DNA from: Candidatus Aenigmatarchaeota archaeon
Lineage (GTDB): Archaea; Aenigmatarchaeota; Aenigmatarchaeia; GW2011-AR5
Direction of reading: 5' to 3'
Length of the DNA stretch: 64,000 bases
Assembly: GCA_016198685.1 (NCBI GenBank)
Contig: JACQID010000006.1
Coordinates: 32,001-96,000, forward strand
This document shows positions 1 through 64,000 of the stretch, in pieces (the stretch's first letter is position 1; each line of letters opens with the position of its first letter). Both the position numbers and the translations under genes were made by a program. Below the pieces are notes generated by a model. The model did not search any database, was not told the DNA's origin, and worked only from the letters and a program-made list of their open reading frames with translations.

Positions 1-2241
1 GCAAAACCGCGTGCGTTAATACAAATGGCCACTGGTTCCGGAAAAACGTATACGGCCGTCGAGCTTTGCTATCGTCTCGTAAAAAATGTCAGAGCCAAAC
101 GAATCCTGTTTCTTGTAGATAGAAGAAATTTAGGGGAACAAACACTCCAAGAATTCCAAAATTATGAAGCACCTAATGACAGGAGAAAATTTACAGAGCT
201 ATATCCTGTTCAGCATTTATCAACAAATAAAATAGACGACTCAAGCAAAATATGCATAGCGACCATTCAACGTGTTTATTCTATGCTGAAGGGGGAGAAA
301 GATTTCGATACTGAAAACGAGGAAAAAACGTCATTTGACGACAGTTATCCTACAGAGCCCGTATCTGTCGCCTACAACCGCAGAATACCTATAGAAACTT
401 TTGATTTTATTATAGTTGATGAGTGCCACCGATCTATATACAACTTATGGAGACAGGTTCTGGAATACTTCGATGCATTCACTATAGGTCTCACTGCAAC
501 ACCTTCTAAAACCACTATCGGCTTCTTTAACAATAATCTTGTCATGGAATATGGCCATGAACAGGCCGTTGCGGACCAGATAAACGTAGATTTCAGCGTT
601 TATGACATACGGACAAAGATAACAAAACAGGGATCTAGGATTCCTAAAGGCGAAACCGTACTGAAAAGGGACATGAGAACGAGAAAGAAGCGATGGGAAT
701 CGCTGGAGGACGACGTGGTTTATACCAAAGAACAGCTCGACCGAGCGGTGGTAGCCCGGGATCAGATAAGAACTATTATACGGACGTTCAGGGATAAAGT
801 AAAAACCGAGATATTCCCGGGAAGAAAACATGTGCCAAAAACCTTGATATATGCCAAAGACGACAATCATGCGGATGAAATCGTCCAGATTATAAGGGAA
901 GAGTTTAACGAAGGCAATGATTTTGCCATAAAAATTACGTATAAAACAGAGGGTCAGAAACCGGAAGATCTTATCAGGCAATTTAGGAATGAGTTCAATC
1001 CAAGAATAGCAGTTACGGTAGATATGATCGCCACCGGTACTGACATCAAACCGCTGGAAATTGTCTTCTTTATGCGTCAAGTAAAAAGCAGGAACTACTT
1101 CGAGCAGATGAAGGGAAGAGCCGTGAGGGTAATGAAGAATGATGACTTTATGACGGTTACTCCAGATGCCACCGCGAAAGAACGGTTTGTAATTGTAGAC
1201 GCGGTAGGGGTGTGCGACAACGAAAATTTGAATGAAACAACACCACTAGAACAATACCCCGGGATGTCATTCTCCAAACTAGTAAAGATACTACAGTACG
1301 GTAAACCCAAAAAAGAGCATATGTCATCCATGGCTAGCAGGCTGTCTAGGCTGCAAAAGAAGCTTACGGAAACGCAAATAAATGAAATCACGAGCTTGAC
1401 CGGTGGGAAAGCACTGACAGATTTTGCCAGAGCTTTTGTTGACTCCATAGACGAAGATAAAATATACGAGGCGGCGCAACAACAATTCGGAAAAGAAGGT
1501 GAGAAAGACGCGTATACGCCTCTAAAAAGGGAATTAGACGAGGTTACTGGAAAGAGAATCCTCGATTCCCTTAAACCGTTTATAGGAAATGCCAAATTGA
1601 TGTCCAGACTTCCGGAAATTAAGAAGGAAGTAGAACAGATAATAGACACCGTTTCTCTGGATGTCGTAGAAGAAGCCGCATATTCTCCCATCGCCACGGA
1701 AAAAGCCAAGGAAATTGTAACATCATTTAGAAGCTTCATCCAAAACAATAGAAAAGAATTAACCGCTATTCAGATATTCCATAATAAGGGCAAACTTCAT
1801 TGGAAAGACCTGAGAGAACTTTCTGACAAGATAAGGACTCACCCTTATTTCCTGACAGAATCGAAGCTCTGGCAAGCATACCAACAACTGGAACACAAAA
1901 AAGTAAAGGGAGCTAGCACTAATAAAATAGCGGATTTCATCTCACTTCTAAGCTTTGAACTGAAGAAAACGCCAGAGCTGGAACCGTATTTAGACACAGT
2001 AGACAAACGCTTTGCCGAATGGCTCGGACGACAGAAAGAAGCAGGCGTGGAATTCACCCAAGAACAGCTAACATGGCTGAAAAAACTAAAAGACCATATA
2101 TCAACATCAATAGAAGTCCTGCCGGAAGACCTTGAAGACCCGCCTTTCAATCAGATGGGCGGCTTAGGCAAAGCCAGCAAGGTTTTCAAGAACCTGAACG
2201 ACACACTGGAGGACTTGAATGAGGAAGTTGGTGGAGTATGA
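1..2241 (+). CDS. hsdR: Type I restriction enzyme R subunit (EcoEI/EcoKI-like), 5'-truncated by the window edge
   Basis: Frame is open from base 1 (AKPRALIQMATGSGKT, Walker A). Also DECH motif II, LTATP motif III, TVDMIATGTD, QMKGRAVR motif VI and an EcoEI-type C-terminus. ATGA-coupled to hsdS. Confidence 0.95.
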   Translation, partial: AKPRALIQMATGSGKTYTAVELCYRLVKNVRAKRILFLVDRRNLGEQTLQEFQNYEAPNDRRKFTELYPVQHLSTNKIDDSSKICIATIQRVYSMLKGEKDFDTENEEKTSFDDSYPTEPVSVAYNRRIPIETFDFIIVDECHRSIYNLWRQVLEYFDAFTIGLTATPSKTTIGFFNNNLVMEYGHEQAVADQINVDFSVYDIRTKITKQGSRIPKGETVLKRDMRTRKKRWESLEDDVVYTKEQLDRAVVARDQIRTIIRTFRDKVKTEIFPGRKHVPKTLIYAKDDNHADEIVQIIREEFNEGNDFAIKITYKTEGQKPEDLIRQFRNEFNPRIAVTVDMIATGTDIKPLEIVFFMRQVKSRNYFEQMKGRAVRVMKNDDFMTVTPDATAKERFVIVDAVGVCDNENLNETTPLEQYPGMSFSKLVKILQYGKPKKEHMSSMASRLSRLQKKLTETQINEITSLTGGKALTDFARAFVDSIDEDKIYEAAQQQFGKEGEKDAYTPLKRELDEVTGKRILDSLKPFIGNAKLMSRLPEIKKEVEQIIDTVSLDVVEEAAYSPIATEKAKEIVTSFRSFIQNNRKELTAIQIFHNKGKLHWKDLRELSDKIRTHPYFLTESKLWQAYQQLEHKKVKGASTNKIADFISLLSFELKKTPELEPYLDTVDKRFAEWLGRQKEAGVEFTQEQLTWLKKLKDHISTSIEVLPEDLEDPPFNQMGGLGKASKVFKNLNDTLEDLNEEVGGV

Positions 2242-3509
2242 TAGAAGCTATCTTAGTGTCTAAAGACTATGGTCTAAAGCTATGGGATATACCTTCCTCG
2301 TGGAATTGGAAAATAATGAAGGAAATATCTATAATAAAATCCGGTTCTACACCTTCTACTATCCGTCCCTTTTATTGGGGAGGTGAAATAGCTTGGATTA
2401 CTCCCGACGATTTATCGAAGCTGAAGGGCAAGTATATATCTAAAGGTAAAAGAAACATAACAAAAAAAGGGTATGAAAATTGTTCTACGCAACTTCTTCC
2501 AAAAGGCGCAGTAATTTTATCATCAAGAGCCCCTATAGGCTACGTTGCTATAGCGTCTAATGAGCTATGCACAAATCAAGGATGTAAAAGTTTCATATTA
2601 AACGAAGATGTCTTATCTGAATATGTTTATTATTACTTAATTCTCGGAAAAGAATTTGCTGAAAAGCTGGGCAGCGGAACAACGTTTAAAGAGATAACGT
2701 CTAAGAGGTCAGAACTTATTCCTATACCCATACCTTCTACATATGAAGAACAACAACTAATCGTTTCCGAAATAGAAAAGCACTTTTCCCGTTTGGACCA
2801 GTCCATAGCGGCGCTGAAGGCGGTAAAGCGAAAGCTGGCGGTTTACAGAAAGAGTGTGCTGAAGACGGCTTTTGAAGGGAAGTTGATAGAGTTTGATAAG
2901 AACCATATAGCCAAACTCCAAGATATAATTAATGACATTTGCTCTGGCTATGCTTGCGGTAAGTATAAAATATCAGGAGATGGTATAATTCACTTTAGAC
3001 CTTATAACATTACTGCACAAGGTGAAATGTCACTCGAAAGGAAAAAAATAGTAGACCCACAGTTCTCATTAAAAAGGTTGGAATATGGAGACGTGGTCTT
3101 CAACAATACGAATAGCCAAGAGCTTGTAGGGAAAACATGTTTTTATGACGGAAAGGAAAAGGTGGGGTTCTCTAATCATATGACAAGGATACAAACAAAT
3201 CTAAACCGTATAGACCCTAACTTTTTATCACTTTATCTTCATCAGCTTTATGTCAAAGGCTTTTATTATAGCGTTATGAAGAATCATGTTAACCAATCAA
3301 GTGTAGGCATTGATATCTTAAAAAATATAGACGTTCCCACCCCGTCCGTTGATATTCAAAATAAAGTTGTCCAAGAAATAGAATCCCACTTCTCGATAAT
3401 AGACAAAATAGAAGAAGTTGTGGAAAACTCATTAAATAAAGCACAAACTCTCAGAAAGGCGATACTAAAACAGGCTTTTGAAGGTAAGTTAGTGAAGGTG
3501 GAAGAATGA
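2238..3509 (+). CDS. hsdS: Type I RM specificity subunit
   Basis: Two TRD-like halves (SGSTPS..WITPDDLS..SSRAPIG..TNQG; second half FNNTN..GKT), each followed by a conserved helix (EQQLIVSEIEKHFSRLD; IQNKVVQEIESHFSIID..ILKQAFEGKL). Confidence 0.95.
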   Translation: MIEAILVSKDYGLKLWDIPSSWNWKIMKEISIIKSGSTPSTIRPFYWGGEIAWITPDDLSKLKGKYISKGKRNITKKGYENCSTQLLPKGAVILSSRAPIGYVAIASNELCTNQGCKSFILNEDVLSEYVYYYLILGKEFAEKLGSGTTFKEITSKRSELIPIPIPSTYEEQQLIVSEIEKHFSRLDQSIAALKAVKRKLAVYRKSVLKTAFEGKLIEFDKNHIAKLQDIINDICSGYACGKYKISGDGIIHFRPYNITAQGEMSLERKKIVDPQFSLKRLEYGDVVFNNTNSQELVGKTCFYDGKEKVGFSNHMTRIQTNLNRIDPNFLSLYLHQLYVKGFYYSVMKNHVNQSSVGIDILKNIDVPTPSVDIQNKVVQEIESHFSIIDKIEEVVENSLNKAQTLRKAILKQAFEGKLVKVEE

Positions 3510-4078
3510 ACAATCCTGTTTATGCGAAAATAAAAGAAGATATAGCGGAAGAACTAGAACATAACAAAAAATATCTAAATGACTTAGAATCTGAGCCTAT
3601 AGAAGTTTCAAAGACTTTAGTACAAAAATCAAAAGAGATAATGGTTATTGTGTGTAAAATTCTTGAGGATGATACAGATAAGACAATAATAGTTAATCCT
3701 ATGATAGGAGTATCCTACGAGTTATTAATTAAAGCAATTTTACTACGAAAGGGGTTGAATATTAAAAAAGACAATAATATAACAATTTCTTTTCGAGATT
3801 GTAGAAATGAATTAAGTCAATTTCTTAACAACTTTAACCCAAGACAAATAGAAAGAATATTAGATGTGATAGATTTAGTGATAGCACGCCGAAATAATGA
3901 CGCACACTTATTTTATTCTGGATTTTCATTTTATAGGCAACCGTACCAGATATTTTGTACTTATAGCGTTTTACTGAAAACATTCTTCCCGGAGTACTAC
4001 TCCGAATCCGACTTTAGTAGATGCCTTGAGATTTTTAAAGTAAAAGACGCTATTGATTATGAAGAGGTTTTTTTATGA
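3506..4078 (+). CDS. Putative HEPN-domain protein inside the RM operon
   Basis: Helical protein with YELLIKAIL (HEPN-like first helix) and R-NNDA-H (Rx4H). ATGA overlaps on both sides. AT-rich. Confidence 0.6.
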   Translation: MNNPVYAKIKEDIAEELEHNKKYLNDLESEPIEVSKTLVQKSKEIMVIVCKILEDDTDKTIIVNPMIGVSYELLIKAILLRKGLNIKKDNNITISFRDCRNELSQFLNNFNPRQIERILDVIDLVIARRNNDAHLFYSGFSFYRQPYQIFCTYSVLLKTFFPEYYSESDFSRCLEIFKVKDAIDYEEVFL

Positions 4079-4260
4079 GCTTAACCGACTTTGCACAGGC
4101 TACATTCTGGGGGGCAGTAGTGATATTCGCAGGATTAACTTACTATTTTTGGTTCGTTGCTGAACCGAGATCCTTAATTAACGGACTTGGTTCCTTAGGT
4201 TTTATGCTATTCATAGCTTGGCTTGGTCTCAAAATCAAAAGTAATGGGGGTAGCGCATGA
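4075..4260 (+). CDS. 61-aa membrane protein with two predicted TM helices
   Basis: Two hydrophobic stretches (FWGAVVIFAGLTYYFWFVA; LGSLGFMLFIAWLGL). GAGGT SD upstream. ATGA overlaps with both neighbours. Confidence 0.7.
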   Translation: MSLTDFAQATFWGAVVIFAGLTYYFWFVAEPRSLINGLGSLGFMLFIAWLGLKIKSNGGSA

Positions 4261-5717
4261 CCGACTCAAAACAAATCGTCCAGAAATTATGGAACTACTG
4301 CAACATATTGCGAGATGATGGCCTGTCCTACGGAGATTACGTAGAACAACTCACATATCTGCTGTTCCTAAAGATGGATGATGAGAGGACAAAGGCTCCT
4401 TACAACAAAAAGTCGGATATTCCTAAAAAATACAACTGGCAGTCACTTCTTGAAAAAGAAGGCACTGAGTTGGAAACTCATTATATAGAAACTTTGCAGG
4501 AGCTGGGCAAAGAAGAAGGTATTATAGGCGTCATATTCCGAAAAGCCCAGAATAAGATACAAGACCCTGCCAAGCTCAGAAAGCTTATAGTGGAGCTGAT
4601 AAATAAGGAAAACTGGCTTAGCCTTGAAGCTGACGTCAAGGGGGATGCTTACGAAGGGCTTCTGGAAAAGAACGCTGCTGACACAAAAGGCGGGGCGGGG
4701 CAATACTTTACGCCAAGGCCTCTCATTAACACTATTGTAGAAGTGATGAAGCCGAAACACGGCATGAAAATACATGACCCGGCTTGCGGAACAGGCGGTT
4801 TTCTGCTGTCGGCGTATAATTACATCGTTAAAAACTACAGAATGGACCGGGATCAGAAAGAAGAATTAAAGCACAGAACATTTAGCGGTAACGAAATAGT
4901 ACCCATGGCCGCTAGGTTGTGCGTAATGAACCTATATTTGCATGGGGTGAATGGGGAGGAAAATCCCATCAGTCTGGACGATTCGTTGAAGAAAAATTCT
5001 GGCCCTATATACGATATGGTGCTCACCAATCCCCCATTCGGTAAAAAGTCTTCTGAAACTATCGTAACTGACGAAGGAGAAAGTAGAAAACAGACTCTTA
5101 CTATCCTAAGAGATGACTTCTGGGCAAAGACCGCCAATAAACAGCTGAATTTCCTCCAGCATGTAAGAAGTATACTAAAGATCAACGGCAGAACAGCAAT
5201 AATTTTGCCCGATAATGTTCTTTTTGAGGGTGGTGCCGGAGAAACGGTTCGCAGAAAGCTCATGGAAACCTGTGATTTGCACACGCTTCTTAGACTGCCT
5301 ACTGGTATATTCTATGCGCAGGGCGTCAAGGCTAATGTCTTGTTTTTTGATAAAAAGGCGGCTTCGAAAGATCATATCACTTCAAAAATATGGATATACG
5401 ACATGAGGACTAACAAGCATTTCACGCTAAAGGAAAGTACACTAAAATATGAAGATTTGGACGATTTCGTGAAGTGTTATAATCCTGATAACCGCCATGC
5501 CCGGAAAGAAACCGAGCGCTTCAAATGTTTTACATACGAGGATATAACAAAAAGAGATAAAGCGAATTTAGATATAATCTGGATTAAAGATGAAAGTTTA
5601 GATGATTTGGATAAGCTTCCGGAGCCGGACGTGGTCGCCAACGAAATTGCAGAAGATCTGGAAGATGCTTTGGAGCAATTGAACGAGATACGAAGTGATT
5701 TGAATGCGAAAAAATAA
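4257..5717 (+). CDS. hsdM: Type I RM N6-adenine methyltransferase M subunit
   Basis: N-terminal LWNYCNILRDDG, GQYFTPR, DPACGTGGFL (SAM binding), catalytic NPPF, LRLPTGIFY. Confidence 0.96.
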   Translation: MTDSKQIVQKLWNYCNILRDDGLSYGDYVEQLTYLLFLKMDDERTKAPYNKKSDIPKKYNWQSLLEKEGTELETHYIETLQELGKEEGIIGVIFRKAQNKIQDPAKLRKLIVELINKENWLSLEADVKGDAYEGLLEKNAADTKGGAGQYFTPRPLINTIVEVMKPKHGMKIHDPACGTGGFLLSAYNYIVKNYRMDRDQKEELKHRTFSGNEIVPMAARLCVMNLYLHGVNGEENPISLDDSLKKNSGPIYDMVLTNPPFGKKSSETIVTDEGESRKQTLTILRDDFWAKTANKQLNFLQHVRSILKINGRTAIILPDNVLFEGGAGETVRRKLMETCDLHTLLRLPTGIFYAQGVKANVLFFDKKAASKDHITSKIWIYDMRTNKHFTLKESTLKYEDLDDFVKCYNPDNRHARKETERFKCFTYEDITKRDKANLDIIWIKDESLDDLDKLPEPDVVANEIAEDLEDALEQLNEIRSDLNAKK

Positions 5718-6072
5718 AGTCGCCAATGGAACAAGTTTTCCGTCTAAATCTGATGTTATAGCTGCGTTAAAAGACGGGGAGAAATTATCGGGCTTCAAAC
5801 AGCATATACTCGTCATAGAGTATAAACGCATTAATCATCATCTTGGTGTTATAATAGGCGAATTACAAGAGAACGGACGTACTATACTGAGAGGCAAAGT
5901 AACCCAATCTCCTTCATCGTCGCAAAATACTTTTGATTGGAATATAATTCCCGATGGGAAAAGCTTCTTCACGGCTTTTGCGCTTGACAGCAAGGAAGAA
6001 ACACTCATAGAGACCCTCCGTCAGGGGCTCGATCAAAGTTTAAAAGAAGGCAGGCTCCCATTTTTGAGGTGA
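5704..6072 (+). CDS. Hypothetical protein (122 aa)
   Basis: Overlaps the hsdM stop and fills the gap to the next ORF. No motif recognised. Confidence 0.65.
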   Translation: MRKNKVANGTSFPSKSDVIAALKDGEKLSGFKQHILVIEYKRINHHLGVIIGELQENGRTILRGKVTQSPSSSQNTFDWNIIPDGKSFFTAFALDSKEETLIETLRQGLDQSLKEGRLPFLR

Positions 6073-6073
6073 T

Positions 6074-6286
6074 ATGATGGGCGGAAAAAGTATAGCTGCG
6101 CGGGCTGCCAATGAGAAGGCAAGATATAGAATAGCCAATCAGTCTATGAAGACTTATATGGAAGAGAAAGCTGCTCATGAACGAGGGCCTATAACTACGG
6201 ATAAGGTGGAATGTAAGGCGTGCGGGTTTAAGGCCCGGTACCAGTTCGTGCGGTGCCCGGAGTGTGGGGAAGTTCGAAAGGACTAA
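6074..6286 (+). CDS. Small Zn-ribbon protein
   Basis: CKAC...CPEC at the C-terminus. GAGGTGA SD just upstream. Confidence 0.7.
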   Translation: MMGGKSIAARAANEKARYRIANQSMKTYMEEKAAHERGPITTDKVECKACGFKARYQFVRCPECGEVRKD

Positions 6287-6291
6287 AAACG

Positions 6292-6927
6292 GTGTTTCCA
6301 ATATCAAATGTTGCTATATTTCTAAGAACGCAGGCGTGTCGTAATTATTTTCGTGATTTAATTTTGAAATTAATAGATAGTAAAATTGGAAATGACATAA
6401 TACTTTGTTCTGGATTTTTCCAAGAACAGCATGGTAAAAGTTTGTATAAAATTTCAACAGAGGGTGATTTGGCAACTAGACTACATAGAAGCAATGTGAG
6501 CATTTCGGTTCTAGGTATATATAACAATATGTGGTTGCAATCTTACATATATTTCGTTTCCTCTTTAAGAGGTGCGGGAGTGAAAGTAAATGCCTATAAA
6601 ACCAGCAATTTGCGCTGGCACGCCAAATTATTCATTTTCAAACGCAATAATTCGCCGCTATTGGCTATCATAGGAAGTAGTAATATGACTAGGCCGGCAT
6701 TCGGCCTGTCACATACCTTATTTAATTATGAATGCGATGTCGTACTGTGGGATTCCAATCATGTAGCTCTGAATAAATTTATCACTAATTTTTTCCAAGA
6801 ATCTGAAGGTAAGCAAGATATTGTTTTAAGCGAATACGACTCTAGTTTTAGTGGTCTATCCATTCCGGATATATTAAAACGCTTAGAGAATGAATTGAAC
6901 ATTGAACAATATGAAATACTCCCTTAA
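6292..6927 (+). CDS. Phospholipase D-family (single HKD) nuclease, restriction-endonuclease-like
   Basis: WHAKLFIFK...AIIGSSNMT matches the HxK(x)4D/GSxN PLD nuclease signature. The in-frame GTG at 6292 is preferred over the track start (6253) because it avoids overlapping the Zn-ribbon gene. Confidence 0.8.
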   Translation: MFPISNVAIFLRTQACRNYFRDLILKLIDSKIGNDIILCSGFFQEQHGKSLYKISTEGDLATRLHRSNVSISVLGIYNNMWLQSYIYFVSSLRGAGVKVNAYKTSNLRWHAKLFIFKRNNSPLLAIIGSSNMTRPAFGLSHTLFNYECDVVLWDSNHVALNKFITNFFQESEGKQDIVLSEYDSSFSGLSIPDILKRLENELNIEQYEILP

Positions 6928-6932
6928 TTTAA

Positions 6933-7793
6933 TCATGTGTGAGCACAAATGGGAATATTTTGCATATTTTCAATATTCATATTATTTGAAAATATCATCA
7001 ATTCGATTCCTTTTGTAGTTTTTCCGGCGGTATAATTCAACTTGAATGACCGTTTCCTATACAATCTATAGAGTTTTGATATTGCATTCACATTATCGTA
7101 TGTAATAATCCATTTGTGATTAGTTATATTTTTCATCTTTTCAGATATTTTAGCATGATCGTCCTGATCATAGTGATTCATGTATAGATTCTCACCTTTG
7201 ATGTAATAAGGGGGGTCAAAATAAATAAGTGTCTTAGACGGCAAACTGTCACTGAGATTTTCAATGAGTTCGATCGCATCTATATTGTAGAGCTTTATTT
7301 TATCTTTAAAATCTTCAATGCGTTTTATACGTTTTATTAGATCCGATTTATTATAACGCGCATCTATTTTCCATTTACCATTTTGTGCTATGCCACCTAT
7401 TGGTCCGCCATTTAATATTCCAGAAATATTAGTTCTATTAAGGAAAAACGTGGAGAACCCCAATTTTAAAACATCGTCAGTTTTCGCGGACTGGATATTT
7501 TTTTGTCTTTTCCATTCGTCTACTGTGACTGGGAGTTTCTTAATCATACTACAAAATTCTTCTGTTTTATTCAGTACGGAGTACCAAAACGCGTATATTG
7601 AAGAGTCTATGTCATTTATTATTATATTTTGAACAACACCGTCAAAAAGAAGTGATAAGGCCGCGCCGGCCCCGCCCGCGTATGGTTCGACATACGTACC
7701 ACCCACTAAATCATTTTCTGCGATTAGCTTTCTTATGAATGGTACTATCTTGGTTTTACCACCAGGATATCTAAGAGGCGAATAATATGTCAT
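6933..7793 (-). CDS. DNA adenine methyltransferase (Dam/D12 class)
   Basis: YSPLRYPGGKT, VEPYAGGAG, catalytic YFDPPYY. Start at 7793 forms an ATGA overlap with the upstream gene's stop. Confidence 0.92.
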   Translation of the reverse strand: MTYYSPLRYPGGKTKIVPFIRKLIAENDLVGGTYVEPYAGGAGAALSLLFDGVVQNIIINDIDSSIYAFWYSVLNKTEEFCSMIKKLPVTVDEWKRQKNIQSAKTDDVLKLGFSTFFLNRTNISGILNGGPIGGIAQNGKWKIDARYNKSDLIKRIKRIEDFKDKIKLYNIDAIELIENLSDSLPSKTLIYFDPPYYIKGENLYMNHYDQDDHAKISEKMKNITNHKWIITYDNVNAISKLYRLYRKRSFKLNYTAGKTTKGIELMIFSNNMNIENMQNIPICAHT

Positions 7794-9130
7794 GAGTTGG
7801 ATGCCTCCCATAGTTTTTCTATGAACTCTTGTATATTGTCCCATGTCGTAGTTAGATATTGCGCTGTTGGTGCAAAGTCCTTATTGTGTAGAAATGCTTG
7901 CCATGTCTTTATTCCAAGAACTCCATACTGTTCCGAAGCAGCGGTTCTTATACCCTTCAACTTATAGGAATTAACTTTGTGTTGTTTTTCTAACATTTCG
8001 GCTACTGCTGACGCCTTGTCTTTGAGTGATATAAATTTTCCAGTCTTTTCTGTAGGAATCTCATTTTTTTCGCAAAAATGATCTATACTTAATTCCACAA
8101 AAACTCGAAATAATGCTGCGGTTGCATTAACATAATTTTCTATTGGAATTTTTTTTAATTCGTGGTATATACTGTTAATTTTTGGATTATCTATGCTGAT
8201 ATTACACGTTTTTGGTATTAATTTTTGACGATTTTTTGGATTCACCTTTATCTTTTTAGCTACCGTACCGGTATTATTCGTAGGTTGTAATAATGCCCAC
8301 AGTTTCTCGCTTGTTTTAGATTTATCTGGCAATGCATCTTTCGGGAGTGATTTAATGTAATCTTGCCTGTCTTTTTTGCTATATATGGTTTTTACTGTGA
8401 AATTGGGGTCTATACAATCCGTGACAATCTTTTCGAGAGTCTTTGCAATCTCTTTTCCATCTATCTCTGTCTTAAGCTCTCCGTCGGAATAATTGATCCC
8501 GATAGCATTTCGTATATCTGGATCTGAAAGAAGCCTATCGAGATTCGTTAATTTTACATCCTTCATTTTGTCTTTTGTATCAGTAGATATATACGGAGAG
8601 CTTTCCAGGAATGACAAAACTTGCAAAGCTATACTGGGTGTTCCATTATTTTTCTGTTCGTAACGATTTTTTTGCACAGAAGTCCATTTTTCTGTACCCG
8701 CACCTTCGTTTCCTAGTCCGTGCTTTAATGCAATCCAGTGATCGGCCTCTTTAGGATCATCATAATAAATGCATTCAACATTTGTTATAATTTTATTCTG
8801 ATGCTGTTTTTTTAAATCTTCAAATTTTTTCTTCAGGCCATTGTCACGTATCCTATCGGGATTCACTAAAAATTTTAATACGACGGCACGTCTATTTCCT
8901 TCCAAAACTATATATTTTGTTTTATCGTGTTGCCATGGAGAAATAATTATTTGATCCGTGGGGTTTAAGTTATATGTCATTATATCCAGTGCAAGAGAGT
9001 ACAACTTTTTATTGCCTTGATCATCTACTATATTTTTTATAGCGGCTTCTTCATCTCCAACCGGCTCGTAACGATAGTTCTCGGGATTTATCAATAAATC
9101 TTCTATCTTCACAGTCTTAGTGTTTGTCAT
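7790..9130 (-). CDS. ParB/Srx-like N-terminal domain plus putative HEPN-like C-terminal domain
   Basis: N-terminus LLINPENYRY..YIVLEGNRR (ParB-like GxxR). C-terminus ALFRVFVELSIDHF..WQAFLHN resembles a degenerate HEPN. Confidence 0.7.
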   Translation of the reverse strand: MTNTKTVKIEDLLINPENYRYEPVGDEEAAIKNIVDDQGNKKLYSLALDIMTYNLNPTDQIIISPWQHDKTKYIVLEGNRRAVVLKFLVNPDRIRDNGLKKKFEDLKKQHQNKIITNVECIYYDDPKEADHWIALKHGLGNEGAGTEKWTSVQKNRYEQKNNGTPSIALQVLSFLESSPYISTDTKDKMKDVKLTNLDRLLSDPDIRNAIGINYSDGELKTEIDGKEIAKTLEKIVTDCIDPNFTVKTIYSKKDRQDYIKSLPKDALPDKSKTSEKLWALLQPTNNTGTVAKKIKVNPKNRQKLIPKTCNISIDNPKINSIYHELKKIPIENYVNATAALFRVFVELSIDHFCEKNEIPTEKTGKFISLKDKASAVAEMLEKQHKVNSYKLKGIRTAASEQYGVLGIKTWQAFLHNKDFAPTAQYLTTTWDNIQEFIEKLWEASNS

Positions 9131-9174
9131 GTTAAAATTCTGGTAACACTACTATTTATTGCCTTAAATCATAC

Positions 9175-9412
9175 CTATCTCCCGCCCCCCTTCAAAAAAT
9201 ACTTCGGAAAGACGGCGGTGCACCGCTCGGGATAGTTTATTGTCCAGAGGCGGTAGTGGTCTTCTGTTTTCCCGGCGCCGCCGAGCTTGGTTTGGAGGCA
9301 GGCGTCGGCTTCCGAGAAGAGGAGCTTGACGGCGGGCTCGTCGGCTTTGTCCACTTCCACGGGCCTTGCCGGGAGGTCTTTACGTATGAAGTTTCGGACG
9401 GTATGGGCAGGC
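9175..9412 (-). pseudogene. Possible GC-rich gene relic with no evident start
   Basis: Protein-like open frame (PAHTVRNFIRKDLPARPVEVDKADEP..LWTINYPERC) begins right after the ATPase stop and sits at a visible GC/AT boundary. Confidence 0.3.
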
Positions 9413-9415
9413 GGC

Positions 9416-10858
9416 TCAGCACATGAACAGGAAGAACTTCAGCGGGATTTGCAGCACTTTGCCTTCCAGGTCCAGCGTATTTTTTGTCACCATGATGCCG
9501 AAGGGCGATTTGTACTTGGTCATGAACCGCGGCATTGCCCTTGATTCCTCCCGGCTGTTGCGGAATTTGACCTCTATTGGGATGGGCGTTCCTGCGTCGA
9601 GCACTACGTCTATCTCGCCTTCCTTGCACATCCAGTAAAAAACTTCCGCATCCTGGCTTCCGTTCAGGAAAAATTTCAGCCGCTTGACGTGGTCAAAAAC
9701 GAGCGTTTCGGCCGCTATGCCCATTTCCACCGGCTCCTTCAACAGGGATTCATTCATCATTCCCACCATGCTGTTCCTCATCCCAACATCGTTGAGATAG
9801 TATTTCTTCTCCTTGCGCTCCCGCACAGGAAGCCTTTTTGAATAAAAGCTGGACTTTGACACCAGAAACACATCTTCAAGATATCCGATGTGCGATATCA
9901 CGGTAGGGCGCTCAACACCTATGTCCTGAGATATTCCAGCATACGTCAGCCTGCTCCCGGATTTTGCGGCTATCAGCGACATGAAATACCGTATTATATC
10001 GACGCGCCTTACCCGGTGCCTCTCTATTATGTCCAGAATGGACTTCGACAATATCGTATCCTTGAGCTCGGAACTGCATTCCGCCAGGTCGTGATTCTTC
10101 TGTATTTCGGGATAGCCGCCTTTTATCATGAAGGCCGAAAGGCCCCTCTCGATTTCATTTTCATGTTTCACCAACTCGTGCGACATGCCGCCAAAAGCTT
10201 TGCGCAGTTCCGCCGGACTGCCCTTTCTTATGGACGCGCAAAGCGCGTCCCTCAATGCAAGGCTCAACTCGTAATATTCCTGCGTCTTGCCGCCGAAGTC
10301 CATGATATCGCTGAATTTCAACGGCAGGACTATCCGTTCCTTTATCCTGCCCACGAGGCGGCCGGCGCCTTTCTGTATCATGGCGCTGGACGAGCCGGAA
10401 ACTATGAATTTTATGTTGTATCCGTAATCAAACCACGTCTTCAGCTTCTTTTCCCAGTCTTCCAGATACTGTATCTCATCCAATAGAACGTATATCTTTT
10501 GCGCAATCTTCCGATAGTCTTCTTTCAATATATTGCGGGAATAGACCTCAATTATAGACTCCAGCGGCTCCTTAGCGGACGATGCCAGATATGCATTATC
10601 CATGGACGCATAAATTATATGCACGGGATCTATATTTCTGTTTTTTATCATGTGTTCAATAAGCTGGAACAGCAAAGTCGTTTTGCCTACCCGTCTCGGA
10701 CCTATTATAGACGTTATTTTTTCAGAATCAAGTTCCTTCCATAACGTATAGAAATCCCGCCGCCTGAAATCGGGCGCCTTGCTTTTAGGTAGCGCCATTC
10801 CTTCCCAATGGGGGTTGTACTCGTTCGTCAATACGCGCAATACTTGTAATTCATCCAT
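9416..10858 (-). CDS. AAA+ ATPase (AAA_14-type) with DUF4143 C-terminal domain
   Basis: GPRRVGKTT Walker A, LLDEIQ Walker B, VSGSSS, GGYPE, KKYYLNDVG, and C-terminal EIDVV..PIEVK (PD-(D/E)xK-like). Confidence 0.9.
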   Translation of the reverse strand: MDELQVLRVLTNEYNPHWEGMALPKSKAPDFRRRDFYTLWKELDSEKITSIIGPRRVGKTTLLFQLIEHMIKNRNIDPVHIIYASMDNAYLASSAKEPLESIIEVYSRNILKEDYRKIAQKIYVLLDEIQYLEDWEKKLKTWFDYGYNIKFIVSGSSSAMIQKGAGRLVGRIKERIVLPLKFSDIMDFGGKTQEYYELSLALRDALCASIRKGSPAELRKAFGGMSHELVKHENEIERGLSAFMIKGGYPEIQKNHDLAECSSELKDTILSKSILDIIERHRVRRVDIIRYFMSLIAAKSGSRLTYAGISQDIGVERPTVISHIGYLEDVFLVSKSSFYSKRLPVRERKEKKYYLNDVGMRNSMVGMMNESLLKEPVEMGIAAETLVFDHVKRLKFFLNGSQDAEVFYWMCKEGEIDVVLDAGTPIPIEVKFRNSREESRAMPRFMTKYKSPFGIMVTKNTLDLEGKVLQIPLKFFLFMC

Positions 10859-10910
10859 GTATAGTATACTATACGTAGAGTATTTAAATACATGTATAGT
10901 ATACTATACA
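10856..10910. promoter_or_regulatory. Twin 16-bp perfect palindromes flanking the TATA box of the ATPase gene
   Basis: CATGTATAGTATACTATAC occurs at 10856-10874 and 10891-10909. Its core GTATAGTATACTATAC is self-complementary. TATTTAAATA (10881-10890) lies between the copies. Confidence 0.75.
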
Positions 10911-10951
10911 CCATTGGTTATGTGCCTGTTGGTATAAACGGTGATCATGTA

Positions 10952-13063
10952 TCACGCTTTCGCAGTCCTGCGCGAATTTATCATGGCGCGGACTATCCGC
11001 AGTTCATCATAGGAATATCCATCGCCCAGCTTTTCCTTCAGCGCCCCGAGTCCCTGCGTGGCAAGTCCCGACATCTCGCGTTCTATCGCATCCTGCCTCT
11101 CTTTCGGGATTATATTGTCTATGTTCACGTCGTTCCCGAGCATGAAAAGGCTTTCTATGTGGGATGCTATCGTGCTTTCGGCAAGGCCACGCCTTGTCGC
11201 TATCTCCCGGAGCGATAACCCTTGCTTTGCAAGGAAAAGTGTTTGCTTGTAATCACCGTTTGCGGAAATTCTTGGGACTTCATCGGACTTCTGTTTCTCA
11301 GCGATGTTATGCTCCTTGCAGTAGTCCAGTATTTTCCGAAGGAACGCACGGCCGTACTTCTGCAACTTGTGCTCGCCTACTCCGTGTATCTTTGCCATGG
11401 CATCTATGGTCTGGGGATAATAGGTTGCCATCTCCTTCAAGGTGGAGTCAGGGAATATTATGTAAGGCGGAACTCTCTCGGCGTCTGCCATGACTTTTCT
11501 TAACTGGCGCAATATGTCGAAGAGCGCTGTTATCGGCTCTTCTTTCTTGGTCAGCTTGATCTTTGCAGGCTTTGTGAGTTTCACTGTTACTATACCGCGC
11601 AAGACATCCATGCCGCTCTGGGTTATCTTAAGGATAGGATATTTGTCGCCTTCGGCCTTAAGGAAGCCCTGCGGCTGAAGCTCGCGGATGAAAGATGTCC
11701 ATTGCTTTGCAGGATAGTCCTTTCCTGCCCCGCAACTCTTGAGCATGGAATGGGCATAGCTCTTGGATTTCCCTGTAAGAAGCGATGAGACGTAGGTTGC
11801 GCCGAAGCGCTGCTCTAAATCAAGAACGCAGCGCAGGATCTTTTTCGCAATGTCAGTCCCGTCTATCACTTCGTGAGGCATTATGCAGTTGTCGCACTTT
11901 ATGCATATTCCGTCAAACGTTTCGCCGAAGTAGTCAAGAAGGAATCTTCGCCTGCATTCCCGGCTTTCACAATATTCAAGCATCTCGGCAAGCTTCTTTC
12001 TTGCAGTCTCCTGCTTTTTCGTACTTCTAAGCTTCTCTATGAAGTAGTCAACTTTGCGCTTGTCGGCATATGTATAGAAGAGTATGCAATCGCTCTCAAG
12101 CCTGTCGCGCCCTGCGCGGCCGGTTTCCTGGTAATAGCCTTCTATGCTCCTTGGAAGGTCGTAGTGTATCACGTATCTTACATTCGTCTTGTTGATGCCC
12201 ATTCCAAAGGCTATCGTTGCAACGATTATTTCCGCATCATCCTTGATGAACGCCTCTTGATTCGCTTCACGTGCGTCTGTTGAAAGACCTGCATGATAGG
12301 AAAGGGCGCGAAAGCCCTCCTGCCTGAGACGCGATGTTATCCGGTCTGCGGTCTTCCTGCCCTGACAATAGATTATGCCGGAGTCTTTGGACCGTGCGCG
12401 GATATAATCGACGATCTGCGATATGCTGTCCTTCTTGGGCCGGACATAATACGTAAGATTCTCGCGGTTGAAGCTTCGGCGGTGTATCACCGGGCTTTTT
12501 AACATAAGATTATGGACTATATCGTCCTGGACTTCGGGTATTGCAGTTGCAGTCAGGGCAATAATAGGAACATCAGGGAAATTATCGCGCAAAAGACGAA
12601 GCCTTCGGTATTCAGGTCTGAAATCATGGCCCCATTCCGAGATGCAATGCGCTTCATCTATAGCGAACAAGGATATTTTCAGCATCTTGAGGAATGGAAG
12701 GAAATCATAAGATGCAAAACGTTCAGGCGCAACATACAAGAGCTTGTCCTTGCCCGTAAGCAGGCGGACTTTCACGTTCTCGGCCTCGACCGGCGCCATG
12801 GAACTGTTGATGCACGAGGCTCCTATGCCGTTGATGCGAAGAGCATCCACTTGATCTTTCATAAGAGCTATCAACGGCGATACCACGACTGTAATCCCGG
12901 GCTTCATCAAAGCTGGAAGCTGGTAGCAGAGCGACTTGCCGCTGCCTGTAGGCATGAGTACAAATACGTCTCTTCCTGAAACCACATCATTGATGATGCT
13001 TTCCTGGCCGGGGTTGAAGGAAGAATATCCGAAATGCTTCTGCAGCAGCTCGAGCGCTTGCAT
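10952..13063 (-). CDS. recQ: ATP-dependent DNA helicase RecQ (bacterial type; RQC, HRDC and C-terminal HTH)
   Basis: FGYSSFNPGQ, MPTGSGKSLCYQLP, AIDEAHCISEWGHDFRPEY, ALTATA, YYQETGRAGRD, Zn site CRRRFLLDYFGE..CIKCDNC, HRDC VPPYIIFPDSTL. Confidence 0.96.
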   Translation of the reverse strand: MQALELLQKHFGYSSFNPGQESIINDVVSGRDVFVLMPTGSGKSLCYQLPALMKPGITVVVSPLIALMKDQVDALRINGIGASCINSSMAPVEAENVKVRLLTGKDKLLYVAPERFASYDFLPFLKMLKISLFAIDEAHCISEWGHDFRPEYRRLRLLRDNFPDVPIIALTATAIPEVQDDIVHNLMLKSPVIHRRSFNRENLTYYVRPKKDSISQIVDYIRARSKDSGIIYCQGRKTADRITSRLRQEGFRALSYHAGLSTDAREANQEAFIKDDAEIIVATIAFGMGINKTNVRYVIHYDLPRSIEGYYQETGRAGRDRLESDCILFYTYADKRKVDYFIEKLRSTKKQETARKKLAEMLEYCESRECRRRFLLDYFGETFDGICIKCDNCIMPHEVIDGTDIAKKILRCVLDLEQRFGATYVSSLLTGKSKSYAHSMLKSCGAGKDYPAKQWTSFIRELQPQGFLKAEGDKYPILKITQSGMDVLRGIVTVKLTKPAKIKLTKKEEPITALFDILRQLRKVMADAERVPPYIIFPDSTLKEMATYYPQTIDAMAKIHGVGEHKLQKYGRAFLRKILDYCKEHNIAEKQKSDEVPRISANGDYKQTLFLAKQGLSLREIATRRGLAESTIASHIESLFMLGNDVNIDNIIPKERQDAIEREMSGLATQGLGALKEKLGDGYSYDELRIVRAMINSRRTAKA

Positions 13064-13214
13064 TTCATTAGAATGTAGGGGAAGCTTTTATGCGTGCACT
13101 ATGCATCCTTGAACTTTATAGCGTGAACATCATGCTATTCCCGAATACTGCAGGGAACTTTTCACTTTCGCCATGCGCGGCAGTCTTTTATATATCCCCT
13201 GCCGGAATCTTATT

Positions 13215-14072
13215 ATGGAAAGCCGGTTGTTAAACAGGCAGAAGGTCCTTATGTTGATGCTTGAAGAACTGCAGAACCGTGGTATTGCATCAAAGACTTT
13301 CCTTGTAAAGTCCCTGTTCCTTCTCGGACAGGAAGGAAATGCGGATTCTGGCGGCGGTAATAAATTAAAATTGTATTCCTTTTACCCATACAAATACGGA
13401 CCGTTCTCTTCGCTTTCCTATGACGACTTGATAGCGCTTGAGAAGCGTGGTTATATTACAAAGGACCGAAATGTCACGGAGAGAGGGAGGTTTGCCAGCC
13501 AGAAAATTAGGAAAACGCTCATGCCCAAGATAAAGAGCATAGTGGAACGATTCAATTCACAGGAAGAAATCAAGAGTTATGTTTACAAAAAATATCCCGA
13601 ATATACTGTAAGGAGCGAGCTACTGCCGAAAACGACAGTTAGGGAAAAAGGTATATGCACGATAGGATACGAAGGAAAGGACATAGATGAATTTCTCAAT
13701 ATGCTGATAAAGAACAACGTTACGGTATTGGCGGACATACGGCATAACCCATTCAGCATGAACCCAAGCTACAGGCGGGAAAGTCTTAAAAGCAAGTTGG
13801 AAAGTGCCGGAATACGCTATATCCACATCAAGAATCTTGGCATAGAAGGGAGCATGAGGAAAGGTCTCGTATCGACGGAAGCTTATACGACCCTTTTCAG
13901 GGAGTATAGCGACAGAATCCGCAAAAATCCAGCGGAGATAGAACAACTCACCCAACTCGGCGGCAATGAAAAGGTAGCGTTGCTCTGCTTCGAGAACGAC
14001 AAGAATATGTGCCACAGAGGAATAGTTGCCGAAGAACTTGAGAAGAAAGGTATCGCTGCGGTTCACTTATAG
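13215..14072 (+). CDS. Fusion: N-terminal Panacea/SocA-like winged-helix domain plus C-terminal DUF488 domain
   Basis: N-terminus KSLFLL..FYPYKYGPFS. C-terminus TIGYEG..LADIRHNPFS..YIHIKNLG..LLCFE..CHR (DUF488). Start inferred at ATG 13215. Confidence 0.8.
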   Translation: MESRLLNRQKVLMLMLEELQNRGIASKTFLVKSLFLLGQEGNADSGGGNKLKLYSFYPYKYGPFSSLSYDDLIALEKRGYITKDRNVTERGRFASQKIRKTLMPKIKSIVERFNSQEEIKSYVYKKYPEYTVRSELLPKTTVREKGICTIGYEGKDIDEFLNMLIKNNVTVLADIRHNPFSMNPSYRRESLKSKLESAGIRYIHIKNLGIEGSMRKGLVSTEAYTTLFREYSDRIRKNPAEIEQLTQLGGNEKVALLCFENDKNMCHRGIVAEELEKKGIAAVHL

Positions 14073-14160
14073 CAAATTGCAATAATAATGGAGCATTTGC
14101 CTGCAATTTGTTATATGTAAATAACATTATAGAATGCTCCAAAATAAACGTTATTTACTA
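14070..14160. repeat. Two inverted copies of a 44-46 bp quasi-palindromic element
   Basis: Copy 1, 14070-14113: TAGCAAATTGCA-N20-TGCAATTTGTTA. Copy 2, 14115-14160, reverse complement: TAGTAAATAACG-N22-TGTTATTTACAT. Both share the core TGGAGCATT. Confidence 0.75.
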
Positions 14161-14165
14161 TTATA

Positions 14166-14911
14166 GTGAAAGAAAAAGTTTTGGTCCTCACCCGGGCCAC
14201 GCCTGAAGAAAGCAGGAAATACGGATACAAGGTATGCGTAGCAGGCATTACAGAGAATGGAGGAGGCTCTATCCGTTTACGTTTCAGTACGGAAAAGTTT
14301 CCCTGCCGTTTGGGAAGAAAGATATAATAGAAGTCGAAACCGAGAAAAATTCTGAAGATGCCAGAAAGGAAAGCAGAAAAGTCAGAAGCTTTGAGAAAAT
14401 TCCTTTGCCGAAAGATGATAGAGAAATAGTACGCCTGCTAAACGGACTTGTATGCACAGTAGAAAATATGAAAAACAAAGGCGACAGCTTATGCGTTATA
14501 AAACCTGAAATAGCAGGATTGGACGTTATTATAAATGACATGAATATTTGTGATGAACAAACATATTTTTCCCTTTCCGCCGGCCTTGGAAAACGCGAGA
14601 AGACTAAGATCCCTATCGAATGCTCATACATTTTCACATGCGGCGGCGAATGCTGCGGCAGCAGATCCCACAAGATGATAATTATAGATTGGGAAGTAAA
14701 TGAACTCGCAAGAAACGTACTCAAGTCAGAACCGAATAAGACGGAAGCGGAACGAAAAATAAGAGCAAAACTCTTCCATTGGATGAAGACGCGCGAAGTA
14801 TATTTCATATTAGGCACGCATTTCAAATGGAAAACGCCTATGATAATAGGAATTTACTATCCTTCCTCGGTTGCAGCAGGACAGAGCATGCTGAAAGAAT
14901 TTCAAAAATGA
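14166..14911 (+). pseudogene. Frameshifted DUF488-associated protein (dual-OB-like family)
   Basis: GTG at 14166 reads MKEKVLVLTRATPEESRKYGYKVCVAGITENG and stops at 14327. The -1 frame continues EWRRLYPF... to 14911. Joined, they give the family-like VCxAGITExGEWxRLYP. Confidence 0.75.
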
Positions 14912-14920
14912 GGTGAAATT

Positions 14921-15205
14921 ATGCCAAGGAAGTTGAAGAAACTGGACATCTTAATGCTGTTGGAAACAATCGGAGATACTGTAGAGAACAGGATCATGGA
15001 TTTCTTAATCGAAGGCCGGGGAATAGACTATAGCAAAACCGATATAGCGGATAACTGTGAAGTTTCAAGGCCTGCTCTTTATCGTGTCCTGCCAAGCCTT
15101 GTCAGGCAGGGCGTAGTCAAGCCTACAAGAGTTATAGGAAGGGTGCAGCTTTATTCTCTTGATAGCGAAAATGAAAGGGTGAAAGCCCTGCATAAAGAGT
15201 GGTTT
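14921..15205 (+). CDS. Small winged-HTH regulator; no stop of its own, reads through into the next gene
   Basis: RIMDFLI..DYSKTDIADNCEVSRPALYRVLPSLVRQGVVKPTRVIGRVQLYSL is a typical archaeal wHTH. GAGGTGA SD. The end coordinate is approximate. Confidence 0.65.
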
Positions 15206-15232
15206 TTAATAATAAGAGGGCAAATGCATAGC

Positions 15233-16144
15233 ATGAGAATTATAATTGTCACTATGCTCTTGGCGGCACTTGTCGCAGGATGCGTGCAAAGAGGCGTTGA
15301 AACCGAGCCCCCTAAGTTGAGTACGCCGCCGGCGGCACTGAATGTCTATGGCGAGCTTATTGGGCAGGAAAACAGCGGCATCGACACGATTTTTACAATC
15401 CGCACGGATTTCGTGGATTATGAAACGAATAGTTCAGTAATAGAAGTGGCAACCGAGCCCTTTCCGCTGAATCTAACGGTGGGTATGAAATACGCATTCG
15501 CCTTTGAGGACTCAGGATTTGAAAGAATCGGGTTGTGGGATAGCATAAGTGTTTCCGAGGATTTCACGAAATATCAGAAAGACGGGGAATTTATTCATAA
15601 ATACGACATGTCATTCGGGGACATTTACAGCAATGCATCGTCGGATCTCGTGCAAATTAAAGAAGACCGGGTTGCTGCTAACGGAGAAACGACCCTTCAG
15701 GCCATGATCATAAACAATCAGAACGTGCCTATAGCATTTGAGATATCAAATGTCATGCTAATAGACAAAGAGATCGCCATGCTCGATTTGAGGGAATGCG
15801 GGCAGGGTGAAGAAGAATTCCGCGAAATCTCGATCCCGAAGGTTATGGGAGATAATGACACAGGTGACGGCACGGAAATAGAGCACGTATGCTCAAAAAT
15901 TCCTCGTAGCGAGAGGCTGGCAAATTCCATAATATCGGGATGCACCGCCAACGGCACTGAGGGCATGGTAGATGCTGGAAGCAGCTACGCGATCAGCTTC
16001 GATGTTTCCTGCCAAACCCCGATAATATGCGAGGATGGCCAGTGCAGCATTGCGCTCATAGGTGACCGCAAATTTACCGATGAACTCGGCAATATGCACG
16101 TTATGGCAAACGCTTACCTAAAACAACACCTGACACTAGAATAG
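15233..16144 (+). CDS. Putative exported lipoprotein with Cys-rich C-terminal region
   Basis: Signal peptide with lipobox (MRIIIVTMLLAALVAG-C). An AT-rich promoter-like TTTTTAATAATA lies just upstream. In frame with the wHTH gene. Confidence 0.7.
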   Translation: MRIIIVTMLLAALVAGCVQRGVETEPPKLSTPPAALNVYGELIGQENSGIDTIFTIRTDFVDYETNSSVIEVATEPFPLNLTVGMKYAFAFEDSGFERIGLWDSISVSEDFTKYQKDGEFIHKYDMSFGDIYSNASSDLVQIKEDRVAANGETTLQAMIINNQNVPIAFEISNVMLIDKEIAMLDLRECGQGEEEFREISIPKVMGDNDTGDGTEIEHVCSKIPRSERLANSIISGCTANGTEGMVDAGSSYAISFDVSCQTPIICEDGQCSIALIGDRKFTDELGNMHVMANAYLKQHLTLE

Positions 16145-16172
16145 ACCAAAAGTGAAATTCTAGAATATACTA

Positions 16173-16790
16173 TCATTCTCGCAGAGGTGCAGGCAGATCG
16201 GAATTTTCCGGCAGTTCTCCTATTGCATCAACGAGCGAAGCGTATTTCCATGGATACGTGAGGTTCACTGAATAAGGACCATGCGGGTTCCTTTTGGTCG
16301 CCCGCTCAATTACAGCATTTGCTATTGCCATCACATGCGCTTTGGTTTCAGGATGTATGCTTCCATGATGCAAATAGCCCTTCATTGTACCGAAAACATC
16401 AACATCATCACTCAGAAGATCCGCAGAACCATAGGTCTCGCCTGGAAGCCTTTCATATACGCCTTGATCGTTCAATACCCACCCGCTATCGTGGATTCTG
16501 AATCTGTCAGGATGGCGTTCCACATCCAGCACAGTCACTTGAACACGTCCTTTGGGAATGCAGAAACTGGAATTCGCAAGGCCCATGTAAGCTTTCTCCC
16601 TAAGGTTAAGCGTTATTCCTGTTTCATTGTCGGGAACCACCTGTACGACAGGAGCACGAGTATAACGCATGCTATCCGGCACGGCAGGGCCATACACGAC
16701 GCCTGATGCTGGCGTTTCGTATGCCGCATCTGCACGGGGCGCGCTACTTTTATTTCGCCCAAAGAGTCCATTCAAATCAATTTTGACCAT
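16173..16790 (-). CDS. Hypothetical protein (205 aa)
   Basis: Long ORF with ATG start and a TTTAAATA TATA-like box upstream. No motif recognised. Confidence 0.7.
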   Translation of the reverse strand: MVKIDLNGLFGRNKSSAPRADAAYETPASGVVYGPAVPDSMRYTRAPVVQVVPDNETGITLNLREKAYMGLANSSFCIPKGRVQVTVLDVERHPDRFRIHDSGWVLNDQGVYERLPGETYGSADLLSDDVDVFGTMKGYLHHGSIHPETKAHVMAIANAVIERATKRNPHGPYSVNLTYPWKYASLVDAIGELPENSDLPAPLRE

Positions 16791-16835
16791 GTTTCAACGT
16801 TATTACTAAGAAGTAAACATATTTAAAGTTTATTT

Positions 16836-17198
16836 CTAGCCTTCTGGATTCCCGTCAGTGTCCCTGTAAGACGAATTTCTTCTGTCCCGTTTTCTCATCT
16901 TATTTACGCCGCATACGCATTCAGTGCCCATAGTCCTGAAAAACGCGTAAGCTACAGCCGAAGAGATGTACACTGGTATTTCGGGAAGCTCTCGCATCTC
17001 CGGAATAAATCGATATGCGAAAGGAAATACTAAGGACGCAACCGTGAATGCCTTTCTCATAAGCTCATGGTTATAGAGGACGGCCTGCTCGCCTTTCGGC
17101 ATGTTAGGCTGCGGTTCATAGTCGCCTATAACATTGCAGAGAATCGTTCGGCCATTCAGGCGTTTGCCGGGAAAAGTTGCCGTATCATTCACTTTCAT
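16836..17198 (-). CDS. Hypothetical protein, possibly membrane-associated (120 aa)
   Basis: Overlaps the upstream ORF's stop and has hydrophobic segments. Confidence 0.6.
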   Translation of the reverse strand: MKVNDTATFPGKRLNGRTILCNVIGDYEPQPNMPKGEQAVLYNHELMRKAFTVASLVFPFAYRFIPEMRELPEIPVYISSAVAYAFFRTMGTECVCGVNKMRKRDRRNSSYRDTDGNPEG

Positions 17199-17787
17199 CG
17201 GCCGAAGAAAGAACTGCTCTTAGGTCATCTATTTTGAGATTTGTCCCCCCTGTCTGCGATAACAAATTGGTCAGGGGATTCAAAACAGGCATACCCCATG
17301 TGAATTTGCTTGCAGGCGGTTCTGCCGTATCCATCGCATAATGATAACGAATTTCCTCCAGCCTTTGGGTATTGAGGCCTTCCAAAAGCCGTATATACCA
17401 ATCCAAATCACTTAGAATTATCCCGGCGTAACAGTTGCCGCGGAATTCTGGTTGAGCTGCGGGGTATAACTCCTGCTCCTTTGCCAATGCACAAATGGCT
17501 CCTTGGCGCGCTTTCTCACGGGCTTCAGAATTGCTTGATCGGGCAGAATTATAAAGAGCCAGCAATGCAGCTGTCCTGCAGATGTTCAGAGCGCCCATAT
17601 AGCCTTCATGGCCTGAGTGACGGAGCTGTTCAGCCATTAACGGCGCGGCTGCTATTATCTTCTGATAATTTCCATGTCGGTTGTAAAGAAGCCTGCCTTC
17701 TACAGCCGCCTCGGCAAGATCTATGTCCAAATGCTCAAGCCCGAGCGATTCGGCTACGTCCAGAATATACGGCTTGAAATATCCCAT
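17185..17787 (-). CDS. Hypothetical protein (200 aa)
   Basis: Long ATG ORF co-oriented with its neighbours. No motif recognised. Confidence 0.7.
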   Translation of the reverse strand: MGYFKPYILDVAESLGLEHLDIDLAEAAVEGRLLYNRHGNYQKIIAAAPLMAEQLRHSGHEGYMGALNICRTAALLALYNSARSSNSEAREKARQGAICALAKEQELYPAAQPEFRGNCYAGIILSDLDWYIRLLEGLNTQRLEEIRYHYAMDTAEPPASKFTWGMPVLNPLTNLLSQTGGTNLKIDDLRAVLSSADESE

Positions 17788-17964
17788 AGTTGCACTTCAC
17801 ACAAAAGAATTAAACCGTATCAATTCAATGTTCGGCAGAAATAGGAGCAGCTATTATTTTCATGCGTAGTTCTAATTATAGTAACTCGATTTCCTTAACC
17901 CCAAAAATCGCATTCTTTTGGCAACACTTCGTTGAACAACGTCTAATAACGAGGCAAGAGTAAA

Positions 17965-19287
17965 TTATCCTTTTATCGCGTTCTCAACAACTTCTGTGAA
18001 GTCGTTTTTGAGCCTTTCAAATGCCCCTTCTTCCTTGGCTTCAACTGTGAGGCGGATCATAGGAGAAGTATTCGATGCGCGTATCAGAACCCATGCATCG
18101 CCAAAATCTATCCTGAGGCCGTCCATGGTGGTTATGTTATAGCCGGAAAACTCGTTTTTGAGTCGCTCGACAATTGCGAATTTTCTGTCGTCGGCACAAT
18201 CAAAGTTCACGCGGCCCGAAGGGTAACGCTGCACAGGTTTCACAATTTCTGAAAGAAGTGCATTGCTGCGCGAAAGCGCAACGGCGGCGTAGAGGCTTAC
18301 TGCCAGGGCATCATCAAAAGGCAGGAGAGGCGGAATGACGTAATGACCCGCACTCTCAGCGCCAAGACATGCTTTTCTTTCATTTGCATTCTCCACAAGA
18401 AACGTATGGCCCACAGGCTGGCGATGCACTTTACGGTTGAATGCAGCGGCCACATCGTCCATCGCCAAGGAACATTCAATATTCGCAACGATGTCCCCCG
18501 CGTGCTCGGAAGCAAGCCGGGATAATATGAGATATGAGGATTGCTCGGCTGTAAGTATGTTTCCCTTCTCATCAACGAGTATCATGCGGTCTGCATCGCC
18601 GTCATATGCTATTCCTATGTCTTTCTTTGCGTTTCTTAATTCAGTAAGGGGATCAATATTAGGCTCGGAATTTCGCTGGGGAATTTCGCGCATATCGCCG
18701 TAGATGGCATCGGCAGAAAATCCTGCTTTTTCAAAAAGCATTTTTGCTGCAACAGAAGCCATCCCGTTTCCGCAGTCAAGTGCAACCTTCATCGGTTTAG
18801 CTGCTTTCAGCTTTTCCGCAAGATAAGAAACATAATCATTTATTGCATCTTCAGAATTTTTCTTTTCCATCTTTCCATTGCCTTTTTCCATCGATTTCAA
18901 CGAAAAGAATTCATCACGTATTGCATAATTCTCCTTCTCAGAAAAACCTAGGCCGCTTTCATGGAAAAACTTAACTCCGGCCCATTCTTTCGGCAGATGC
19001 GAGGCCGTAATATATGCGAGAGGTAGGCCCTTCTTCCATGCATAAAACATCGCAACGCCCATCGGCACTAATCCGACGTCCTCAATGTCAAATCCTGCAC
19101 GCATTATGCCCGCAGAAAGTTTTTCTTTCATCAAAGAACTGGACGAGCGCATGTCCATGCCGACAATTATATTTTTTGCCGCATGCTTGGCAAGAACAAA
19201 GCCTATTTTTTCGGCGTCATCAGGAGTTAAATCCTTATTGAATATGCCCCTTATATCGTAGCTTCTGAAGGAATGAAAGGATGCCAT
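17965..19287 (-). CDS. Phosphomannomutase/phosphoglucomutase family protein
   Basis: FRSYDIRG, catalytic ITASH, metal-binding YDGDADR, sugar-binding GAESAGH, RASNTSP. Confidence 0.93.
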   Translation of the reverse strand: MASFHSFRSYDIRGIFNKDLTPDDAEKIGFVLAKHAAKNIIVGMDMRSSSSLMKEKLSAGIMRAGFDIEDVGLVPMGVAMFYAWKKGLPLAYITASHLPKEWAGVKFFHESGLGFSEKENYAIRDEFFSLKSMEKGNGKMEKKNSEDAINDYVSYLAEKLKAAKPMKVALDCGNGMASVAAKMLFEKAGFSADAIYGDMREIPQRNSEPNIDPLTELRNAKKDIGIAYDGDADRMILVDEKGNILTAEQSSYLILSRLASEHAGDIVANIECSLAMDDVAAAFNRKVHRQPVGHTFLVENANERKACLGAESAGHYVIPPLLPFDDALAVSLYAAVALSRSNALLSEIVKPVQRYPSGRVNFDCADDRKFAIVERLKNEFSGYNITTMDGLRIDFGDAWVLIRASNTSPMIRLTVEAKEEGAFERLKNDFTEVVENAIKG

Positions 19288-19531
19288 GTTATCTGTGGGA
19301 ATCTAATCCCAAGAATGATTTAAATATATGCGTCCCGCTATATCTTTATGAGATGCATAGTTGCTTCTAAGGACGCAACAGTCCTGTGGTTGTCCTATGC
19401 GATGTTTTTCCTGAAACTGAACCAGATATCTATCGTGCAGTAATCTGGGATGATTCTGTTTTTGCAGAGGACCTCGCGGTTCATGTAAATTACATATTAT
19501 GTTTTTTCCCATAAAAAGGAGGTTGAGAAAA

Positions 19532-19684
19532 ATGCAAGAATTGCCGTCGTGCTGCGGTAGGCCTATGGTTGCCAACCTGGAATTAGGCAGATTCCTTGAA
19601 GCAAAATGTGAAAAATGCGGCGACCTCGTTTATGTAAAACAAAGGTCGACTGAAGGCGGAAGACCCGTGCTGTTGGATGACTAG
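19532..19684 (+). CDS. Small Zn-binding protein (50 aa)
   Basis: Reads MQELPSCCGRPM..KCEKCGDLVYVK on the PLUS strand; the ORF track labels it minus, which the bases contradict. AGGAGGT SD before ATG 19532. Its stop shares CTAG with the convergent dnaG stop. Confidence 0.75.
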   Translation: MQELPSCCGRPMVANLELGRFLEAKCEKCGDLVYVKQRSTEGGRPVLLDD

Positions 19685-20886
19685 ACGAAATCTTCCTCTG
19701 TAAAGATTGTGATATTGCCCTTTGTCACCCGCTCCTTGTAGCCCGTTCCTACTATAACGGCTATCTTTCTCTGTATAGCCATATCAACGAGCGACTGGTT
19801 CACCTTTCCGTCAAACACTATCCCATATGCACGCTGGTATTCATCCAGCGCATTGGATAGCTCGCTTAGAGGGACCTTGGTCATGACCTGCATGCTCCTG
19901 TCAACAAGATAGGCTGCCCTTGTGCCTGTAAGTTCTTCAAGAAGTATCCTGAAGGCTTCCTTGTCCGGAGAAGAAGATGCTTCTTCTGCCTGCTCCTCAA
20001 CTTCAGAATCCTGAACAGGCGGCCTGGCCCTCTCAGAGACATTGCGGCTCATGCTTTCACGTTTAGCTTCTGCACGAGCCTGATCAACAGGCACTTTCTC
20101 GCGCAGCGCCTTGAAAATCTGCTTCTTCGTAAGCTCTTCAACTTCCTTGCCTTCCTCGGCGTGGGCGATATACTCTATCTCGGCAACTGTCATGAGCTTC
20201 TTGAGATCGAGTTCGCCACCTCTATCGCCATCGAGGAATGCTGTAGTTATCTTTTCCTTCGTGAGCTCGATCAGCGCGTCAGGAACCTTTGACCCTTCGC
20301 TTGCAACAACGTTCCTTATTCCGTTTTTAAGCAGATTTATGACGTCAGCACGGCCTTCGACGATTATTATCTCGTCAGATGTCATAATATCCGGTCCGCA
20401 GCTGAGCCCTTTGTATGTCGTGATTTCTGCCGTGCGCACTGACTCCTTTATGCTCTCGGATAATGTCTGGGAATCAGGCACGCCGGCTTCCATCATGGCC
20501 GCAAGTATGCTCTTTGCCCTGTCTATAACGTATTTTCTCTTCTGGCTTCGTACATCCTCAACGTTGCTGACCTCAATTGTAGCATCGCAAGGGCCTACTT
20601 TTTCAATCGTTTCGAGAGATGCTGCTATCAAGCTTGTTTCTGCAGCATCAAGGCTCGAAGGTATGATTATATCAGCAAACGCCCGGCCTTTATTGCTCTT
20701 GACGTCGACTTCTATGCGTCCTATCCTTCCGGTACGCTGAAGCTCGCGCAGATCAAGGTCGCTGCCCAAGAGCCCTTCGGTCTGGCCGAAGACGGCACCT
20801 ATGACGTCCGGCCTTTCGACTAGTCCCTTTGCCTGCATCTTTGCATGAATGAGATACTTCGCGAAATTTTGAGCCAATTTGGCCAT
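19681..20886 (-). CDS. dnaG: Archaeal DnaG-like (TOPRIM) protein
   Basis: GLVERPDVIGAVFGQTEGLLG, IIVEGRADV, FLDGDRGG, GKEVEEL. ATG at 20886 follows a GAGGTG SD. Confidence 0.95.
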   Translation of the reverse strand: MAKLAQNFAKYLIHAKMQAKGLVERPDVIGAVFGQTEGLLGSDLDLRELQRTGRIGRIEVDVKSNKGRAFADIIIPSSLDAAETSLIAASLETIEKVGPCDATIEVSNVEDVRSQKRKYVIDRAKSILAAMMEAGVPDSQTLSESIKESVRTAEITTYKGLSCGPDIMTSDEIIIVEGRADVINLLKNGIRNVVASEGSKVPDALIELTKEKITTAFLDGDRGGELDLKKLMTVAEIEYIAHAEEGKEVEELTKKQIFKALREKVPVDQARAEAKRESMSRNVSERARPPVQDSEVEEQAEEASSSPDKEAFRILLEELTGTRAAYLVDRSMQVMTKVPLSELSNALDEYQRAYGIVFDGKVNQSLVDMAIQRKIAVIVGTGYKERVTKGNITIFTEEDFV

Positions 20887-21050
20887 ATATACCACCTCTT
20901 TTTTAAGTGGCAGAACTAGGCATCACTTGCTTGGCTCTGTAACTCCATTACAAGCCGTGAATTATGATTATACATGCTACCTATCTGCCCGGATAGGCAT
21001 AAGCGCCATATCCTAAATATTGTATCAGAAGTAACGGATTTAAAGACCCT

Positions 21051-21251
21051 TCAGGGCACAAGTTCCAGTGTCTTTTTCCTCGAGGAAGCGCCGCGCAATA
21101 TACGAACCGACGAGTATTCACGCGAAAGCTCTTTGATAATTTGCCTGTTGGCACGGTTATTTTCCATGGGTTCGGTGACATGGATAATCCAAGTTTCGCC
21201 TCTGGTGACATTAAATTCATCGGCTTCTTTAACAACGCAATTAATTATCAC
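21051..21251 (-). CDS. DUF167 (UPF0235/YggU-like) protein
   Basis: IHVTEPMENNRANRQIIKEL..VRILRGASSRKK matches the DUF167 pattern. Confidence 0.75.
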   Translation of the reverse strand: MIINCVVKEADEFNVTRGETWIIHVTEPMENNRANRQIIKELSREYSSVRILRGASSRKKTLELVP

Positions 21252-21322
21252 GCAAATACGTCATCTTTCCCGGCTTAATGCCTTTTTAAAACACTTAAAT
21301 AGCTACTGAAAAGTAAAAAATT

Positions 21323-22060
21323 ATGAAAATGCATGACCTCCACGATTACGGCATGAGCGAGTTTCTCCAAAACCATAAGGGCTACTACAGGAAAGACCTC
21401 AATGCGCAAGGCGATGTTGATGTGCTCACGCTCTCTCCTAAAAAACCGGGTCGGGAGGACAGGGATAACATAGCTATATACGTGGCATACCAGAACGGGA
21501 ATATCGTATGCACCAAGTCTGAGTTTCCTTCTGAAAAGCCTGAGATAATAAGGCTTGCAATGCCATCTGACCGCGGCTTGACGCTCGTGAGGCTCGATCT
21601 GACAGAACCGTATCTATCCGCCAGGATACCGGGAAAGCAACCTGCGCAGTTCCTTGATATGATACGTTTTTCGGAAAACCAGACGCTAGGCGATATAGAT
21701 GCGCTCTACACTCCTGACAGCGTTATGCTGCGAACTCGCCTTGTGAATGGCAAAACGATATCGATCACCCCTAAGGGCGTTGAATGCTTAACATCCGACG
21801 GATGGAGAAAAATAGGCTATCCTGAATGGGAATTGAACGGCCTACAATACGAGTTCGGCGCTGACAAACAGAACGGCCGAAAAGTTCCGTTCATGAGAAC
21901 CCGAAACCGGAATGATATAACCACAGTAAGAGCATCAGGCGAAGACTATGCGCTTCTTGCAATCCATACGATTCAAGGAAACAAATGGCATGAGCTTAAC
22001 CCTTCTCCGCTTATCGAATATTCCGCTCCCTTTGCGCATCCAATGGGATCGTACTTATGA
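21323..22060 (+). CDS. Hypothetical protein (245 aa)
   Basis: Long ATG ORF with a TTAAATA box upstream. No motif recognised. Confidence 0.7.
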   Translation: MKMHDLHDYGMSEFLQNHKGYYRKDLNAQGDVDVLTLSPKKPGREDRDNIAIYVAYQNGNIVCTKSEFPSEKPEIIRLAMPSDRGLTLVRLDLTEPYLSARIPGKQPAQFLDMIRFSENQTLGDIDALYTPDSVMLRTRLVNGKTISITPKGVECLTSDGWRKIGYPEWELNGLQYEFGADKQNGRKVPFMRTRNRNDITTVRASGEDYALLAIHTIQGNKWHELNPSPLIEYSAPFAHPMGSYL

Positions 22061-22112
22061 TTGACTATGACTTTTCGCATACTCTGAAATGCTTCCGCCG
22101 CAACAATAAATC

Positions 22113-22180
22113 AACCCGCCAGTAACACCTCATTTCATCCTTCGCCGAAGCGACGTCTAGAGGCTGAGGGCTGGCGGGTT
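22113..22180 (-). ncRNA. Candidate structured RNA: long hairpin with cUUCGg tetraloop and possible K-turn
   Basis: Perfect 10-bp GC-rich closing stem (22113-22122 with 22171-22180), inner CCTC/GAGG stem, and TCGC-TTCG-GCGA on the minus strand. Lies between convergent genes. Confidence 0.45.
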
Positions 22181-22204
22181 ATAGCTATAATCAGAAGCAA
22201 AGCG

Positions 22205-22657
22205 TTAAATCTCTTTCAGTGTGAACTCCTGCTTCAGAAATTCCCGAAGCTTTACCATCGCCGAATCGACCGAATGTTCTGCTATGTCTTTGACGCGCGG
22301 GCGCATATGAGACAGGTAGAAGGCAATATAACTATCGTAAGCCGGACCTGTCGTATCCGGAAACTCCAATTCCAGTTTCGCTTCAAGACGTATTTTCATC
22401 GTAGGCTGCTGCATGATTCTTGAGATGCCCTCGGCACTGAAATGAAGCCGCAAGGATGCGTTCTTGTCGAGTTTTTCTGTGACGATTATCTTGGCGATTG
22501 TGCGTTTTTCCGGTCCGTCCGTCTGATATATATTTTCCTCTTCTTCGGCGCTGCCGAGGGAGAACACGAATTCCGTAAAATTTGCAGTAGAGCCGTATAT
22601 GTCTGCAGCCTGGAAATCCTTTTCCCACTCGTGCAGGTCCTCTACGACCCGTTCCAT
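22205..22657 (-). CDS. Hypothetical protein (150 aa)
   Basis: ATG ORF divergent from hjc across a TATA-containing spacer. Confidence 0.7.
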   Translation of the reverse strand: MERVVEDLHEWEKDFQAADIYGSTANFTEFVFSLGSAEEEENIYQTDGPEKRTIAKIIVTEKLDKNASLRLHFSAEGISRIMQQPTMKIRLEAKLELEFPDTTGPAYDSYIAFYLSHMRPRVKDIAEHSVDSAMVKLREFLKQEFTLKEI

Positions 22658-22695
22658 AGGATAATCTTATTTAGCCCGCTATAAATAAGTAGGGT

Positions 22696-23067
22696 ATGCG
22701 AAACTACGCCAAAGGCTACAGGGCAGAACGCGACATGGTCCATGAGCTCGCCCGCAGAGGCTTTGTGGCCATACGCGCGCCGCACTCGGGAAGCATAGGC
22801 TTAGCCTCGCCTGATGTCATAGCCGCCAAGAACGGGAAACTGATAGTCCTTGAATGCAAATCGCGCGAAGAAGCGTTCACTGTTCCGCCTGAACAGCTCG
22901 AGGAATTAAAGAAATGGCAGGAAGTTGCGCCTGCGCACGCCTATATCGCATGGAAATTGAACAGGAAAGGCTGGACATTCCTGCGCCTTGACGATGTTGC
23001 GGCCAATGCCGGCCATATAGGCAAGAAATTTGCCGAAGAGAAGGGCATAACCATCGAAGATATCTGA
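22696..23067 (+). CDS. hjc: Holliday junction resolvase Hjc
   Basis: YAKGYRAERDMV..FVAIRAPHSG..PDVIAAKNG..VLECKS (archaeal Hjc PD-(D/E)xK pattern). Confidence 0.9.
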   Translation: MRNYAKGYRAERDMVHELARRGFVAIRAPHSGSIGLASPDVIAAKNGKLIVLECKSREEAFTVPPEQLEELKKWQEVAPAHAYIAWKLNRKGWTFLRLDDVAANAGHIGKKFAEEKGITIEDI

Positions 23068-23125
23068 TTTTTATAGTTTTCCGGCCTTGCCAAGGCTTAA
23101 ATATCCCAATCCAGAAGTGATTGCA

Positions 23126-24445
23126 ATGGGATCCGATATCTCTGGCTTCTACTCCCTTTCAGTTGAGGAAAGAATCCGGCTCGTAAAAAAGCATGCGGGA
23201 CTCTCTGCAGCAGAAGCAGCCCTGCTCAGGAGGAGCGGAGCTCTTGACATCAGGAAGGCCGACATGATGGTAGAGAATGTTATAGGCACGACGCAAGTTC
23301 CGATGGGCCTTGCAACTAATTTTTTAATTAACGGCAAGGACTATCTCATTCCTATGGCGATAGAGGAGCCGTCTGTAGTTGCGGCGGCGTCGTATGCAGC
23401 GAAGCTCGCAAGAAAGGGCGGCGGTTTCATATCCAGCGCCGACCCCCCTGTCATGATAGGCCAGCTGCAGCTTGTTTCGGACAAGGCAAGCATCTTATAC
23501 AAGGCAAAGGAAAGGATACTGCGCGCCAAGCATGAAATAATAGCCATGGCCAATGGCAATGACTCGATAATGCTGAAACTAGGTGGAGGCGCAAAGGACA
23601 TTACTGCTGAGATAATAGGAACAAAGCGCGGCAGGATGCTCATAGTCAAATTGCATGTCGACGTCAGGGATGCGATGGGCGCAAATGCCGTCAATACCAT
23701 GCTTGAGACGATAACGCCTCATATACTTGAGATGACCGGAACCGAATCCCGGCTAAGAATAATATCCAATCTTTCAACCGGCAGAGTAGCCCGCGCAAAG
23801 GCTGTATGGCCAAAGGAAGTTCTTGGCGAAGATATCATTGAAGGAATACTCGACGCTTATGCTTTTGCTGAAGCGGATAAGCACAGGTGCACAACCCACA
23901 ACAAAGGCATAATGAACGGCATGGATTCTGTGGCTATTGCAACCGGCAATGATTTTCGCGCCCTTGAAGCAGGGGCGCATGCGTATTCTGCGCTCAAAGG
24001 ATTCAAGCCTTTGACAAAATACGAGAAAGCTAAGAATGGCGACCTAATAGGAACTATAGAAGTGCCGGTAGCCGTAGGCCTTGTCGGAGGCGCAACAAAG
24101 ACTCATCCGATTGCACAGATTTCACTTAAGATACTCAACGTCAAAACCGCGCAGGAACTCGCTGAAGTCATTGCAGCGGTAGGCCTCGCCCAAAACTTTG
24201 CTGCGCTGCGCGCCATGATTGCAGAAGGCATACAGAGGGGGCACATGAAGCTGCATGCAAAGAATATAGCCGTGATGGCAGGGGCTAAGGGGCGGCTGAT
24301 TGATCGCGTTGCCAAGGCTATTATCAAGCAGCAACAGATATCGGTAACCGCGGCAAAGGAAATCATTGCAAAACTCAAGCGCCGCGGGAGAAAAGATGTT
24401 CAAAGTGATTCCCAAAGCCAAGGAAAGCCTGGCAATAAAAAATAA
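23126..24445 (+). CDS. mvaA: HMG-CoA reductase, class II
   Basis: ENVIG, PMAIEEPSVVAAAS, DAMGANAVNTM, THNKGIMNG, GNDFRALEAGAH, EGIQRGHMKLH. Start inferred at ATG 23126. Confidence 0.94.
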   Translation: MGSDISGFYSLSVEERIRLVKKHAGLSAAEAALLRRSGALDIRKADMMVENVIGTTQVPMGLATNFLINGKDYLIPMAIEEPSVVAAASYAAKLARKGGGFISSADPPVMIGQLQLVSDKASILYKAKERILRAKHEIIAMANGNDSIMLKLGGGAKDITAEIIGTKRGRMLIVKLHVDVRDAMGANAVNTMLETITPHILEMTGTESRLRIISNLSTGRVARAKAVWPKEVLGEDIIEGILDAYAFAEADKHRCTTHNKGIMNGMDSVAIATGNDFRALEAGAHAYSALKGFKPLTKYEKAKNGDLIGTIEVPVAVGLVGGATKTHPIAQISLKILNVKTAQELAEVIAAVGLAQNFAALRAMIAEGIQRGHMKLHAKNIAVMAGAKGRLIDRVAKAIIKQQQISVTAAKEIIAKLKRRGRKDVQSDSQSQGKPGNKK

Positions 24446-24508
24446 CTAATCCTTCACATGCCATGCATGGCTCATTGTTTTCGAGGGTCTGGATTTTTCA
24501 AGATCCTC

Positions 24509-25147
24509 CTATTCAATTACGCGCCTGTCGCAGATCGAATTGAAGCGGCACGGCCTGCATTTGAACGCCTTGTCTGTAGAGATGAAATCTATTTCTTTTC
24601 TCGCAAGCTTTTTGACCCTCTCGATTATTTCAATGATGTTTGATTTTACGCCGTCTGTGAATTCCTCCATCCATAAAGCTTCGCCTGTGTTGCGGTCGCG
24701 AACTGCGGAGATGACAGGCTTCGCAGGCGAATATTCGGAGACGAACGCAAGTGCATAGGCGCGCGCCTGATTCATCGATGAAGGATAAACTTTCCCTGGA
24801 GGTTTGTCATCAATTATGAATATCATGTTTTCCGCAAATTGTATTTCGTCTATCTTCCCATAGATAAAATGATGGCCTGATTTTATTCGCAATTCGCGGC
24901 CCGATCCTTTAATTCCAAGACGCAATGCTTCTTCGACGCTCATCTTTGGGGCATCTTTCATGCGTTCCGCGTGCTCGGTCTCAAGCTCAGCGTGTCGTAT
25001 CGTGCCTGCAAGCATCGCTTCGCTCTTCGGGTTTATTCCCTGCCATGAAAATTTGAGCTGATATTCGCAGTATGCCTGGGTGTGTATATCCGAGATCTTT
25101 ATCCAAACGTTGCCGTCCGAATCCCAGTGCATAGAATCGCTTGCCAA
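24509..25147 (-). CDS. Stand-alone Cas4-like PD-(D/E)xK exonuclease with 4-Cys (Fe-S) motif
   Basis: N-terminal YCEYQ, GTIRH, GKIDEI..IDDK, QARAYA, C-terminal CRPCRFNSIC. No CRISPR array or other cas gene in the window. Confidence 0.8.
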   Translation of the reverse strand: MASDSMHWDSDGNVWIKISDIHTQAYCEYQLKFSWQGINPKSEAMLAGTIRHAELETEHAERMKDAPKMSVEEALRLGIKGSGRELRIKSGHHFIYGKIDEIQFAENMIFIIDDKPPGKVYPSSMNQARAYALAFVSEYSPAKPVISAVRDRNTGEALWMEEFTDGVKSNIIEIIERVKKLARKEIDFISTDKAFKCRPCRFNSICDRRVIE

Positions 25148-25278
25148 AAGAACACTTAAAGAATCACCGAGCGGAAGGAAAGTGAATGATCATGAAAAAG
25201 TATGAACATTTGCTATGAACTTTTTCAGAAGAGTGGCTTAAATCATGCGAAAGTGAAGGCGCTTTAGAGGTGGTTCGC

Positions 25279-26385
25279 GTGATCGTAGGAACCGTTAAGG
25301 AAATAAAGATAGGCGAGAATCGCGTGGGGCTCACGCCCATAGGCGCGAATGCACTCGTCAAAGACGGGCATACCGTGCTCATAGAGCATGGGGCGGGCAT
25401 TAATTCCGGTTTTGCGGATGATGAATATGAGAAGCAAGGCGCAAAAATAATCGGAACTGCCAAGGAAGTCTGGGACAAAAGCGAGACTGTGGTTAAAGTA
25501 AAGGAACCTCAGAAATCCGAATTTCCTATGATGAAAGAAGGCCAAGTGCTCTATACATATTTGCACTTGGCAGCAGAACTGGAAGTGACCAAAGCACTTC
25601 TCGAAAGAAAAGTGACTTCAATAGCTTACGAGACCGTGGAGCTTGCCGACGGCACCTTGCCGTTGCTTGCGCCGATGAGCGAAGTTGCGGGCAGAATGGC
25701 AGTCCAGGTGGGCATGCACTATCTTGAGAAAACGCATGGAGGCTCCGGCCGTCTTCTTTCAGGCGTTCCTGGAGTTCTGCCGGGCAAGGTAGTTGTTCTG
25801 GGAACCGGGATTGTAGGCATCAATGCCGCAAAGATTGCGATGGGCGCAGGAGCACGCGTGACGATAATAGGAAGAAATGCTGCGCAATTGCGTTACATCG
25901 ACGATGTATTCGGAGGAAAAATCCGAACACTCTTCTCAAACCCTTATAACATAGAACGCGCAGTTGAAAAGGCGGACCTGCTTGTAGGTGGGGTGCTTAT
26001 CACAGGACTCAAGGCACCCAAGCTCGTCACGCGGGAGATGGTCGGGAAAATGAAGATGGGCTCTGTAATCGTGGATGTGGCCATAGATCAGGGAGGGTGC
26101 ATGGAAACTTCAAGGCCCACCAGCCATGCAAATCCCGTGTATGTTGAAGAGGGCGTCATTCATTACTGCGTGACCAATATGCCAGGCGCAGTGCCGCATA
26201 CTTCAACTCTTGCGTTGACCAGCACTACGTTGCCATATCTGCTTAAGCTGGCAAAGCATGGCACTGAATCCGCTGCTCGCAATGATGAAGCGCTTTTCAA
26301 GGGAATAAACACGCATAAAGGCAGGCTCACGAACAAGGAAGTCGCCGATTCTCTTGGAATAGAATACCAGAAAATGACATTCTAA
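25279..26385 (+). CDS. ald: Alanine dehydrogenase (bacterial Ald type)
   Basis: VKEIKIGENRVGLTP, VKVKEP, YLHLAA, IAYETV, PLLAPMSEVAGR, VDVAIDQGGC, YCVTNMPGAVP. Start GTG at 25279 follows GAGGTG. Confidence 0.95.
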   Translation: MIVGTVKEIKIGENRVGLTPIGANALVKDGHTVLIEHGAGINSGFADDEYEKQGAKIIGTAKEVWDKSETVVKVKEPQKSEFPMMKEGQVLYTYLHLAAELEVTKALLERKVTSIAYETVELADGTLPLLAPMSEVAGRMAVQVGMHYLEKTHGGSGRLLSGVPGVLPGKVVVLGTGIVGINAAKIAMGAGARVTIIGRNAAQLRYIDDVFGGKIRTLFSNPYNIERAVEKADLLVGGVLITGLKAPKLVTREMVGKMKMGSVIVDVAIDQGGCMETSRPTSHANPVYVEEGVIHYCVTNMPGAVPHTSTLALTSTTLPYLLKLAKHGTESAARNDEALFKGINTHKGRLTNKEVADSLGIEYQKMTF

Positions 26386-26466
26386 TATTTATTTTATATT
26401 TTTCCTTATATTTTTTTAAAAATATATATTACAAGCTTTAATTACTATCTTCCCATATGAATATTC

Positions 26467-26730
26467 ATGGAGGTCTTCCTTGCCGGCTTCATGGGCGGCG
26501 TAATCAGGGGACTTGTAGGCATGACAAAATATCTTACAAATTCGCCGTCAAAGAAAAGGAAACTTTGGGACGGCTATATTTTCCTTACATTGCTTTCTTC
26601 CGGCGGCATGGGGGTGCTTGCCGGAGTATTCATCGCAGAAGACCCGCGATTCGCACTTTTGGCAGGATACGCAGGAACGGATTTTGTTGAGAGCCTGTTC
26701 AAAATAAAAATGAAGCAGTATTCGTGGTAA
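26467..26730 (+). CDS. Small membrane protein (87 aa)
   Basis: Gly-rich hydrophobic helices (AGFMGGVIRGLVG; ALLAGYAGTDFVE). Confidence 0.7.
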   Translation: MEVFLAGFMGGVIRGLVGMTKYLTNSPSKKRKLWDGYIFLTLLSSGGMGVLAGVFIAEDPRFALLAGYAGTDFVESLFKIKMKQYSW

Positions 26731-26733
26731 GCC

Positions 26734-27120
26734 ATGCGCATACTCGTTCTTCTTGCGATATCGACATCATTCGGATTCGTCGCTGAAGCGCACGGCAGCT
26801 GCGGGGAATTCCTGATCATAATCACGGGAAATGAAACTGGGTGCTGGGACGCCAAAGTTGATGCGCCCGGCGTAATTTTAGACGAAGAATGGAAAAGTTC
26901 CTTCTTCTATGCGAAGGACGCATATTGCAACGGATTTGGCGCAGTCCGGTTCAGGGCAGCCATGGATGCGGATGTGACTGTGAAAATACGCCAGAAAACA
27001 ACAATAATTGAAGCGCCCATTGTGATACAGCAGTACTGTAATTCCCAAACGCCTGATTTTTTCATCGTGATTATTCTTGCGTCGGCATTATTTGCGGGAA
27101 TCATGGCCGTGAAGACCTGA
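26734..27120 (+). CDS. Exported protein with C-terminal membrane anchor
   Basis: N-terminal signal-like MRILVLLAISTSFGFVAEA, four Cys, C-terminal FFIVIILASALFAGIMAV. Confidence 0.65.
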   Translation: MRILVLLAISTSFGFVAEAHGSCGEFLIIITGNETGCWDAKVDAPGVILDEEWKSSFFYAKDAYCNGFGAVRFRAAMDADVTVKIRQKTTIIEAPIVIQQYCNSQTPDFFIVIILASALFAGIMAVKT

Positions 27121-27675
27121 TGCCCTCCGCGCGTCTCTGATCAATGACGCAAATTGTAAATCTGTTATGGGATCCGTTTCGCCCGCATTTATTTCAGGCA
27201 ACTTGATGTCATAAGACTTGAGGCACTGCAGCAGCACAGCCGGGTGGTGCGCTGATTCTGTGGCCGTGTTCTCGAAAAGGTCGAGTTCGTCCACCGGCGC
27301 TGTGCGCCTTTTTTTGGCTTCTTCGAGTATTTCTAGCGCTTCCACAGGGCCTATCGCGGCATGCGTGTACGGCAGCGTCCATGTCTTGATTCCTGCTATG
27401 TACGGCGTGCCTCCCATGTCCTGCACATAATAGATCACATCTTTCGCGCCTTCATAGCTGTCTGCACAGAGCAGGCGCCTGTTCGCAAGATCGTATATGA
27501 TCCTGCCGCCGTCTGCAAGAATATATCCCTTGCTGTCGTATCTTGCAGACGCACGCTGCACAAGCAGATCCAGAGGATTGTAAACGGCGAGTTCGCAGAT
27601 AGGTCCGTTGGTTTCAATACTTGCCCAGCATGCCTCGCTTTCGGGATTGGGGGGAATAACGTATAGTTCCGGCAT
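27088..27675 (-). CDS. Hypothetical protein, probable paralogue of 27817-28281
   Basis: ATG at 27675 with a TTAAAA box about 25 nt upstream. Shares AGETDP and LEILE motifs with its neighbour. Confidence 0.7.
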   Translation of the reverse strand: MPELYVIPPNPESEACWASIETNGPICELAVYNPLDLLVQRASARYDSKGYILADGGRIIYDLANRRLLCADSYEGAKDVIYYVQDMGGTPYIAGIKTWTLPYTHAAIGPVEALEILEEAKKRRTAPVDELDLFENTATESAHHPAVLLQCLKSYDIKLPEINAGETDPITDLQFASLIRDARRASGLHGHDSRK

Positions 27676-27870
27676 GCCCAATATAATATGGAAAAGTTTT
27701 AATTCGCTATGCGTCTCCTCTTGTTAGCGCTTCTTGCTGTCATGCCATACTCCTTTAACATATCTTCGCGGGCGTTACTGTTTTCAGAATCTGCCATCCT
27801 CATTCCAGGAACGAGGTTACTCGAAGGCTCTCTTGAATCCGGCATATGAAACGGGATCCGTTTCGCCCGC
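27169..27870. repeat. Exact 18-bp direct repeat in two neighbouring ORFans
   Basis: GGGATCCGTTTCGCCCGC at 27169-27186 and 27853-27870; both encode AGETDP on the minus strand. Confidence 0.85.
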
Positions 27871-28281
27871 CGGTATAATGCCTTTTCTCTCAAGAATTTC
27901 CAGTGTGCACGCTTCTATGACTTCGTAAACAGCGAGCGCTTTGCCGAGGTCGAACGTTGACCGTCGCGCCCCATTCTCATCGTAACTCGCCATGGCATTG
28001 TGGATGGCATCGGGGGAATTCGCCCATAGCACCATGTCCATACAGGGGATGTAAAGAACGCCGCTTCCTTCCACATGGATATAATCGTTCCCAGACCACT
28101 TGTGGCTTCTGCGGTGCCTGATCCTGCCGCGTGCATCGCGCTTAATAATATCGTACTGGCCGTCCGCGTAGTCGACTTCAAGTATGTAATACCCATCGGC
28201 CGCATCTCTGCTGGGCACAATGAAAGCCGAAACATGCTTCTCCGCCATCCGTTCATTATATGCGAAAACGATAAAAATCAT
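27817..28281 (-). CDS. Hypothetical protein, probable paralogue of 27088-27675
   Basis: ATG at 28281 overlaps the MATE stop (ATGA). C-terminus LEILERKGIIPAGETDP. Confidence 0.65.
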   Translation of the reverse strand: MIFIVFAYNERMAEKHVSAFIVPSRDAADGYYILEVDYADGQYDIIKRDARGRIRHRRSHKWSGNDYIHVEGSGVLYIPCMDMVLWANSPDAIHNAMASYDENGARRSTFDLGKALAVYEVIEACTLEILERKGIIPAGETDPVSYAGFKRAFE

Positions 28282-29645
28282 ACATGCTCTTCTATCAGGC
28301 GTTTGTGCTTCCACGTGCCCCGGAAGAACCAAGCAACAGCTATCATAGCGCCAATAATTGTCGAGACGGGGAACGCCCACCATATGCCTTCAAAGGATAG
28401 TGACGTATGATAAGCAAGTATGTAAGCTAACGGGAATCGCATTAACCATAAAACAGTCAGAGTAATCACCATAGACCGGAATGTGTGGCCCGATCCTTTG
28501 AATGCGCCGATAATTACTTCCAGAATCGCAATAAAACCGAAACTCAAAGCCGTGGCATTGAGGAAATGCGCTGCCATGGAAACAACAGACTGATCTTCTA
28601 TGAACAGTGCGGCTATGGGAACTGAAAATACGAACATCAGAATGCCAATAAGTGTCAGGACAGAAAATCCGGTTATCATGCCGATCTTCGCCGCACTTTC
28701 GGCGCGCTCAGGCTTGCCGGCTCCCATGTTCTGGCCGACAAGGGTGGATGTGGCCATCCCTAACCCGACTGCGGGTATGATTATCATGGAAAGTATGCGT
28801 GTTCCTATCCCGTAGGCTGCCGTGATATCTGTGCCAAAGGGCGTCACCAGGAAAAGCATGACCATGAAGCTGAGGGATATTGAACCGAGTTCAATTGAAG
28901 AAGGTGCGCCAAGCTTGGTCAGTTTAACCAAGGTTTCAATGTGAGGCGTCATGCAAGAGAGCTTAAGATGGATTCCGCTCTTTCCTCGAAGAAGGATTGC
29001 AAGCCCTATTATCGCTCCTATTGCCTGCGAGATCACTGTGGCTATGGCGGCGCCTGCCACGCCCATTGCCGGTACAGGGCCATAACCAAATATGAATAAC
29101 GGATCAAGCACAAGATTCAGGAATATGGAAACTACGACAACATAAAGCGGGGTCGTGACGTTTCCGGTTGCGCGAAGCAGGGACTGAAAAACAAAATAGA
29201 AGAACACGAACGGAAGGCCTGTGAATGTTATGCTAAGATAATCTGATGCCATGGTAAATACGGATTCTTCAAGCGACATGAATCCCAACAGCCCAGGCGA
29301 AAGGGCATAACCGAGTACCGCAAGGACAATGGACAACAAGATAACGCTTGAAACGGTCTGAGAAGCTATGAAATCCGACTTCTCATGGTCTTTGCGCCCC
29401 TTGTACTGGGACACAAGTATGGTTCCGGCGACAGATATTCCCATGCCAAGCATTATCATGAGGAACATAGGCGGAAAGCTGAGCGAAACTGCGGCGACAG
29501 CGGCAGCGCCGAGCTTGCCGACCCAGAACATGTCTATGACATTATACAAGCCTTGCAAGAAACTGCTGAATATTATGGGCAGAGACAGAAAAACCATGGC
29601 TTTGAGCAGGTTTCCGTCTGTGATCTCATTGTGCATTTTATTCAT
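28278..29645 (-). CDS. MATE family efflux transporter
   Basis: About 12 TM segments. LYNVIDMFWVGKLG, SQYKGRK, NLVLDPLFIFG..GVAGAAIAT, GQNMGAGK. Confidence 0.93.
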   Translation of the reverse strand: MNKMHNEITDGNLLKAMVFLSLPIIFSSFLQGLYNVIDMFWVGKLGAAAVAAVSLSFPPMFLMIMLGMGISVAGTILVSQYKGRKDHEKSDFIASQTVSSVILLSIVLAVLGYALSPGLLGFMSLEESVFTMASDYLSITFTGLPFVFFYFVFQSLLRATGNVTTPLYVVVVSIFLNLVLDPLFIFGYGPVPAMGVAGAAIATVISQAIGAIIGLAILLRGKSGIHLKLSCMTPHIETLVKLTKLGAPSSIELGSISLSFMVMLFLVTPFGTDITAAYGIGTRILSMIIIPAVGLGMATSTLVGQNMGAGKPERAESAAKIGMITGFSVLTLIGILMFVFSVPIAALFIEDQSVVSMAAHFLNATALSFGFIAILEVIIGAFKGSGHTFRSMVITLTVLWLMRFPLAYILAYHTSLSFEGIWWAFPVSTIIGAMIAVAWFFRGTWKHKRLIEEHV

Positions 29646-29678
29646 TATCTCAAAATTCTCCGGAAGCCTTTTAAGGCG

Positions 29679-30488
29679 TTAGAAAGCCGCTTCAAGCCAT
29701 GCCGCGCTGATTATCAGGATTTGCGCCAGCGCAAGGAGTTTAATGGAATCCATGAAGATTTTCTTGAACCTCAAGCTCCCTATGCGTTCGCGCGCTATTC
29801 CTACGGATAAAATCCCGCCTGCTATGCCTGCAATGAAATATGCAAGTATCTCAGGCACCCCGTGCAGCGCTATCGAAAAGAGACCGGACTGCACGCCGTA
29901 GAAGAATGCTGTCGCCGAATCAACTCCGGCAGATGTGAATGCGCGCGCTATCATGCCGAGATAAACTCCAATCACTGAAGCATTCCACGCGAGTATGAGA
30001 ACGGCGCCGGCGCCGAAGATTGTAGATAATATGAACATGAGCAGCATGACCTGCGTGTTGTTGGCCATGAGCAAAAGCATCGTTCCCATGTCAGTGACCC
30101 TGCCTGTTGCGAAGGACTGCAGAGTTGACGTTTGCAGTGTGAACACGCCGTCATACTGCGGGAAGAAATAGTAGCTTACTGTTATTGCGAGAGTAGTTCC
30201 GATGAAGAACAATGAAAACGCCTTTATCGTGGCTTCGTGCCTTAGGAAAACGTTGTCCTTCAGCTTCTTGAGCGAAAGAATCTCCGAAACTTCGTCCTGC
30301 TCGAAAAGCTTCTGAAAGAAGGGTATGAATATTATCGTTATCAGCGCCACCGCAAGCATGGATGACTGGGCGGGAAACAGGTGATGCGAAAATGATATGG
30401 CTACAATGGAATATACGAAAGACAGAACAAGTATCTTGAGGGGCCGGTTTTTCACATTCTTAGGCACAAGAACAGCTTCGAGAACCAT
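29679..30488 (-). CDS. SpoIIM/DUF95-family membrane protein
   Basis: Multi-TM with NNTQV..LAWNASVIG..HGVPEILAYFIAGIAG. Confidence 0.8.
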   Translation of the reverse strand: MVLEAVLVPKNVKNRPLKILVLSFVYSIVAISFSHHLFPAQSSMLAVALITIIFIPFFQKLFEQDEVSEILSLKKLKDNVFLRHEATIKAFSLFFIGTTLAITVSYYFFPQYDGVFTLQTSTLQSFATGRVTDMGTMLLLMANNTQVMLLMFILSTIFGAGAVLILAWNASVIGVYLGMIARAFTSAGVDSATAFFYGVQSGLFSIALHGVPEILAYFIAGIAGGILSVGIARERIGSLRFKKIFMDSIKLLALAQILIISAAWLEAAF

Positions 30489-30582
30489 TCTAATTATTTG
30501 ACGTGAAGGGTAAATAAGGTTTCATTATAATATGCCTCCGTGCGATACCGTTAAAAACCTTTACGCGCCTTAGGTTATTGGT

Positions 30583-31620
30583 ATGATTGGCATTACCGGA
30601 TACGGGGCATACATCCCGCGCTTTCGCATCAAAGCCGAGGAGATAGCCCGCGTCTGGAACCAGGACGGCGAGGCTTTCAAGCGGGGCTTGAAGATAAGTG
30701 AAAAAGCCGTTCCTGCAGCAGACGAAGACACAGTGACTATAAGCGTCGCGGCTGGAAAAAACGCAATAGCGCGGGCTGGCATAGATCCGCAGCAAATAGG
30801 CGCTTTGTTTATAGGAAGCGAAAGTCATCCTTACGCCGTGAAGCCCTCAGGAACGATGGCTGTCGATGCCCTTGGAATAGGGCCGGAAGTCATGGTTGCT
30901 GATTTTGAATTTGCATGCAAGGCCGGAACTGCAGCGATGCAATGCTGCATGGGTCTTGTGCAATCTGGCATGATAAAATACGGGATGGCAATAGGCGCAG
31001 ACACAGCACAAGGTCAGCCAGGCGATGCCCTTGAATATTCCGCTGCTGCAGGCGGAGCGGCTTTTGTCATAGGCAGGGACAATATCATTGCAAAGATAAT
31101 CGATACGTTCTCATTCACATCGGACACGCCTGACTTCTGGAGGCGCGAGGGCGAGAAATATCCGCGCCACGCAGCCAGGTTCACCGGCGAACCGGCATAT
31201 TTTAAACACGTAATTGAAGCAACTAAAGGCATTCTGAAGAAGACGGGCACAACTGTCAATGATTATGATAAGGTCGTATTCCACATGCCTAACGGCAAAT
31301 TCCCGCGCGAAGCGGCGAAGAAGCTTGGAGTTCCTGAAGAGAAGATAAAGGATAGCCTTGTCGTAGAAAATGTCGGCAACAGCTATTCCGGCTCGTCTAT
31401 TGTAGGACTTACAAATGTTTTGGACAAGTCAATACCAGGAGAGAAAATATTGATGACATCTTTCGGTTCTGGTGCAGGAAGCGATTCTTTTGCTTTTGAA
31501 GTTACAGAAAGAATAACCAAAGCACGCGACCTTGCACGGAAGACTGAATATTACATAAACAGGAAGACTTATGTTGACTACGGAACTTATGCACGACTTA
31601 GAAAGAAATTGAAGGTCTAA
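30583..31620 (+). CDS. Hydroxymethylglutaryl-CoA synthase (archaeal type)
   Basis: GYGAYIP, DEDTVT, GSESHPYAVKP, catalytic EFACKAGT, VFHMPNG, GNSYSG, SFGSGAG. Confidence 0.95.
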   Translation: MIGITGYGAYIPRFRIKAEEIARVWNQDGEAFKRGLKISEKAVPAADEDTVTISVAAGKNAIARAGIDPQQIGALFIGSESHPYAVKPSGTMAVDALGIGPEVMVADFEFACKAGTAAMQCCMGLVQSGMIKYGMAIGADTAQGQPGDALEYSAAAGGAAFVIGRDNIIAKIIDTFSFTSDTPDFWRREGEKYPRHAARFTGEPAYFKHVIEATKGILKKTGTTVNDYDKVVFHMPNGKFPREAAKKLGVPEEKIKDSLVVENVGNSYSGSSIVGLTNVLDKSIPGEKILMTSFGSGAGSDSFAFEVTERITKARDLARKTEYYINRKTYVDYGTYARLRKKLKV

Positions 31621-32786
31621 TGATGAAAAATGTTGCTGTAATCGGCTTTGGACAAACAAAGTTCGGAGAACTTTGGGATAAGTCTCTTCGAGATCTTGCT
31701 AGTGAAGCCGGTATGTTGGCATTAAAAGACTCCGGTTTAGAGCCGGAAAAAATAGAGGCTCTTTACATAGGGAGTATGGCAGCCGGACGATTCGTAGGCC
31801 AGGAACATATATCCGCTTTAGCGGCTGATCATCTTGGCTTGAACCCTATTCCGGCGACCCGCACGGAAGCAGCCTGCGCTTCAGGTGCCACTGCTTTCCG
31901 CCAGGCTGTACTTGCAGTTGCCTCAGGAAAACATGATATTGTCATGGCATCGGGCGTTGAAAAAATGACTGACTTAAAGACATCTGAAGTAACCACGGCG
32001 CTGATGGGCGCTGCTGACCAGGAATGGGAGGCAGGAATCGGTCTGACATTCCCAGGACTTTATGCTCTCATGGCACGGGCTCACATGGCCAAATACGGCA
32101 CTACTTTAGAGCAGATTTCTTCTGTTTCTGTAATTAACCATAAACACGGAGCCAAGAACAAGAAAGCCCAGTATCCGTATGAAATCACGCTTGAACAGGC
32201 CATGAATTCCCAGCTTGTGGCAGATCCTCTACGCCTTATGGACTGTTCTCCAATAACAGACGGTGCGGCCTCGGTCATAGTGGCTTCTGAAGAAATTGCC
32301 AAAAAACTCGACCCTGTATGGGTTCTTTCAGTCCAGCAGGCCTCAGATACCATAGCCTTGCATGACCGAAAATCGCTTACCGAGCTTGCAGCAGCCAAGA
32401 TAGCGGCAAAAAAGGCGTATGAGGAAGCGGGCATTACAGCCAATAAAATGGATGTTACTGAAGTTCATGACTGCTTTTCCATAAATGAGATTCTGTCCGT
32501 GGAAGCGCTTGCTTATTGTCCTGAAGGTAGAGGTGGAAAATTCGTGCAAGACGGCAAGGTTGCTGTAGGCGGCGAAAGGCCCGTCAATACAACAGGAGGC
32601 CTCAAAGCAGGCGGCCACCCGGTAGGGGCCACAGGCATCAGGCAGATAGGAGATATATATCTGCAGCTCAAAGGCAAAAGCTGCAACCAGGTAAAGGGTG
32701 CTTCTGCCGGTCTCGCATTGAATGTCGGCGGTTCAGGCGCTACTGCTAATTTGGCTATCTTAGGAAGGGAGTTAAGGAGGAAATAA
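31620..32786 (+). CDS. Acetoacetyl-CoA thiolase (archaeal type)
   Basis: EAACASG, GVEKM, DCSPITDGA, EVHDCF, GGLKAGGHPVGATG, NVGG. Confidence 0.94.
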   Translation: MMKNVAVIGFGQTKFGELWDKSLRDLASEAGMLALKDSGLEPEKIEALYIGSMAAGRFVGQEHISALAADHLGLNPIPATRTEAACASGATAFRQAVLAVASGKHDIVMASGVEKMTDLKTSEVTTALMGAADQEWEAGIGLTFPGLYALMARAHMAKYGTTLEQISSVSVINHKHGAKNKKAQYPYEITLEQAMNSQLVADPLRLMDCSPITDGAASVIVASEEIAKKLDPVWVLSVQQASDTIALHDRKSLTELAAAKIAAKKAYEEAGITANKMDVTEVHDCFSINEILSVEALAYCPEGRGGKFVQDGKVAVGGERPVNTTGGLKAGGHPVGATGIRQIGDIYLQLKGKSCNQVKGASAGLALNVGGSGATANLAILGRELRRK

Positions 32787-32788
32787 AC

Positions 32789-33184
32789 ATGCCGCATAGA
32801 ACAGCAGTTGCACCGGAATGGAGGCTCAAAGAAGGCCGATATAATCTTGTGGGAAGCAGTTGTGCCTGTGGCGAACTTCATTTCCCGGCAAGGCGATACT
32901 GCCCTTCTTGTAAAAAGGAAACTGTACCTCATAAGTTCTTAGGTAAGGGTGAAATCGTCACTTATACTGTCATAAGAAGCGCTCCGGCAGGATTTGAGGA
33001 ATACGCTCCTTACGCTGTTGCCATAATAAAGCTTCAGGAAGGCCCTATGATTTCCGGCCAACTAATAAACCATCCGGAAGAGGTCAAGATCGGGAAGCGG
33101 GTAAGTCCTGTTTTCAGGAAGCTTACTGAAGACGGTGCAGGCGGAATCATCCACTACGGCATTAAGTTCGAGCTTGAAGAATGA
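32789..33184 (+). CDS. DUF35 Zn-ribbon/OB-fold scaffold protein
   Basis: CACG..CPSC, GEIVTYTVI, PYAVAIIKL, YGIKF. Third gene of the thiolase/HMGS cluster. Confidence 0.92.
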   Translation: MPHRTAVAPEWRLKEGRYNLVGSSCACGELHFPARRYCPSCKKETVPHKFLGKGEIVTYTVIRSAPAGFEEYAPYAVAIIKLQEGPMISGQLINHPEEVKIGKRVSPVFRKLTEDGAGGIIHYGIKFELEE

Positions 33185-33580
33185 TATTTTGCCATAATTT
33201 TTATTCGAATATTTTGTTACGTTTTCTATAACAATGGCGCCATAACGCTGTTATTTCTAGTTTCTATTAACCTTTACAGGAAATAAGGGGGTTATCGAAC
33301 CCACTCACCCCTATATTTCTTGTGGAGATTATTAGAAAAGCTAGAAAACTATTAACCTATACTTCATATAACAATGTTATTAAAAATAAATTAATTATAT
33401 ATGCCTTTCCATAGGAAATGAAGGGGTGTTAGATATTACAAGGAATATATTTTGCTGAATTAACCTTTCAAGTAGCAATAACTATATAAGGCGGCCAGAA
33501 GATTATAGTATCTTCATAAGAAACGGGGGTTCCTTCATTTCTTATGAAGCTTTCTATTTTGGGGAATAGAAAGTTTTTTA
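33185..33580. other. Replication origin oriC with at least five ORB-like elements and an AT-rich DUE
   Basis: ORB-like: TTTACAGGAAATAAGGGGG 33273-33291 (+), TCTCCACAAGAAATATAGGGG 33308-33328 (-), TTTCCATAGGAAATGAAGGGGT 33406-33427 (+), CTTCATAAGAAACGGGGGT 33512-33530 (+), CTTCATAAGAAATGAAGG 33532-33549 (-). AT-rich 33330-33402. Directly upstream of cdc6. Confidence 0.88.
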
Positions 33581-33595
33581 ATGGGGGTGTGGTAC

Positions 33596-34849
33596 ATGGA
33601 AGCAGATCAGGAGTTAGTTTTAAGCAATTCAGCAACAAGCGGCAATATATTCTCGCAGTATATTGAAAGCCCGAGTATTTTCACAGATAAGCGCGTTTTA
33701 ACCTCTTCTTTTGTTCCTGGTAGCATACCGCACAGGGAAGAAGAAATAAAGCACATAAGCTCCGTTCTTGCCCCTATGCTCAGGGGTTATCATGCCAATA
33801 ACGTCTTTGTTTATGGGACATGCGGCACAGGAAAAACTATCTGCTGCAGATTCGTTGTTTCCCAATTACAAGAAGCGGTCAAAGCCGCAGCAACACAAAT
33901 TAAGGTCATATACATAAATTGCAAGATGGAGCGGGTTTCCGATACCGAGTACAGGCTTTTTGCCCAAATGCTCAAGCAACTTGGTGAGGAAGTGCCGTAC
34001 ACAGGATTACCAACTGACGTAATCTATAGGAAGTTCTTTGCTAAGGTTGCTGAAAAGAAGCAGAGTGTCATCATCATATTAGATGAGATAGACGCGCTTT
34101 ACAAGAAAGTTGGTGATGATTTCCTTTACAACATAACCCGTGCCAACAATGAATTAGGAGAGGCAAACTTGAGCATAATAGGCATAACCAACGACATATC
34201 TTTCAGGGACAATCTTGACGTGAGAGTGAAATCATCATTAAGCGAAGAAGAAGTGATGTTCAGGCCTTACAATGCCGTGCAGTTAAGGGACATATTGTCA
34301 TCCCGTGCCAAGGACGGTTTTGTCAAAGGGGCCGTGAGCGAGAGCGTCATAAATAAGTGTGCGGCTCTGGCAGCTCAGGAGCACGGCGATGCGCGCAGGG
34401 CTTTGGATTTGTTGAGGGTTGCCGGGGAAGTTGCTGAAAGAATGGGGGAAACAGTCGTCAAGGAAAGGCATGTTGACGTAGCCGAAGAAAAAATAGATCT
34501 TGACAGGATAACCGAGACCGTTAAATCCCAGCCGGCACAATCCCAGCTTGTGCTTTACACGATAATAAAGATGAATGAGGAAGCCAAGCAGAAGGAAAAA
34601 TGGGCCGACAGAAGGCTGCTCACAGGAGACATATTCTCTAAATATGAGGAACTTTGCAGGGCCAATGGCGCAAAGGTTCTTACGCAGCGCAGGATAAGCG
34701 ATCTCATAGGTGAACTGGATATGTTCGGCATAATAAATGCCAAGGTCATATCTAAGGGAAGGCACGGCAGGACCCGAGAGATATCCTTAGCCATGAACGA
34801 AACCGCATTAGGCAAAGTAAGAAACTACCTTATGAACAGGTTTGGATGA
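33596..34849 (+). CDS. cdc6: Orc1/Cdc6 replication initiator
   Basis: PHREEEI, GTCGTGKT, YINC, ILDEID, HGDARRALDLL, C-terminal winged helix SKGRHGRTREI. Start is ATG 33596 or 33581. Confidence 0.96.
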   Translation: MEADQELVLSNSATSGNIFSQYIESPSIFTDKRVLTSSFVPGSIPHREEEIKHISSVLAPMLRGYHANNVFVYGTCGTGKTICCRFVVSQLQEAVKAAATQIKVIYINCKMERVSDTEYRLFAQMLKQLGEEVPYTGLPTDVIYRKFFAKVAEKKQSVIIILDEIDALYKKVGDDFLYNITRANNELGEANLSIIGITNDISFRDNLDVRVKSSLSEEEVMFRPYNAVQLRDILSSRAKDGFVKGAVSESVINKCAALAAQEHGDARRALDLLRVAGEVAERMGETVVKERHVDVAEEKIDLDRITETVKSQPAQSQLVLYTIIKMNEEAKQKEKWADRRLLTGDIFSKYEELCRANGAKVLTQRRISDLIGELDMFGIINAKVISKGRHGRTREISLAMNETALGKVRNYLMNRFG

Positions 34850-35913
34850 TGGACAAAGCTGATATCGTACGGCATTATTTTGACCGGCAGCAGCTTCTGA
34901 CTCCGGCGGCGCTTGATAAGCTATCTGCTGCAGGCAGGCTGCCGGAAACAGATTCCGGGCTTTTTGTCATTGATAAAAGCGATCTTGAGCAGGACAACAT
35001 ACGGATTCTTAAGTGTCTCCAGAGCAGGCCGAAGGAGGTAGACACGGATATGTTCCTGAAATTTTATACGTCCAAATACAACAAAATGCGCGATATATTT
35101 ACTGCGCGTTTCAACAAGAATTTTATCTCCTTGAATAAGGTAGACGCTTCGCGTTCTGAAATAGCGGTATTCGGCATAGTCAAGGATGTGAAAGACAAGA
35201 CAATAGAGCTTGAGGATATGACATCCTCGGTCTCTGTAGTTTTTGAAACTCCGTTGGAAAAAGTGGAGCGCGATGACGCCATTGCAGTCGAGGGTGTAAG
35301 CGGCGGCAAAGTAATCTACGGCAAAAAAATAATGTTTGCAGATGTTCCATTGAGGCAGCCGGCGACGGGCACAGGCAAGGCGTGTTTTATTTCCGATTTG
35401 AGGCTTAGCGAAGCTCCGCGCAAGGAAGCTGAGAAATTCTTTTCGTGGTTCCAGAACCAGGACATCAGGAACCTTTTCATTTGCGGAGACACAGGGGATC
35501 TTGCCGCGCTTGAGGCTATAGTACGCAGATATTGTAGCGGAAAGAATATCTTTGTCGCCCCGGGCGAAGCGGATGACAAAGAGTATCCGCGCTTGCCGCT
35601 TAAGACGCCTAGTGTCACAGCACTTTCGGATCCCGCTATCGTTGAAATCAACGGCATAAAGATACTTGTTATTCATAACTTTGAGATAGGGATGCTGCGC
35701 AAGCGTTACTTGGGCAGGAGCAAGTCTATCTTGCCAGATGACTACTTGGTCTTGGAAGATGTTCCTGATATAGTGCATTGCGGCCATACAGGAAAACCGT
35801 TTGTCCAGAATTACAAGGCCATAACCATAGTCAACAGCGGGTCAATACTGGAGGAATTCAAGCCCGTTGTCATAGATTTTGCCACACGCGAGGTAAGGCA
35901 GGCTGCTTTGTGA
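34846..35913 (+). CDS. PolD small subunit (DP1)/polymerase B-subunit homologue with degenerate phosphoesterase motifs
   Basis: N-terminal helical domain, OB fold (FGIVKDV..IELEDMTSSV), and a calcineurin-like region with ISDLR, CGDTGD, PGEAD, IHN, GHTG, VNSGS. ATGA-coupled to cdc6. Confidence 0.85.
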   Translation: MMDKADIVRHYFDRQQLLTPAALDKLSAAGRLPETDSGLFVIDKSDLEQDNIRILKCLQSRPKEVDTDMFLKFYTSKYNKMRDIFTARFNKNFISLNKVDASRSEIAVFGIVKDVKDKTIELEDMTSSVSVVFETPLEKVERDDAIAVEGVSGGKVIYGKKIMFADVPLRQPATGTGKACFISDLRLSEAPRKEAEKFFSWFQNQDIRNLFICGDTGDLAALEAIVRRYCSGKNIFVAPGEADDKEYPRLPLKTPSVTALSDPAIVEINGIKILVIHNFEIGMLRKRYLGRSKSILPDDYLVLEDVPDIVHCGHTGKPFVQNYKAITIVNSGSILEEFKPVVIDFATREVRQAAL

Positions 35914-35985
35914 GACAAACCCGGAAGGCTTTAAGGAGGAGAACGCCCCTCCAAAATTTAAATAAGCTCGCGGCAAGCTAATTGA

Positions 35986-38658
35986 ATGGCACTTGTTTTT
36001 CAGATACTTGATGTGGATTATTTTCTCAATGGCGATAAGCCTGTAGTCCGCCTCTTTGGAAGAAGTGACGCCGGCAATGCCGTATGCGTATTATGCAGGG
36101 ATTTTCTTCCTTATTTTTACATAAGGCCGAAGAATGAAGAGGCTTTGGATGACGTAAAGGAGATCCTTTCCATAGAAGAAGCGGAAAAATTATTGGCAAT
36201 AGGATATTCAACCAAGAAAACAAGGCTTTTGAAAATCACCATATCGAAGCCGCAGGATGTTCCCATGATTAAGGAACAGCTCCTCAGCCAAGGCATAGCA
36301 GAAGAAGTCTTTGAAGCCGATATATTATTCAAGAACAGGTTTCTGGTTGACCATGACCTGCACGGCATGCAGTGGGCAGAAGCAGACGTTGTCAAGACCA
36401 GTACCAGCACGGTAAAGGTTCCTGCCTTTGAGATGAAATCCATAAAGCCGATGGACAGGAAAGACAACGCCAAACTTTCAATACTATCATTTGATATAGA
36501 GTGCGTGCCATCCGATCCCAACAGGCCACTGGATTCCAAGAAAGACCCTGTAGTCATCATATCACTCTCATTCAACGTTCCTTACAGGGGAACCACGAGC
36601 ATAGTGCAGGTCGCCAAGCCTGTCAACGGAAAAGGGCTGCAGGGATTTCCCAATGAAAAAGACATGCTGGAAGGGTTTCTGCGCGTTATTGACGAATATA
36701 ATCCGGACATAATCACAGGCTACAACATAAACACATTCGACATACCCTACATACTGGAGCGAATGCGGGTGCACGGAATACCGCCCATGCTTGGCAGATG
36801 CAAGGACAAGCCGGCTTATAATAAAAGCACAGGAGTCACGCAGGAATCCATAATTCCGGGCAGGGTGGTTGCGGATCCTTACCAGATATTGAAGAGGGAC
36901 CCAAGAATCAAGTTCAGCCGTTATGACTTAAACACAATATGCAAAGTCCTGCTTGGCGACACCAAAATGGACGTTGAGTACAGGGAGATGCCCAAGCTTT
37001 GGAACGGGCCTCTCGAAGGCGTCTTGCGTTTTGCAGAATATGCACGCAAGGACGCAGAGCTTAATCTGCGTCTTGTGGTTGAAAAGGACATGCTATCCAA
37101 TTTCATAGAAATAGCCAAAGTTTCAGGTACTGTGATGCAGGACACATTCGGCGGCCAGACTTTGCGAATAGACAATATGCTCCTCTATGAGTTCAGGAAG
37201 CGCGGTTATGTTTTACCGGCCAAACCTGATGCCAATTTAATGAATAAACGTACCAATGAAAGGGAAAAAGCAGGGCTCAAAGGCGCAACAGTTCTTGAGC
37301 CGAAGAAAGGATTGCATGCCGAAGGCTGCATACTGGTCATGGACTTCAAGAGCCTATATCCAAGCATAATGAGAACGTTCAATACGTCTCCCGATTCGCT
37401 TCTTGTCGATGATTCGGTCGGCGAGTTTTATACGTCGCCGACCGGCGCGAAGTTCGTGCCTGCATCTGTACACGAAGGAGTGTTTCCGTACATCGTCGGA
37501 AAGCTGCTTGACAGCAGATCAGAAGTCAAGGGGCAGATGAAGGATGCTGACGGCGAAATGAAAAAAATATTGAATGCAAGGCAATATGCGTTAAAAGACC
37601 TTGCCAATTCGTTCTACGGATACACAGGCTATCTGCGGGCGCGCGTTTATGACATACGGGTTGCGAGCACGATAACGGCCATAGGAAGGGAGAACATAGA
37701 GAAGACAAAGGACTTGATTGAAAACAACTTCGACATTGAGGTCGTATATGGCGATACTGACTCGGTTTTCATCAAGACCAAGACCACGAACCTTGAGGAT
37801 GCAAAAAAAATCGGCGAGGATATATCCAAGTTCGTGAGTGAAAGATTGCCAGGTTTTCTTACCCTGGACTTTGAAAAGATATACAGAACGTTCCTTATTC
37901 TTACAAAGAAAAGATATGCCGGATGGAAGTTCGAATTCGGGAAGAATGGATGGGAAGATTCTATAGAGATGAAAGGGATAGAGACGGTGAGACGCGATTG
38001 GTGCAAGCTCGTTTCTGAAACGATGAGAACCGTGCTTGACATAATACTGAAGGAAGGAGACCTGCAGAAGGCGGTCAATGAAACAAAGAGGGTCATAATA
38101 CAGCTCCGCAACAATGAAATAGATTTCGACAAGCTGACCGTTGTAAAAGGAATAACAAAATCTCTTGGAAGTTATGACGGCATGTTGCCGCACATAGAGC
38201 TGGCAAGGAAACTTGCGCAGAGAAACCCCCACGACCCGCCGAAGATCGGCGACCGCCTCGGGTTTGTCATAATCAAGGGCAATCAGATGCTGTCGAAACG
38301 GGCGGAAGATACGAAATATGCAAAGGACAACAAGCTTCAGATAGATTCTGACTACTATATTAATTCCCAAGTCTTCCCCCCTGTAGAGAGGATACTTTCT
38401 TCGGTCGGGGTCGAAAAGAGCGAAGTGTTCGGCTCTGGCCGTCAGTCAACGATAGCAGACATCATGTTCGGAACAAAGCGCAAAATGAAGCATGAAATAG
38501 CCATCAATTACGGCACAGTAGCCGGCTGGGAGGGTCTGGTTTGCCAGAAATGCGCGAAGTCGCATCCGAGAATGCCTTTAAGCGGCAGATGCGAATGCGG
38601 CGGCCCGCTTCTTTTTTCATATCAGGGAAGCGCCGCGCAGAAAGTAGTGACCGAATAG
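35986..38658 (+). CDS. polB: Family B DNA polymerase with intact proofreading motifs and a C-terminal 4-Cys Zn finger
   Basis: Exo I FDIE, Exo II GYNINTFD, Exo III YARKD; pol A DFKSLYPS, pol B KDLANSFYGY, pol C YGDTDS; KKRYA, KGIETVRRD. Tail CQKC..RMPLSGRCECGG. Own TATA (TTTAAATA about 35957). No intein. Confidence 0.96.
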   Translation: MALVFQILDVDYFLNGDKPVVRLFGRSDAGNAVCVLCRDFLPYFYIRPKNEEALDDVKEILSIEEAEKLLAIGYSTKKTRLLKITISKPQDVPMIKEQLLSQGIAEEVFEADILFKNRFLVDHDLHGMQWAEADVVKTSTSTVKVPAFEMKSIKPMDRKDNAKLSILSFDIECVPSDPNRPLDSKKDPVVIISLSFNVPYRGTTSIVQVAKPVNGKGLQGFPNEKDMLEGFLRVIDEYNPDIITGYNINTFDIPYILERMRVHGIPPMLGRCKDKPAYNKSTGVTQESIIPGRVVADPYQILKRDPRIKFSRYDLNTICKVLLGDTKMDVEYREMPKLWNGPLEGVLRFAEYARKDAELNLRLVVEKDMLSNFIEIAKVSGTVMQDTFGGQTLRIDNMLLYEFRKRGYVLPAKPDANLMNKRTNEREKAGLKGATVLEPKKGLHAEGCILVMDFKSLYPSIMRTFNTSPDSLLVDDSVGEFYTSPTGAKFVPASVHEGVFPYIVGKLLDSRSEVKGQMKDADGEMKKILNARQYALKDLANSFYGYTGYLRARVYDIRVASTITAIGRENIEKTKDLIENNFDIEVVYGDTDSVFIKTKTTNLEDAKKIGEDISKFVSERLPGFLTLDFEKIYRTFLILTKKRYAGWKFEFGKNGWEDSIEMKGIETVRRDWCKLVSETMRTVLDIILKEGDLQKAVNETKRVIIQLRNNEIDFDKLTVVKGITKSLGSYDGMLPHIELARKLAQRNPHDPPKIGDRLGFVIIKGNQMLSKRAEDTKYAKDNKLQIDSDYYINSQVFPPVERILSSVGVEKSEVFGSGRQSTIADIMFGTKRKMKHEIAINYGTVAGWEGLVCQKCAKSHPRMPLSGRCECGGPLLFSYQGSAAQKVVTE

Positions 38659-38691
38659 CGGAAATTTTTATATAATGGCCAAGACTAAGTA

Positions 38692-38895
38692 ATGGTTATG
38701 TCCAACAAGCACGTCAAGACGATAAACGGCAAGAAATATTACTACGAGTCCGTTCGTAAAGGCAGGAAAGTCACATCGCGCTACATCGGCCCGGCAGAAG
38801 AAACAAAAGAGCAGATCAGTGAAAGTGTAGTTGCAGATAAAAAGCCTATCAAGGAAGAAGACCTCATTACGCCGGATGATCATTATATCGGCTGA
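38692..38895 (+). CDS. Small protein with basic N-terminus, possibly nucleic-acid binding
   Basis: KTINGKKYYYESVRKGRKVTSRYIG followed by an acidic tail. TTTATATAA box upstream. Confidence 0.65.
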   Translation: MVMSNKHVKTINGKKYYYESVRKGRKVTSRYIGPAEETKEQISESVVADKKPIKEEDLITPDDHYIG

Positions 38896-39002
38896 CTCTG
38901 CCTGTGGCAACCCATGAGGGATTAGCCAGCGAGATAAATTAAAGCGTTTTCCGATAATTTACGATCAAGAGAAAATAAAGAAAATAAAAATTGAAGAACT
39001 TA

Positions 39003-39048
39003 TAGTAAATAACATTTATTTTGCAACATTTTATAATGCAATTTACTA
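39003..39048 (+). repeat. Third copy of the 46-bp quasi-palindromic element
   Basis: TAGTAAATAACA-TTTATTTTGCAACATTTTATAA-TGCAATTTACTA. 38/46 ungapped identity (hand count) to the reverse complement of 14115-14160. Confidence 0.75.
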
Positions 39049-39225
39049 TTAGATGTGTCTTGCCTTCAAAGTGCCTTCTTTCCTGTACTTGGCTCTTTCA
39101 ACCGCCTTGTCTATCAGGTGCATGACTTCCTTGTTCAGGATTTCAAGGGCATCCGATCCCATTCGCAGCTTCTTCTTCGCCGCGTATTCTTTCACTTTAC
39201 TTCTTACGACAAGCATTTCTGCCAT
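39049..39225 (-). CDS. Histone-fold protein (58 aa, Bd0055-like short histone); absent from the ORF track
   Basis: Hand translation: MAEMLVVRSKVKEYAAKKKLRMGSDALEILNKEVMHLIDKAVERAKYRKEGTLKARHI*. GGTGA SD and a TTATATAAA box upstream. Confidence 0.88.
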   Translation of the reverse strand: MAEMLVVRSKVKEYAAKKKLRMGSDALEILNKEVMHLIDKAVERAKYRKEGTLKARHI

Positions 39226-39306
39226 TTCTAAATCACCTTTTCCTAATTTCCGTTGGAAGTTTATATAACTTATGCCAAGGCCCGTTTTAAGCGGTTTTAG
39301 CGCATT

Positions 39307-40470
39307 TTATGCCGCATAGAACAAAATGACAGGCACCATGAGGGAGCCCATCAGTAACCCGCGTCTAACGCCAGCTTTGGCGGCAAAAAATCCCAGTGCA
39401 GTGCACGTGAATAACACGAGGATTCCATATGCCCCCGAGGTTCCAGTAACCGCGAGAAGAATGAAAGCAATAATGCTTATTCTTAGTTTCTGCTGATTTT
39501 GAAATATCTCCAGAAATTTTTTAGCAATACGAAGAGTGATAACGGAAGCAATAGATGCAGCAATCAATGAGGCAAAGACCATTGCCATAAATTCGTGCAC
39601 GGTGATTTCGGCAAAATTGCCTATCGCCACAGCAATGCCACTGCGGCCCCTCTCAATTAGCCATAATGCGAGTATAGAAACCATTATGTTCGTTGTTGTT
39701 ATAGCGCCCATCATTGCAAGAAATTTATGGTCATCCTGCGATGAAGAAAGCAGAGCAGCTATCTGGCTTGCGCCAACGCCGGGCAAAAAGCCCGATGCTA
39801 TGCCTCCTGCGATGCCGGATATTATGCCACTCCGTGCGCTTGCCATTGACACAGACGCTTCATTTTTCTGCACAGGTAGGGAAGCGTTACCTGCGATCAG
39901 TAAACCTCCAATGCCGAAAAACCCCGACATCATGGGGAAAAGAATTATTGTTGTGTCTACAGGAAGCTTCAGTGAAAGAACGCCGGTGATTCCGGCGGCA
40001 AGGAAAACGAAAAATCCTATTGCGCGGCTTTTTTCAGCAAGTATCATGTATGCGGCTATTGCGCCCACAAGTATATGCGTGTATGCCTGAACTGCGTGAA
40101 AAAGTGGCGGTATGAAATAAAAAAGCATCGGGACCAGAGGCAATAAAAGCACGGCCGAAGCGAGACTGCCAACCACAGTAAGTTTCACGGCATCGTATCC
40201 GCATCCTGCAAGAAGCATTTTATGGCCAGGCATTGCGTTCAATGCGTTATCACCGTCAGGTGCACCAAGAAAGATTGATGGTATTGCATCAACTATGCTG
40301 TTGCTTACCCCCATGGCAACAATTAAAACTATCAGATTAAGCGGCATGATCCCGAGCGAAGAAATAATAGGCACGAATAAAATCACCATATTCGGGTGAA
40401 GCCCCGGAACAATGCCCGCAAGAACGCCAAGCCCGATGCCTATTGCAAGAAAGAGTAATACGTCTAGCAT
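39307..40470 (-). CDS. TctA-like (DUF112) tripartite tricarboxylate transporter permease
   Basis: GVLAGIVPGLHPN, IPSIFLGAP, AMPGHKMLLAGCG, FLPGVGASQ, many TM segments. Start inferred at 40470. Confidence 0.85.
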   Translation of the reverse strand: MLDVLLFLAIGIGLGVLAGIVPGLHPNMVILFVPIISSLGIMPLNLIVLIVAMGVSNSIVDAIPSIFLGAPDGDNALNAMPGHKMLLAGCGYDAVKLTVVGSLASAVLLLPLVPMLFYFIPPLFHAVQAYTHILVGAIAAYMILAEKSRAIGFFVFLAAGITGVLSLKLPVDTTIILFPMMSGFFGIGGLLIAGNASLPVQKNEASVSMASARSGIISGIAGGIASGFLPGVGASQIAALLSSSQDDHKFLAMMGAITTTNIMVSILALWLIERGRSGIAVAIGNFAEITVHEFMAMVFASLIAASIASVITLRIAKKFLEIFQNQQKLRISIIAFILLAVTGTSGAYGILVLFTCTALGFFAAKAGVRRGLLMGSLMVPVILFYAA

Positions 40471-40519
40471 AAAAAGCGGTGCATCATGCGCCTTAAATAT
40501 GTGAGGTAAAAAACTGATT

Positions 40520-41197
40520 ATGCCTGTTTTTGAACTCAAAAGCTGCGGGAAGTGCGGAGGCGACACCTACATAGAAGAGGATCGTAACAGCATTTATAGG
40601 ACATGCCTGCATTGTGGTACTCTGGATGATATCATAGTCAAGTCAGAATCAGGGTATCGTGCAAGATTTCCTACATCGAGCGTGGATGACGACGAAACTG
40701 AGAAATACGTTTCTCCCAAAGACTCGTTGCATGGGCTGAAAAAATACATGGACGTTCTAAGCATGCTTGAAAAAGGCAAGGCATGCAGGGACGATATTCT
40801 TGCAGTTCTAGGCGGGGAGGGCAGTGACAAAGGAAAAGGCACATTTTGGGCCATGATGAAGCAAGGCTATGTGGCTCAAGAAAAGCACGGCAGGCGGGGA
40901 ACGAACTACACAATCACAAAGCAAGGCTTGCATGCCGTTCAGTTTTATAGGGAATGGAAGGACAAAGGCGCTGATATGAATATTCTGCTTTCCGCACTCT
41001 GCGTTATGAGTCTTGTGAGTGAAGAAGGCTATTCGTCTCTGAATGAAAGGGGACGGCTAATCGCATATAAGATGGAAACAAGGAAAATGATAGCCAGAGG
41101 AACGCTGGTTGATCAAGCGCAGAAAGAACTTGAGAAGTACCGTCCGCTTGTGCCGATAGCGATGCATGAATACGGACCCATATATCGTTTGCGATGA
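40520..41197 (+). CDS. Hypothetical protein with N-terminal Zn ribbon and possible winged-helix region
   Basis: CGKCGG..CLHCG, then VLSML..GYV..YTITKQG. Confidence 0.6.
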   Translation: MPVFELKSCGKCGGDTYIEEDRNSIYRTCLHCGTLDDIIVKSESGYRARFPTSSVDDDETEKYVSPKDSLHGLKKYMDVLSMLEKGKACRDDILAVLGGEGSDKGKGTFWAMMKQGYVAQEKHGRRGTNYTITKQGLHAVQFYREWKDKGADMNILLSALCVMSLVSEEGYSSLNERGRLIAYKMETRKMIARGTLVDQAQKELEKYRPLVPIAMHEYGPIYRLR

Positions 41198-41226
41198 TTT
41201 TAATATCTTTCAGAAGAGATATACTT

Positions 41227-41565
41227 ATGTTTCCAGGAATGGGCAATGTCGATCCGAAGAAGATGCAGCAGCTTATGAAAAAGCTGAACATGAACGTCAA
41301 GGACATAGATGCTGAAGAAGTCATAATCAGATGCAAAGACAAGGACATACGCATAACAAGCCCTGAAGTCATGGTTACCAACATGATGGGACGAGATGTC
41401 TATCAGATAAGCGGCCAGGTTTCGGAGTCATCGAAAGGCGCGAACGAAGAGGACATAAAAATGGTCATGGAGCAAACCGGCAAGGATAGAGAAACCGTTG
41501 CCAGAAAACTTGAGGACCTCAATAATGACCTTGCGCGCGCGATAATGGAACTGAAGGAGAAGTAA
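41227..41565 (+). CDS. nac: Nascent polypeptide-associated complex (archaeal NAC)
   Basis: PKKMQQLMKKL..IDAEEVII..PEV..YQISG plus UBA-like EDIKMVMEQTG..DLARAIMEL. Confidence 0.93.
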   Translation: MFPGMGNVDPKKMQQLMKKLNMNVKDIDAEEVIIRCKDKDIRITSPEVMVTNMMGRDVYQISGQVSESSKGANEEDIKMVMEQTGKDRETVARKLEDLNNDLARAIMELKEK

Positions 41566-41815
41566 ATTTTTTTAAAACAACTGCCGGCACATATTCGACC
41601 TCTACATCTTTTCCCAGGATATATGAGCCCCCTCTTTCAAAATGTTTTATCGGAGAATAAGCGCACCGAAGGCGGATCTCGGTAGACTCATATCCGTCTT
41701 GGATGTATTTTCTTTTGGCGGATATGTAGAAAATATCGAATTCACTATAGCGTATAAAAGCTCCTTCAGGAAACGTTCCTAAGGGCGCCCTTTTTCGATG
41801 ACTAACGGTAGTCAA
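41519..41815 (-). CDS. Possible hypothetical protein
   Basis: TTG start with GGTG 5 nt upstream. Fills the secD-nac gap but overlaps the nac 3' end. Confidence 0.35.
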   Translation of the reverse strand: MTTVSHRKRAPLGTFPEGAFIRYSEFDIFYISAKRKYIQDGYESTEIRLRCAYSPIKHFERGGSYILGKDVEVEYVPAVVLKKFTSPSVPLSRAQGHY

Positions 41816-41856
41816 ATATACACCAAATCTATATGAAAGGACTGGTATAAAAGCCT

Positions 41857-43437
41857 TCAGTCCTTGATGATTTTCTCGATCATGGCGCCGAAAGCAGGTC
41901 GTGTTATCAATATCCCTATCAGTACGCCAAGTATGGTTGTTATGGCAAACCCGCGCAGCGATGCCATGCCAAGGAGCGGAAGCATGGACGCTATGAGTAC
42001 GCCGCCCGCCCCGAATATAATGAAGAAGGCTTTCTTCAGTTTCTCCTTAAGCGTCTCCTCTTTTCGTTTTGCAGACTGGTCGAGTATTATTATCTGGCTG
42101 TCAACGCCTGTTCCGATGGCCGCAACTATTCCTGCAAGCGCAGGAAGGTCAAGAGTTGCCCCAAGCGGCACAGAAATCCCTAAGATTATAAGGACCTCTG
42201 AAAGAGAAACGGCGAGCATGGGGAGTATTATCTTCGGCTTTCTGTAGCGGGCAAGAACTATCAATGCTACGCCCACTGCGCCTGCGGCGCCCGCTGCAAG
42301 CACGCTACCTATAAAGGCGCTTCCGAGAGTCGGCGAAACCTGCTGGATCTGCAGGATTTCAATGGACGTGGGAAGCGAGCCGGATCTTAGGATGCTTGTG
42401 ATCTCCCGTCTTTCCTGTATGGCCTGGTCGCGGGTTTCTGCACCACCGGATATCTGTATAGTCGTTTCAGCGCGGCCCTTCAATGTTGATGATATGTCAA
42501 ACGAGTTCATGAGCGTGTCATCGAGGAACAGGCTTATCTGGCTCTCAAGGTATGCCGTGCCGGCGCGTAGAGGTATATTCTTCGTCACATGAGCGAATTT
42601 CTGCGCCGCTTCCTGCGAGAGTTCAAGTGAAAAGTCCCATAGATAGCCGTTGTCTGCCCTTCTTATTGATGCGCGCTGGGAATCAAGATAAACCGCCTTT
42701 ATGTCCGTGCCCCTGTATACCGTAGCCACGATTTCTGCGCCCTGTGCGCTTACGTTGCCGACTTGGAAAGGTATGCCATCCAGCGTGAATGACTCTCCGG
42801 TCACGTATGATTTGCCGTCAATTGCGACTGCATCGCTTATGGTAAGTGAATAGCTGTTTTGCAATTCTATAGTGCGGTTGCCCTTTGCAAGGAACATAGG
42901 AATTTTAGCTTCGAACTTTCCTTCATGCGAAAGCAAACGGGTAATCTCTTCTTTGGTGCCGCCGGCTATGGAAACTTCCACATATTCAATGCCTTCGAAT
43001 ACAATAGGCCTGAAACTGGCTTCCTTCAATCCGTAAAAGTTTATTCTTTCTTGGAGGACAGGTATCAGTTCTCCTGAAAGCCCTTGCTCCTTAGGTTCCA
43101 CTATCGCGGAAATCCCGCCCTTTACATCAAGGCCGAAATGCAGATTAGTTGAATCTGCTCTCTGCGCAGAGAACGGCAGCGAGCCGTTAGCTTCAATATA
43201 GACCTTGCCTTTTGAAAGCTGCACTTCGGTAAGGCCGCTATAGTTTCTAGCCAAAATATCCTCATTTACGGGAAAGCCGGCAACTGCAATTATCGTATCG
43301 CCAGACGATATTTCAGGCGTAGCCGAGGCAAGAACTTCAAAGCCTGCGCCCGCCCCGAGGAAAATGGCCAAGACCGATAACAATACAGCCGCGAGCCATA
43401 GTGTTATTTTCCAATTTTTCAGAATTTTACTAAGCAT
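41857..43437 (-). CDS. secD: Protein-export membrane protein SecD
   Basis: LHFGLDVKGG, QERINFYGL, large soluble domain, LRSGSLP, VSPTLG, GTGVDSQII. Start inferred at 43437. Confidence 0.92.
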   Translation of the reverse strand: MLSKILKNWKITLWLAAVLLSVLAIFLGAGAGFEVLASATPEISSGDTIIAVAGFPVNEDILARNYSGLTEVQLSKGKVYIEANGSLPFSAQRADSTNLHFGLDVKGGISAIVEPKEQGLSGELIPVLQERINFYGLKEASFRPIVFEGIEYVEVSIAGGTKEEITRLLSHEGKFEAKIPMFLAKGNRTIELQNSYSLTISDAVAIDGKSYVTGESFTLDGIPFQVGNVSAQGAEIVATVYRGTDIKAVYLDSQRASIRRADNGYLWDFSLELSQEAAQKFAHVTKNIPLRAGTAYLESQISLFLDDTLMNSFDISSTLKGRAETTIQISGGAETRDQAIQERREITSILRSGSLPTSIEILQIQQVSPTLGSAFIGSVLAAGAAGAVGVALIVLARYRKPKIILPMLAVSLSEVLIILGISVPLGATLDLPALAGIVAAIGTGVDSQIIILDQSAKRKEETLKEKLKKAFFIIFGAGGVLIASMLPLLGMASLRGFAITTILGVLIGILITRPAFGAMIEKIIKD

Positions 43438-43438
43438 A

Positions 43439-44266
43439 TCAGTTACCTTTTTTTGACTTTCTTTCAAGCCATATCCTTAAAAGCCCCGCATTGGTGAACC
43501 ATGTTACAGGAATGTCTACGAGAATGCCTACCATGAGAACCAGCGCCATCGTCTGAAGCAAGGCCGAGCCGCTTATGAAATACAATGCCAGGAGTGCTGC
43601 AAAAGTGGCAGAAGTCATCGTGAGTCCGGTTTTCATGGCTTCCCATGCCGTGCCGCCGGCTAGTTTAAGCATTGAGGATGTCAGGAGTATATCTGTGTCC
43701 ACCGAGTAGGCCACTATCATTATCATGGCTGCCAGAACAGGCAGTGAAAGCGGGATGCCCAAAAGACTGAGTATAGCCATGGTACCTGTCATGTCGGTTA
43801 TTGCAGATATCAGGACAATGAGAGACGGAACAAAGGACCTGAACAGAAGGAATACTACTATTGACATGAATATGAATGACATAATCATGGTTGTTTGCGC
43901 CTGCTGCCAGAACACCTCACCGATGGCAGGACCTATGGTCTGGCTTGTCGGCTCCCCTCTAATTGGAAAATTATTCTTGATAGCCTCAATCACGGAATTT
44001 TCATCCGCCTCATATGGCATGGTTATAACGAGGCTGTTATCGGTTCCCTTGTACAGGCGAACTTCATAATCAGGAAATAACTCCTCGACCTTGCTTAGGT
44101 CTATAGCGTCGGTAATAAACGAAACTCGTTTGCCTCCTGTCAATTCAATATCCCTTTCCATAGGGAAGCCCGTAGATGCCACGTTTCCAGCCAGAATCAC
44201 AAGAGAAATGACTAATATAAACAGGGATGCCAGAGTCATGGACTTCCAATAACGGTCAAAAATCAT
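43439..44266 (-). CDS. secF: Protein-export membrane protein SecF
   Basis: DIELTGG, TIGPAIG, AYSVDTDILLT, TWFTNAGLL. Adjacent to secD. Confidence 0.92.
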   Translation of the reverse strand: MIFDRYWKSMTLASLFILVISLVILAGNVASTGFPMERDIELTGGKRVSFITDAIDLSKVEELFPDYEVRLYKGTDNSLVITMPYEADENSVIEAIKNNFPIRGEPTSQTIGPAIGEVFWQQAQTTMIMSFIFMSIVVFLLFRSFVPSLIVLISAITDMTGTMAILSLLGIPLSLPVLAAMIMIVAYSVDTDILLTSSMLKLAGGTAWEAMKTGLTMTSATFAALLALYFISGSALLQTMALVLMVGILVDIPVTWFTNAGLLRIWLERKSKKGN

Positions 44267-44347
44267 GCTTGTTATAACGCTTTAAATTTTTAATGCTTTT
44301 GATTTGTCATGGTGGGGGTAGTTTTTGTCCCCAAGGAAGGCTTTTGC

Positions 44348-45436
44348 ATGCATGATGTCATCATAGTTGGAAGCGGCCCTGCAGGAGGAACTCTTGCTTC
44401 CTTACTTGAAGGATTGGATGTTCTTGTGCTTGAGAAGGAAAAAAATGCCGTGCTCAAGGATTCAGGACTTGTTTCATCGCACTTTACCAAATTCGTTGAA
44501 GATGAAAGCCTCATAGAGGCCGAAGTAACAAGGATGGAAGCAGTGTCGCCATCGGGCAAGACGTTCTGGCTGCAATCAAACGAGCCTTTTGCGTATATCC
44601 TCAAAAGAAAACGATTTTCATATTACCTCAGAATTGAAGCCAAGAAAAACGCCGATATGAAATACGAGAGAGCGCGCGGCTTTGCGCGGACAAGCGGCGG
44701 CGTTGCAGTGGAAACGTCAAAAGGGATGCACGAGGCCAAGATGGTTATAGGATGTGATGGCACGCTTTCAGATATACGCAAGAGCATGGGAATAGAAAAA
44801 CCTCCTATGGTCCCCGGAATATTTTCCAGAACCAAGAATAGGCTTCAGGCAGATGAGATAAAAGTGTTCCTTAACAAATTCTATTCCCCGGATTTCTTTT
44901 CATGGATTATACCCCAGGTAAACGAATACGGTCTCATGACATCAGTAAGACCGAGAGAGAATTTCGAGTATTTCAAGAAAAGCATTGGCGCGCCTGACGG
45001 CGAACTGCACTCATATATGATACCGATGGGCACGACTAAATCGTATTCTGAAAGGGCGCTGCTTGTAGGCGAAGCCTGCGGACAGACCAAGCCTCTTACA
45101 GGAGGCGGAATTATATTCGGGATGAGAGCGGCCCATATGGCCGCTTCAGTCGTGAAGCAGGCGATCGAGAAAAATGATTTTTCTTCCGGGTTTCTTTCTA
45201 GATATGAAAAGTCATGGAAAAGCGAGGTTTCTTGGGAAATAAAGAAGCAGCTCTTTCTGAGGAAAGCCTACAGGAAGATGTCTAACCGGGATATAGACGG
45301 TCTTTTCAGGTCTTTCGGGAGCGACATAGAATCCGTGAACACATTCGACTACGACAAGATTACGCGTTCATGGAAAAATTTGCCGAAGCTGAAGGCTGTG
45401 AATTTCATCCTGAAGAATGCCCATCTGTTTATTTGA
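44348..45436 (+). CDS. Geranylgeranyl reductase-family FAD oxidoreductase
   Basis: IVGSGPAG, IGCDG, FSWIIP, LVGEACGQTKPLTGGGI. Confidence 0.85.
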   Translation: MHDVIIVGSGPAGGTLASLLEGLDVLVLEKEKNAVLKDSGLVSSHFTKFVEDESLIEAEVTRMEAVSPSGKTFWLQSNEPFAYILKRKRFSYYLRIEAKKNADMKYERARGFARTSGGVAVETSKGMHEAKMVIGCDGTLSDIRKSMGIEKPPMVPGIFSRTKNRLQADEIKVFLNKFYSPDFFSWIIPQVNEYGLMTSVRPRENFEYFKKSIGAPDGELHSYMIPMGTTKSYSERALLVGEACGQTKPLTGGGIIFGMRAAHMAASVVKQAIEKNDFSSGFLSRYEKSWKSEVSWEIKKQLFLRKAYRKMSNRDIDGLFRSFGSDIESVNTFDYDKITRSWKNLPKLKAVNFILKNAHLFI

Positions 45437-46376
45437 TAAGACGCTCTGCTTGCATATCGTATTTTCTGCTTATGTAAATGAAGGATAACGCACCCAGCAA
45501 GCTTCCGAACCAAAATGTGGCCGCGCGGAAAATTAATATTGCGGCAACGGCTGTAACGCTGTTAACGCCCAGAGACGCAAGGAGCAGTGAGGCGACAGCT
45601 TCCATCGATCCTATCCCTCCGGGAAGAGAGCTTGCAACTCCTATGATTGTGGAAATTGATATGACGCCGGCGAGAGCAATGAGGGGAAGTTCTTGGCCGA
45701 GCGAGAGAAGCACAAGATAGAGAACAATAGCGTCAAGAACCCAAGGAACTATCGTTGCAAGGAAACTTTTGATAAGCACAGATTTTGAAAATGAAGTTCC
45801 GTAGAATGTTTCAAGAAAACCTGAAGAAATGCCTCTGAGCGGCGGCAGCGTTCTAAGCATCCCGAAAAATTTCTCTCCGAACTTCCTGCGTGTCAAGACA
45901 AGGAGCAAAGTTAGAAAGGCTGCGGCGAATATGCCTATGCCGGCGTAAGAGAAACGCAATAAGTCAGCGCTAAGCGACGCGCTTTGCATGAATGCTGCTG
46001 ACAAGAGTAGCAGGACAAGTATATCCATGATTCTTTCCCACATGATTGTAGGAAGGCTTTTTGCAATCGGAATTCCTGTCACGGTTTTCAAGGCCAGAGA
46101 CTTTGCCGGCTCGCCGGCTTTCCCTGGTGTGAAGTTGCTTATCGTCATGCCGAAGAGCTGCACCGGAAAGAGCGTGAAGTAATCCACCCCTACAAGAATT
46201 TTCCATTTCAGGACGCGGAAGCATACTGAAAGTGCGGAAGCGGCAAGCGCCGCGCCTATATAGACCTTGTTCGCCTCCGATACCGTGCGCAAAAGCGCCG
46301 CCGGATCGGAAAGCCATATGACAGCAGCCAGAAGGCCTATGCTGGCAGCGCTTGCAATAATTTTGAGTTTATTCAT
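45429..46376 (-). CDS. UPF0104/lysylphosphatidylglycerol synthase TM-domain protein (putative flippase)
   Basis: RVLKW, SNFTPGKAGEPAK, WERIMD, LPGGIGSME, IFRAATFW. Confidence 0.88.
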   Translation of the reverse strand: MNKLKIIASAASIGLLAAVIWLSDPAALLRTVSEANKVYIGAALAASALSVCFRVLKWKILVGVDYFTLFPVQLFGMTISNFTPGKAGEPAKSLALKTVTGIPIAKSLPTIMWERIMDILVLLLLSAAFMQSASLSADLLRFSYAGIGIFAAAFLTLLLVLTRRKFGEKFFGMLRTLPPLRGISSGFLETFYGTSFSKSVLIKSFLATIVPWVLDAIVLYLVLLSLGQELPLIALAGVISISTIIGVASSLPGGIGSMEAVASLLLASLGVNSVTAVAAILIFRAATFWFGSLLGALSFIYISRKYDMQAERLIK

Positions 46377-46465
46377 GCTTGGAATCCCGCATAATCCTTA
46401 AATCTATTCCTTATAATTGTGATTTCATATAATTAATAACTGGTGATGCCGGAGGGGCGGTTTTT

Positions 46466-47161
46466 GTGCTGGCAGTGATGATACCTACCTATAACGAGAA
46501 GGATAACATACGGCCGCTAGTGGATGAGATATTCCGCGCAGCCGGGCCGAAAACGATGGTAATCATTATAGACGATAGTTCTCCTGACGGAACCGGGGAA
46601 GTCGCCGACGAGATTGCAAGAAAGCGAAAGGGCGTGGTCGTCATACATCGCACAGAGCGTGGCCGCGGCAGTGCAGGCATACGTGGCTTCCAGGAGGCCC
46701 TGAAGTACAGTCCTGAATGCGTCATTGAGATGGACGCGGATTTTTCTCATGACCCTTCGTATATACCCGCTTTTCTTCGCGAGATAAAATATTCTGACGT
46801 TGTCATAGGCTCCAGAATGGTCGGAGGCGGAATGACAGTTCAGCGAGGTTTTGTAAGAAATGCTATCACATCCTTTGCAGGGTTCGTCACAAGAATTATA
46901 CTTGGCATGAGGGTCATGGATATTCAGAGCGGGTACAAGTGCTATAGGGCAAATGTCCTCAAAAGCATGGATTTTTCACGTTTCATTTCCAAAGGTTATT
47001 CGATAGGTGCGGAGACGCTTTATAGGGCGCACAGGAAAGGATTCTACATGAAAGAGATCCCGATAATATTCAGGAACAGGAAAAAAGGGAAGTCAAAACT
47101 CAGCGTTCAGGAGCTGTTTTCGTTCTTCTTTAATGTTGTCAGAATAAGGATAGGTGTTTAA
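46466..47161 (+). CDS. Polyprenol-phosphate mannose synthase-like GT2
   Basis: IPTYNE, IDDSSPDGT, GRGSAG, EMDADFSHDP, GSRMV, EIPIIFRNR. Confidence 0.9.
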   Translation: MLAVMIPTYNEKDNIRPLVDEIFRAAGPKTMVIIIDDSSPDGTGEVADEIARKRKGVVVIHRTERGRGSAGIRGFQEALKYSPECVIEMDADFSHDPSYIPAFLREIKYSDVVIGSRMVGGGMTVQRGFVRNAITSFAGFVTRIILGMRVMDIQSGYKCYRANVLKSMDFSRFISKGYSIGAETLYRAHRKGFYMKEIPIIFRNRKKGKSKLSVQELFSFFFNVVRIRIGV

Positions 47162-48320
47162 GATGCTTGGCGCCGCGCGCGAATTATGGAAGGACGCGAG
47201 TTTCAGAAAGGTTCTGAAGGTCTTTGTTGCCGTCAAAATAATACTGATTATTGTGGCTGCAGGAGCGCAATTCATACCGCAGGAATACACGAACCGGCAG
47301 GATCGGGCAAACTTTATTATTAACGGATGGGCGCAATATGATGCAGCCGCTTACGTTGACATAGCGATGAATGGATATAATCAGGCGTTTGCTGAAGGCC
47401 GCGGCAACTACGGTTGGTTCCCGCTCTACCCATTGCTCATACTCATATTCGGCTTCCTCGGCCCCTATGAGGCAGGGTTTCTGATATCGAATGTGCTCTC
47501 GATTATAGCGATAGGGCTCATATATATGATTGTAAAAGAAGAATTCGGACCTAGCATAGCATATGATACTGTACTGCTGATGTCTTTCTTTCCGACTGCA
47601 TATTTCCTCAATGCGGTGTACACCGAGTCTCTTTTCCTTCTTGAAACCGCTGCATTCTTCTGGTTCATGGGCAAGGGCCGTTATCTTGAAGGAAGTCTCG
47701 CAGGGTTCTTTGCGGCACTGACAAGAACGCAAGGCGCGCTGCTTCTGCTGCCTGCTATCATTATATACTATATGCAGCGGATGAAAAAAGACGGCAAGCT
47801 TGGTTTCGATGCGCTATGGCTGCTGCTGATACCGGCAGGCACGGCAGTTTTCATGGGATATCAGTTCCTTGTAACTGGAAATGCCCTTGCGCAGTTCCAG
47901 ACGCATTCGGAATTCCAGCGCCATCTTTCGCTGCCGACAGACGCGATAATGAACGGCATCAGCGGCCTCATGCAAGGCATTGCAGCATCTGACATTTCAG
48001 GCACGTTCTACCATTCATTCAATCTGTTCATCCTTGTGTTTTTTGCGGGCCTGTTATGGATATGTTATAAAAAATTGAAGCCCGAATACACGGTTTATTT
48101 TGCAGTTTCGCTGATATTGCCGCTTCTCTCGGCGCGTCTTGAGGCCATAAGCAGGTTTTATCTGATGATATTCCCGGCTTTCATAGCGTTATCGCTGGTT
48201 TCAAAGGAAAGGCGGCCATATCTCATGATGCTTTACGGAGTCTTTGCCGTGTTGTTGATACTTTTCACCATAAGGCATGCCAATGAAGACATATTTCTTT
48301 CGGCTATAGCGCCTTTTTAA
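47154..48320 (+). CDS. GT-C membrane mannosyltransferase (PIG-V-like)
   Basis: QYDAAAYVDIAMNGY, WFPLYPLL, FFPTAYFL..YTESLF, LTRTQG, multi-TM. Confidence 0.8.
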   Translation: MFKMLGAARELWKDASFRKVLKVFVAVKIILIIVAAGAQFIPQEYTNRQDRANFIINGWAQYDAAAYVDIAMNGYNQAFAEGRGNYGWFPLYPLLILIFGFLGPYEAGFLISNVLSIIAIGLIYMIVKEEFGPSIAYDTVLLMSFFPTAYFLNAVYTESLFLLETAAFFWFMGKGRYLEGSLAGFFAALTRTQGALLLLPAIIIYYMQRMKKDGKLGFDALWLLLIPAGTAVFMGYQFLVTGNALAQFQTHSEFQRHLSLPTDAIMNGISGLMQGIAASDISGTFYHSFNLFILVFFAGLLWICYKKLKPEYTVYFAVSLILPLLSARLEAISRFYLMIFPAFIALSLVSKERRPYLMMLYGVFAVLLILFTIRHANEDIFLSAIAPF

Positions 48321-48349
48321 GTTTTGAGGAAAAGGGACTTATAGGTATT

Positions 48350-49741
48350 ATGGAATTCAATGATAAATGGCCTGTTTTTCTGGCCAGTTTAATAATATTT
48401 GCGGATTTTCTGCTTTACTACGAAGGACAACTGCTTGTTCTGGCAGGGTTAACCGCAATTGCATCTTTAGCATTGCTTTATCGCATTGACGACACAAAAA
48501 AATCTTTTGCAAAGTACTGGCCGATTGCCGCGCTTGTTTTTATCTTCCTTTTTGGAATACATGCAAGAATAGACGGTTATGACTTCCAGTATCTGAGAAA
48601 CATAGACTCATACGCTTTCATGCGCGAGATGCAGATGATAGTGGACAACGGAATACTCCAAACGACCGATCCGCTCTTCTTCCGTTCGCCTTATGAAGAA
48701 ACGCTCACCGCGCCTTTGGATTTCAATCCGCTCTGGGTATTGAGAGCTCCGTACCAGTATCTGGGCGCATATTCATTCATGCTTGTCCGGTCTTTCATGC
48801 CGATGCTTGAATTATGGCAATACCTGATAGTCTTCCCGCCGGTTTTGGCAAGCCTCGCAGCTATACCAATGTATTTCATAGGCAGGGAAATGTACGACAG
48901 AAGAGCAGGCATAATGGCAGCACTGTTGTACATATTTGACATATCCAACTTCCAGCGTTCTTTGGGCGGCGACCCCGATACTGATGCGATAGTAATACTG
49001 ATGCCGGCCCTTGTGATGGCATTCTATCTTTTGATGTACAAGCGGATTGATGCCGGCGGCTTTGACAAGTTCGCCGTCTTGTTTGCAGCGCTGGGCGGAG
49101 TTTGTCTTGCGCTCTTCCATAATGTTTGGGCGGGATACTGGTATACCGTATGGATAATAGCAGGATTCCTTGTCATAAAATTCATAGTAAGCGCAGTGCG
49201 CCTTGGCAGCTTCCAAAAGATGCTTCAGAGCGCAAAGCCGCAACTGCTGGGTTTTGGATTGTTCTTCATGGCCTACTTGATAGTCAACCTGCAGTTCTTC
49301 GGAGCAGATGCCATAATCTCAACTGTTTACGGGCCATTTGAGTATAGCGGATTGAAAAATGAAGAGGGTCGCGCCTTCCCGAATGTTTATGTCTCTGTCG
49401 CTGAACTTCAGCAGGCCGGTGACGTAGTTTCCATAATAAAAAGAGTCACTGGCGTTGATGGTATAGCGTTATGGTTCTCGCCTTTCATGCTTACGCTTTA
49501 TGCGCTCTTTGGGCTCGTTATGCTCGCAGCTTCCGGCCACAAGAGACATCTGGACGGGCTGATAATACTTTTCCTGTGGTTTATTGGCCCCATGCTCGCA
49601 ACACTTGTTGCCATAAGATTCACAATACTTTTCTCGGCTCCGATGTCCATAGGCACGGCAATATTATTTTCCATTGCATACGGCTATGTACTGGGAGAAT
49701 TTGCCAAGCCCGAGCCTGCCAAAACGGAGGGAACTGCATGA
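48350..49741 (+). CDS. aglB: Oligosaccharyltransferase AglB/STT3, N-terminal membrane half (split gene)
   Basis: NIDSY, RSLGGDPDTD (DxD), VYVSVAEL (SVxE/TIxE), AIRF. Multi-TM. Confidence 0.85.
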   Translation: MEFNDKWPVFLASLIIFADFLLYYEGQLLVLAGLTAIASLALLYRIDDTKKSFAKYWPIAALVFIFLFGIHARIDGYDFQYLRNIDSYAFMREMQMIVDNGILQTTDPLFFRSPYEETLTAPLDFNPLWVLRAPYQYLGAYSFMLVRSFMPMLELWQYLIVFPPVLASLAAIPMYFIGREMYDRRAGIMAALLYIFDISNFQRSLGGDPDTDAIVILMPALVMAFYLLMYKRIDAGGFDKFAVLFAALGGVCLALFHNVWAGYWYTVWIIAGFLVIKFIVSAVRLGSFQKMLQSAKPQLLGFGLFFMAYLIVNLQFFGADAIISTVYGPFEYSGLKNEEGRAFPNVYVSVAELQQAGDVVSIIKRVTGVDGIALWFSPFMLTLYALFGLVMLAASGHKRHLDGLIILFLWFIGPMLATLVAIRFTILFSAPMSIGTAILFSIAYGYVLGEFAKPEPAKTEGTA

Positions 49742-50895
49742 AGGAAGATCACAAAAAAGCTGCTCAAGTTATCGTGAAAGCAACTGCGCCTTTTGCCATA
49801 TGCTTGATAATTGTAGTCGTGATGCGGTATTTCAATCTTGACATGTTTCAGTGGCTATTGCTCGGGATTGCCATAGCCGGCGTCAGCGCGGGCCTCATGT
49901 CCCTAAAGCTGATGGACAGGAAAGTTGCGGGAGCAACAGGGGTATTTTTCATTTCAGTATCGCTCATATTCTTGTTTTACATCTACCCTTCCGGCTACAT
50001 CGCGCAGAGTGGAACTGTTCTTAATGATAATTGGTTTGAGGCGCTGAAGTGGATAAACGAGAACACACCTGAATGCTCGACAGTGGCTACTTATTGGGAT
50101 CCGGGCCATTTCATACGAGCGATAGGCAACAGGACAGTCGTCTTTGACGGCGGCTCGCAAAATCATCTATTCCAGATAAATGAAAGTGGCCCGGACGGAT
50201 TGACAATAGAGAATTATGATAATGGCATCACGCATCTTGTGCAGCACAAAAACGGCATAAGGACCACGGCAAGAATACAGGATATATCGACTACTCTAAT
50301 GACAAGTAATGAATCGCTTGCCGTAGATATACTGAAGGATTACAGGAAATCCGGCTGCGACGAAATCTATTATATAGCCTCTGCCGATCTCATGAGCAAA
50401 TCGGCGTGGTGGACGTATTTCGCGACATGGGCTCCAAACAAGAACGGCAACTGCAGGGTAGGAGGCATTACAGAGCCTAAAGGAGATTGTTACAGTTACA
50501 GTCTTCTTTCGCTTTCCGGAGCCACGCCTAACGGCGAATCCATAATCTATACTTATAGCGCCGGCCAGAATCAGGCGTTCCTGCTGAACTATGATCCGCA
50601 ACAAGACAGATTGCAGGCATATCTTTCCGAAAACAACAATTTATTCAGAATAAAACAAACCTTCTACTTTACCAAAGACGGCAGCGGAGTCCTCTATACA
50701 GTGCCGGATGCAGAGGTTCCGGGAACCGTGTGGGCTGATACCACGAGAAACATTATTATCTACATGCCCCCGCAAATCGAGAACGCGGTATATACAAAAC
50801 TCATGCTTTACAACGGAGTGGGACTTGAGAAGTTTGAATTCGTCAAGGATTGGGGAAGCGAAATCAAGCTTTACAAGGTAAAAATAGAAGAATAG
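49738..50895 (+). CDS. aglB: Oligosaccharyltransferase AglB/STT3, C-terminal half (split gene)
   Basis: Own GGAGG SD and ATGA overlap. Three TM segments, then WFEALKWINENT, YWDPGH (WWDYG variant), FDGGSQ, DLMSK. Confidence 0.85.
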   Translation: MKEDHKKAAQVIVKATAPFAICLIIVVVMRYFNLDMFQWLLLGIAIAGVSAGLMSLKLMDRKVAGATGVFFISVSLIFLFYIYPSGYIAQSGTVLNDNWFEALKWINENTPECSTVATYWDPGHFIRAIGNRTVVFDGGSQNHLFQINESGPDGLTIENYDNGITHLVQHKNGIRTTARIQDISTTLMTSNESLAVDILKDYRKSGCDEIYYIASADLMSKSAWWTYFATWAPNKNGNCRVGGITEPKGDCYSYSLLSLSGATPNGESIIYTYSAGQNQAFLLNYDPQQDRLQAYLSENNNLFRIKQTFYFTKDGSGVLYTVPDAEVPGTVWADTTRNIIIYMPPQIENAVYTKLMLYNGVGLEKFEFVKDWGSEIKLYKVKIEE

Positions 50896-51957
50896 TCAGT
50901 GTTTGATCTCCTTGTATATTTTTTCTATCTGTCTTGCAATCTGCGAGGGGTCATATTTCTTCGCAACCTTTCTTGCGTTTGAAGAAATTCGGCGTATTGC
51001 AGTCGGGGTCAGCGATGCTATGGCATCGCACATGGCTTCTGCATCGTCTGCAAGTATCCCCGTTTTGTTATCTTCTATGAGTTCTGGTATGGCGCCCTTT
51101 TTCGTGGCAATCACAACGCAGCCATTGGCCTGGCCTTCTGCGACTACCCGTCCGAATCCTTCTTCCCATTGGGACGGAACGATAAGGAGCGGCGCTTTTG
51201 CATAGTACTTGCCTGTATTTTCAGTAAAACCTTCCAAAGATATGTTGGCGACCTTCTCAAGAAGCGGGCGTTCCGGACCTTCGCCCAAAACGACAAGTGT
51301 TTTTCTGCCTATGCAGGCAGCAATTGCAGGTAGCAGGCGGGTACCTTTCTGTTCGGTTAAAGAACCCACAAAAAGCACTATATCACTGTCTTTTTTCGCG
51401 ATCTTTGCCGGCTCTATAGGATTGTAAACCGTATATATCTTTTCGTCAAAAACAGGAATATATTTTTTCTTTAGAAAATCGCTTATTGCTATGTAGTGCA
51501 TTCCACTAATGCGCTTCCTTAAGAGCCTTGTATCCCTGAGATGCGCTATTTTATGGGCGCTGATTTTTGCTCCGGACAACGCCAATGCCGATTCGTAATT
51601 ATTCGCGTGAACTATATCAACGTTTTCCTTTTTGCAGAATTTTTCCAGTTCTGCCGCCATTTCGTGGATGAATATCTTTACAGCTCCGCCTAATAAAAAT
51701 GAAAATATGCGCCTGTTGGCGGCGTAAACTGCACGCGAGAGGTTTTTGCCCCGGAAGAACAAGCGTCTGATGCTTGAAAATTCGTGTATGTGAACTTTTC
51801 CGTCCATCCGTTCGGCATTTCCTGAATTCTGATAATTGGGCGTGAGCACATGAACTTCATGGCGTTTTGACAGTTCACGGGCAAGAATAGGAAGACTGAT
51901 TTCAGCGCCGCCCTGAATCACCGGAGGATAATATTCGGCAAGGAACAGTATTCGCAT
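50896..51957 (-). CDS. GT4 glycosyltransferase
   Basis: EYYPPVIQGGAE, FVGSLTEQKG, PSQWEEGFGRVVAE. Confidence 0.9.
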   Translation of the reverse strand: MRILFLAEYYPPVIQGGAEISLPILARELSKRHEVHVLTPNYQNSGNAERMDGKVHIHEFSSIRRLFFRGKNLSRAVYAANRRIFSFLLGGAVKIFIHEMAAELEKFCKKENVDIVHANNYESALALSGAKISAHKIAHLRDTRLLRKRISGMHYIAISDFLKKKYIPVFDEKIYTVYNPIEPAKIAKKDSDIVLFVGSLTEQKGTRLLPAIAACIGRKTLVVLGEGPERPLLEKVANISLEGFTENTGKYYAKAPLLIVPSQWEEGFGRVVAEGQANGCVVIATKKGAIPELIEDNKTGILADDAEAMCDAIASLTPTAIRRISSNARKVAKKYDPSQIARQIEKIYKEIKH

Positions 51958-52076
51958 GCTTACAAATACCGGATTACGCTTAAAACGTCAACCCATAACG
52001 ATACCCCACAACCCGACGCGCAAAATGCTTGCCTTCAAGCAGTGGATTTTTAAAGCATTAGGCGTCAACTTGTTCC

Positions 52077-53009
52077 ATGAAACCGCTCATAAGCGTCATA
52101 GTGCCTGCCTACAACTGCCGTGCCACGATAGAAAGGTGCATGGGCGCAATGAAACGCCTGAATTACGGGAATTGCGAGATCATTATTGTTGATGACGGTT
52201 CTACCGACGGTACGCATGACATGATCAAGAAGGCATGTTCCGGACGAATAAGATGGATAAGGCAGGATAACGCCGGGCCTGCGGCAGCAAGAAATGCGGG
52301 AGCAGAGGCTGCGAAAGGAGACATACTTGCTTTCACCGATTCTGACTGCGTTCCTTACAGCGATTGGCTCGATCATGTACCGCAACATTTCATAAACAAG
52401 AACATCGTAGGCGTAGAAGGGGAAATAGAAACTGACAGGCTTGGAGTCTTCACGCAATCGGTCAGGAGCGAAGGCGGCAGATACCTTACCGCCAATATAT
52501 TTTACAAGAGAAAGGAATTTCTTGCTGAAGGCGGATTTGATGAAAGATTCAGGCGTGCGTTCAGGGAAGATACGGACATGGCAATACGCATGATGGCTCG
52601 CGGGCGCATTGTTTACGAATCCGCATCCAAAGTGTACCATATACCCCGCAACGTAAGTTTGTTTTCCCTTATCAAGCGCCAGGAGCTATATTTCTACGAG
52701 CCCTTATTTTTCAAGAAGCACGGCTCGCATGCCGTTCGTTATTCAACGCATGGCATAACAAGCAGCCCATTCGTAAGATCCGCAATAGCAGGAGTTGCGC
52801 TTCTTTCCCTCGTACTTGGCTCAATAGAGAGTATGTTCTTTGCGGTTCCGGCTGCATTATGGGCAGCTTCAACTCTGTATTTTTTTGGCGTGATGGTGAA
52901 GGAGAACAAATGGAACGGTCCTAATATCGCTGCATTGCCGTTTTCTTTCCTTCTGCCTCTGGCAACGCTTTATTGGCTGCTGCGAGGAGCTATTTTTTGG
53001 AGGGGATAG
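52077..53009 (+). CDS. GT2 glycosyltransferase
   Basis: SVIVPAYN, VDDGSTD, GPAAARNAG, FTDSDC, GGFDERF..EDTD, C-terminal TMs. Confidence 0.9.
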   Translation: MKPLISVIVPAYNCRATIERCMGAMKRLNYGNCEIIIVDDGSTDGTHDMIKKACSGRIRWIRQDNAGPAAARNAGAEAAKGDILAFTDSDCVPYSDWLDHVPQHFINKNIVGVEGEIETDRLGVFTQSVRSEGGRYLTANIFYKRKEFLAEGGFDERFRRAFREDTDMAIRMMARGRIVYESASKVYHIPRNVSLFSLIKRQELYFYEPLFFKKHGSHAVRYSTHGITSSPFVRSAIAGVALLSLVLGSIESMFFAVPAALWAASTLYFFGVMVKENKWNGPNIAALPFSFLLPLATLYWLLRGAIFWRG

Positions 53010-54535
53010 ACACGGGCAAATACGCAGAAGCTGTAGGCAGGGGCACGTTCCTCATATTCATATTTTCCATGGCCGCCGCCGCGATAGGATACGGCTTCCG
53101 GATATTCCTTTCACGATCGCTCACGGTGGACGAGTTTGGTCTTTTTTACAGCGTTGTTGCATTCATTGCGACGATTGGAGTTTTCCGCGAACTTGGCCTT
53201 GCAACTTCGCTTGTAAAATACATATCTGAACTGAAATCAAAACAGGATTTTGCAAGAATAAAATCTTCGATAATCATGGTATTCCTTGCGCAGACTATAC
53301 TTAGCGTGATCATATTTACGCCGTTGATATTCCTCTCGGACATTCTGGCCTCGCAATATTTTGGCATGCCGCAAGCCTCTGCAGTCCTGTTCTTCCTTCT
53401 GATAGAGGCCATCGTGAACATGGGCATATATTCTGCCGTTTTCCAAGGCATGCAAAAATTCAGGATATTCGGCCTTATAGAAATATTCAGGGTATCTATA
53501 TTATTTGCATTCGCGATTCCTCTGGTTTCCAACGGGGCAGCGGGCATAGCCCTTGCGCAGCTTCTGACGACAGTCGCCATGAACATCATTTTTGTCGGCA
53601 TCGCCCTCAAGGAAATGCCGTTCCTTGGACCGGCGAAATTCGTCCTTGACACGACGCTTCTGAAGAATATATTCAAATTCGGACTGACCCTTTGGCTTGG
53701 AAATATAATTGTCATGCTTGTGAGCAGGCTTGACGTGATATTCATCACCTATTTCCGCGTCTTGAAAGAAGTTGCATGGTACAATGTTTCGCTTCCTACT
53801 GCTATGCTGCTCACGACGTTTTCCGCGGCAGTAAATAACACTCTTTATCCTACCGTTGCAGAACTCTGGTCCAAGGGAAGGAAGGAAGACGTGGCAAAGG
53901 GAATGGAATCTGTCATCAAATTCTTTTTTGTCCTCATGCTCCCGCCGGCTCTTCTATTTCTTGCCTATCCGGATATCATAATACGCATACTCTTCGGTGA
54001 ATCATATCTTCCGGCGGCATTGTCACTTCAAGTGTTGTCAATCGGCATGTTATTCTCTTCCATATCCTCAATATTTCTCGGAGTAATCAACGGAATAGGC
54101 AGTCCCGGCATGAATGCCAAAGTCGTTTCCGTAGTCGCTGGGGCAAACTTTGTGTTGAACCTGCTGCTCGTGCCTTTATACGGTCTTGACGGAGCCGCAG
54201 TGGCAACTGCAATTTCATTTGGCATAATGTTCCTCATGACGTTCATATTTTTGAGAAACAGAATCAAGATGAGCATACGTTTCACGGACGTAGGAAGGAT
54301 ATTCCTTGGCGGGCTGCTCGCGTTGCTGGCAGTTGCGGCAGCAAAGCATGCGCTTGTAATCGAGGATGCGGTCATAGAGTCAGCGGTAACATTCATAATT
54401 GCCATGGCTTTCTATGTCGTTTATCTTGTCATGGCAAGGGTAATCGTAAAGAGCGATATTCAGCTTCTTGAAACGTCCGGCTTCCGCCTGCCTGCCGCAG
54501 CAAAGAAATTACTGCTTCGCATATTGAAAGATTAG
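52997..54535 (+). CDS. Wzx/RfbX-type oligosaccharide flippase
   Basis: About 14 TM segments. RSLTVDEFGLF, RLDVIFITYF..VAWYNVS, NLLLVPLYGLDGAAVAT. Start inferred at TTG 52997 after GAGGAG. Confidence 0.88.
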   Translation: MEGIDTGKYAEAVGRGTFLIFIFSMAAAAIGYGFRIFLSRSLTVDEFGLFYSVVAFIATIGVFRELGLATSLVKYISELKSKQDFARIKSSIIMVFLAQTILSVIIFTPLIFLSDILASQYFGMPQASAVLFFLLIEAIVNMGIYSAVFQGMQKFRIFGLIEIFRVSILFAFAIPLVSNGAAGIALAQLLTTVAMNIIFVGIALKEMPFLGPAKFVLDTTLLKNIFKFGLTLWLGNIIVMLVSRLDVIFITYFRVLKEVAWYNVSLPTAMLLTTFSAAVNNTLYPTVAELWSKGRKEDVAKGMESVIKFFFVLMLPPALLFLAYPDIIIRILFGESYLPAALSLQVLSIGMLFSSISSIFLGVINGIGSPGMNAKVVSVVAGANFVLNLLLVPLYGLDGAAVATAISFGIMFLMTFIFLRNRIKMSIRFTDVGRIFLGGLLALLAVAAAKHALVIEDAVIESAVTFIIAMAFYVVYLVMARVIVKSDIQLLETSGFRLPAAAKKLLLRILKD

Positions 54536-55506
54536 TGCATCTTTTTTACGATGACATCAAATTTTTCCATTACCTGCTCCGGCGTTATGGTCTTTATGCA
54601 TCTCATGTCGCCGTAATGGCAGTAATTGTCATTGCATCTTGTGTTGCAGAATTGCCTTCCGCCCATGCAGGTTGCTTTGGAGTTGTGAGGATTCCATTCC
54701 GGCAATGAAGGGCCATTGAGGGCGATTTGCGGCTTGGCCAAAGCCGCTGCCACATGCATGGGCCCGCCGTTTATGGAAATAAACACATCACACTGATTTA
54801 TCGCGCATGTGAGGCCATCCATGCCGGTTTTGCCGACAAGATTGACTACGTCGCCCGCTTCCCGTTCGATGTATTGTGCCCTGAGAGCGTTATCCTTGCC
54901 GCCTAAAAGAAGAATAGTTGATGGATATTTTTTCTTGATCATTTTTATCAAAGAAACCCAGCCTTCGTCGTTCCATGCCCTGCAAAGATTGTCATCCTTG
55001 CCTGCGTTTATTCCGACTACTATGCCTCGGGTTTTAATTTTCTCGCACTTCTCGGGAACGGGCATTTCCATTTTCCCATCGCTTTTTATGCCAAGCTTTT
55101 CTAATACCCGAGCTTCGAGTTCAACTGCATCTCCGCCCGTCTCAACAGCTACGTTATAGAGAGACGATGCTGCGTTTCTTGGGTTCCTGTAGCTGGCAGT
55201 TAAAGACGCTCCGAGGAGTAGTGATAAAACAGAAGACATGAAAGTATTGGGAAATCCATCTATAACAATGTCGAGTTTCTGGGACCGAATCTTAGCAAGA
55301 TTCCGCAAGCCGGAGGCGCTGAAGTTTATTATGACGTCCTCGTCTATGTAAGGCGAGGATTTGAGAAGTTGTACGCCGCTGCCACTGTAATTATGCACAA
55401 GATATATCTTGCTGTCCGGCCATTTTTTCTTGAGACTGCGCAGCATGGGAATTCCGGTAAGAATATCGCCCATGCTTGAGCCTTTGATCACGGCTATCTT
55501 TTTCAT
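54532..55506 (-). CDS. GT9 (heptosyltransferase-like) glycosyltransferase 1
   Basis: SMGDILTG, RAWNDEGW, LVGKT, FISINGGPMHVAAAL. Confidence 0.85.
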   Translation of the reverse strand: MKKIAVIKGSSMGDILTGIPMLRSLKKKWPDSKIYLVHNYSGSGVQLLKSSPYIDEDVIINFSASGLRNLAKIRSQKLDIVIDGFPNTFMSSVLSLLLGASLTASYRNPRNAASSLYNVAVETGGDAVELEARVLEKLGIKSDGKMEMPVPEKCEKIKTRGIVVGINAGKDDNLCRAWNDEGWVSLIKMIKKKYPSTILLLGGKDNALRAQYIEREAGDVVNLVGKTGMDGLTCAINQCDVFISINGGPMHVAAALAKPQIALNGPSLPEWNPHNSKATCMGGRQFCNTRCNDNYCHYGDMRCIKTITPEQVMEKFDVIVKKMH

Positions 55507-56504
55507 AGGATCGCTTCAAGCTTATTCATAACTTCTTCAGGGATTATCTCTGATGTGAGAGGATGATTAGAGCAGTATTTTCCGTAAAGTTCGCATTTAG
55601 TGCAATCACTGCCTCTCCACAGCCATGCCGATTTGCCGTTTAGCGGAGCCTTTCTTCTTGGATCGGTAGGCCCGAATATTGATACAACCGGTATGCCCAC
55701 GGCACTCGCGATATGCATCAAGCCTGAATCGCCCGTTACAATCGCATCACACACGCTCAAGATTGCTGCAGCCTCTTTTATTGTCGTCTCGCCTGCAAGG
55801 TTCTGGACATTCCTGCCGGCAATGTTGCCCGCCTTGCCAAGGCATACAATCTTCCAGTCCTTGGAGCTTGCCATCTCCGCCAGTCTCGCAAAGTTTTCAA
55901 ATGGCCAGTTTCTTGGAGATGCATCCTGGCCGGGATTGCCTCCACCGAGTGCAAATGCAAGAAGTTTTCCGGTTCCGGCTCTTCTTCTTACCTGTCCTGC
56001 CAGTTTTTTGTCTTCTTGTGAAATAGCAATTCTCATATCTGTGCTGCAGTTTTCTTTTGTGAAATAGGCTAGAAGGTCAATATAATATTGGATTTCATGT
56101 TTTACCCTTTCGTATATCACAGTCTTTGTAAGGAATATGCCTTCCCAGCCTCTCGCGAATCCGATTCTTTCCGGTATACCGCAAGCACGGGCAAAGAAAC
56201 CTGCAATCCAGGATTTGTCCATGACAAAGCACATATCAAATTCTTCTTCTATTATGCGGGCGCGAAGTTTTTTGAAAAGGGAGATTTTTTTGAGAAATGA
56301 GCCTCGAAACAACGCATCCTGGTCGAATGCTATTATGCGATCAACATCCGGATTATCCTCCAGTATTCCGGCACTCCATTTGCCCGTGATATAGCAGATT
56401 TCAGCTCCCGGAAAGGTCCTTCTCAGGCACGCAAGAAAAGGCGTAGTCATAAGCACATCGCCTATAGCGCCTGATTTTATGACCGCTATTTTATTGTAAG
56501 CCAT
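55503..56504 (-). CDS. GT9 (heptosyltransferase-like) glycosyltransferase 2
   Basis: SGAIGDVLMTTP, RNWPFENFARL, LAGETT, TGDSGLMHIASAV..IFGPT. Start inferred at 56504. Confidence 0.88.
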   Translation of the reverse strand: MAYNKIAVIKSGAIGDVLMTTPFLACLRRTFPGAEICYITGKWSAGILEDNPDVDRIIAFDQDALFRGSFLKKISLFKKLRARIIEEEFDMCFVMDKSWIAGFFARACGIPERIGFARGWEGIFLTKTVIYERVKHEIQYYIDLLAYFTKENCSTDMRIAISQEDKKLAGQVRRRAGTGKLLAFALGGGNPGQDASPRNWPFENFARLAEMASSKDWKIVCLGKAGNIAGRNVQNLAGETTIKEAAAILSVCDAIVTGDSGLMHIASAVGIPVVSIFGPTDPRRKAPLNGKSAWLWRGSDCTKCELYGKYCSNHPLTSEIIPEEVMNKLEAIL

Positions 56505-56523
56505 TATCACACGAACATAATCA

Positions 56524-56564
56524 ATACGAAAACAATTTAAGTATGAAATATGCATACTTCGTAT
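56524..56564. promoter_or_regulatory. Divergent promoter with inverted-repeat operator candidates
   Basis: AAGTATG-N7-CATACTT (56539-56559) and an outer ATACGAA/TTCGTAT pair (56524-56530, 56558-56564) cover the TTTAAG box and the start of the RHH gene. Confidence 0.55.
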
Positions 56565-57330
56565 GCGCAAGCAAAAAATAGCCATTTCTTTGAGCAAAGA
56601 GCTCTTGGAGAATATAGACCGCAGTGTTGATGGAAAAAGTGTTCGAAGCAGGAGCCAGTATATAGAAACCATGATCAGAAAAGGTATGGAATCGCAGAGT
56701 GCGCAAATGGCCGTAATAATGCTAAGGAAAGAGCATCACTCTGTTGCCCTATCACGATTCAAGAATGGTACTCTGCTTTCTTCACAGGCCGATTTTCTAT
56801 CCAGACACGGCGTATCGGAAATACTCATAGTCACCCAGAAAGGGCCTCAGCTGGCAGAGCTTGAAGCCTATGCGCAGCGTATGGAACACCCGGCAAAAAC
56901 AATAGTCACGGATAAACCCGGAAACGCGGATGCGCTGAAATTAGTAAGGGATCGCATGGATTCAAATTTTGTTGTTCTTTCCGGTGATGTATATAACGAC
57001 TTCGATCTGAAGAAAATGATGGAGAAGCATGCCCAGAAAGGCGTAATGATGACGATGGCGCTCATGAGCAGGGCATCGCCTTCGAAATACGGAAACGTGA
57101 TACTTGATGGCGATATGGTTGTCAGCTTTCAGGAGAAACCGTCATCGGCGGTTTCGCATCTTGTTAACGCAGGCCTTTACGTTTTCAGCCCGGCTGTGTT
57201 CAGTGCCATGGAAGGATGCCATTTCTTGGAGAAGGAACTTTTCCCCAAGCTGGCTTCCATGAGGCAGCTTACAGGCTACTTCACTATGGGCGACTATTAC
57301 CACGCCCAAGAAGCTTCGCCGCGGCCCTGA
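56563..57330 (+). CDS. Ribbon-helix-helix domain fused to a degenerate sugar-phosphate nucleotidyltransferase domain
   Basis: KIAISLSKELLENID..RSRSQYIETMIR (RHH), then FVVLSGD, KYGNV, FQEKP, VNAGLYVF. The GGxGxR..PK loop is missing. Confidence 0.8.
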   Translation: MRKQKIAISLSKELLENIDRSVDGKSVRSRSQYIETMIRKGMESQSAQMAVIMLRKEHHSVALSRFKNGTLLSSQADFLSRHGVSEILIVTQKGPQLAELEAYAQRMEHPAKTIVTDKPGNADALKLVRDRMDSNFVVLSGDVYNDFDLKKMMEKHAQKGVMMTMALMSRASPSKYGNVILDGDMVVSFQEKPSSAVSHLVNAGLYVFSPAVFSAMEGCHFLEKELFPKLASMRQLTGYFTMGDYYHAQEASPRP

Positions 57331-58384
57331 CAACTTCCTGAACGGTTATTTTGTTCACGTCATATTCGGGCTTATATTTTTCGGGGAATCGCGCTTCGAA
57401 CGGTTTTATATATGGTTCTTCAGGACCTTTGTAAAGGCCAATGCAGTCTCGTCCATATGGCCCGTAAAGTTCAGGTTTATTGGGGCCAAACAATCCTATT
57501 GTAGGCACTTTCATGGCAGATGCAAGATGCATCGGGCCGGAATCGTTTGCCACAAAGAGCGACATTTTTTCCATGCATGCGGCAAGAGTTTCAAGGTCGA
57601 TTTTGCCAGCAAGATTAATGGGATTGCTCTTCATAAGCTTTTCGACTTTTGATGCGGCTTGGGTGTCCAGTCTTCCCCCTATTATGGCAATTGTGGCGTT
57701 GTGCTTTGATGCGAGCGTATCGGCGAGCTTTGCAAAATTATTTTCATTCCATCTGCGTATCTTAGACGAAGAAGAAGATCCTGCATGGATGCCGATAATT
57801 CTGCCTTTAGGAAGAATATTATTTGCACTGGATTTGGCTTTAGCCGAAACTTTAAGCTTGACGAGCGCCGTCGGGTCATGCGCACGCACAAGGAACCGTG
57901 CAAGATTCATGAAATTATGAACAGCATGCATTTTTTGAGGTCTTGCACTTTCTGTGTAAAGAATCTTCCTGCTGGAAAAGCCTATGCGTTTTGAGGCTCT
58001 GGTAAGGGCTGAAAACGAGGCGCTCATGTAAGCGAAAGGCTCGAAATCAACGCAGACTGAGAATCCTTTTGCAAGAGTGACCATAGTCTTTATGATGTTT
58101 ATAGGATTTCCATAATCAAGTACGATAATCCGGTCAGCGATACCGGAAAGCTCGAATACTGCAGCGTTGTTTTTGGTACACAGAACCGTTATCTCATGGT
58201 CATGCATGCCTTTGCGAATTGCTGCGAGCGCCGGCAGCATATCCAAAGTGTCGCCAAGTGCCCAGAATTTTATTGCAAGTATGCGCTTTTTGCGGCTCTT
58301 TGGAAGTAACGTAAATATCCATGACACGCCATAAAATAGCCGTCCAATCGTACCGTCCAGAAGCCGGAGGAAACCGCCCTGCAT
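57284..58384 (-). CDS. GT9 (heptosyltransferase-like) glycosyltransferase 3
   Basis: WALGDTL, RRWNEN, LAGKID, ANDSGPMHLASAM..LFGP. Start inferred at 58384. Confidence 0.88.
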   Translation of the reverse strand: MQGGFLRLLDGTIGRLFYGVSWIFTLLPKSRKKRILAIKFWALGDTLDMLPALAAIRKGMHDHEITVLCTKNNAAVFELSGIADRIIVLDYGNPINIIKTMVTLAKGFSVCVDFEPFAYMSASFSALTRASKRIGFSSRKILYTESARPQKMHAVHNFMNLARFLVRAHDPTALVKLKVSAKAKSSANNILPKGRIIGIHAGSSSSSKIRRWNENNFAKLADTLASKHNATIAIIGGRLDTQAASKVEKLMKSNPINLAGKIDLETLAACMEKMSLFVANDSGPMHLASAMKVPTIGLFGPNKPELYGPYGRDCIGLYKGPEEPYIKPFEARFPEKYKPEYDVNKITVQEVVRAAAKLLGRGNSRP

Positions 58385-58540
58385 AGGAATATCCTTGCGC
58401 CGCCAGAGCTTTAAATCCCTGCCGAGGGGGTTTATCGCAGGACGATATTTGTACATCCTATGGAAATAATTCAGTCTTCGGTCCGAAGTATTTATATTTT
58501 GCAGGAAGAAGTGTATGAGTTACTTACGAGGAATCGATAA

Positions 58541-59497
58541 ATGACTGTCATGGTTACCGGAGGATGCGGTTTCATAGGTAGCCATGTCATTGATATGCTA
58601 ATTTCAAAGGGATACAATGTCGAAGTTATAGGGCTCAAGTGCGATTTGCAGAATCTTCAAGGTGATGCGAGCAAGGTCAAATTTCACCGTACAGACATTC
58701 AGGACAGAAAAGCTGTAATGAGTGCCATAGGAAAGGATACAGAAGCAATACTTCATCTTGCCGCCTTGATAAACGTTGATGAATCGATAGATACCCCCGA
58801 ACCTTTCTGGAACGTGAATGTCCTTGGCACGTTCAACATGCTTGAAGCGGCAAGGCAAAGAAACATTCCGAAGCTCGTATTCATGGGTACCTGCGAAGTT
58901 TACGGAAACATACCCAAGGGTAGGGCAGATGAGAATCATCCTACCAATCCGTTATCTCCTTATGCCGCCAGCAAGTTTGCAGCTGAACGTTATCTTCTAT
59001 CTTATGCGACAACTTACGGCGATCAGCCAAATATTGCCATGATACGCGGTTTCAATCAGTACGGTCCGAGGCAGAACTCCGGAGCGAGAGGCGCTGTCAT
59101 AGCCAAATTCATGAACTGGATGCTTGACGGAAAAAAGCTTCAGATAAACGGCGACGGGGCACAGACCCGTGATTATGTATACGTGAAGGACACTGTTCGT
59201 GCAGTGGTTGCGGCTATGGAAAAGAAGGTTCCAAGCGGCGAGATATTCAACGCGGCGAGCGAACGTGATATAAGCATCCGCGAGATTGCAGAAAAAATAT
59301 GCGAGATAACAGGCAGAGACTTTGACAAAAGCGTGCAATTCAATCTAGGAAGACCCGGGGAACTCATGAGAAGCATAGGGTCTTCCGACAAGGCAAGAAA
59401 GATGCTTGGCTGGTCTCCGTCGGTAAGCATTGATGAAGGTCTTCGCATGACGTATGACTGGTACAAGCAGAACCGCGGCAAGTATGCGACTCGATAA
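58541..59497 (+). CDS. NAD-dependent nucleotide-sugar epimerase/dehydratase
   Basis: VTGGCGFIGS, HLAA, CEVYG, YAASK, NQYGP, RDYVYV. Confidence 0.92.
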   Translation: MTVMVTGGCGFIGSHVIDMLISKGYNVEVIGLKCDLQNLQGDASKVKFHRTDIQDRKAVMSAIGKDTEAILHLAALINVDESIDTPEPFWNVNVLGTFNMLEAARQRNIPKLVFMGTCEVYGNIPKGRADENHPTNPLSPYAASKFAAERYLLSYATTYGDQPNIAMIRGFNQYGPRQNSGARGAVIAKFMNWMLDGKKLQINGDGAQTRDYVYVKDTVRAVVAAMEKKVPSGEIFNAASERDISIREIAEKICEITGRDFDKSVQFNLGRPGELMRSIGSSDKARKMLGWSPSVSIDEGLRMTYDWYKQNRGKYATR

Positions 59498-60344
59498 TTA
59501 CTTCTTGGATTCAAGAACGCTGTGCATTATAAGGGGCGTCCTGCCGATATCAAGCAGTTGATAATTCCTACCTTCATGGTATACGTGTCTTTCATTGATT
59601 ATTTTAGGGATATACTCAGGCTTTATGAAAACTATCGCAGTGTGTTCCCACGCATCTGTGTTCGGATAGCCGGCAGTGCGTATTGCCCGGCGCGCCTCGG
59701 CTTCAGGTGCGCCTTTGAGTTTTTCTCTTTGGTAAACATCGAATGCTTCCCTATGCAACTCCTGTACCTGCGCAGAGCTTCTGCCGGCGTTGGCGTGGAA
59801 AACAAAATTCACGCCTTTTGTTAATTCAGGATCTGTCTGCCAGCCGTAGAGCAAAACATTGTCCAATTCATCGCTTCTGATACCCAGTTCTTCGATCATT
59901 TCCTGCCACAAGCCATCGTAAAGAGGACTATCGGTATAGGGGATCGCTCCTGCCGGAGCTATGCAAGCGGCATCTCGCATGACATTTCCGCCGCGAATGC
60001 CAAAGACATATTCCGCATCTGCTGTCAGCGTAAGGCATGAAATGGAAGCAGGGATTCCATTGGCGTTTCCTCTGCGTATGGCCTGCATACGATAACTTGT
60101 TGCAGGCTCAAGCAGTATGGCTCCCGGGGTTATTTCAGAAGCGGGAACGCTTGACATGGCAACAACCTCTTTCCAATCCGGAAGGTAGATAGAATCAGAA
60201 TATTTTTCGTACTCTTCGAGAAGAAGCGAATGCGGGCTTTCAAGAGTTTTTTTTAATCGCCCTGACGTGCCCCTCGTTTAACGGCTCGTCGAGAAGACAT
60301 ATTTCCTGCTCCTTTCCGGAAAGGGTCGTTTGGGTCATGCGCAT
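59498..60344 (-). pseudogene. NUDIX-like (NUDT22-like) protein interrupted at an A8 homopolymer
   Basis: ATG 60344 (TATA about 25 nt upstream) reads to a stop just after the A8 run (60247-60254). Removing one A joins it to TLESPHSLLEEYEK.. and the 219-aa ORF carrying LTLTAD..APAG..QEMIEELGI. Confidence 0.65.
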
Positions 60345-60409
60345 TTGATTGCATTGAAGTTTTGTATATTTAAAGCTTCATGTTTTTGTTACCTATAAAT
60401 AGCGACATT

Positions 60410-61477
60410 TTACTTCTTGAGAAGCTCATTATAGAGGTCTTCGTACCTCTTTGCAAGCACGCGCCAATCGAAGCGTTTCATTGCATATTTCCTGCATTCT
60501 GCAGACATTCTTTTCACTATCGTGCGGTTTTTCTCGAGCTTAGCTATGATTTTGGCGGCGGTTTTAGGATTCCTGTCGGTGAAGAAGCCGACTTTTTCGT
60601 TTATCACATCGATTATGCCGCCTACTTTTGTTGCTATAAGCGGAAGGCCGCAGCTTAACGCCTCAAGCAATGTCCCCGGCATGCCTTCGGACTTAGATGT
60701 TGTTATGAATACGTCAGCAGCAGAATAGTAATTTTTCGCTTCCTCGTTCGGCAGCCTGCCCAGCTTAATGACGTTCTTGGCTTCCATGCTGCATAGAGGC
60801 TCTATTTCGCTTATGCCTATGAGAATGAAAATTACGGTTTTCGGAGACGCTGCAATGACATCACGGAGCATTTGCGGGTCTTTTATTGCGTCAGGCCTTG
60901 ACATGGCAAGCACTGCAAGCTTATTGCCTATGCCAAGTTTTTTTCGCAGGTCGCGCCTGACAGATTCCTTCCTCTGGAAAATTTCAGTATCGACACCATT
61001 GGGAATGATATCGATATCCTCTACGCCCAAATGACTATAGATGCCGTGAGATACAGAGGCAAGTGCCACGCTTTTGTCGGCCAGTGCTCCTGTTCTCCAC
61101 TCCTTGTCAAGGACGCCGCCGAAGGTATACACGCTTTTGGCGCCCCTGGTTTTCGCTGCGAGAAACGGCAGGAAAGAGTCCACGTAAAAGAAGCCATGAA
61201 CTATGTCATATTTGCGGGTAACTATTCGGGCGGCCGCGAACATGGAAAAGGTTAACATCATCGAGAGATATTTCAAATGGCGTATGGGCATAGGGATGTA
61301 AGGCAGCCTGATCACATTCACGCTGTCCTTGAAGCGGATGTTGCCCTCATTCGTATATATGTCGATTACATGGCCGGCCTCGGCAAGTTTATATGCAAGG
61401 CTCTTCGCGAGGGTCTCAGAGCCGCCTTCCCTTACGCCGGCCAAAAAATGTATCATTGCTATTCTCATCATGTTCAC
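60410..61477 (-). CDS. GT4 glycosyltransferase
   Basis: GGSE, IIPNGVD, TSKSEGMPGTLLEALSCG..GGI. Confidence 0.92.
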   Translation of the reverse strand: MNMMRIAMIHFLAGVREGGSETLAKSLAYKLAEAGHVIDIYTNEGNIRFKDSVNVIRLPYIPMPIRHLKYLSMMLTFSMFAAARIVTRKYDIVHGFFYVDSFLPFLAAKTRGAKSVYTFGGVLDKEWRTGALADKSVALASVSHGIYSHLGVEDIDIIPNGVDTEIFQRKESVRRDLRKKLGIGNKLAVLAMSRPDAIKDPQMLRDVIAASPKTVIFILIGISEIEPLCSMEAKNVIKLGRLPNEEAKNYYSAADVFITTSKSEGMPGTLLEALSCGLPLIATKVGGIIDVINEKVGFFTDRNPKTAAKIIAKLEKNRTIVKRMSAECRKYAMKRFDWRVLAKRYEDLYNELLKK

Positions 61478-62331
61478 CAGTTGACTGGACGGAGTTTTTT
61501 CATGGCTTCAGTTGCGGTCATGCTGACGAATTCATGTTCGCTCATGTACCTGACAAATTTTCTCCACCATGTCAGCATCTTGGGATTTATGTCGAATTCC
61601 CAGTGATGATTCGTCATTATGAAAAGGCTTGATTTATCGAACTTCTCGCAGGCATAACGGAAGCTCTCTTCGAGATCCCAGAAAGGGGAGAATAAATACG
61701 GCTCCATGCAGCCGAGCTCCTTTGCGGATCTGTATTTCACAAGGCCGTTATAACCGTAGAAAAATTCCTTCCTCGCATGCCTTAATCCGTATTGCGATAC
61801 CGGCACTGTATAGACGATGTCCTTGAGAGGTCTTATGATATTTCTGAATAGCTGCATTCCGTTGTCATTGACAACCTGCCATCCGGCTTTAGAAAGCCTT
61901 TCATGCGGCGGAACAAACGTATTGATTCTTTTGCCTATCGCACTTTCCACTGTTTTTCTGCCCTCATGAAGAAGGGATCTTATGCGGGCCTTGTCTGCAG
62001 ACGCAAAATCGGAAAGAGAATGCGAATAACCGTGCAGGCATGTTTCGACGCTTTTAGTTGAAGATAACCACTTCGCCACTGCGGCGTTTTTTCCAAAAGA
62101 ATGGAAACCGGTGTTCACTCTATCTTTGGGTATGAACGGTTCGTGAATATAGCCTCTTCGGACGAACGGATTGTTAGTGCCTTTTATCTGTACGGACGTG
62201 TCCATGTTCGGTATGACTGAGAGAGAAAGTTTAAAGCCCGCGTCGAAAAACCTGGTATTGTAGACTTTCTTCAGCGTTTCAAGAGGCGTGAAGGCATGGA
62301 CATCATCGTCCCTTATTATGATAGTTTTCAT
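61474..62331 (-). CDS. Polysaccharide deacetylase-like (DUF2334/NodB fold) protein
   Basis: IIRDDDV, SLSVIP, LHGYSH, TFVPP, HHW. Start inferred at 62331. Confidence 0.75.
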   Translation of the reverse strand: MKTIIIRDDDVHAFTPLETLKKVYNTRFFDAGFKLSLSVIPNMDTSVQIKGTNNPFVRRGYIHEPFIPKDRVNTGFHSFGKNAAVAKWLSSTKSVETCLHGYSHSLSDFASADKARIRSLLHEGRKTVESAIGKRINTFVPPHERLSKAGWQVVNDNGMQLFRNIIRPLKDIVYTVPVSQYGLRHARKEFFYGYNGLVKYRSAKELGCMEPYLFSPFWDLEESFRYACEKFDKSSLFIMTNHHWEFDINPKMLTWWRKFVRYMSEHEFVSMTATEAMKKLRPVNW

Positions 62332-62411
62332 CAATAACCTTTTCCCGGCTAGTTTTAAAGCGTTCAAGAAGGAGCGCCAACGCTTTTAAGGCATGCGGTT
62401 ATTTACATAAG

Positions 62412-63326
62412 ATGAACATTTTGATAACAGGCGGCAACGGGTTCATCGGAAGTCATTTAGCCGAAAAACTCATGGAAGAAGGGGACGATGTGGTCCTTTT
62501 TGATAATGTATTCAACGACAATAGCAAAGGAATCAAGTGCAGGAAGATAAAGGCCGACATACGTGACTATGACGCGGTCAAGAGCGCAGTCAATGGGATG
62601 GATGCCGTTATACATTTTGCAGCTGTATCGCGCGTGGCATGGGGCCAGGAACGGCCCCGGGAATGCATAGAGACAAATTCCGTGGGCACGGCAAATATTT
62701 TGGAAGCGGTGCGCGAAACCGGAAACACGGCTTATACTTTTCTTGGGTCAAGCAGGGAAGTTTACGGCGAGCCGGAGTCCTTGCCTGTCAATGAAACGCA
62801 ACCCAAGAGTCCTATTTCGATATACGGAATTTCAAAGCTCAGTGGCGAGAAACTCGCGCTTTCCTACAGGAAATACTTTAACACAAAAATAATCATTTTC
62901 AGGTTTTCCAATGTTTATGGTTCGCACCGTGATCTGCCGGAAAGAGTCGTGCCTAATTTTGTGATAAATGCCATCAAAGATAATCCCCTGAAAATAAACG
63001 GAGGTTCTCAGGTGCTAGACTTCACGTTTCTTGGAGATACTATTGACGGCATAATTAAGGCCCTTAGGGCGAAGGAAAGAATAGAAGGCAGCGATTTTCA
63101 TTTTGTGACGGGCCGGGGCACGAGCGTGAAAGAGCTTGCCGATATTGTTCTTGAAATTTCGGGTTCTTCCTCGACGCTTGAGATAAAATCCGACAAGTCG
63201 TTTGACGTTCGCAAGTTTGTAGGAGATTATTCGAAAGCGAAATCAATTCTTGGATGGTCCCCTAAAACATCTCTGGAGGAAGGAATAAAGAAGACTATTG
63301 AGGCTTATAGCAGACTTGGACAATAG
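62412..63326 (+). CDS. NAD-dependent nucleotide-sugar epimerase/dehydratase
   Basis: ITGGNGFIGS, HFAA, SSREVYG, YGISK, RFSNVYG. Confidence 0.92.
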   Translation: MNILITGGNGFIGSHLAEKLMEEGDDVVLFDNVFNDNSKGIKCRKIKADIRDYDAVKSAVNGMDAVIHFAAVSRVAWGQERPRECIETNSVGTANILEAVRETGNTAYTFLGSSREVYGEPESLPVNETQPKSPISIYGISKLSGEKLALSYRKYFNTKIIIFRFSNVYGSHRDLPERVVPNFVINAIKDNPLKINGGSQVLDFTFLGDTIDGIIKALRAKERIEGSDFHFVTGRGTSVKELADIVLEISGSSSTLEIKSDKSFDVRKFVGDYSKAKSILGWSPKTSLEEGIKKTIEAYSRLGQ

Positions 63327-63385
63327 CAGAACGTTTCAACTCGACCGCCTGTACCGCACATCCGGCATAAAATGCCGCATGCCAA

Positions 63386-64000
63386 TTATATCTTATTATT
63401 CAAAAAATACATGACATCCTCGGCAACTTTTCGCACTTCCTCTTCTCTCAGTTCAGGAAACATAGGCAACGACAGGATATCTTTCGCATTTCTTTCTGCC
63501 TTGGGATAATTTCCCGGCAGTGAAAATGCCTTCTGCATATGTATAGGCACAGGGTAGTGTATTCCGGTGCCTATGCCCCTTTCCTTAAGATATGCCATGA
63601 GTGCGTCTCGTTGCTTTATGCGAATTACATAAAGATGATAGGCGTGTTTTCTCCCCGTTTTTTCTTCAGGAATAATCACGCCTGATAGAAGTTCATTGTA
63701 TAACTTTGCGATATGCCGTCTAGCCTTTATCCATGATTCAAGGCGCTTGAGTTTGACGCGCAATATCGCCGCCTGAATTTCATCCAGCCGGCTGTTGTAT
63801 CCGAAGAACAAGCTGTCATAAGTCTTCTTTTGACCGTAAAAGCGGAGCATTCTTAGTTTTTCTGCAAGCTCGTCGTCATCCGTGACAATTGCGCCTCCGT
63901 CCCCATATGCGCCGAGATTCTTAGTCGGATAAAATGAAAAGCATCCTATGCCGGAAAATCCCACTTTTTTGCCGGAATATTCTGCTCCGTGGGCCTGAGC
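63386..64000 (-). CDS. DegT/DnrJ/EryC1/StrS PLP-dependent sugar aminotransferase, 5'-truncated by the window edge
   Basis: Frame is open to base 64000 ([14 protein letters not shown]). [42 protein letters not shown]. Confidence 0.94.

Follow-up and report, generated by a model that had tools for sequence, protein, structure and literature searches.

An origin-linked locus in an Aenigmarchaeota genome, probably encoding the two-subunit family-B replicase already described for this phylum

Polymerases that dock on DP1-type subunits

In the CTDs of eukaryotic replicative polymerases a helical bundle bears two Cys motifs, CysA and CysB, and such a bundle also contacts the DP1-type subunit, both in these CTDs and in archaeal PolD. 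When considered more broadly, eukaryotic Pol alpha, delta, epsilon and zeta (PDB 4Y97, 5VBN, 6TNY) combine a C-terminal metal-binding tether with an inactivated DP1-type B-subunit, proofreading being left to the catalytic subunit. In archaeal PolD, exemplified by Pyrococcus abyssi (PDB 6HMS, 6T8H; PMC6355029), the catalytic subunit DP2 is instead a double-psi beta-barrel protein, docked onto DP1 by its Zn-III finger with an RRxP loop (PMC6355029); DP1 comprises an N-terminal, an OB and a phosphoesterase domain, and the PolD genes of Pyrococcus adjoin oriC and cdc6 (PMC2643942). In Baldrarchaeia (Asgard), a full-length DP2-derived CTD, resembling those of DP2 and of eukaryotic polymerases, is fused to PolB3, DP2 is absent and DP1 is kept, the interaction of PolB3-DP2CTD with DP1 having been detected by yeast two-hybrid (PMC12680538). 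For Aenigmarchaeota, Kazlauskas et al. (NAR, 2020; PMC7544198) described the B6-aenigma1 PolB, a clade of inactive DP1 proteins and the absence of DP2 from most genomes, and a 2025 study (Nat Ecol Evol; PMC12680538) treated the same pair as a PolB with a degenerate DP2CTD plus DP1, the tail being shorter than the Baldrarchaeia CTD and of different predicted structure.

The locus analysed here, part of a 64-kb stretch of DNA (the window), shows no difference in kind from B6-aenigma1 and represents another member: both come from the same phylum, have a single C-terminal Zn motif nearest to DP2 Zn-III and an inactive DP1, and lack DP2, the window differing by PR instead of RR in the finger loop. 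It shares with PolD the small-subunit fold, the Zn-III docking element and the position next to origin and cdc6, but its catalytic subunit belongs to family B, its DP1-like protein is nuclease-dead and ~120–260 residues shorter, and Zn-I, Zn-II and the CTD helical bundle are absent from its PolB. Likeness to the eukaryotic enzymes lies in the tether, the inactivated small subunit and proofreading by the catalytic subunit; in contrast to eukaryotic CTDs, the window tail has one Cys4 motif (the CysB/Zn-2 equivalent) and neither CysA, helical bundle nor Fe-S motif, and the DP1-like fold is nearer to DP1 than to eukaryotic B-subunits. The eukaryotic architecture attributed to the locus in a preliminary description applies in part, to the pairing of PolB with an inactive DP1-type subunit and not to the tail, with its single Zn motif and no bundle.

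An origin-linked locus with a tailed family-B polymerase

Positions 33185–38658 of the window hold, in this order, an intergenic region with ORB boxes, orc1/cdc6, a gene for a DP1-like protein and a gene for PolB, the coordinates of all four parts being confirmed (Table 1).

Table 1. Features of the cdc6–DP1–PolB locus, in window coordinates
Feature	Position	Strand	Basis
Putative replication origin	33185..33580	.	396-bp AT-rich spacer upstream of cdc6, ORB-like boxes
ORB-like core AYARGAAAYRNRGGGG	33276-33291	+	exact match
ORB-like core AYARGAAAYRNRGGGG	33308-33323	-	exact match
ORB-like core AYARGAAAYRNRGGGG	33411-33426	+	exact match
Degenerate fourth ORB-like copy	near 33512-33530	+	
orc1/cdc6 replication initiator, 422 aa	33581..34849	+	Cdc6_C, Cdc6_lid and AAA matches
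DP1-like nuclease-dead small subunit (B-subunit analogue), 355 aa	34846..35913	+	homology, fold, motif losses
TATA-like TTTAAATA	35958..35965	+	~25 bp before PolB ATG, read from sequence
Family-B DNA polymerase (PolB), 890 aa	35986..38658	+	exonuclease and polymerase motifs intact
PIP-box-like segment GSGRQSTIADIM	38434..38469	+	conservation in tails, alignment to Thermococcales PolB
C-terminal C4 zinc ribbon, CQKC-x12-CEC	38527..38655	+	homologous to DP2 Zn-III

All three exact matches to the ORB-like core lie in the spacer and none elsewhere in the 64 kb, against a chance expectation of 0.11, a statistic that is partly circular because the pattern was derived from those same copies. An AT-rich stretch is flanked by an inverted pair (33306–33326 / 33408–33428), and the core recurs just upstream of cdc6 in five relatives. 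The spacer, previously put forward as oriC, can be kept as a putative replication origin by its boxes and their recurrence, although GC skew gives no clear switch at 33.3 kb. The assignment of the next gene as cdc6 was borne out by matches to the NCBIfam models NF001625 (490 bits) and TIGR02928 (415 bits); the protein is 95% identical to the copy in the nearest public relative, a Candidatus Aenigmatarchaeota MAG, and the gene has a dN/dS of 0.023. Translational coupling, proposed earlier for this cluster, is seen between cdc6 and the DP1-like gene, whose start overlaps the cdc6 stop (ATGATG), and does not extend to PolB, which follows a 72-bp gap; the TATA-like element in this gap is a possible promoter of PolB's own.

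PolB was described at the outset as having intact catalytic motifs, and these can all be read in its translation, as FDIEC, NINTFD and YARKD for exonuclease motifs I–III and DFKSLYPS, KDLANSFYG and YGDTDS for polymerase motifs A–C, with Pfam scores of 364 bits for DNA_pol_B (PF00136) and 124 bits for the exonuclease domain (PF03104). By family, tail and host features it would be a B6-aenigma1 polymerase. Among solved structures, its core matches the sequence of the human Pol delta catalytic subunit best (E 4.3e-108), with Thermococcales PolB close behind. The PIP-like segment sits where archaeal PolBs without a CTD end in a PCNA-binding box, aligns with the TRQVGLS tail of Thermococcales PolB and follows a consensus (G-x-G-R/K-Q-x-x-L/I) conserved across 33 tails; lying just before the finger, it probably binds PCNA.

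The tail proper, separated from the thumb by a linker of ~45 residues, contains only one CxxC...CxC motif and, in its sequence, no apparent helical bundle. Its profile finds as best PDB match the Zn-III finger of Thermococcus kodakarensis DP2 (residues 1127–1160, E 1.6e-7), so that the DP2-like finger of the preliminary description is recovered; P. abyssi DP2 (1124–1157) and positions 1043–1078 of the DP2 model PRK04023 also match, and the similarity extends over the docking loop RRxP identified in PMC6355029. The four Cys are invariant in 33/33 full tails and the RxP of the loop is conserved among them. The window tail reads H-P-R-M-P against Y-R-R-x-P in most relatives and in DP2, and has therefore lost one of the two docking arginines.

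A DP1-like subunit and its contact with PolB

The DP1-like protein has an N-terminal helical domain, an OB fold and a shrunken phosphoesterase domain. Although Metallophos_2 is its only Pfam match and DP1 models give 109 bits, far under their cut-off of 445, its profile matches solved DP1 chains (E 1.9e-39), and Foldseek with the AF2 model (pLDDT 92.7) places P. abyssi DP1 first (E 1.7e-23, TMq 0.68–0.72), followed by the human Pol delta, epsilon and alpha B-subunits. The fold is kept and, as had been claimed, metal ligands are missing: where a canonical DP1 of the same phylum (family f11) retains DxH, GD, GNHD, H and GHxH, the window protein has D-L-R, GD, GEAD, H and GHTG. Four catalytic or metal-binding residues are lost, namely the catalytic His and three that bind metal. 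The GNHD His, here Ala, aligns to H451 of P. abyssi DP1, the residue mutated in the proofreading-deficient variant (title of PDB 6hmf), and it is retained in 1/26 proteins of the order and gone in 25/26. Two further His ligands are replaced (R186, G316), whilst D184, D215, H277 and H314 remain.

Erosion of the metal site is graded across the phylum. Within the order, DxH is found in 20/26 proteins, GD in 21/26, the motif IV His in 24/26 and GHxH in 18–20/26, and the window copy, with its two extra His losses, is eroded further than most; in other families all five motifs are gone and the gene still adjoins PolB. The gene is nevertheless under strong purifying selection (dN/dS = 0.042) and not decaying. 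Since the fold persists without the catalytic His and without three of the metal ligands, the protein is most likely a non-catalytic B-subunit, which would hold PolB by means of the finger.

Contact between the two proteins has been described for the phylum: Aenigmatarchaeota DP1 and PolB-DP2CTD were modelled with AlphaFold3 and interact in yeast two-hybrid, in which DP1 binds PolB-DP2CTD and not finger-less PolBs (PMC12680538), so that the heterodimer, called untested in the preliminary description, no longer is. For the window pair, the complex modelling suggested there was carried out with the DP1-like protein and the PolB tail. The score is weak, with an ipSAE of 0.50 (0.40, 0.50 and 0.52 in individual runs) against 0.00 for the best control; runs share at least 60% of contacts, and the partner pLDDT is 50–53, at least 49 being required. 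When the procedure was calibrated, 58/80 solved complexes and 2/110 mismatches passed; passes at a score of 0.60 or less comprised 7/80 solved complexes and both of these mismatches, counts that are only roughly valid because our own alignments were used. Like complexes have already been solved, and the pass may therefore reflect memory rather than binding by this copy.

Competing readings and the standing of the locus

The genome of origin (0.93 Mb, Aenigmarchaeota) is 93.7% complete, and its nearest relatives, like all named homologues, belong to Candidatus Aenigmarchaeota. DP2 (PF03833) was not found in it, although control genomes did match, and neither was a second DP1, which answers the genome-wide search proposed earlier. 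With DP2 not found in this genome and four DP1 catalytic or ligand residues replaced, the locus does not fit a canonical PolD. DP2 is present in 9/201 sampled genomes of the phylum; the five of these nine that were checked have finger-less PolB only, so that in them DP2 was not found together with a tailed PolB. The proposed synteny check shows the gene pairing to be conserved: among 40 loci from ~20 families, PolB lies within ~4 kb of the DP1-like gene in 36 and the order cdc6–DP1–PolB is found in 26, while the four genomes without a nearby PolB encode a tailed PolB elsewhere. One family (f16) keeps DP1–PolB adjacency without cdc6.

With a probability of about 90%, we take the locus to encode a two-subunit family-B replicase, in the Aenigmarchaeota version known from the literature. 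It is unlikely that the tailed PolB is instead auxiliary or derived from a mobile element, with a finger-less PolB as main replicase and DP1–PolB serving a special purpose such as initiation, lagging strand or repair. A second, finger-less PolB with plausible catalytic motifs (764 aa, 29% identical; G000:C1:168795-169970) does exist in the genome, and some or even most of replication could fall to it. Thermococcales provide a precedent, their work being split between PolB and PolD. A viral or mobile provenance of B6 polymerases has also been proposed by Kazlauskas et al. (PMC7544198). However, a tailed PolB occurs in nearly every sampled family, mostly beside cdc6 and an origin-like region, which fits a core vertical gene and not a mobile one, and its absence from the five checked DP2-bearing genomes is expected if it took over the role of DP2.

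Doubts of another kind concern the DP1-like protein itself, which might have an origin-related role of its own by cdc6, the finger binding DNA or another partner. Linkage of cdc6 and DP1 near oriC is widespread in Euryarchaeota whatever the position of DP2, and a Cdc6–DP1 link was proposed earlier (PMC2643942); the window gene is coupled to cdc6 and not to PolB, Zn-III of PolD is also near the nascent duplex, and the complex score is weak. We nonetheless consider such a separate role very improbable, given the two-hybrid binding in Aenigmatarchaeota with finger-less PolBs negative (PMC12680538), the pairing in f16 and the conserved RxP loop and four Cys. There is slightly less chance still that the protein remains an enzyme, with a residual or altered phosphoesterase or nuclease function at a one-metal site that would give PolB a second editing or flap activity. 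Motif retention within the order is above purely structural need and the window copy keeps four site residues, but the His gone in 25/26 is the one whose mutation abolishes P. abyssi DP1 proofreading (PDB 6hmf title), two more His ligands are missing here, and elsewhere the gene stays beside PolB with all five motifs lost.

In the two-subunit replicase, PolB would carry out synthesis and 3'–5' proofreading alike, and the zinc ribbon in its last ~45 residues would descend from the Zn-III finger at the DP2 C-terminus, which in PolD slots into DP1 where the OB and phosphoesterase domains meet in a groove. Two conserved parts of the DP1-like protein, its N-terminal helical domain and its OB fold, probably link PolB to other components of the replisome. 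PolB occupies the slot held by DP2 in Pyrococcus, and a PolB core may have been swapped in place into the DP2 gene. The analysis shows homology, fold, motif losses, lack of DP2, synteny and purifying selection, from which the replicase role, the hub role, PCNA binding and the firing of the origin are inferred. The preliminary proposal that PolB displaced DP2, kept a DP1-binding finger and took over proofreading is supported, each step examined having held, and none of the contrary findings that it named (no interaction, a complete PolD elsewhere with a decaying DP1 copy, or loss of the gene pairing in relatives) was encountered.

The interpretation is thus right but not new: a 2020 study had already reported the pair from this phylum, the one named in the preliminary description for C-terminal Zn domains in archaeal PolBs (PMC7544198). 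In the main text and supplement of that paper, as in the main text of the 2025 paper (PMC12680538), no mention of the origin-linked cdc6–DP1–PolB order was found. The additions made here are small, and consist of the separate occurrence of DP2 and tailed PolB in the DP2-bearing genomes checked, a DP1 metal site eroded to different degrees, and an origin-linked gene order that extends across the phylum.

Gene cluster and origin-like region

The gene map put forward in the preliminary description, in which cdc6 is followed by a DP1-like gene and a family-B polymerase (PolB) gene, is borne out by the open reading frame listing and by family scans (see the table). A TATA-like element close to the PolB start codon suggests that PolB may be transcribed from a promoter of its own, with a very short leader; the DP1-like gene, by contrast, is coupled to cdc6. 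Upstream of cdc6 lies a 396-bp AT-rich spacer carrying three exact matches to an ORB-like core (33276-33426; zero elsewhere in the window, 0.11 expected) and a degenerate fourth copy, with an inverted pair flanking an AT-rich stretch. Several relatives have the same core immediately 5′ of cdc6, and we infer from the sequence that the spacer probably has origin activity. The cumulative GC-skew curve climbs across the window, does not clearly switch at 33.3 kb and is thus uninformative on this point; a single-copy ORB pattern allowing three mismatches gave only two matches, indistinguishable from chance, the degenerate core being the more informative. In four relatives, boxes with this core are also located just 3′ of PolB, so that some genomes have origin-type boxes on the cluster's far side; the window has no ORB-like box after PolB. 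Directly upstream of the origin region, three tightly packed genes (30583-33184, plus strand) look like the thiolase/HMGCS/DUF35 trio that archaea usually have for the mevalonate pathway.

Features of the cdc6-DP1-PolB cluster and its surroundings; positions are those of the window unless a fetched relative locus (L-number) is named
Feature	Position	Strand	Size or relation	Evidence
HMG-CoA synthase-like protein	within 30583-33184	+	345 aa	
Thiolase	within 30583-33184	+	388 aa	
Small OB-fold/zinc-ribbon ChsH2/DUF35-type protein	within 30583-33184	+	131 aa	
orc1/cdc6	33581-34849		422 aa	NF001625, 490 bits
DP1-like gene	34846-35913		355 aa; ATG overlaps cdc6 stop	ORF listing and family scans
TATA-like TTTAAATA	35958-35965		~25 bp upstream of PolB ATG	
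Family-B polymerase	35986-38658		890 aa	DNA_pol_B, 364 bits; exonuclease domain, 124 bits
ORB-like boxes downstream of PolB	L042:5596-5611			
ORB-like boxes downstream of PolB	L047:5186-5201			
ORB-like boxes downstream of PolB	L055:5290-5305			
ORB-like boxes downstream of PolB	L071:853-929			

The small subunit, the zinc tail and their predicted contact

The NCBIfam DP1 models match the DP1-like protein far under their cut-offs (109 bits vs 445), and Pfam DNA_pol_E_B, reached by many relatives, misses it. A profile built from 31 DP1-like orthologues matches solved DP1 chains with an E-value of 1.9e-39, and a confident AlphaFold2 model (pLDDT 92.7, pTM 0.85) has Pyrococcus abyssi DP1 as its best fold match (E 1.7e-23, TMq 0.68-0.72), followed by the B-subunits of human Pol delta, epsilon and alpha. 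When aligned with canonical DP1 from the single DP2-bearing family of Aenigmarchaeota, whose motifs read SDLHVGS, GDLVDG, GNHD, HG and GHLH, the window protein shows SDLRLS, GDTGD, GEAD, IHN and GHTG at the same sites. The P. abyssi counterpart of the GNHD His is H451 (position 307 of the chain, with an offset of 144 assumed from chain length), the residue altered in the proofreading-deficient variant PDB 6HMF, and this His is retained in just one of 26 proteins from the window's order. Most of these relatives keep DxH (20/26) and the two His residues of GHxH (20/26 and 18/26), so the window copy is more eroded than its kin. In other families of the phylum all five motifs are lost and the protein shrinks to about 290-340 aa, although the helical N-terminal domain, OB fold and final strands remain. 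A decaying DP1 pseudogene is ruled out by the intact reading frame and by a dN/dS of 0.042 against an 89%-identical orthologue (0.023 for cdc6). An 847-aa DP1 in one DP2-bearing genome (L076:681-3224) and far longer tailed-PolB open frames of 1218-1375 aa in some relatives (L040, G105:C2; L046, G173:C6; G176:C98) suggest inserted elements such as inteins.

PolB carries exonuclease (FDIEC, NINTFD, YARKD) and polymerase (DFKSLYPS, KDLANSFYG, YGDTDS) motifs, as read in translation. The thumb is followed by a conserved G-x-G-R/K-Q-x-x-L/I box, aligning to the PCNA-binding tail of Thermococcales PolB, then by a variable linker and a zinc ribbon, which in the window reads CQKC-x12-CEC. The four ribbon cysteines are invariant among 33 tails from across the phylum, and the tail profile finds DP2 as its best Protein Data Bank match (Thermococcus kodakarensis residues 1127-1160, E 1.6e-7; also P. 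abyssi residues 1124-1157), the matched segment being the Zn-III domain. In PolD, the RRxP loop of Zn-III (R1131, R1132) docks in an acidic groove where the OB and phosphoesterase domains of DP1 meet; DP1 is bound with nanomolar affinity by a Zn-III peptide of 20 residues (PMC6355029). The window loop is H-P-R-M-P, with one of the two arginines replaced, as in five other tails, and the tail has one Cys4 motif only and no helical bundle. The genome's second family-B polymerase (764 aa; outside the window at G000:C1:168795-169970, minus strand of L002:1447-3741) is 29% identical to the tailed PolB, has YADTDS as motif C, and stops just short of the PIP-like box with no zinc finger.

Contact between the two proteins was addressed by one complex prediction, pairing the DP1-like alignment with the tail alignment alongside three controls. 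Support was weak, with an ipSAE of 0.50 (runs 0.40, 0.50 and 0.52; best control 0.00), at least 60% of contacts shared between runs and a partner pLDDT of 49 or more (50-53 across runs). In calibration, 58 of 80 solved complexes and 2 of 110 mismatches attained the mark passed here, but only seven of the solved complexes, together with both passing mismatches, lay at 0.60 or under; the counts are only rough because our own alignments were used. Since like complexes have already been solved, the pass may stem from the predictor's memory of them, and the prediction shows a likeness rather than providing proof for the window pair. The heterodimer had been described as untested in the preliminary description, which is outdated: yeast two-hybrid assays and AlphaFold3 models have been published in which DP1 interacts with tailed PolB and not with PolBs that have no finger (PMC12680538).

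Distribution and gene order across the phylum

DP2 (PF03833) was found in nine of 201 sampled genomes, namely all eight of family f11 and one other, and a DP1-like match in 182. The sole DP2 match outside f11 sits beside DP1 on a 3-kb contig (L077, G090:C64:1-3058) and may be a contaminant of the MAG, in which case it would not mark a genuine second lineage with DP2. In the five f11 genomes checked, DP1 is canonical (472-512 aa) and the only PolB has no finger (32-33% identical). In the window's own assembly (934,889 bp, 8 contigs, 93.7% complete), searches with PF03833, PF04042 and the DP1-like protein returned nothing beyond the window copy, so neither DP2 nor a second DP1 was found. Named DP1-like homologues in a large protein collection all come from Aenigmatarchaeota, labelled as metallophosphoesterase or DNA polymerase II small subunit.

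Forty loci were fetched, representing about 20 families. In 26 of them cdc6, the DP1-like gene and PolB are collinear in that order; a further five (family f16) lack cdc6 and have the DP1-like gene followed by PolB, five show local rearrangement, and four lack PolB in the fetched flank, their genomes having a tailed PolB elsewhere. The pairing thus persists in relatives, and its loss is ruled out by this survey. Judged by the DP1-like protein (89% identity), the closest public relative is a 'Candidatus Aenigmatarchaeota' MAG. In this nearest relative's locus (L003:7065-8659 and 8659-10753), whose proteins are 89-95% identical to those of the window, the DP1-like gene and PolB lie about 1.6 kb apart, and PolB matches in three pieces in different frames, which may reflect an insertion plus frameshifts, or assembly errors.

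Proposed replacement of DP2 and its significance

Kazlauskas et al. 2020 defined PolB group B6, noted that most Aenigmarchaeota are without DP2 and that an inactive DP1 clade co-occurs there with B6 PolBs, and proposed that DP2 was replaced by PolB, mirroring the origin of the eukaryotic enzymes (PMC7544198). The Aenigmatarchaeota tail has since been termed a degenerate DP2CTD, and the two-motif 'B6-aenigma2' sequences were shown to be Baldrarchaeia contamination (PMC12680538). Thus, the observation of a PolB paired with an inactive DP1 is confirmed, and its interpretation as a eukaryote-like two-subunit replicase supported, for a system that was already known; judged by sequence, the window holds a further Aenigmarchaeota PolB-DP2CTD/inactive-DP1 replicase. 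As far as the main text and supplements of Kazlauskas 2020 were available, they make no mention of cdc6, an operon or the neighbourhood. Likewise, three points were not found stated in the available parts of PMC7544198 and PMC12680538, and represent modest additions: a gene order tied to the origin across the phylum, compatible with the DP2 core having been swapped in place; the finding of no tailed PolB in the DP2-bearing genomes checked; and a DP1 metal site that erodes in steps, the window copy being toward the more eroded end of its order.

Linkage of cdc6 and DP1 beside oriC is an old and widespread euryarchaeal feature, and in Pyrococcus DP2 comes after DP1 (PMC2643942), so PolB here sits in the DP2 slot. 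The phylum-wide oriC-cdc6-DP1-PolB order may be the fossil of an in-place swap followed by stepwise erosion of DP1, a tentative reading to which we give a probability of about 0.35. A PolB core would have entered the ancestral DP2 gene by recombination and replaced all of it except the 3′ codons for the Zn-III finger; fusion and partner would thus have been born already adjacent and origin-linked. The DP1 phosphoesterase site would then have eroded step by step, the catalytic His going first, the other metal ligands still being present in most of the order and all five motifs gone in other families.

Work published in 2020 and 2025 has already recognised, and in part tested, the significance of such a pair, and the window adds another member and comparative detail rather than a new kind of system. 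Eukaryotic replicative polymerases have the same architecture, in which a zinc module ties the family-B catalytic subunit to an inactive subunit of DP1 type; the pair is a living archaeal example of it, and thus bears on how PolD was replaced en route to the eukaryotic replisome. If the in-place swap and stepwise erosion are true, Aenigmarchaeota would offer a natural series of intermediates for the inactivation of the eukaryotic B-subunit.

Follow-up and report, generated by a model that had tools for sequence, protein, structure and literature searches.

An aenigmatarchaeal family-B DNA polymerase with a DP2-type C-terminal finger, encoded next to a DP1-like subunit

Known polymerases with a DP2-type C-terminus

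The closest described system is B6-aenigma1, a group of Aenigmarchaeota family-B DNA polymerases reported by Kazlauskas 2020 (PMC7544198, NAR 48:10142). These proteins have a Pol delta-like core and one C-terminal Cys4 motif nearest to zfIII of DP2, and they are described from genomes that lack DP2 and keep an inactivated DP1; that paper reached the same reading as is given here. A later study (PMC12680538, Nat Ecol Evol 2025, 9:2333) presents AlphaFold3 predictions for DP1 with the PolB-DP2CTD of Aenigmatarchaeota, and its yeast two-hybrid assays report that DP1 binds this protein and not tail-less PolBs. The published binding concerns the lineage and not the particular PolB/DP1-like pair analysed here. 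The same study reports yeast two-hybrid binding to DP1 for PolB3-DP2CTD of Baldrarchaeia, another PolB with a DP2-derived C-terminus from a lineage without DP2 in which DP1 is kept. The Baldrarchaeial C-terminal domain is described as full length and as resembling DP2 and eukaryotic domains, whereas the Aenigmatarchaeota domain is termed ‘degenerate’, being shorter and different in predicted structure (PMC12680538). A eukaryote-like two-subunit PolB design was on record for the phylum through these papers of 2020 and 2025, and the finding is not new.

The locus studied here lies in a window of 64,000 nucleotides from Candidatus Aenigmatarchaeota archaeon (GCA_016198685.1, contig JACQID010000006.1, positions 32,001 to 96,000). 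Its PolB differs from B6-aenigma1 in nothing essential and is probably one further member, the details of this copy being an RR pair that reads PR, the lack of an intein and a cdc6–DP1–PolB string. The closest PolB homologues bear the name Aenigmarchaeota. OIN85950, a published B6-aenigma1 example, was found neither in the paper's supplements nor among the cluster members of ten homologues, so the copy could not be tied to the published sequences by accession.

Beyond this group, the PolB tail resembles the C-terminal domain of the PolD subunit DP2 (P. abyssi 6HMS/6T8H, T. kodakarensis 6KNB) in its C-x2-C-x12-C..C-GG pattern, its KxYRRxPLxG loop and the strand that follows; the partner is a DP1-type OB/PDE protein in PolD and most likely here too. 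The finger differs in sitting on a PolB rather than on the double-psi-barrel DP2, and the DP1 partner, judged by its motifs, is catalytically dead. Eukaryotic Pol alpha, delta, epsilon and zeta (4Y97, 5VBN, 6TNY) also combine a PolB and a C-terminal metal finger with an inactive DP1-type B-subunit. Their C-terminal domains contain a helical bundle and a pair of Cys motifs (CysA and CysB), whereas the tail here has one motif, and CysB of Pol delta and zeta binds an Fe-S cluster.

The C-terminal tail of PolB

Table 1. Features of the cdc6–DP1–PolB locus, in window positions.
Feature	Positions	Strand	Remarks
Cdc6/Orc1 initiator gene	33581..34849	+	Pfam Cdc6_C E 7.7e-26, Cdc6_lid E 3.3e-25, AAA domains
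DP1-like small subunit (355 aa)	34846..35913	+	OB fold and inactivated calcineurin-like phosphoesterase domain, by sequence and model
Family-B DNA polymerase (890 aa)	35986..38658	+	Exonuclease and polymerase motifs intact
PIP-like motif Q820-STIADIM-F828	38443..38469	+	Identified by eye; family consensus GRQxSLGDIM
Basic linker GTKRKMKHEIAINYGTVAGWEGLV, from PIP-like motif to finger	38470..38541	+	Variable in length and sequence among homologues
Cys4 finger C853-QK-C856-AKSHPRMPLSGR-C869-E-C871-GG	38542..38604	+	Homologous to DP2 Zn-III
Conserved 17-aa end PLLFSYQGSAAQKVVTE	38605..38655	+	HMMER/hhalign alignments reach about here

The PolB translation contains the catalytic motifs FDIEC, DFKSLYPS, NSFYGY and YGDTDS, and Pfam places DNA_pol_B_exo1 (PF03104, E 1.1e-35) at residues 107–318 and DNA_pol_B (PF00136, E 1.9e-108) at residues 388–806. 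In the PDB the catalytic subunit of human Pol delta matches best (E 4.3e-108), with Thermococcales PolB close behind (E 1.8e-105), so that placement in the Delta-like clade of PolBs is tentative. The alignment to human Pol delta extends to query residue 857, which we did not take as finger homology.

Because the Pfam polymerase domain stops at residue 806, residues ~807–890 form an extra tail, as the sequence-only reading had proposed in describing a PolB that continues past its thumb into a Zn finger. The protein ends in ...VAGWEGLV-CQKC-AKSHPRMPLSGR-CEC-GGPLLFSYQGSAAQKVVTE, directly before the stop codon. The four cysteines (codons 38542–38598) follow the pattern C853-x2-C856-x12-C869-x-C871-GG, and the translation bears out both the spacing of 12 residues and the CxC form of the last pair noted in that reading. 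They form the single Cys4 motif within the last 120 residues, by translation and homologue alignment. Ahead of the linker, the PIP-like motif appears to occupy the same place as the C-terminal PIP box (PCNA-binding motif) of tail-less archaeal PolBs; for comparison, the PolBs of a PolD-bearing family in the phylum terminate in ...GKQKNLGDFR. A further point of the sequence-only reading, the lack of such a tail in ordinary archaeal PolBs, agrees with Kazlauskas 2020 (PMC7544198) and fits the tail-less PolBs of ~770 residues that this genome and the PolD-bearing family encode.

The same tail is present in 118 of 122 close PolB homologues, down to 50% identity, and is therefore not a chance motif; the remaining homologues are truncated. 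Seven positions are invariant among 30 tails (C9, C12, P20, G23, C25, C27 and G28 in 46-aa numbering). The family consensus, CxKCxKSYRRxPLxGxCxCGG, keeps the DP1-docking loop, and CxC is the second pair in most of the family, with CxxC kept by a few relatives (L024, L026, P0100, P0122). In the window copy the loop reads KSHPRMP against the consensus KSYRRxP: Pro stands in for the first Arg of the docking pair RR, and the second Arg alone is kept. Both are gone in some families of the phylum (YPLPPL, YSLPPL, YDMPPL).

Profile comparison identifies the tail as one Cys4 finger descended from Zn-III of DP2, the catalytic subunit of PolD. Taken singly, the tail matched three DP2 models of NCBIfam at the Zn-III position (E 1.3e-4, 3.5e-3 and 4.3e-3) and reached DP2 in the PDB at E 0.24 only, so a profile was needed for detection there. 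A profile of 30 tails matched solved DP2 of T. kodakarensis at residues 1127–1162 (E 4.7e-10) and of P. abyssi at residues 1119–1154 (E 5e-9), and the next match in that search was an unrelated C2H2 finger (E 2e-3). Among 1.84 billion proteins searched, DP2, with its identity verified by Pfam and phmmer, accounted for 56 of the best 150 matches of the profile, with E down to 2e-9. Direct alignment of the tail to the DP2 C-terminal domain by hhalign gave a probability of 98.6% (E 8.7e-16) over just 37 columns around the finger. The match covers more than the cysteines, taking in F-x-C, KxYRRxPLxGxC, CGG and the next strand, and the first part of the 17-aa end aligns with the strand after DP2 Zn-III in both HMMER and hhalign. 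The DP2-type finger of the sequence-only reading is thus recovered, and the profile matches were not confined to unrelated Zn ribbons.

By the same alignments, the PolB tail has only the finger in common with DP2. The Zn-III spacing C-x2-C-x12-C-x2-C is not kept, since the second pair is CxC here and CxxC in DP2. PolB stops 17 residues past CGG while DP2 runs on for ~80, and the DP2 helical bundle (alpha1', alpha3') and C-terminal PIP box are absent from the tail.

Similarity to eukaryotic C-terminal domains, the other part of the proposed comparison, was marginal. The Pol epsilon zinc-finger model of Pfam, zf-DPOE, matched at E 0.034–0.16, under its 21-bit cut-off, and at E<=1 it matched 13 of 30 tails (best 0.0045). 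Pol alpha and Pol delta finger models were not among the matches listed for the tails. A direct sequence link between the tail and eukaryotic polymerases was dropped, as none occurred among the best 150 library matches of the profile or in its PDB search at E<=10.

The DP1-like neighbour and its linkage to PolB

The gene directly upstream of PolB overlaps the cdc6 stop by 4 nt and encodes a protein that, by sequence and predicted fold, is homologous to DP1 but has degraded nuclease motifs. It matches the Pol II small subunit model NF003118 of NCBIfam (E 2.5e-31; 109 bits, against an equivalog cut-off of 445) and T. kodakarensis DP1 in the PDB (E 6e-8). With its AF2 model (pLDDT 90.5), Foldseek returned P. 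abyssi DP1 first (E 5e-25) and then the B-subunits of human Pol epsilon, delta and alpha (E 3e-19 to 4e-17). Where canonical DP1 has DxH/GDxxDG/GNHD/HG/GHxH, this protein reads DLR/GDTGD/GEAD/HN/GHTG; in the same alignment, the canonical DP1 of the PolD-bearing family retains all five catalytic motifs. Pfam PF04042 alone had missed the homologue in its own genome (E 0.059), and the absence of DP1 that this suggested was overturned by the NCBIfam, PDB sequence and fold searches.

DP2 was not found in this genome, which is 93.7% complete. A sample of 121 genomes from the phylum gave the tail in 112, nearly always at the end of an ~880–930-aa frame. The DP1-like gene occurs in 114 of them, whereas DP2 occurs in 6. 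The distribution is complementary to PolD: in the PolD-bearing family, DP2 occurs in 5 of 5 genomes and the tail in 0 of 5, and the sole PolB is tail-less, of ~770 residues.

The DP1-like gene adjoins the tailed PolB in 97 of the 105 genomes that have both, lying directly upstream on the same strand in 71, downstream in 3 and convergent within 6 kb in 23. The two are on different contigs in the other 8, and no genome has them far apart on one contig. Among 30 loci examined, 17 have cdc6 next to the DP1-like gene, and in 16 it lies upstream. No tRNA genes occur in the 64,000-nucleotide window, and a scan for promoters of the sigma-70 type and for terminators carries no information in an archaeon.

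The classical euryarchaeal origin cluster runs oriC–cdc6–DP1–DP2. In the order cdc6, DP1-like gene, PolB, the tailed PolB holds the slot of DP2. This order, with the 71/105 and 17/30 adjacencies, suggests an in-place displacement of the DP2 body by an incoming PolB gene, with the DP2 3' end bearing the Zn-III codons retained, a scenario we consider possible though rather doubtful; alternatively, PolB may have gained its finger at another site. Lineages in which the RR loop was later lost and the genes became convergent may have loosened or rewired the DP1 contact. The conserved gene order, apparently discussed in the main text of neither the 2020 nor the 2025 paper, is a minor addition to published work.

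Role of the finger

The finger most likely tethers PolB to the DP1-like subunit, because DP2 has been lost and a DP1 homologue is kept directly upstream. Taken as a whole, we consider it highly probable that a DP2-derived finger docks the inactive DP1-like subunit to give a Pol delta-like heterodimer, in which the finger would bind zinc and the tail would touch the DP1-like protein. The finger of PolD, like that of Pol alpha, delta and epsilon in eukaryotes, plugs the OB/phosphoesterase groove of the small subunit, DP1 or B-subunit, and the tail would do likewise. The lineage has lost DP2 while the DP1 homologue stayed, minus its nuclease metal ligands and encoded directly upstream of PolB. 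Since PolB carries a proofreading exonuclease itself, the finger would hold a self-sufficient proofreader to this inactive partner. The outcome would be a two-subunit, Pol delta-like replicase encoded beside cdc6.

In PolD, the Zn-III loop KxRRxP (R1131/R1132) inserts into the OB/PDE groove of DP1, and DP1 binds a 20-aa peptide spanning the finger with nanomolar affinity (Raia 2019, PMC6355029). Complex prediction for the DP1-like protein and the 46-aa tail scored 0.50, against 0.00 for the best of three controls, with at least 97% of contacts shared between runs and a partner pLDDT of at least 75. Of 80 solved complexes, 58 reach the mark for such predictions, as do 2 of 110 mismatched pairs; at scores of 0.60 or under it was passed by only 7 of the 80 solved complexes along with both mismatches. 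Structures of similar complexes exist and the predictor may be reproducing them, and the prediction lends docking weak support. Against docking stand the RR pair, which reads PR in the window copy and is lost in some families, the CxC second knuckle in place of CxxC, and the lack of helices alpha1' and alpha3', further points of contact with DP1 in PolD. Zn-III of PolD also touches the DNA minor groove, and DP1 docking may therefore not be the sole role of the finger.

That DNA contact suggests another reading, which we judge improbable: the finger does not serve to dock a subunit, and the DP1-like protein acts on its own. Zn-III is described, with basic residues close to it, as contacting the nascent duplex (Raia 2019, PMC6355029), the linker ahead of the finger is basic (KRKMKH), and the RR docking pair is degraded in this copy and gone from some families. 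However, in PolD it is the clamp-1 helical bundle that keeps the finger at DNA, and the PolB tail has no such bundle; the tight linkage of the DP1-like gene, the distribution complementary to DP2 and the published yeast two-hybrid binding (PMC12680538) all point to partnership. Somewhat less probable again is recruitment of another replisome partner, primase PriL or GINS/CMG, instead of or besides the DP1-like protein. An interaction of the DP2 C-terminal domain with primase is reported from Heimdallarchaeal yeast two-hybrid and cited for T. kodakarensis (PMC12680538), but primase contacts are credited to the whole domain, whose helices the tail lacks, and no PolB–primase gene linkage is seen within the window. 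It is scarcely credible that a generic zinc ribbon joined PolB independently and resembles DP2 by convergence, for although short Cys4 ribbons are common and single tails weakly match adenylate kinase lid, A2L and C2H2 models, the profile values of 1e-9 to 1e-10 are DP2-specific with generic ribbons at 2e-3 or worse, the likeness reaches beyond the cysteines and the genomic context of DP1 neighbour and DP2 loss fits descent.

The docked heterodimer, as the preferred reading, brings no new concept; the window contributes another well-assembled example, with population-level figures for distribution and gene order. Its significance has already been recognised in print, with the description in 2020 and the binding test in 2025. 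A PolB that carries a finger from DP2 and pairs with an inactive DP1-type subunit would correspond in archaea to Pol alpha, delta and epsilon of eukaryotes, and this design bears on how the replicases of eukaryotes were put together from parts of PolB and PolD.

The C-terminal finger of PolB

The window PolB has family B exonuclease (residues 107–318) and polymerase (388–806) domains, assigned by Pfam, and its translation retains the catalytic motifs FDIEC, DFKSLYPS, NSFYGY and YGDTDS intact. Past the thumb, an extra C-terminal part, the tail, is composed of a PIP-like GRQSTIADIMF, a basic linker, the finger and 17 residues to the C-terminus. The finger reads WEGLV-C853QKC856-AKSHPRMPLSGR-C869EC871-GG, exactly as the sequence-only reading described it, with the pairs 12 residues apart, PLxG and CGG present, and CxC as the last pair. 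The window PolB has no intein, unlike many orthologous tailed PolBs (P0005, P0009, P0021, P0024, P0029, P0031, P0039 and others), which carry Pfam Intein_splicing and LAGLIDADG_3 domains and therefore reach 1300–1400 aa.

The tail motif is more than a chance occurrence. Of 122 homologues, at identities down to 50%, 118 have the tail (the other four are truncated sequences), and it was found in 112 of the 121 genomes in the phylum sample, where it almost always closes a frame of ~880–930 aa; the observation that PolB ends in such a finger is thus confirmed. In A1, an alignment of 30 tails with the consensus EGFVCxKCxKSYRRxPLxGxCECGGELLFS, all four cysteines and P20, G23 and G28 are invariant. 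The second knuckle is CxC in most family members and a DP2-like CxxC in a few, a pattern that fits acquisition of the finger from DP2, the large (catalytic) subunit of PolD, and later deletion of one residue. The CxxC type (CDVCGG, CKAC, CGRC) occurs at loci L024 and L026 and in proteins P0100 and P0122.

The window tail by itself matched three independent NCBIfam models of DP2: NF003103 (positions 1043–1079 of 1125, E = 1.3e-4) and, at the same C-terminal position, TIGR00354 (E = 3.5e-3) and NF011302 (E = 4.3e-3). Searched against all PDB sequences, the A1 profile found DP2 of T. kodakarensis (residues 1127–1162, E = 4.7e-10) and P. abyssi (residues 1119–1154, E = 5e-9), and the next match after the DP2 chains was an unrelated C2H2 finger (E = 2e-3). 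Among 1.84 billion representative proteins, the profile had 220 matches at E ≤ 1e-3. The best 150 of these comprise 56 DP2, 29 PolB, 50 short C-terminal fragments, mostly DP2 or PolB, and 15 remaining proteins that include C2H2 arrays; eight sampled long matches were DP2 by Pfam. Alignment of 120 PolB tails to 31 DP2 C-terminal domains with hhalign gave a probability of 98.6% (E = 8.7e-16, 37 columns). Model matches, profile and hhalign together bear out the interpretation of a DP2-type finger on PolB. The aligned columns cover the finger plus the strand that follows; the helices flanking Zn-III, the corresponding finger of DP2, are without counterpart in the PolB tail, and DP2 continues ~80 residues beyond the point where tailed PolBs end.

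Similarity to eukaryotic fingers is marginal at the sequence level. Pfam zf-DPOE matched the tail with E = 0.034–0.16, below the model cut-off, and 13/30 tails at E ≤ 1; it also matches, in the same place, the DP2 proteins found by the A1 profile. In Pol alpha and epsilon of eukaryotes, the Zn-III equivalent is Zn-2/CysB, which docks likewise on the B-subunit (PMC6355029).

The DP1-like neighbor

The gene upstream of PolB encodes a homologue of DP1, the small PolD subunit. It matched NF003118 with E = 2.5e-31 and 109 bits, where the equivalog cut-off is far higher at 445, and T. kodakarensis DP1 with E = 6e-8. Its AlphaFold2 model (pLDDT 90.5) matched P. abyssi DP1 best (E = 5e-25, TM 0.72) and, after it, the B-subunits of human Pol epsilon, delta and alpha. 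At the phosphoesterase motifs the protein has DLR, GDTGD, GEAD, HN and GHTG, aligned with DxH, GDxxDG, GNHD, HG and GHxH in canonical DP1 of the PolD-bearing family, and motifs I–III are deleted entirely in more distant relatives. The retained fold and degraded motifs indicate a small subunit that is structurally maintained and catalytically dead. Pfam PF04042 missed DP1 in this genome; across the phylum it gave weak matches, every one ~3 kb upstream of a PolB tail. DP2 was not found with PF03833, NF003103 or PF24846 in this genome (935 kb, 8 contigs, 93.7% complete).

Distribution and gene order

DP2 is present in 6/121 sampled genomes, namely all five of the PolD-bearing family and G090; a DP1-type gene is present in 114/121. 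None of the five PolD-bearing genomes has the tail; each encodes one tail-less PolB of ~770 aa ending in a PIP-like QxxLxxF. The genome under study encodes a second, tail-less PolB outside the window (774 aa, ending in LLANGLKRFG; locus L004, G000:C1:168795-169970, minus strand), which is 32–34% identical to the single PolB of that family, compared to 27–29% for the tailed PolB. G090 alone among the sampled genomes combines a DP1–DP2 pair with a tailed PolB fragment (C64:998-3058 and C30:1324-1419). The two genes of the pair adjoin on a contig of 3 kb; either bin contamination or a true intermediate may explain the combination.

In 71 of the 105 genomes with both genes, the DP1-like gene lies directly upstream of the tailed PolB on the same strand; it is downstream in 3, convergent within 6 kb in 23, on a different contig in 8 and far apart on one contig in none, counts that describe conservation and are no statistical test, since related genomes are not independent. 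A cdc6 homologue adjoins the DP1-like gene in 17/30 loci examined, upstream in 16. In classical euryarchaeal origin clusters, DP2 occupies the slot that PolB holds here, and the cdc6–DP1–PolB order fits a displacement of DP2 in place. No discussion of this order was found by a term search of the main text of PMC7544198 or in the consulted passages of PMC12680538.

The spacer upstream of cdc6 is AT-rich (GC ~0.31), with two 32-nt direct repeats and several inverted repeats, and so looks like an origin. Pfam found no match for the two small ORFs downstream of PolB, and ARAGORN found no tRNA genes in the whole 64 kb (1-64000).

Features of the cdc6–DP1–PolB region (window coordinates)
Feature	Position	Strand	Remark
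Thiolase (388 aa), then ChsH2-type OB/zinc-ribbon protein (131 aa)	31620-33184		just before spacer
Intergenic spacer	33185-33580		candidate origin
Direct repeats	33264-33295, 33349-33380		in spacer
cdc6	33581-34849		overlaps DP1-like start by 4 nt
DP1-like ORF	34846-35913	+	355 aa
PolB ORF	35986-38658	+	890 aa
Small ORF	38692-38895	+	67 aa
Small ORF	39049-39225	-	58 aa

Probable docking of the tail on the DP1-like protein

For PolD, Raia et al. (2019, PMC6355029) showed that R1131 and R1132 of the Zn-III KxRRxP loop occupy an electronegative groove of DP1, flanked by its OB and phosphoesterase domains; a 20-aa peptide spanning the finger had nanomolar affinity for DP1. The window finger has HPR at the family's YRR, so one docking arginine is lost; both are lost in relatives of the f12 family type. 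The pair is replaced (YPLPPL, YSLPPL, YKMAPL, YDMPPL) at L023, L025, L027, L031, L034 and L040. PolB and the DP1-like gene are convergently oriented in those genomes, the latter not lying directly upstream; the DP1 contact may be rewired in such relatives.

Complex prediction from the DP1-like alignment and a 46-aa tail alignment scored 0.50 (best of three controls, 0.00), past a mark passed by 58/80 solved complexes and 2/110 mismatched pairs; passes at 0.60 or under include only 7/80 solved complexes and both passing mismatches. Runs shared at least 97% of contacts, with partner pLDDT of at least 75. This lends weak support to binding of the tail by the DP1-like protein; as structures of similar complexes exist, likeness to them, and not binding by the window copy, may account for the pass.

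The whole picture is already known, from work published in 2020 and 2025. Kazlauskas, Krupovic, Guglielmini, Forterre and Venclovas defined PolB group B6 and noted that most Aenigmarchaeota lack DP2, with an inactivated DP1 co-occurring (NAR 2020, PMC7544198); the later study named the tail a degenerate DP2 CTD, reported binding of DP1 to tailed but not tail-less PolBs, from AlphaFold3 and yeast two-hybrid, and reassigned two-finger 'B6-aenigma2' sequences to Baldrarchaeia contamination (Nat Ecol Evol 2025, PMC12680538). The window PolB shows the defining features of B6-aenigma1, and its best PDB match, Pol delta, is consistent with placement in that clade. The tail very probably serves to dock an inactive DP1-type subunit.

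Follow-up and report, generated by a model that had tools for sequence, protein, structure and literature searches.

A basic histone of the alpha3-truncated superfamily with an apparently rewired L2/alpha3 corner in an Aenigmatarchaeota-type archaeon

Only recently have face-to-face (FtF) histones come to be seen as a second major class of chromatin protein in archaea; to our knowledge, only two of them, HTkC and HLp, have been characterised. In the 64,000-nucleotide stretch of archaeal DNA analysed here (hereafter, the window), an earlier note had picked out a 58-aa ORF as an unannotated, Bd0055-like histone in which the arginine-aspartate (RD) clamp, otherwise near-universal in the histone fold, is replaced by E..H. 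An ORF of this length, beginning with ATG, does occupy exactly 39049-39225 on the minus strand (stop codon included). What kind of histone does it encode, and what has become of the clamp? The genome to which the window belongs measures 935 kb and is 94% complete. Archaeal PolB, NAC and SecD are encoded near the ORF, and the nearest homologues of the histone carry the name Aenigm(at)archaeota. The organism is a small DPANN archaeon of the Aenigmatarchaeota type.

A phmmer search of PDB sequences with the 58-aa protein returned four chains: HTkC (9f2c, E 4e-6), HLp (9qt0, 6e-5) and the Bd0055/HBb chains 8fvx (1.4e-4) and 8cmp (1.6e-4), HTkC (9F2C) being the best sequence match among solved structures. 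A profile made from 42 homologues matched HLp, HTkC and HBb at E 1e-18 to 1e-20, and reached nucleosomal histones (HMfA, HMk, NF-YB) more weakly. The AF2 model built on the homologue alignment (pLDDT 89.3) has helices at residues 8-17 and 24-47 only; its last 11 residues carry no DSSP helix and the chain ends six residues past the L2 threonine. Foldseek superposed this model on HLp, HBb and HTkC at TM 0.80-0.91 and rmsd 1.0-1.8 A, followed by ordinary histones at TM 0.5-0.6. The alpha3-truncated superfamily, as defined by Schwab et al. (2024, PMC11390915), comprises histone folds whose alpha2 is shortened and whose alpha3 retains only 3-4 residues. Taken together, the PDB matches, the profile, the AF2 model and the Foldseek results indicate that the window protein is a histone of this superfamily. 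The histone fold and truncated alpha3 proposed in the earlier note are therefore borne out by the model, within the superfamily that includes Bd0055/HBb. Its view of the protein as non-nucleosomal holds too, since PF00808 gave no match up to E 10 and the protein lacks the full-length alpha3 that forms a four-helix-bundle interface in nucleosomal histones.

Four histone-fold genes were found in this 0.93-Mb genome: two nucleosomal histones, one canonical FtF paralogue and the window gene. The nucleosomal histones (L003:1492-1686:- and L004:1492-1710:+, G000 contig 1) are 64 and 72 aa long, match PF00808 at 50 and 39 bits, and both carry the canonical R.T....D. Beside the second of them (L004) is a gene that, judging its sequence by eye, encodes a RadA-like recombinase. 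The FtF paralogue (G000 contig 6, L002:1489-1659:+; 56 aa) belongs to the same superfamily as the window histone and has R at the tetramerisation position. However, it is only 38% identical to the window histone, retains the canonical R..N.R.T....D (…RAKANDRKTVRGSDL) and has a net charge of +2, compared with +7 for the window histone, which, at a pI of 10.0, is the most basic for its size among the histones of the genome.

FtF histones form a closed tetramer in which a conserved Arg, located where alpha2 ends in one dimer, contacts the terminal carboxylate of the other dimer. Extending the C-terminus should disrupt this contact, and the HTkC variant R45A is a dimer that behaves like HBb (bioRxiv 10.64898/2025.12.06.692711). 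The equivalents of the tetramerisation Arg are R45 in HTkC, R49 in HLp and R41 in H. volcanii. Bacterial dimers lack both the FtF Arg (HMM 48) and the FtF Asn (HMM 52) (PMC11390915), carry an RKTxxxxD motif and form a sequence cluster exclusive to bacteria. R44 of the window histone is the counterpart of HTkC R45, a position occupied by Ser in Bd0055; of the 120 single-domain homologues listed (from ~3850 family members), 117 have Arg there. The window histone ends at T52+6 and HTkC at T53+6, whereas Bd0055 is six residues longer; a C-terminal tail was absent from 114 of 119 D- or H-type homologues among those listed of the ~3850. Orthologues in other genera of the family show the complete FtF motif, R44..N48.R50.T52....D57. 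In the window histone itself, the FtF Asn that precedes the L2 Thr by four positions (HMM N52, a front inter-dimer contact) is missing, R48 standing in its place, and the RxTxxxxD motif reads E50-x-T52-xxxx-H57, with T retained and R and D replaced. Since HTkC, a proven tetramer, has E49 there, Asn at HMM 52 is typical but not obligatory. R44, the tail-less C-terminus and the canonical FtF motif in orthologues argue for filing the window histone as FtF-type, not as a Bd0055-type dimer, the tetramer itself being predicted.

The likeness to Bd0055/HBb of Bdellovibrio bacteriovorus (PDB 8FVX, 8CMP, 9EZZ; PMC10627809, PMC11317129) is nevertheless genuine as far as the superfamily goes (TM 0.85-0.90). 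Its N-terminus, MAEVLVVTSKVKK, which the earlier note had given correctly (PDB chain 8fvx_A starts with it and aligns at the E value given above), is near-identical to that of the window histone. However, Bd0055 is bacterial and a dimer, with Ser at the tetramerisation-Arg position, a six-residue C-terminal tail and a canonical RKTxxxxD where the window histone reads EGTxxxxH. The specific label 'Bd0055-like' did not survive the archaeal host, the best PDB match to HTkC, and the retention of R44 and of the exact FtF C-terminal end; where the note had left a choice between a bacterial-dimer and a face-to-face type, the latter suits the protein better. We also considered a Bd0055-like bacterial dimer acquired from bacteria, which was rejected given the archaeal genome, the presence of R44 and the canonical FtF motifs in orthologues.

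The best structural match was HLp of Leptospira perolatii (PDB 9QT0-2; PMC12701072), at TM 0.88-0.91 and rmsd 1.1 A. Its R49 corresponds to R44 of the window histone, and its full R..N.R.T....D interface and clamp motif is common to the window orthologues in other genera. It differs from the window histone in being bacterial, in having an N-terminal extension, and in its canonical RD clamp, R55-D62, and N53-R55' contact, where the window histone has E50-H57 and R48/E50. The inter-dimer contacts of HLp are N53-R55', S52-T61' and R49-F63' (PMC12701072), which by alignment map to R48-E50', Y47-R56' and R44-I58' of the window histone. Since the interface residues N53 and R55 of HLp are changed in the window histone (2/3), its tetramerisation could be weakened.

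The protein might therefore be a dimer-only, DNA-bending histone similar to Bd0055/HBb, in which loss of N48 and R50 broke the tetramer, so that DNA is bent and not wrapped, as with HTkC R45A. The changes N48->R and R50->E do strike residues that make inter-dimer contacts in HLp and remove two of the three conserved residues of the FtF front interface; in addition, the protein is roughly as far in sequence from HBb as from HTkC and HLp, and the HTkC paper proposes that losing a single residue of the interface can convert an FtF histone to DNA bending of the HBb kind. However, the experimentally critical Arg (HTkC R45) is kept as R44, together with its exact C-terminal partner end; HTkC has neither the N (E49) nor the D, yet is a tetramer; and the changes at 48 and 50 are charge-complementary in both of the derived states described below. 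We regard loss of the tetramer as unlikely, although it retains some weight, and favour an FtF-type tetramer.

The nearest guide to the altered motif is HTkC (TK1040, Thermococcus kodakarensis, PDB 9F2C/9T30; PMC11390915). It too is archaeal and coexists with two nucleosomal histones and, although only ~35% identical to the window histone (59 versus 58 aa), it shares the MAEML..SKVKE N-terminus, the truncated alpha3, the tetramerisation Arg (R45, i.e., R44) and a C-terminus one residue past His. Its DNA contacts K7/S8/K9/K11/R22/T53 correspond to R8/S9/K10/K12/R21/T52 of the window histone, and its R57-H58 to R56-H57, i.e., the D of RxTxxxxD has become His preceded by Arg (the HTkC C-terminus reads …GRKTLYARHV). 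In HTkC, His in place of Asp lets R51 swing out to the DNA, and E49-R57-H58 salt bridges hold L2 and alpha3 instead (bioRxiv 10.64898/2025.12.06.692711). Ungapped alignments to HTkC and Bd0055 put E50 of the window histone at the clamp R and H57 at the clamp D, as the earlier note had it. HTkC, however, keeps the motif R51 (freed for DNA) and K52, whereas the window histone has E50 and G51, so that two DNA-binding L2 residues of HTkC are lost. Furthermore, the acidic partner in HTkC is E49, where the window histone has R48; the acid seems to have moved from position 48 to 50, with acid and base swapped relative to HTkC (E49, R51).

We quantified these residues in two sets of homologues, 120 from an unbiased profile search (of ~3850 family members) and 199 pooled single-domain sequences. 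H57 was present in 18 of the 120 listed of ~3850, 16 of which have R56, and most H-type homologues carry an acidic residue at 47 or 48 (the HTkC E49 position). The states of positions 50/57 among the 199 pooled homologues were R50/D57 in 154, non-R50/H57 in 40, K50/D57 in 3 and R50/H57 in 1; H57 was thus accompanied by loss of R50 in 40 of 41 cases. E50 occurred in this set only with H57 and in only four close clusters, i.e., the window histone, a 90%-identity relative, and two clusters at 72% and 69% identity (P0187, P0189). All four read Y47-[RK]48-K49-E50-G-T…R56-H57, with no acid at 47 or 48. Many further homologues, of 117-123 aa (e.g., P0017, P0026, P0040, P0067-P0103), are tandem doublets of the alpha3-truncated histone domain, with two matched stretches each and the top family-profile scores, some of them pre-labelled PF00808 or PF09123 (DUF1931); an H-type doublet, P0053, reads …VKTLKGRHV in its first half.

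As to the covariation of E and H, which the earlier note had proposed to check, the counts link loss of R50 strongly with H57, and E50 itself is confined to four clusters. Since an independent-pairs test of positions 50 and 57 yielded only two pairs on well-supported branches (p ~0.5, underpowered), we give the co-occurrence as counts and not as proven coevolution; the best tree requires 10 H57 changes, and this 52-column tree is weak. Other H-type homologues have the non-complementary 48/50 pairs E/V, E/M and S/V, so a direct 48-50' contact is no general rule. In the alignments, then, the histidine half of the motif is a common variant, found in HTkC and in the 18 of 120 listed homologues and explained structurally, whereas E at the Arg position is a rare, genus-level variant; E..H as a whole is only in part a common variant of a characterised class. 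A literature search found nothing specific on Aenigmarchaeota alpha3 histones, and the preprint 'Histone diversity in the archaeal domain' makes no mention of DPANN, Aenigm or FtF.

A histone match was detected in 99 of 201 genomes of the class and in all 22 sampled genomes of the window's family, many of which carry the canonical FtF paralogue together with the window-type gene. In the orthologue tree, the R48/E50/H57 genus and the two genera with D48/K50/H57 are sister groups (support 95/90), and the five-row clade they make up branches from within the N/R/D and S/R/D orthologues. Read most economically, the tree gives a derived series, N48/R50/D57 -> D48/K50/H57 -> R48/E50/H57. Charge complementarity between 48 and 50 is kept in both derived states (D/K, R/E), and the window clade additionally pairs Y47 with R56, which fits a tetramer interface that is retained but rewired and is the basis of the mechanism proposed here. 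As read from the residue states and the tree, the change is a minor, lineage-specific rearrangement that affects both the L2/alpha3 clamp and the front tetramer contact and is conserved at the genus level.

We consider that the window gene probably encodes a small and highly basic, alpha3-truncated chromatin protein of FtF type, a DNA-wrapping toroidal tetramer with a rewired L2/alpha3 corner. By homology to HTkC and HLp, a pair of histone-fold dimers would form a closed toroidal tetramer, secured by contacts between R44 on one dimer and the C-terminal carboxylate of I58 on the other. DNA would be wrapped round the ring through R8, S9, K10 and K12 at the N-terminus of alpha1, R21 in L1 and T52 in L2, the residues corresponding to the DNA contacts of HTkC. 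Within L2 (Y47-R48-K49-E50-G51-T52), E50 may serve as a new negative partner of R56 and H57, which together with I58 make up alpha3 and the C-terminus; the result would be an RD clamp of reversed polarity, equivalent to the HTkC E49-R57-H58 bridges in shifted form. Across the front interface between dimers, R48-E50' may take the place of the N-R' contact. If so, the fold and the tetramer would be kept, while L2 would lose two DNA-facing positive charges (R, K -> E, G).

A stronger form of this proposal holds that Y47-R48-K49-E50/R56-H57 forms a polarity-reversed interface, with R48-E50' for N-R' and E50-H57 for R-D, that insulates the paralogues from each other and/or responds to pH. If true, the window histone could be limited to self-assembly and kept apart from the canonical FtF paralogue, so that the cell would have two FtF chromatin systems insulated from each other; since the clamp would now depend on a histidine, a pH response is conceivable, and L2 geometry, tetramer stability or DNA binding could then respond to pH. 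Against insulation, other genera hold two paralogues with canonical motifs side by side, and we think this stronger form quite doubtful.

The probable FtF-type chromatin protein is also to be considered in its genomic setting. Ahead of the ORF, on the minus strand, lie the Shine-Dalgarno-like GGTGAT (39237-39232), 6 nt from the ATG, and the archaeal TATA-box-like TTATATAA (39268-39261), ~40 nt upstream of it, the two kinds of signal that the earlier note had mentioned. Both fall within the 81-bp spacer behind the gene for a TctA-family membrane protein; with a TATA-like box inside this spacer, the histone gene probably has its own promoter. On the 3' side, oligo-T tracts at 38969-38990 (minus strand) likely represent an archaeal transcription stop. 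A scan for bacterial-type terminators found none, although sigma-70 and other bacterial models are not meaningful for an archaeon, and since the RNA fold of the 3' hairpin was no better than that of shuffles (z -0.71), the hairpin is not called a structured terminator. At 15 orthologous loci from other genomes, the MAE/MAD start is conserved, SD-like GGTG/GAGG or GAGGT motifs occur at the same distance from the ATG, and an A/T-rich box occurs at a similar upstream distance (TTATATAA recurs unchanged in L006 and L007, the loci from the same genus); almost all of the orthologous loci have T-rich tracts behind the stop codon.

The order PolB, orf67, histone (convergent), TctA-family gene, NAC recurs in many genera of the family. 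PolB lies ~400 bp from the window histone and within 1.5 kb of it in 11 loci of the family, but orf67 and the TctA-family gene are more constant neighbours; PolB is absent from the flank in the two same-genus genomes, in G143, in genus g5 and outside the family, where the histone is present. The earlier note had placed the gene beside the replication locus, and this is true of its position in the window, as part of a convergent, family-level synteny that breaks down within the genus. The nearness of PolB and the PolB/orf67/histone/TctA synteny in those 11 loci could suggest that the protein is a histone-fold factor with a dedicated role alongside the nearby replication genes (PolB, inactive DP1), e.g., an origin- or replisome-associated DNA-binding subunit. 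However, the histone gene is convergent with PolB and has promoter-like signals of its own, and we see no evidence for a replication-specific role; moreover, it is kept where PolB no longer flanks it, including in other orders, it has no domain or partner feature indicating replication, and its relatives HTkC and HLp are general chromatin proteins. We therefore consider a dedicated replication factor highly improbable.

Two neighbouring ORFs are recorded here in their own right. The orf67 (38692-38895, plus strand), convergent to the histone gene and its most constant neighbour across the family, encodes a 67-aa protein whose N-terminus is basic (…KTINGKKYYYESVRKGRKV…YIG) and whose tail is acidic. 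It had no Pfam, NCBIfam or PDB match, and in the ESM Atlas it falls in an Aenigmatarchaeota cluster, 21% of whose members have DUF6788. At 40520-41197 (plus strand), a 225-aa protein with a zinc-ribbon-like CxxC…CxxC N-terminus overlaps the 5' end of the opposite-strand TctA-family gene by 47 bp; it had no family match above threshold and was weakly conserved in same-genus genomes (41%, first 58 aa).

To return to the FtF-type histone gene itself, comparison with a same-genus genome (G179) gave a dN/dS of 0.067 (18 synonymous and 7 non-synonymous differences). Considering this ratio together with the conserved start, SD motif, upstream box and 3' T tracts, 39049-39225 is a real gene under strong purifying selection. 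One might suppose that the ORF arose by chance, or that it is a pseudogene copied from the canonical FtF paralogue and now in decay, its odd motif resulting from relaxed selection. This reading draws on its shortness, the lack of a Pfam or NCBIfam match and the alteration of three conserved motif residues, but is effectively refuted by the dN/dS, the retention of Y-[RK]-K-E-G-T...R-H in four clusters down to 69% identity, the conserved start, SD and promoter-like box, the confident fold, and the presence of an orthologue in every one of the 22 family genomes sampled.

Pfam and NCBIfam scans of the histone at E up to 10 returned noise only (BRCT 0.13, MtrF 0.11), which is why it looks unannotated. 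The earlier note's description is apt in that neither database recognises the protein, but gene callers do call the gene and it is public as 'hypothetical protein [Candidatus Aenigmarchaeota]'; its 90%-identity relative was likewise deposited as 'hypothetical protein'. In their current form, Pfam and NCBIfam models overlook such 58-residue histones.

The stop codon of the histone gene is followed immediately, within the 3' UTR, by a 46-bp palindromic element, TAGTAAAT…ATTTACTA (39003-39048), which is separate from the histone proper. The same-genus loci L006 and L007 lack the element at this position, their stop codon running straight into GTTCTTCAATTTTT. Three copies were found in the genome, at 39003-39048 and 14115-14160 of the window and at 253901-253946 of G000 contig 1 (L037), compared with 0 for the reversed control pattern; the two window copies are identical at 38 of 46 positions. 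TAA stands on both flanks of the element at 39003-39048, and ATAA flanks the 14-kb copy. The arrangement resembles the insertion of a MITE-like element whose TAA target duplication left the stop codon intact.

The prevailing view of prokaryotic histones is unaltered by this locus. Within one archaeal family, however, the orthologues appear to form a natural series, N/R/D -> D/K/H -> R/E/H, in which the clamp would have been lost and then rebuilt with opposite polarity, with the gene remaining under strong purifying selection. For FtF biochemistry, these natural mutants may be useful for probing the function of the RD clamp and of the front tetramer contact.
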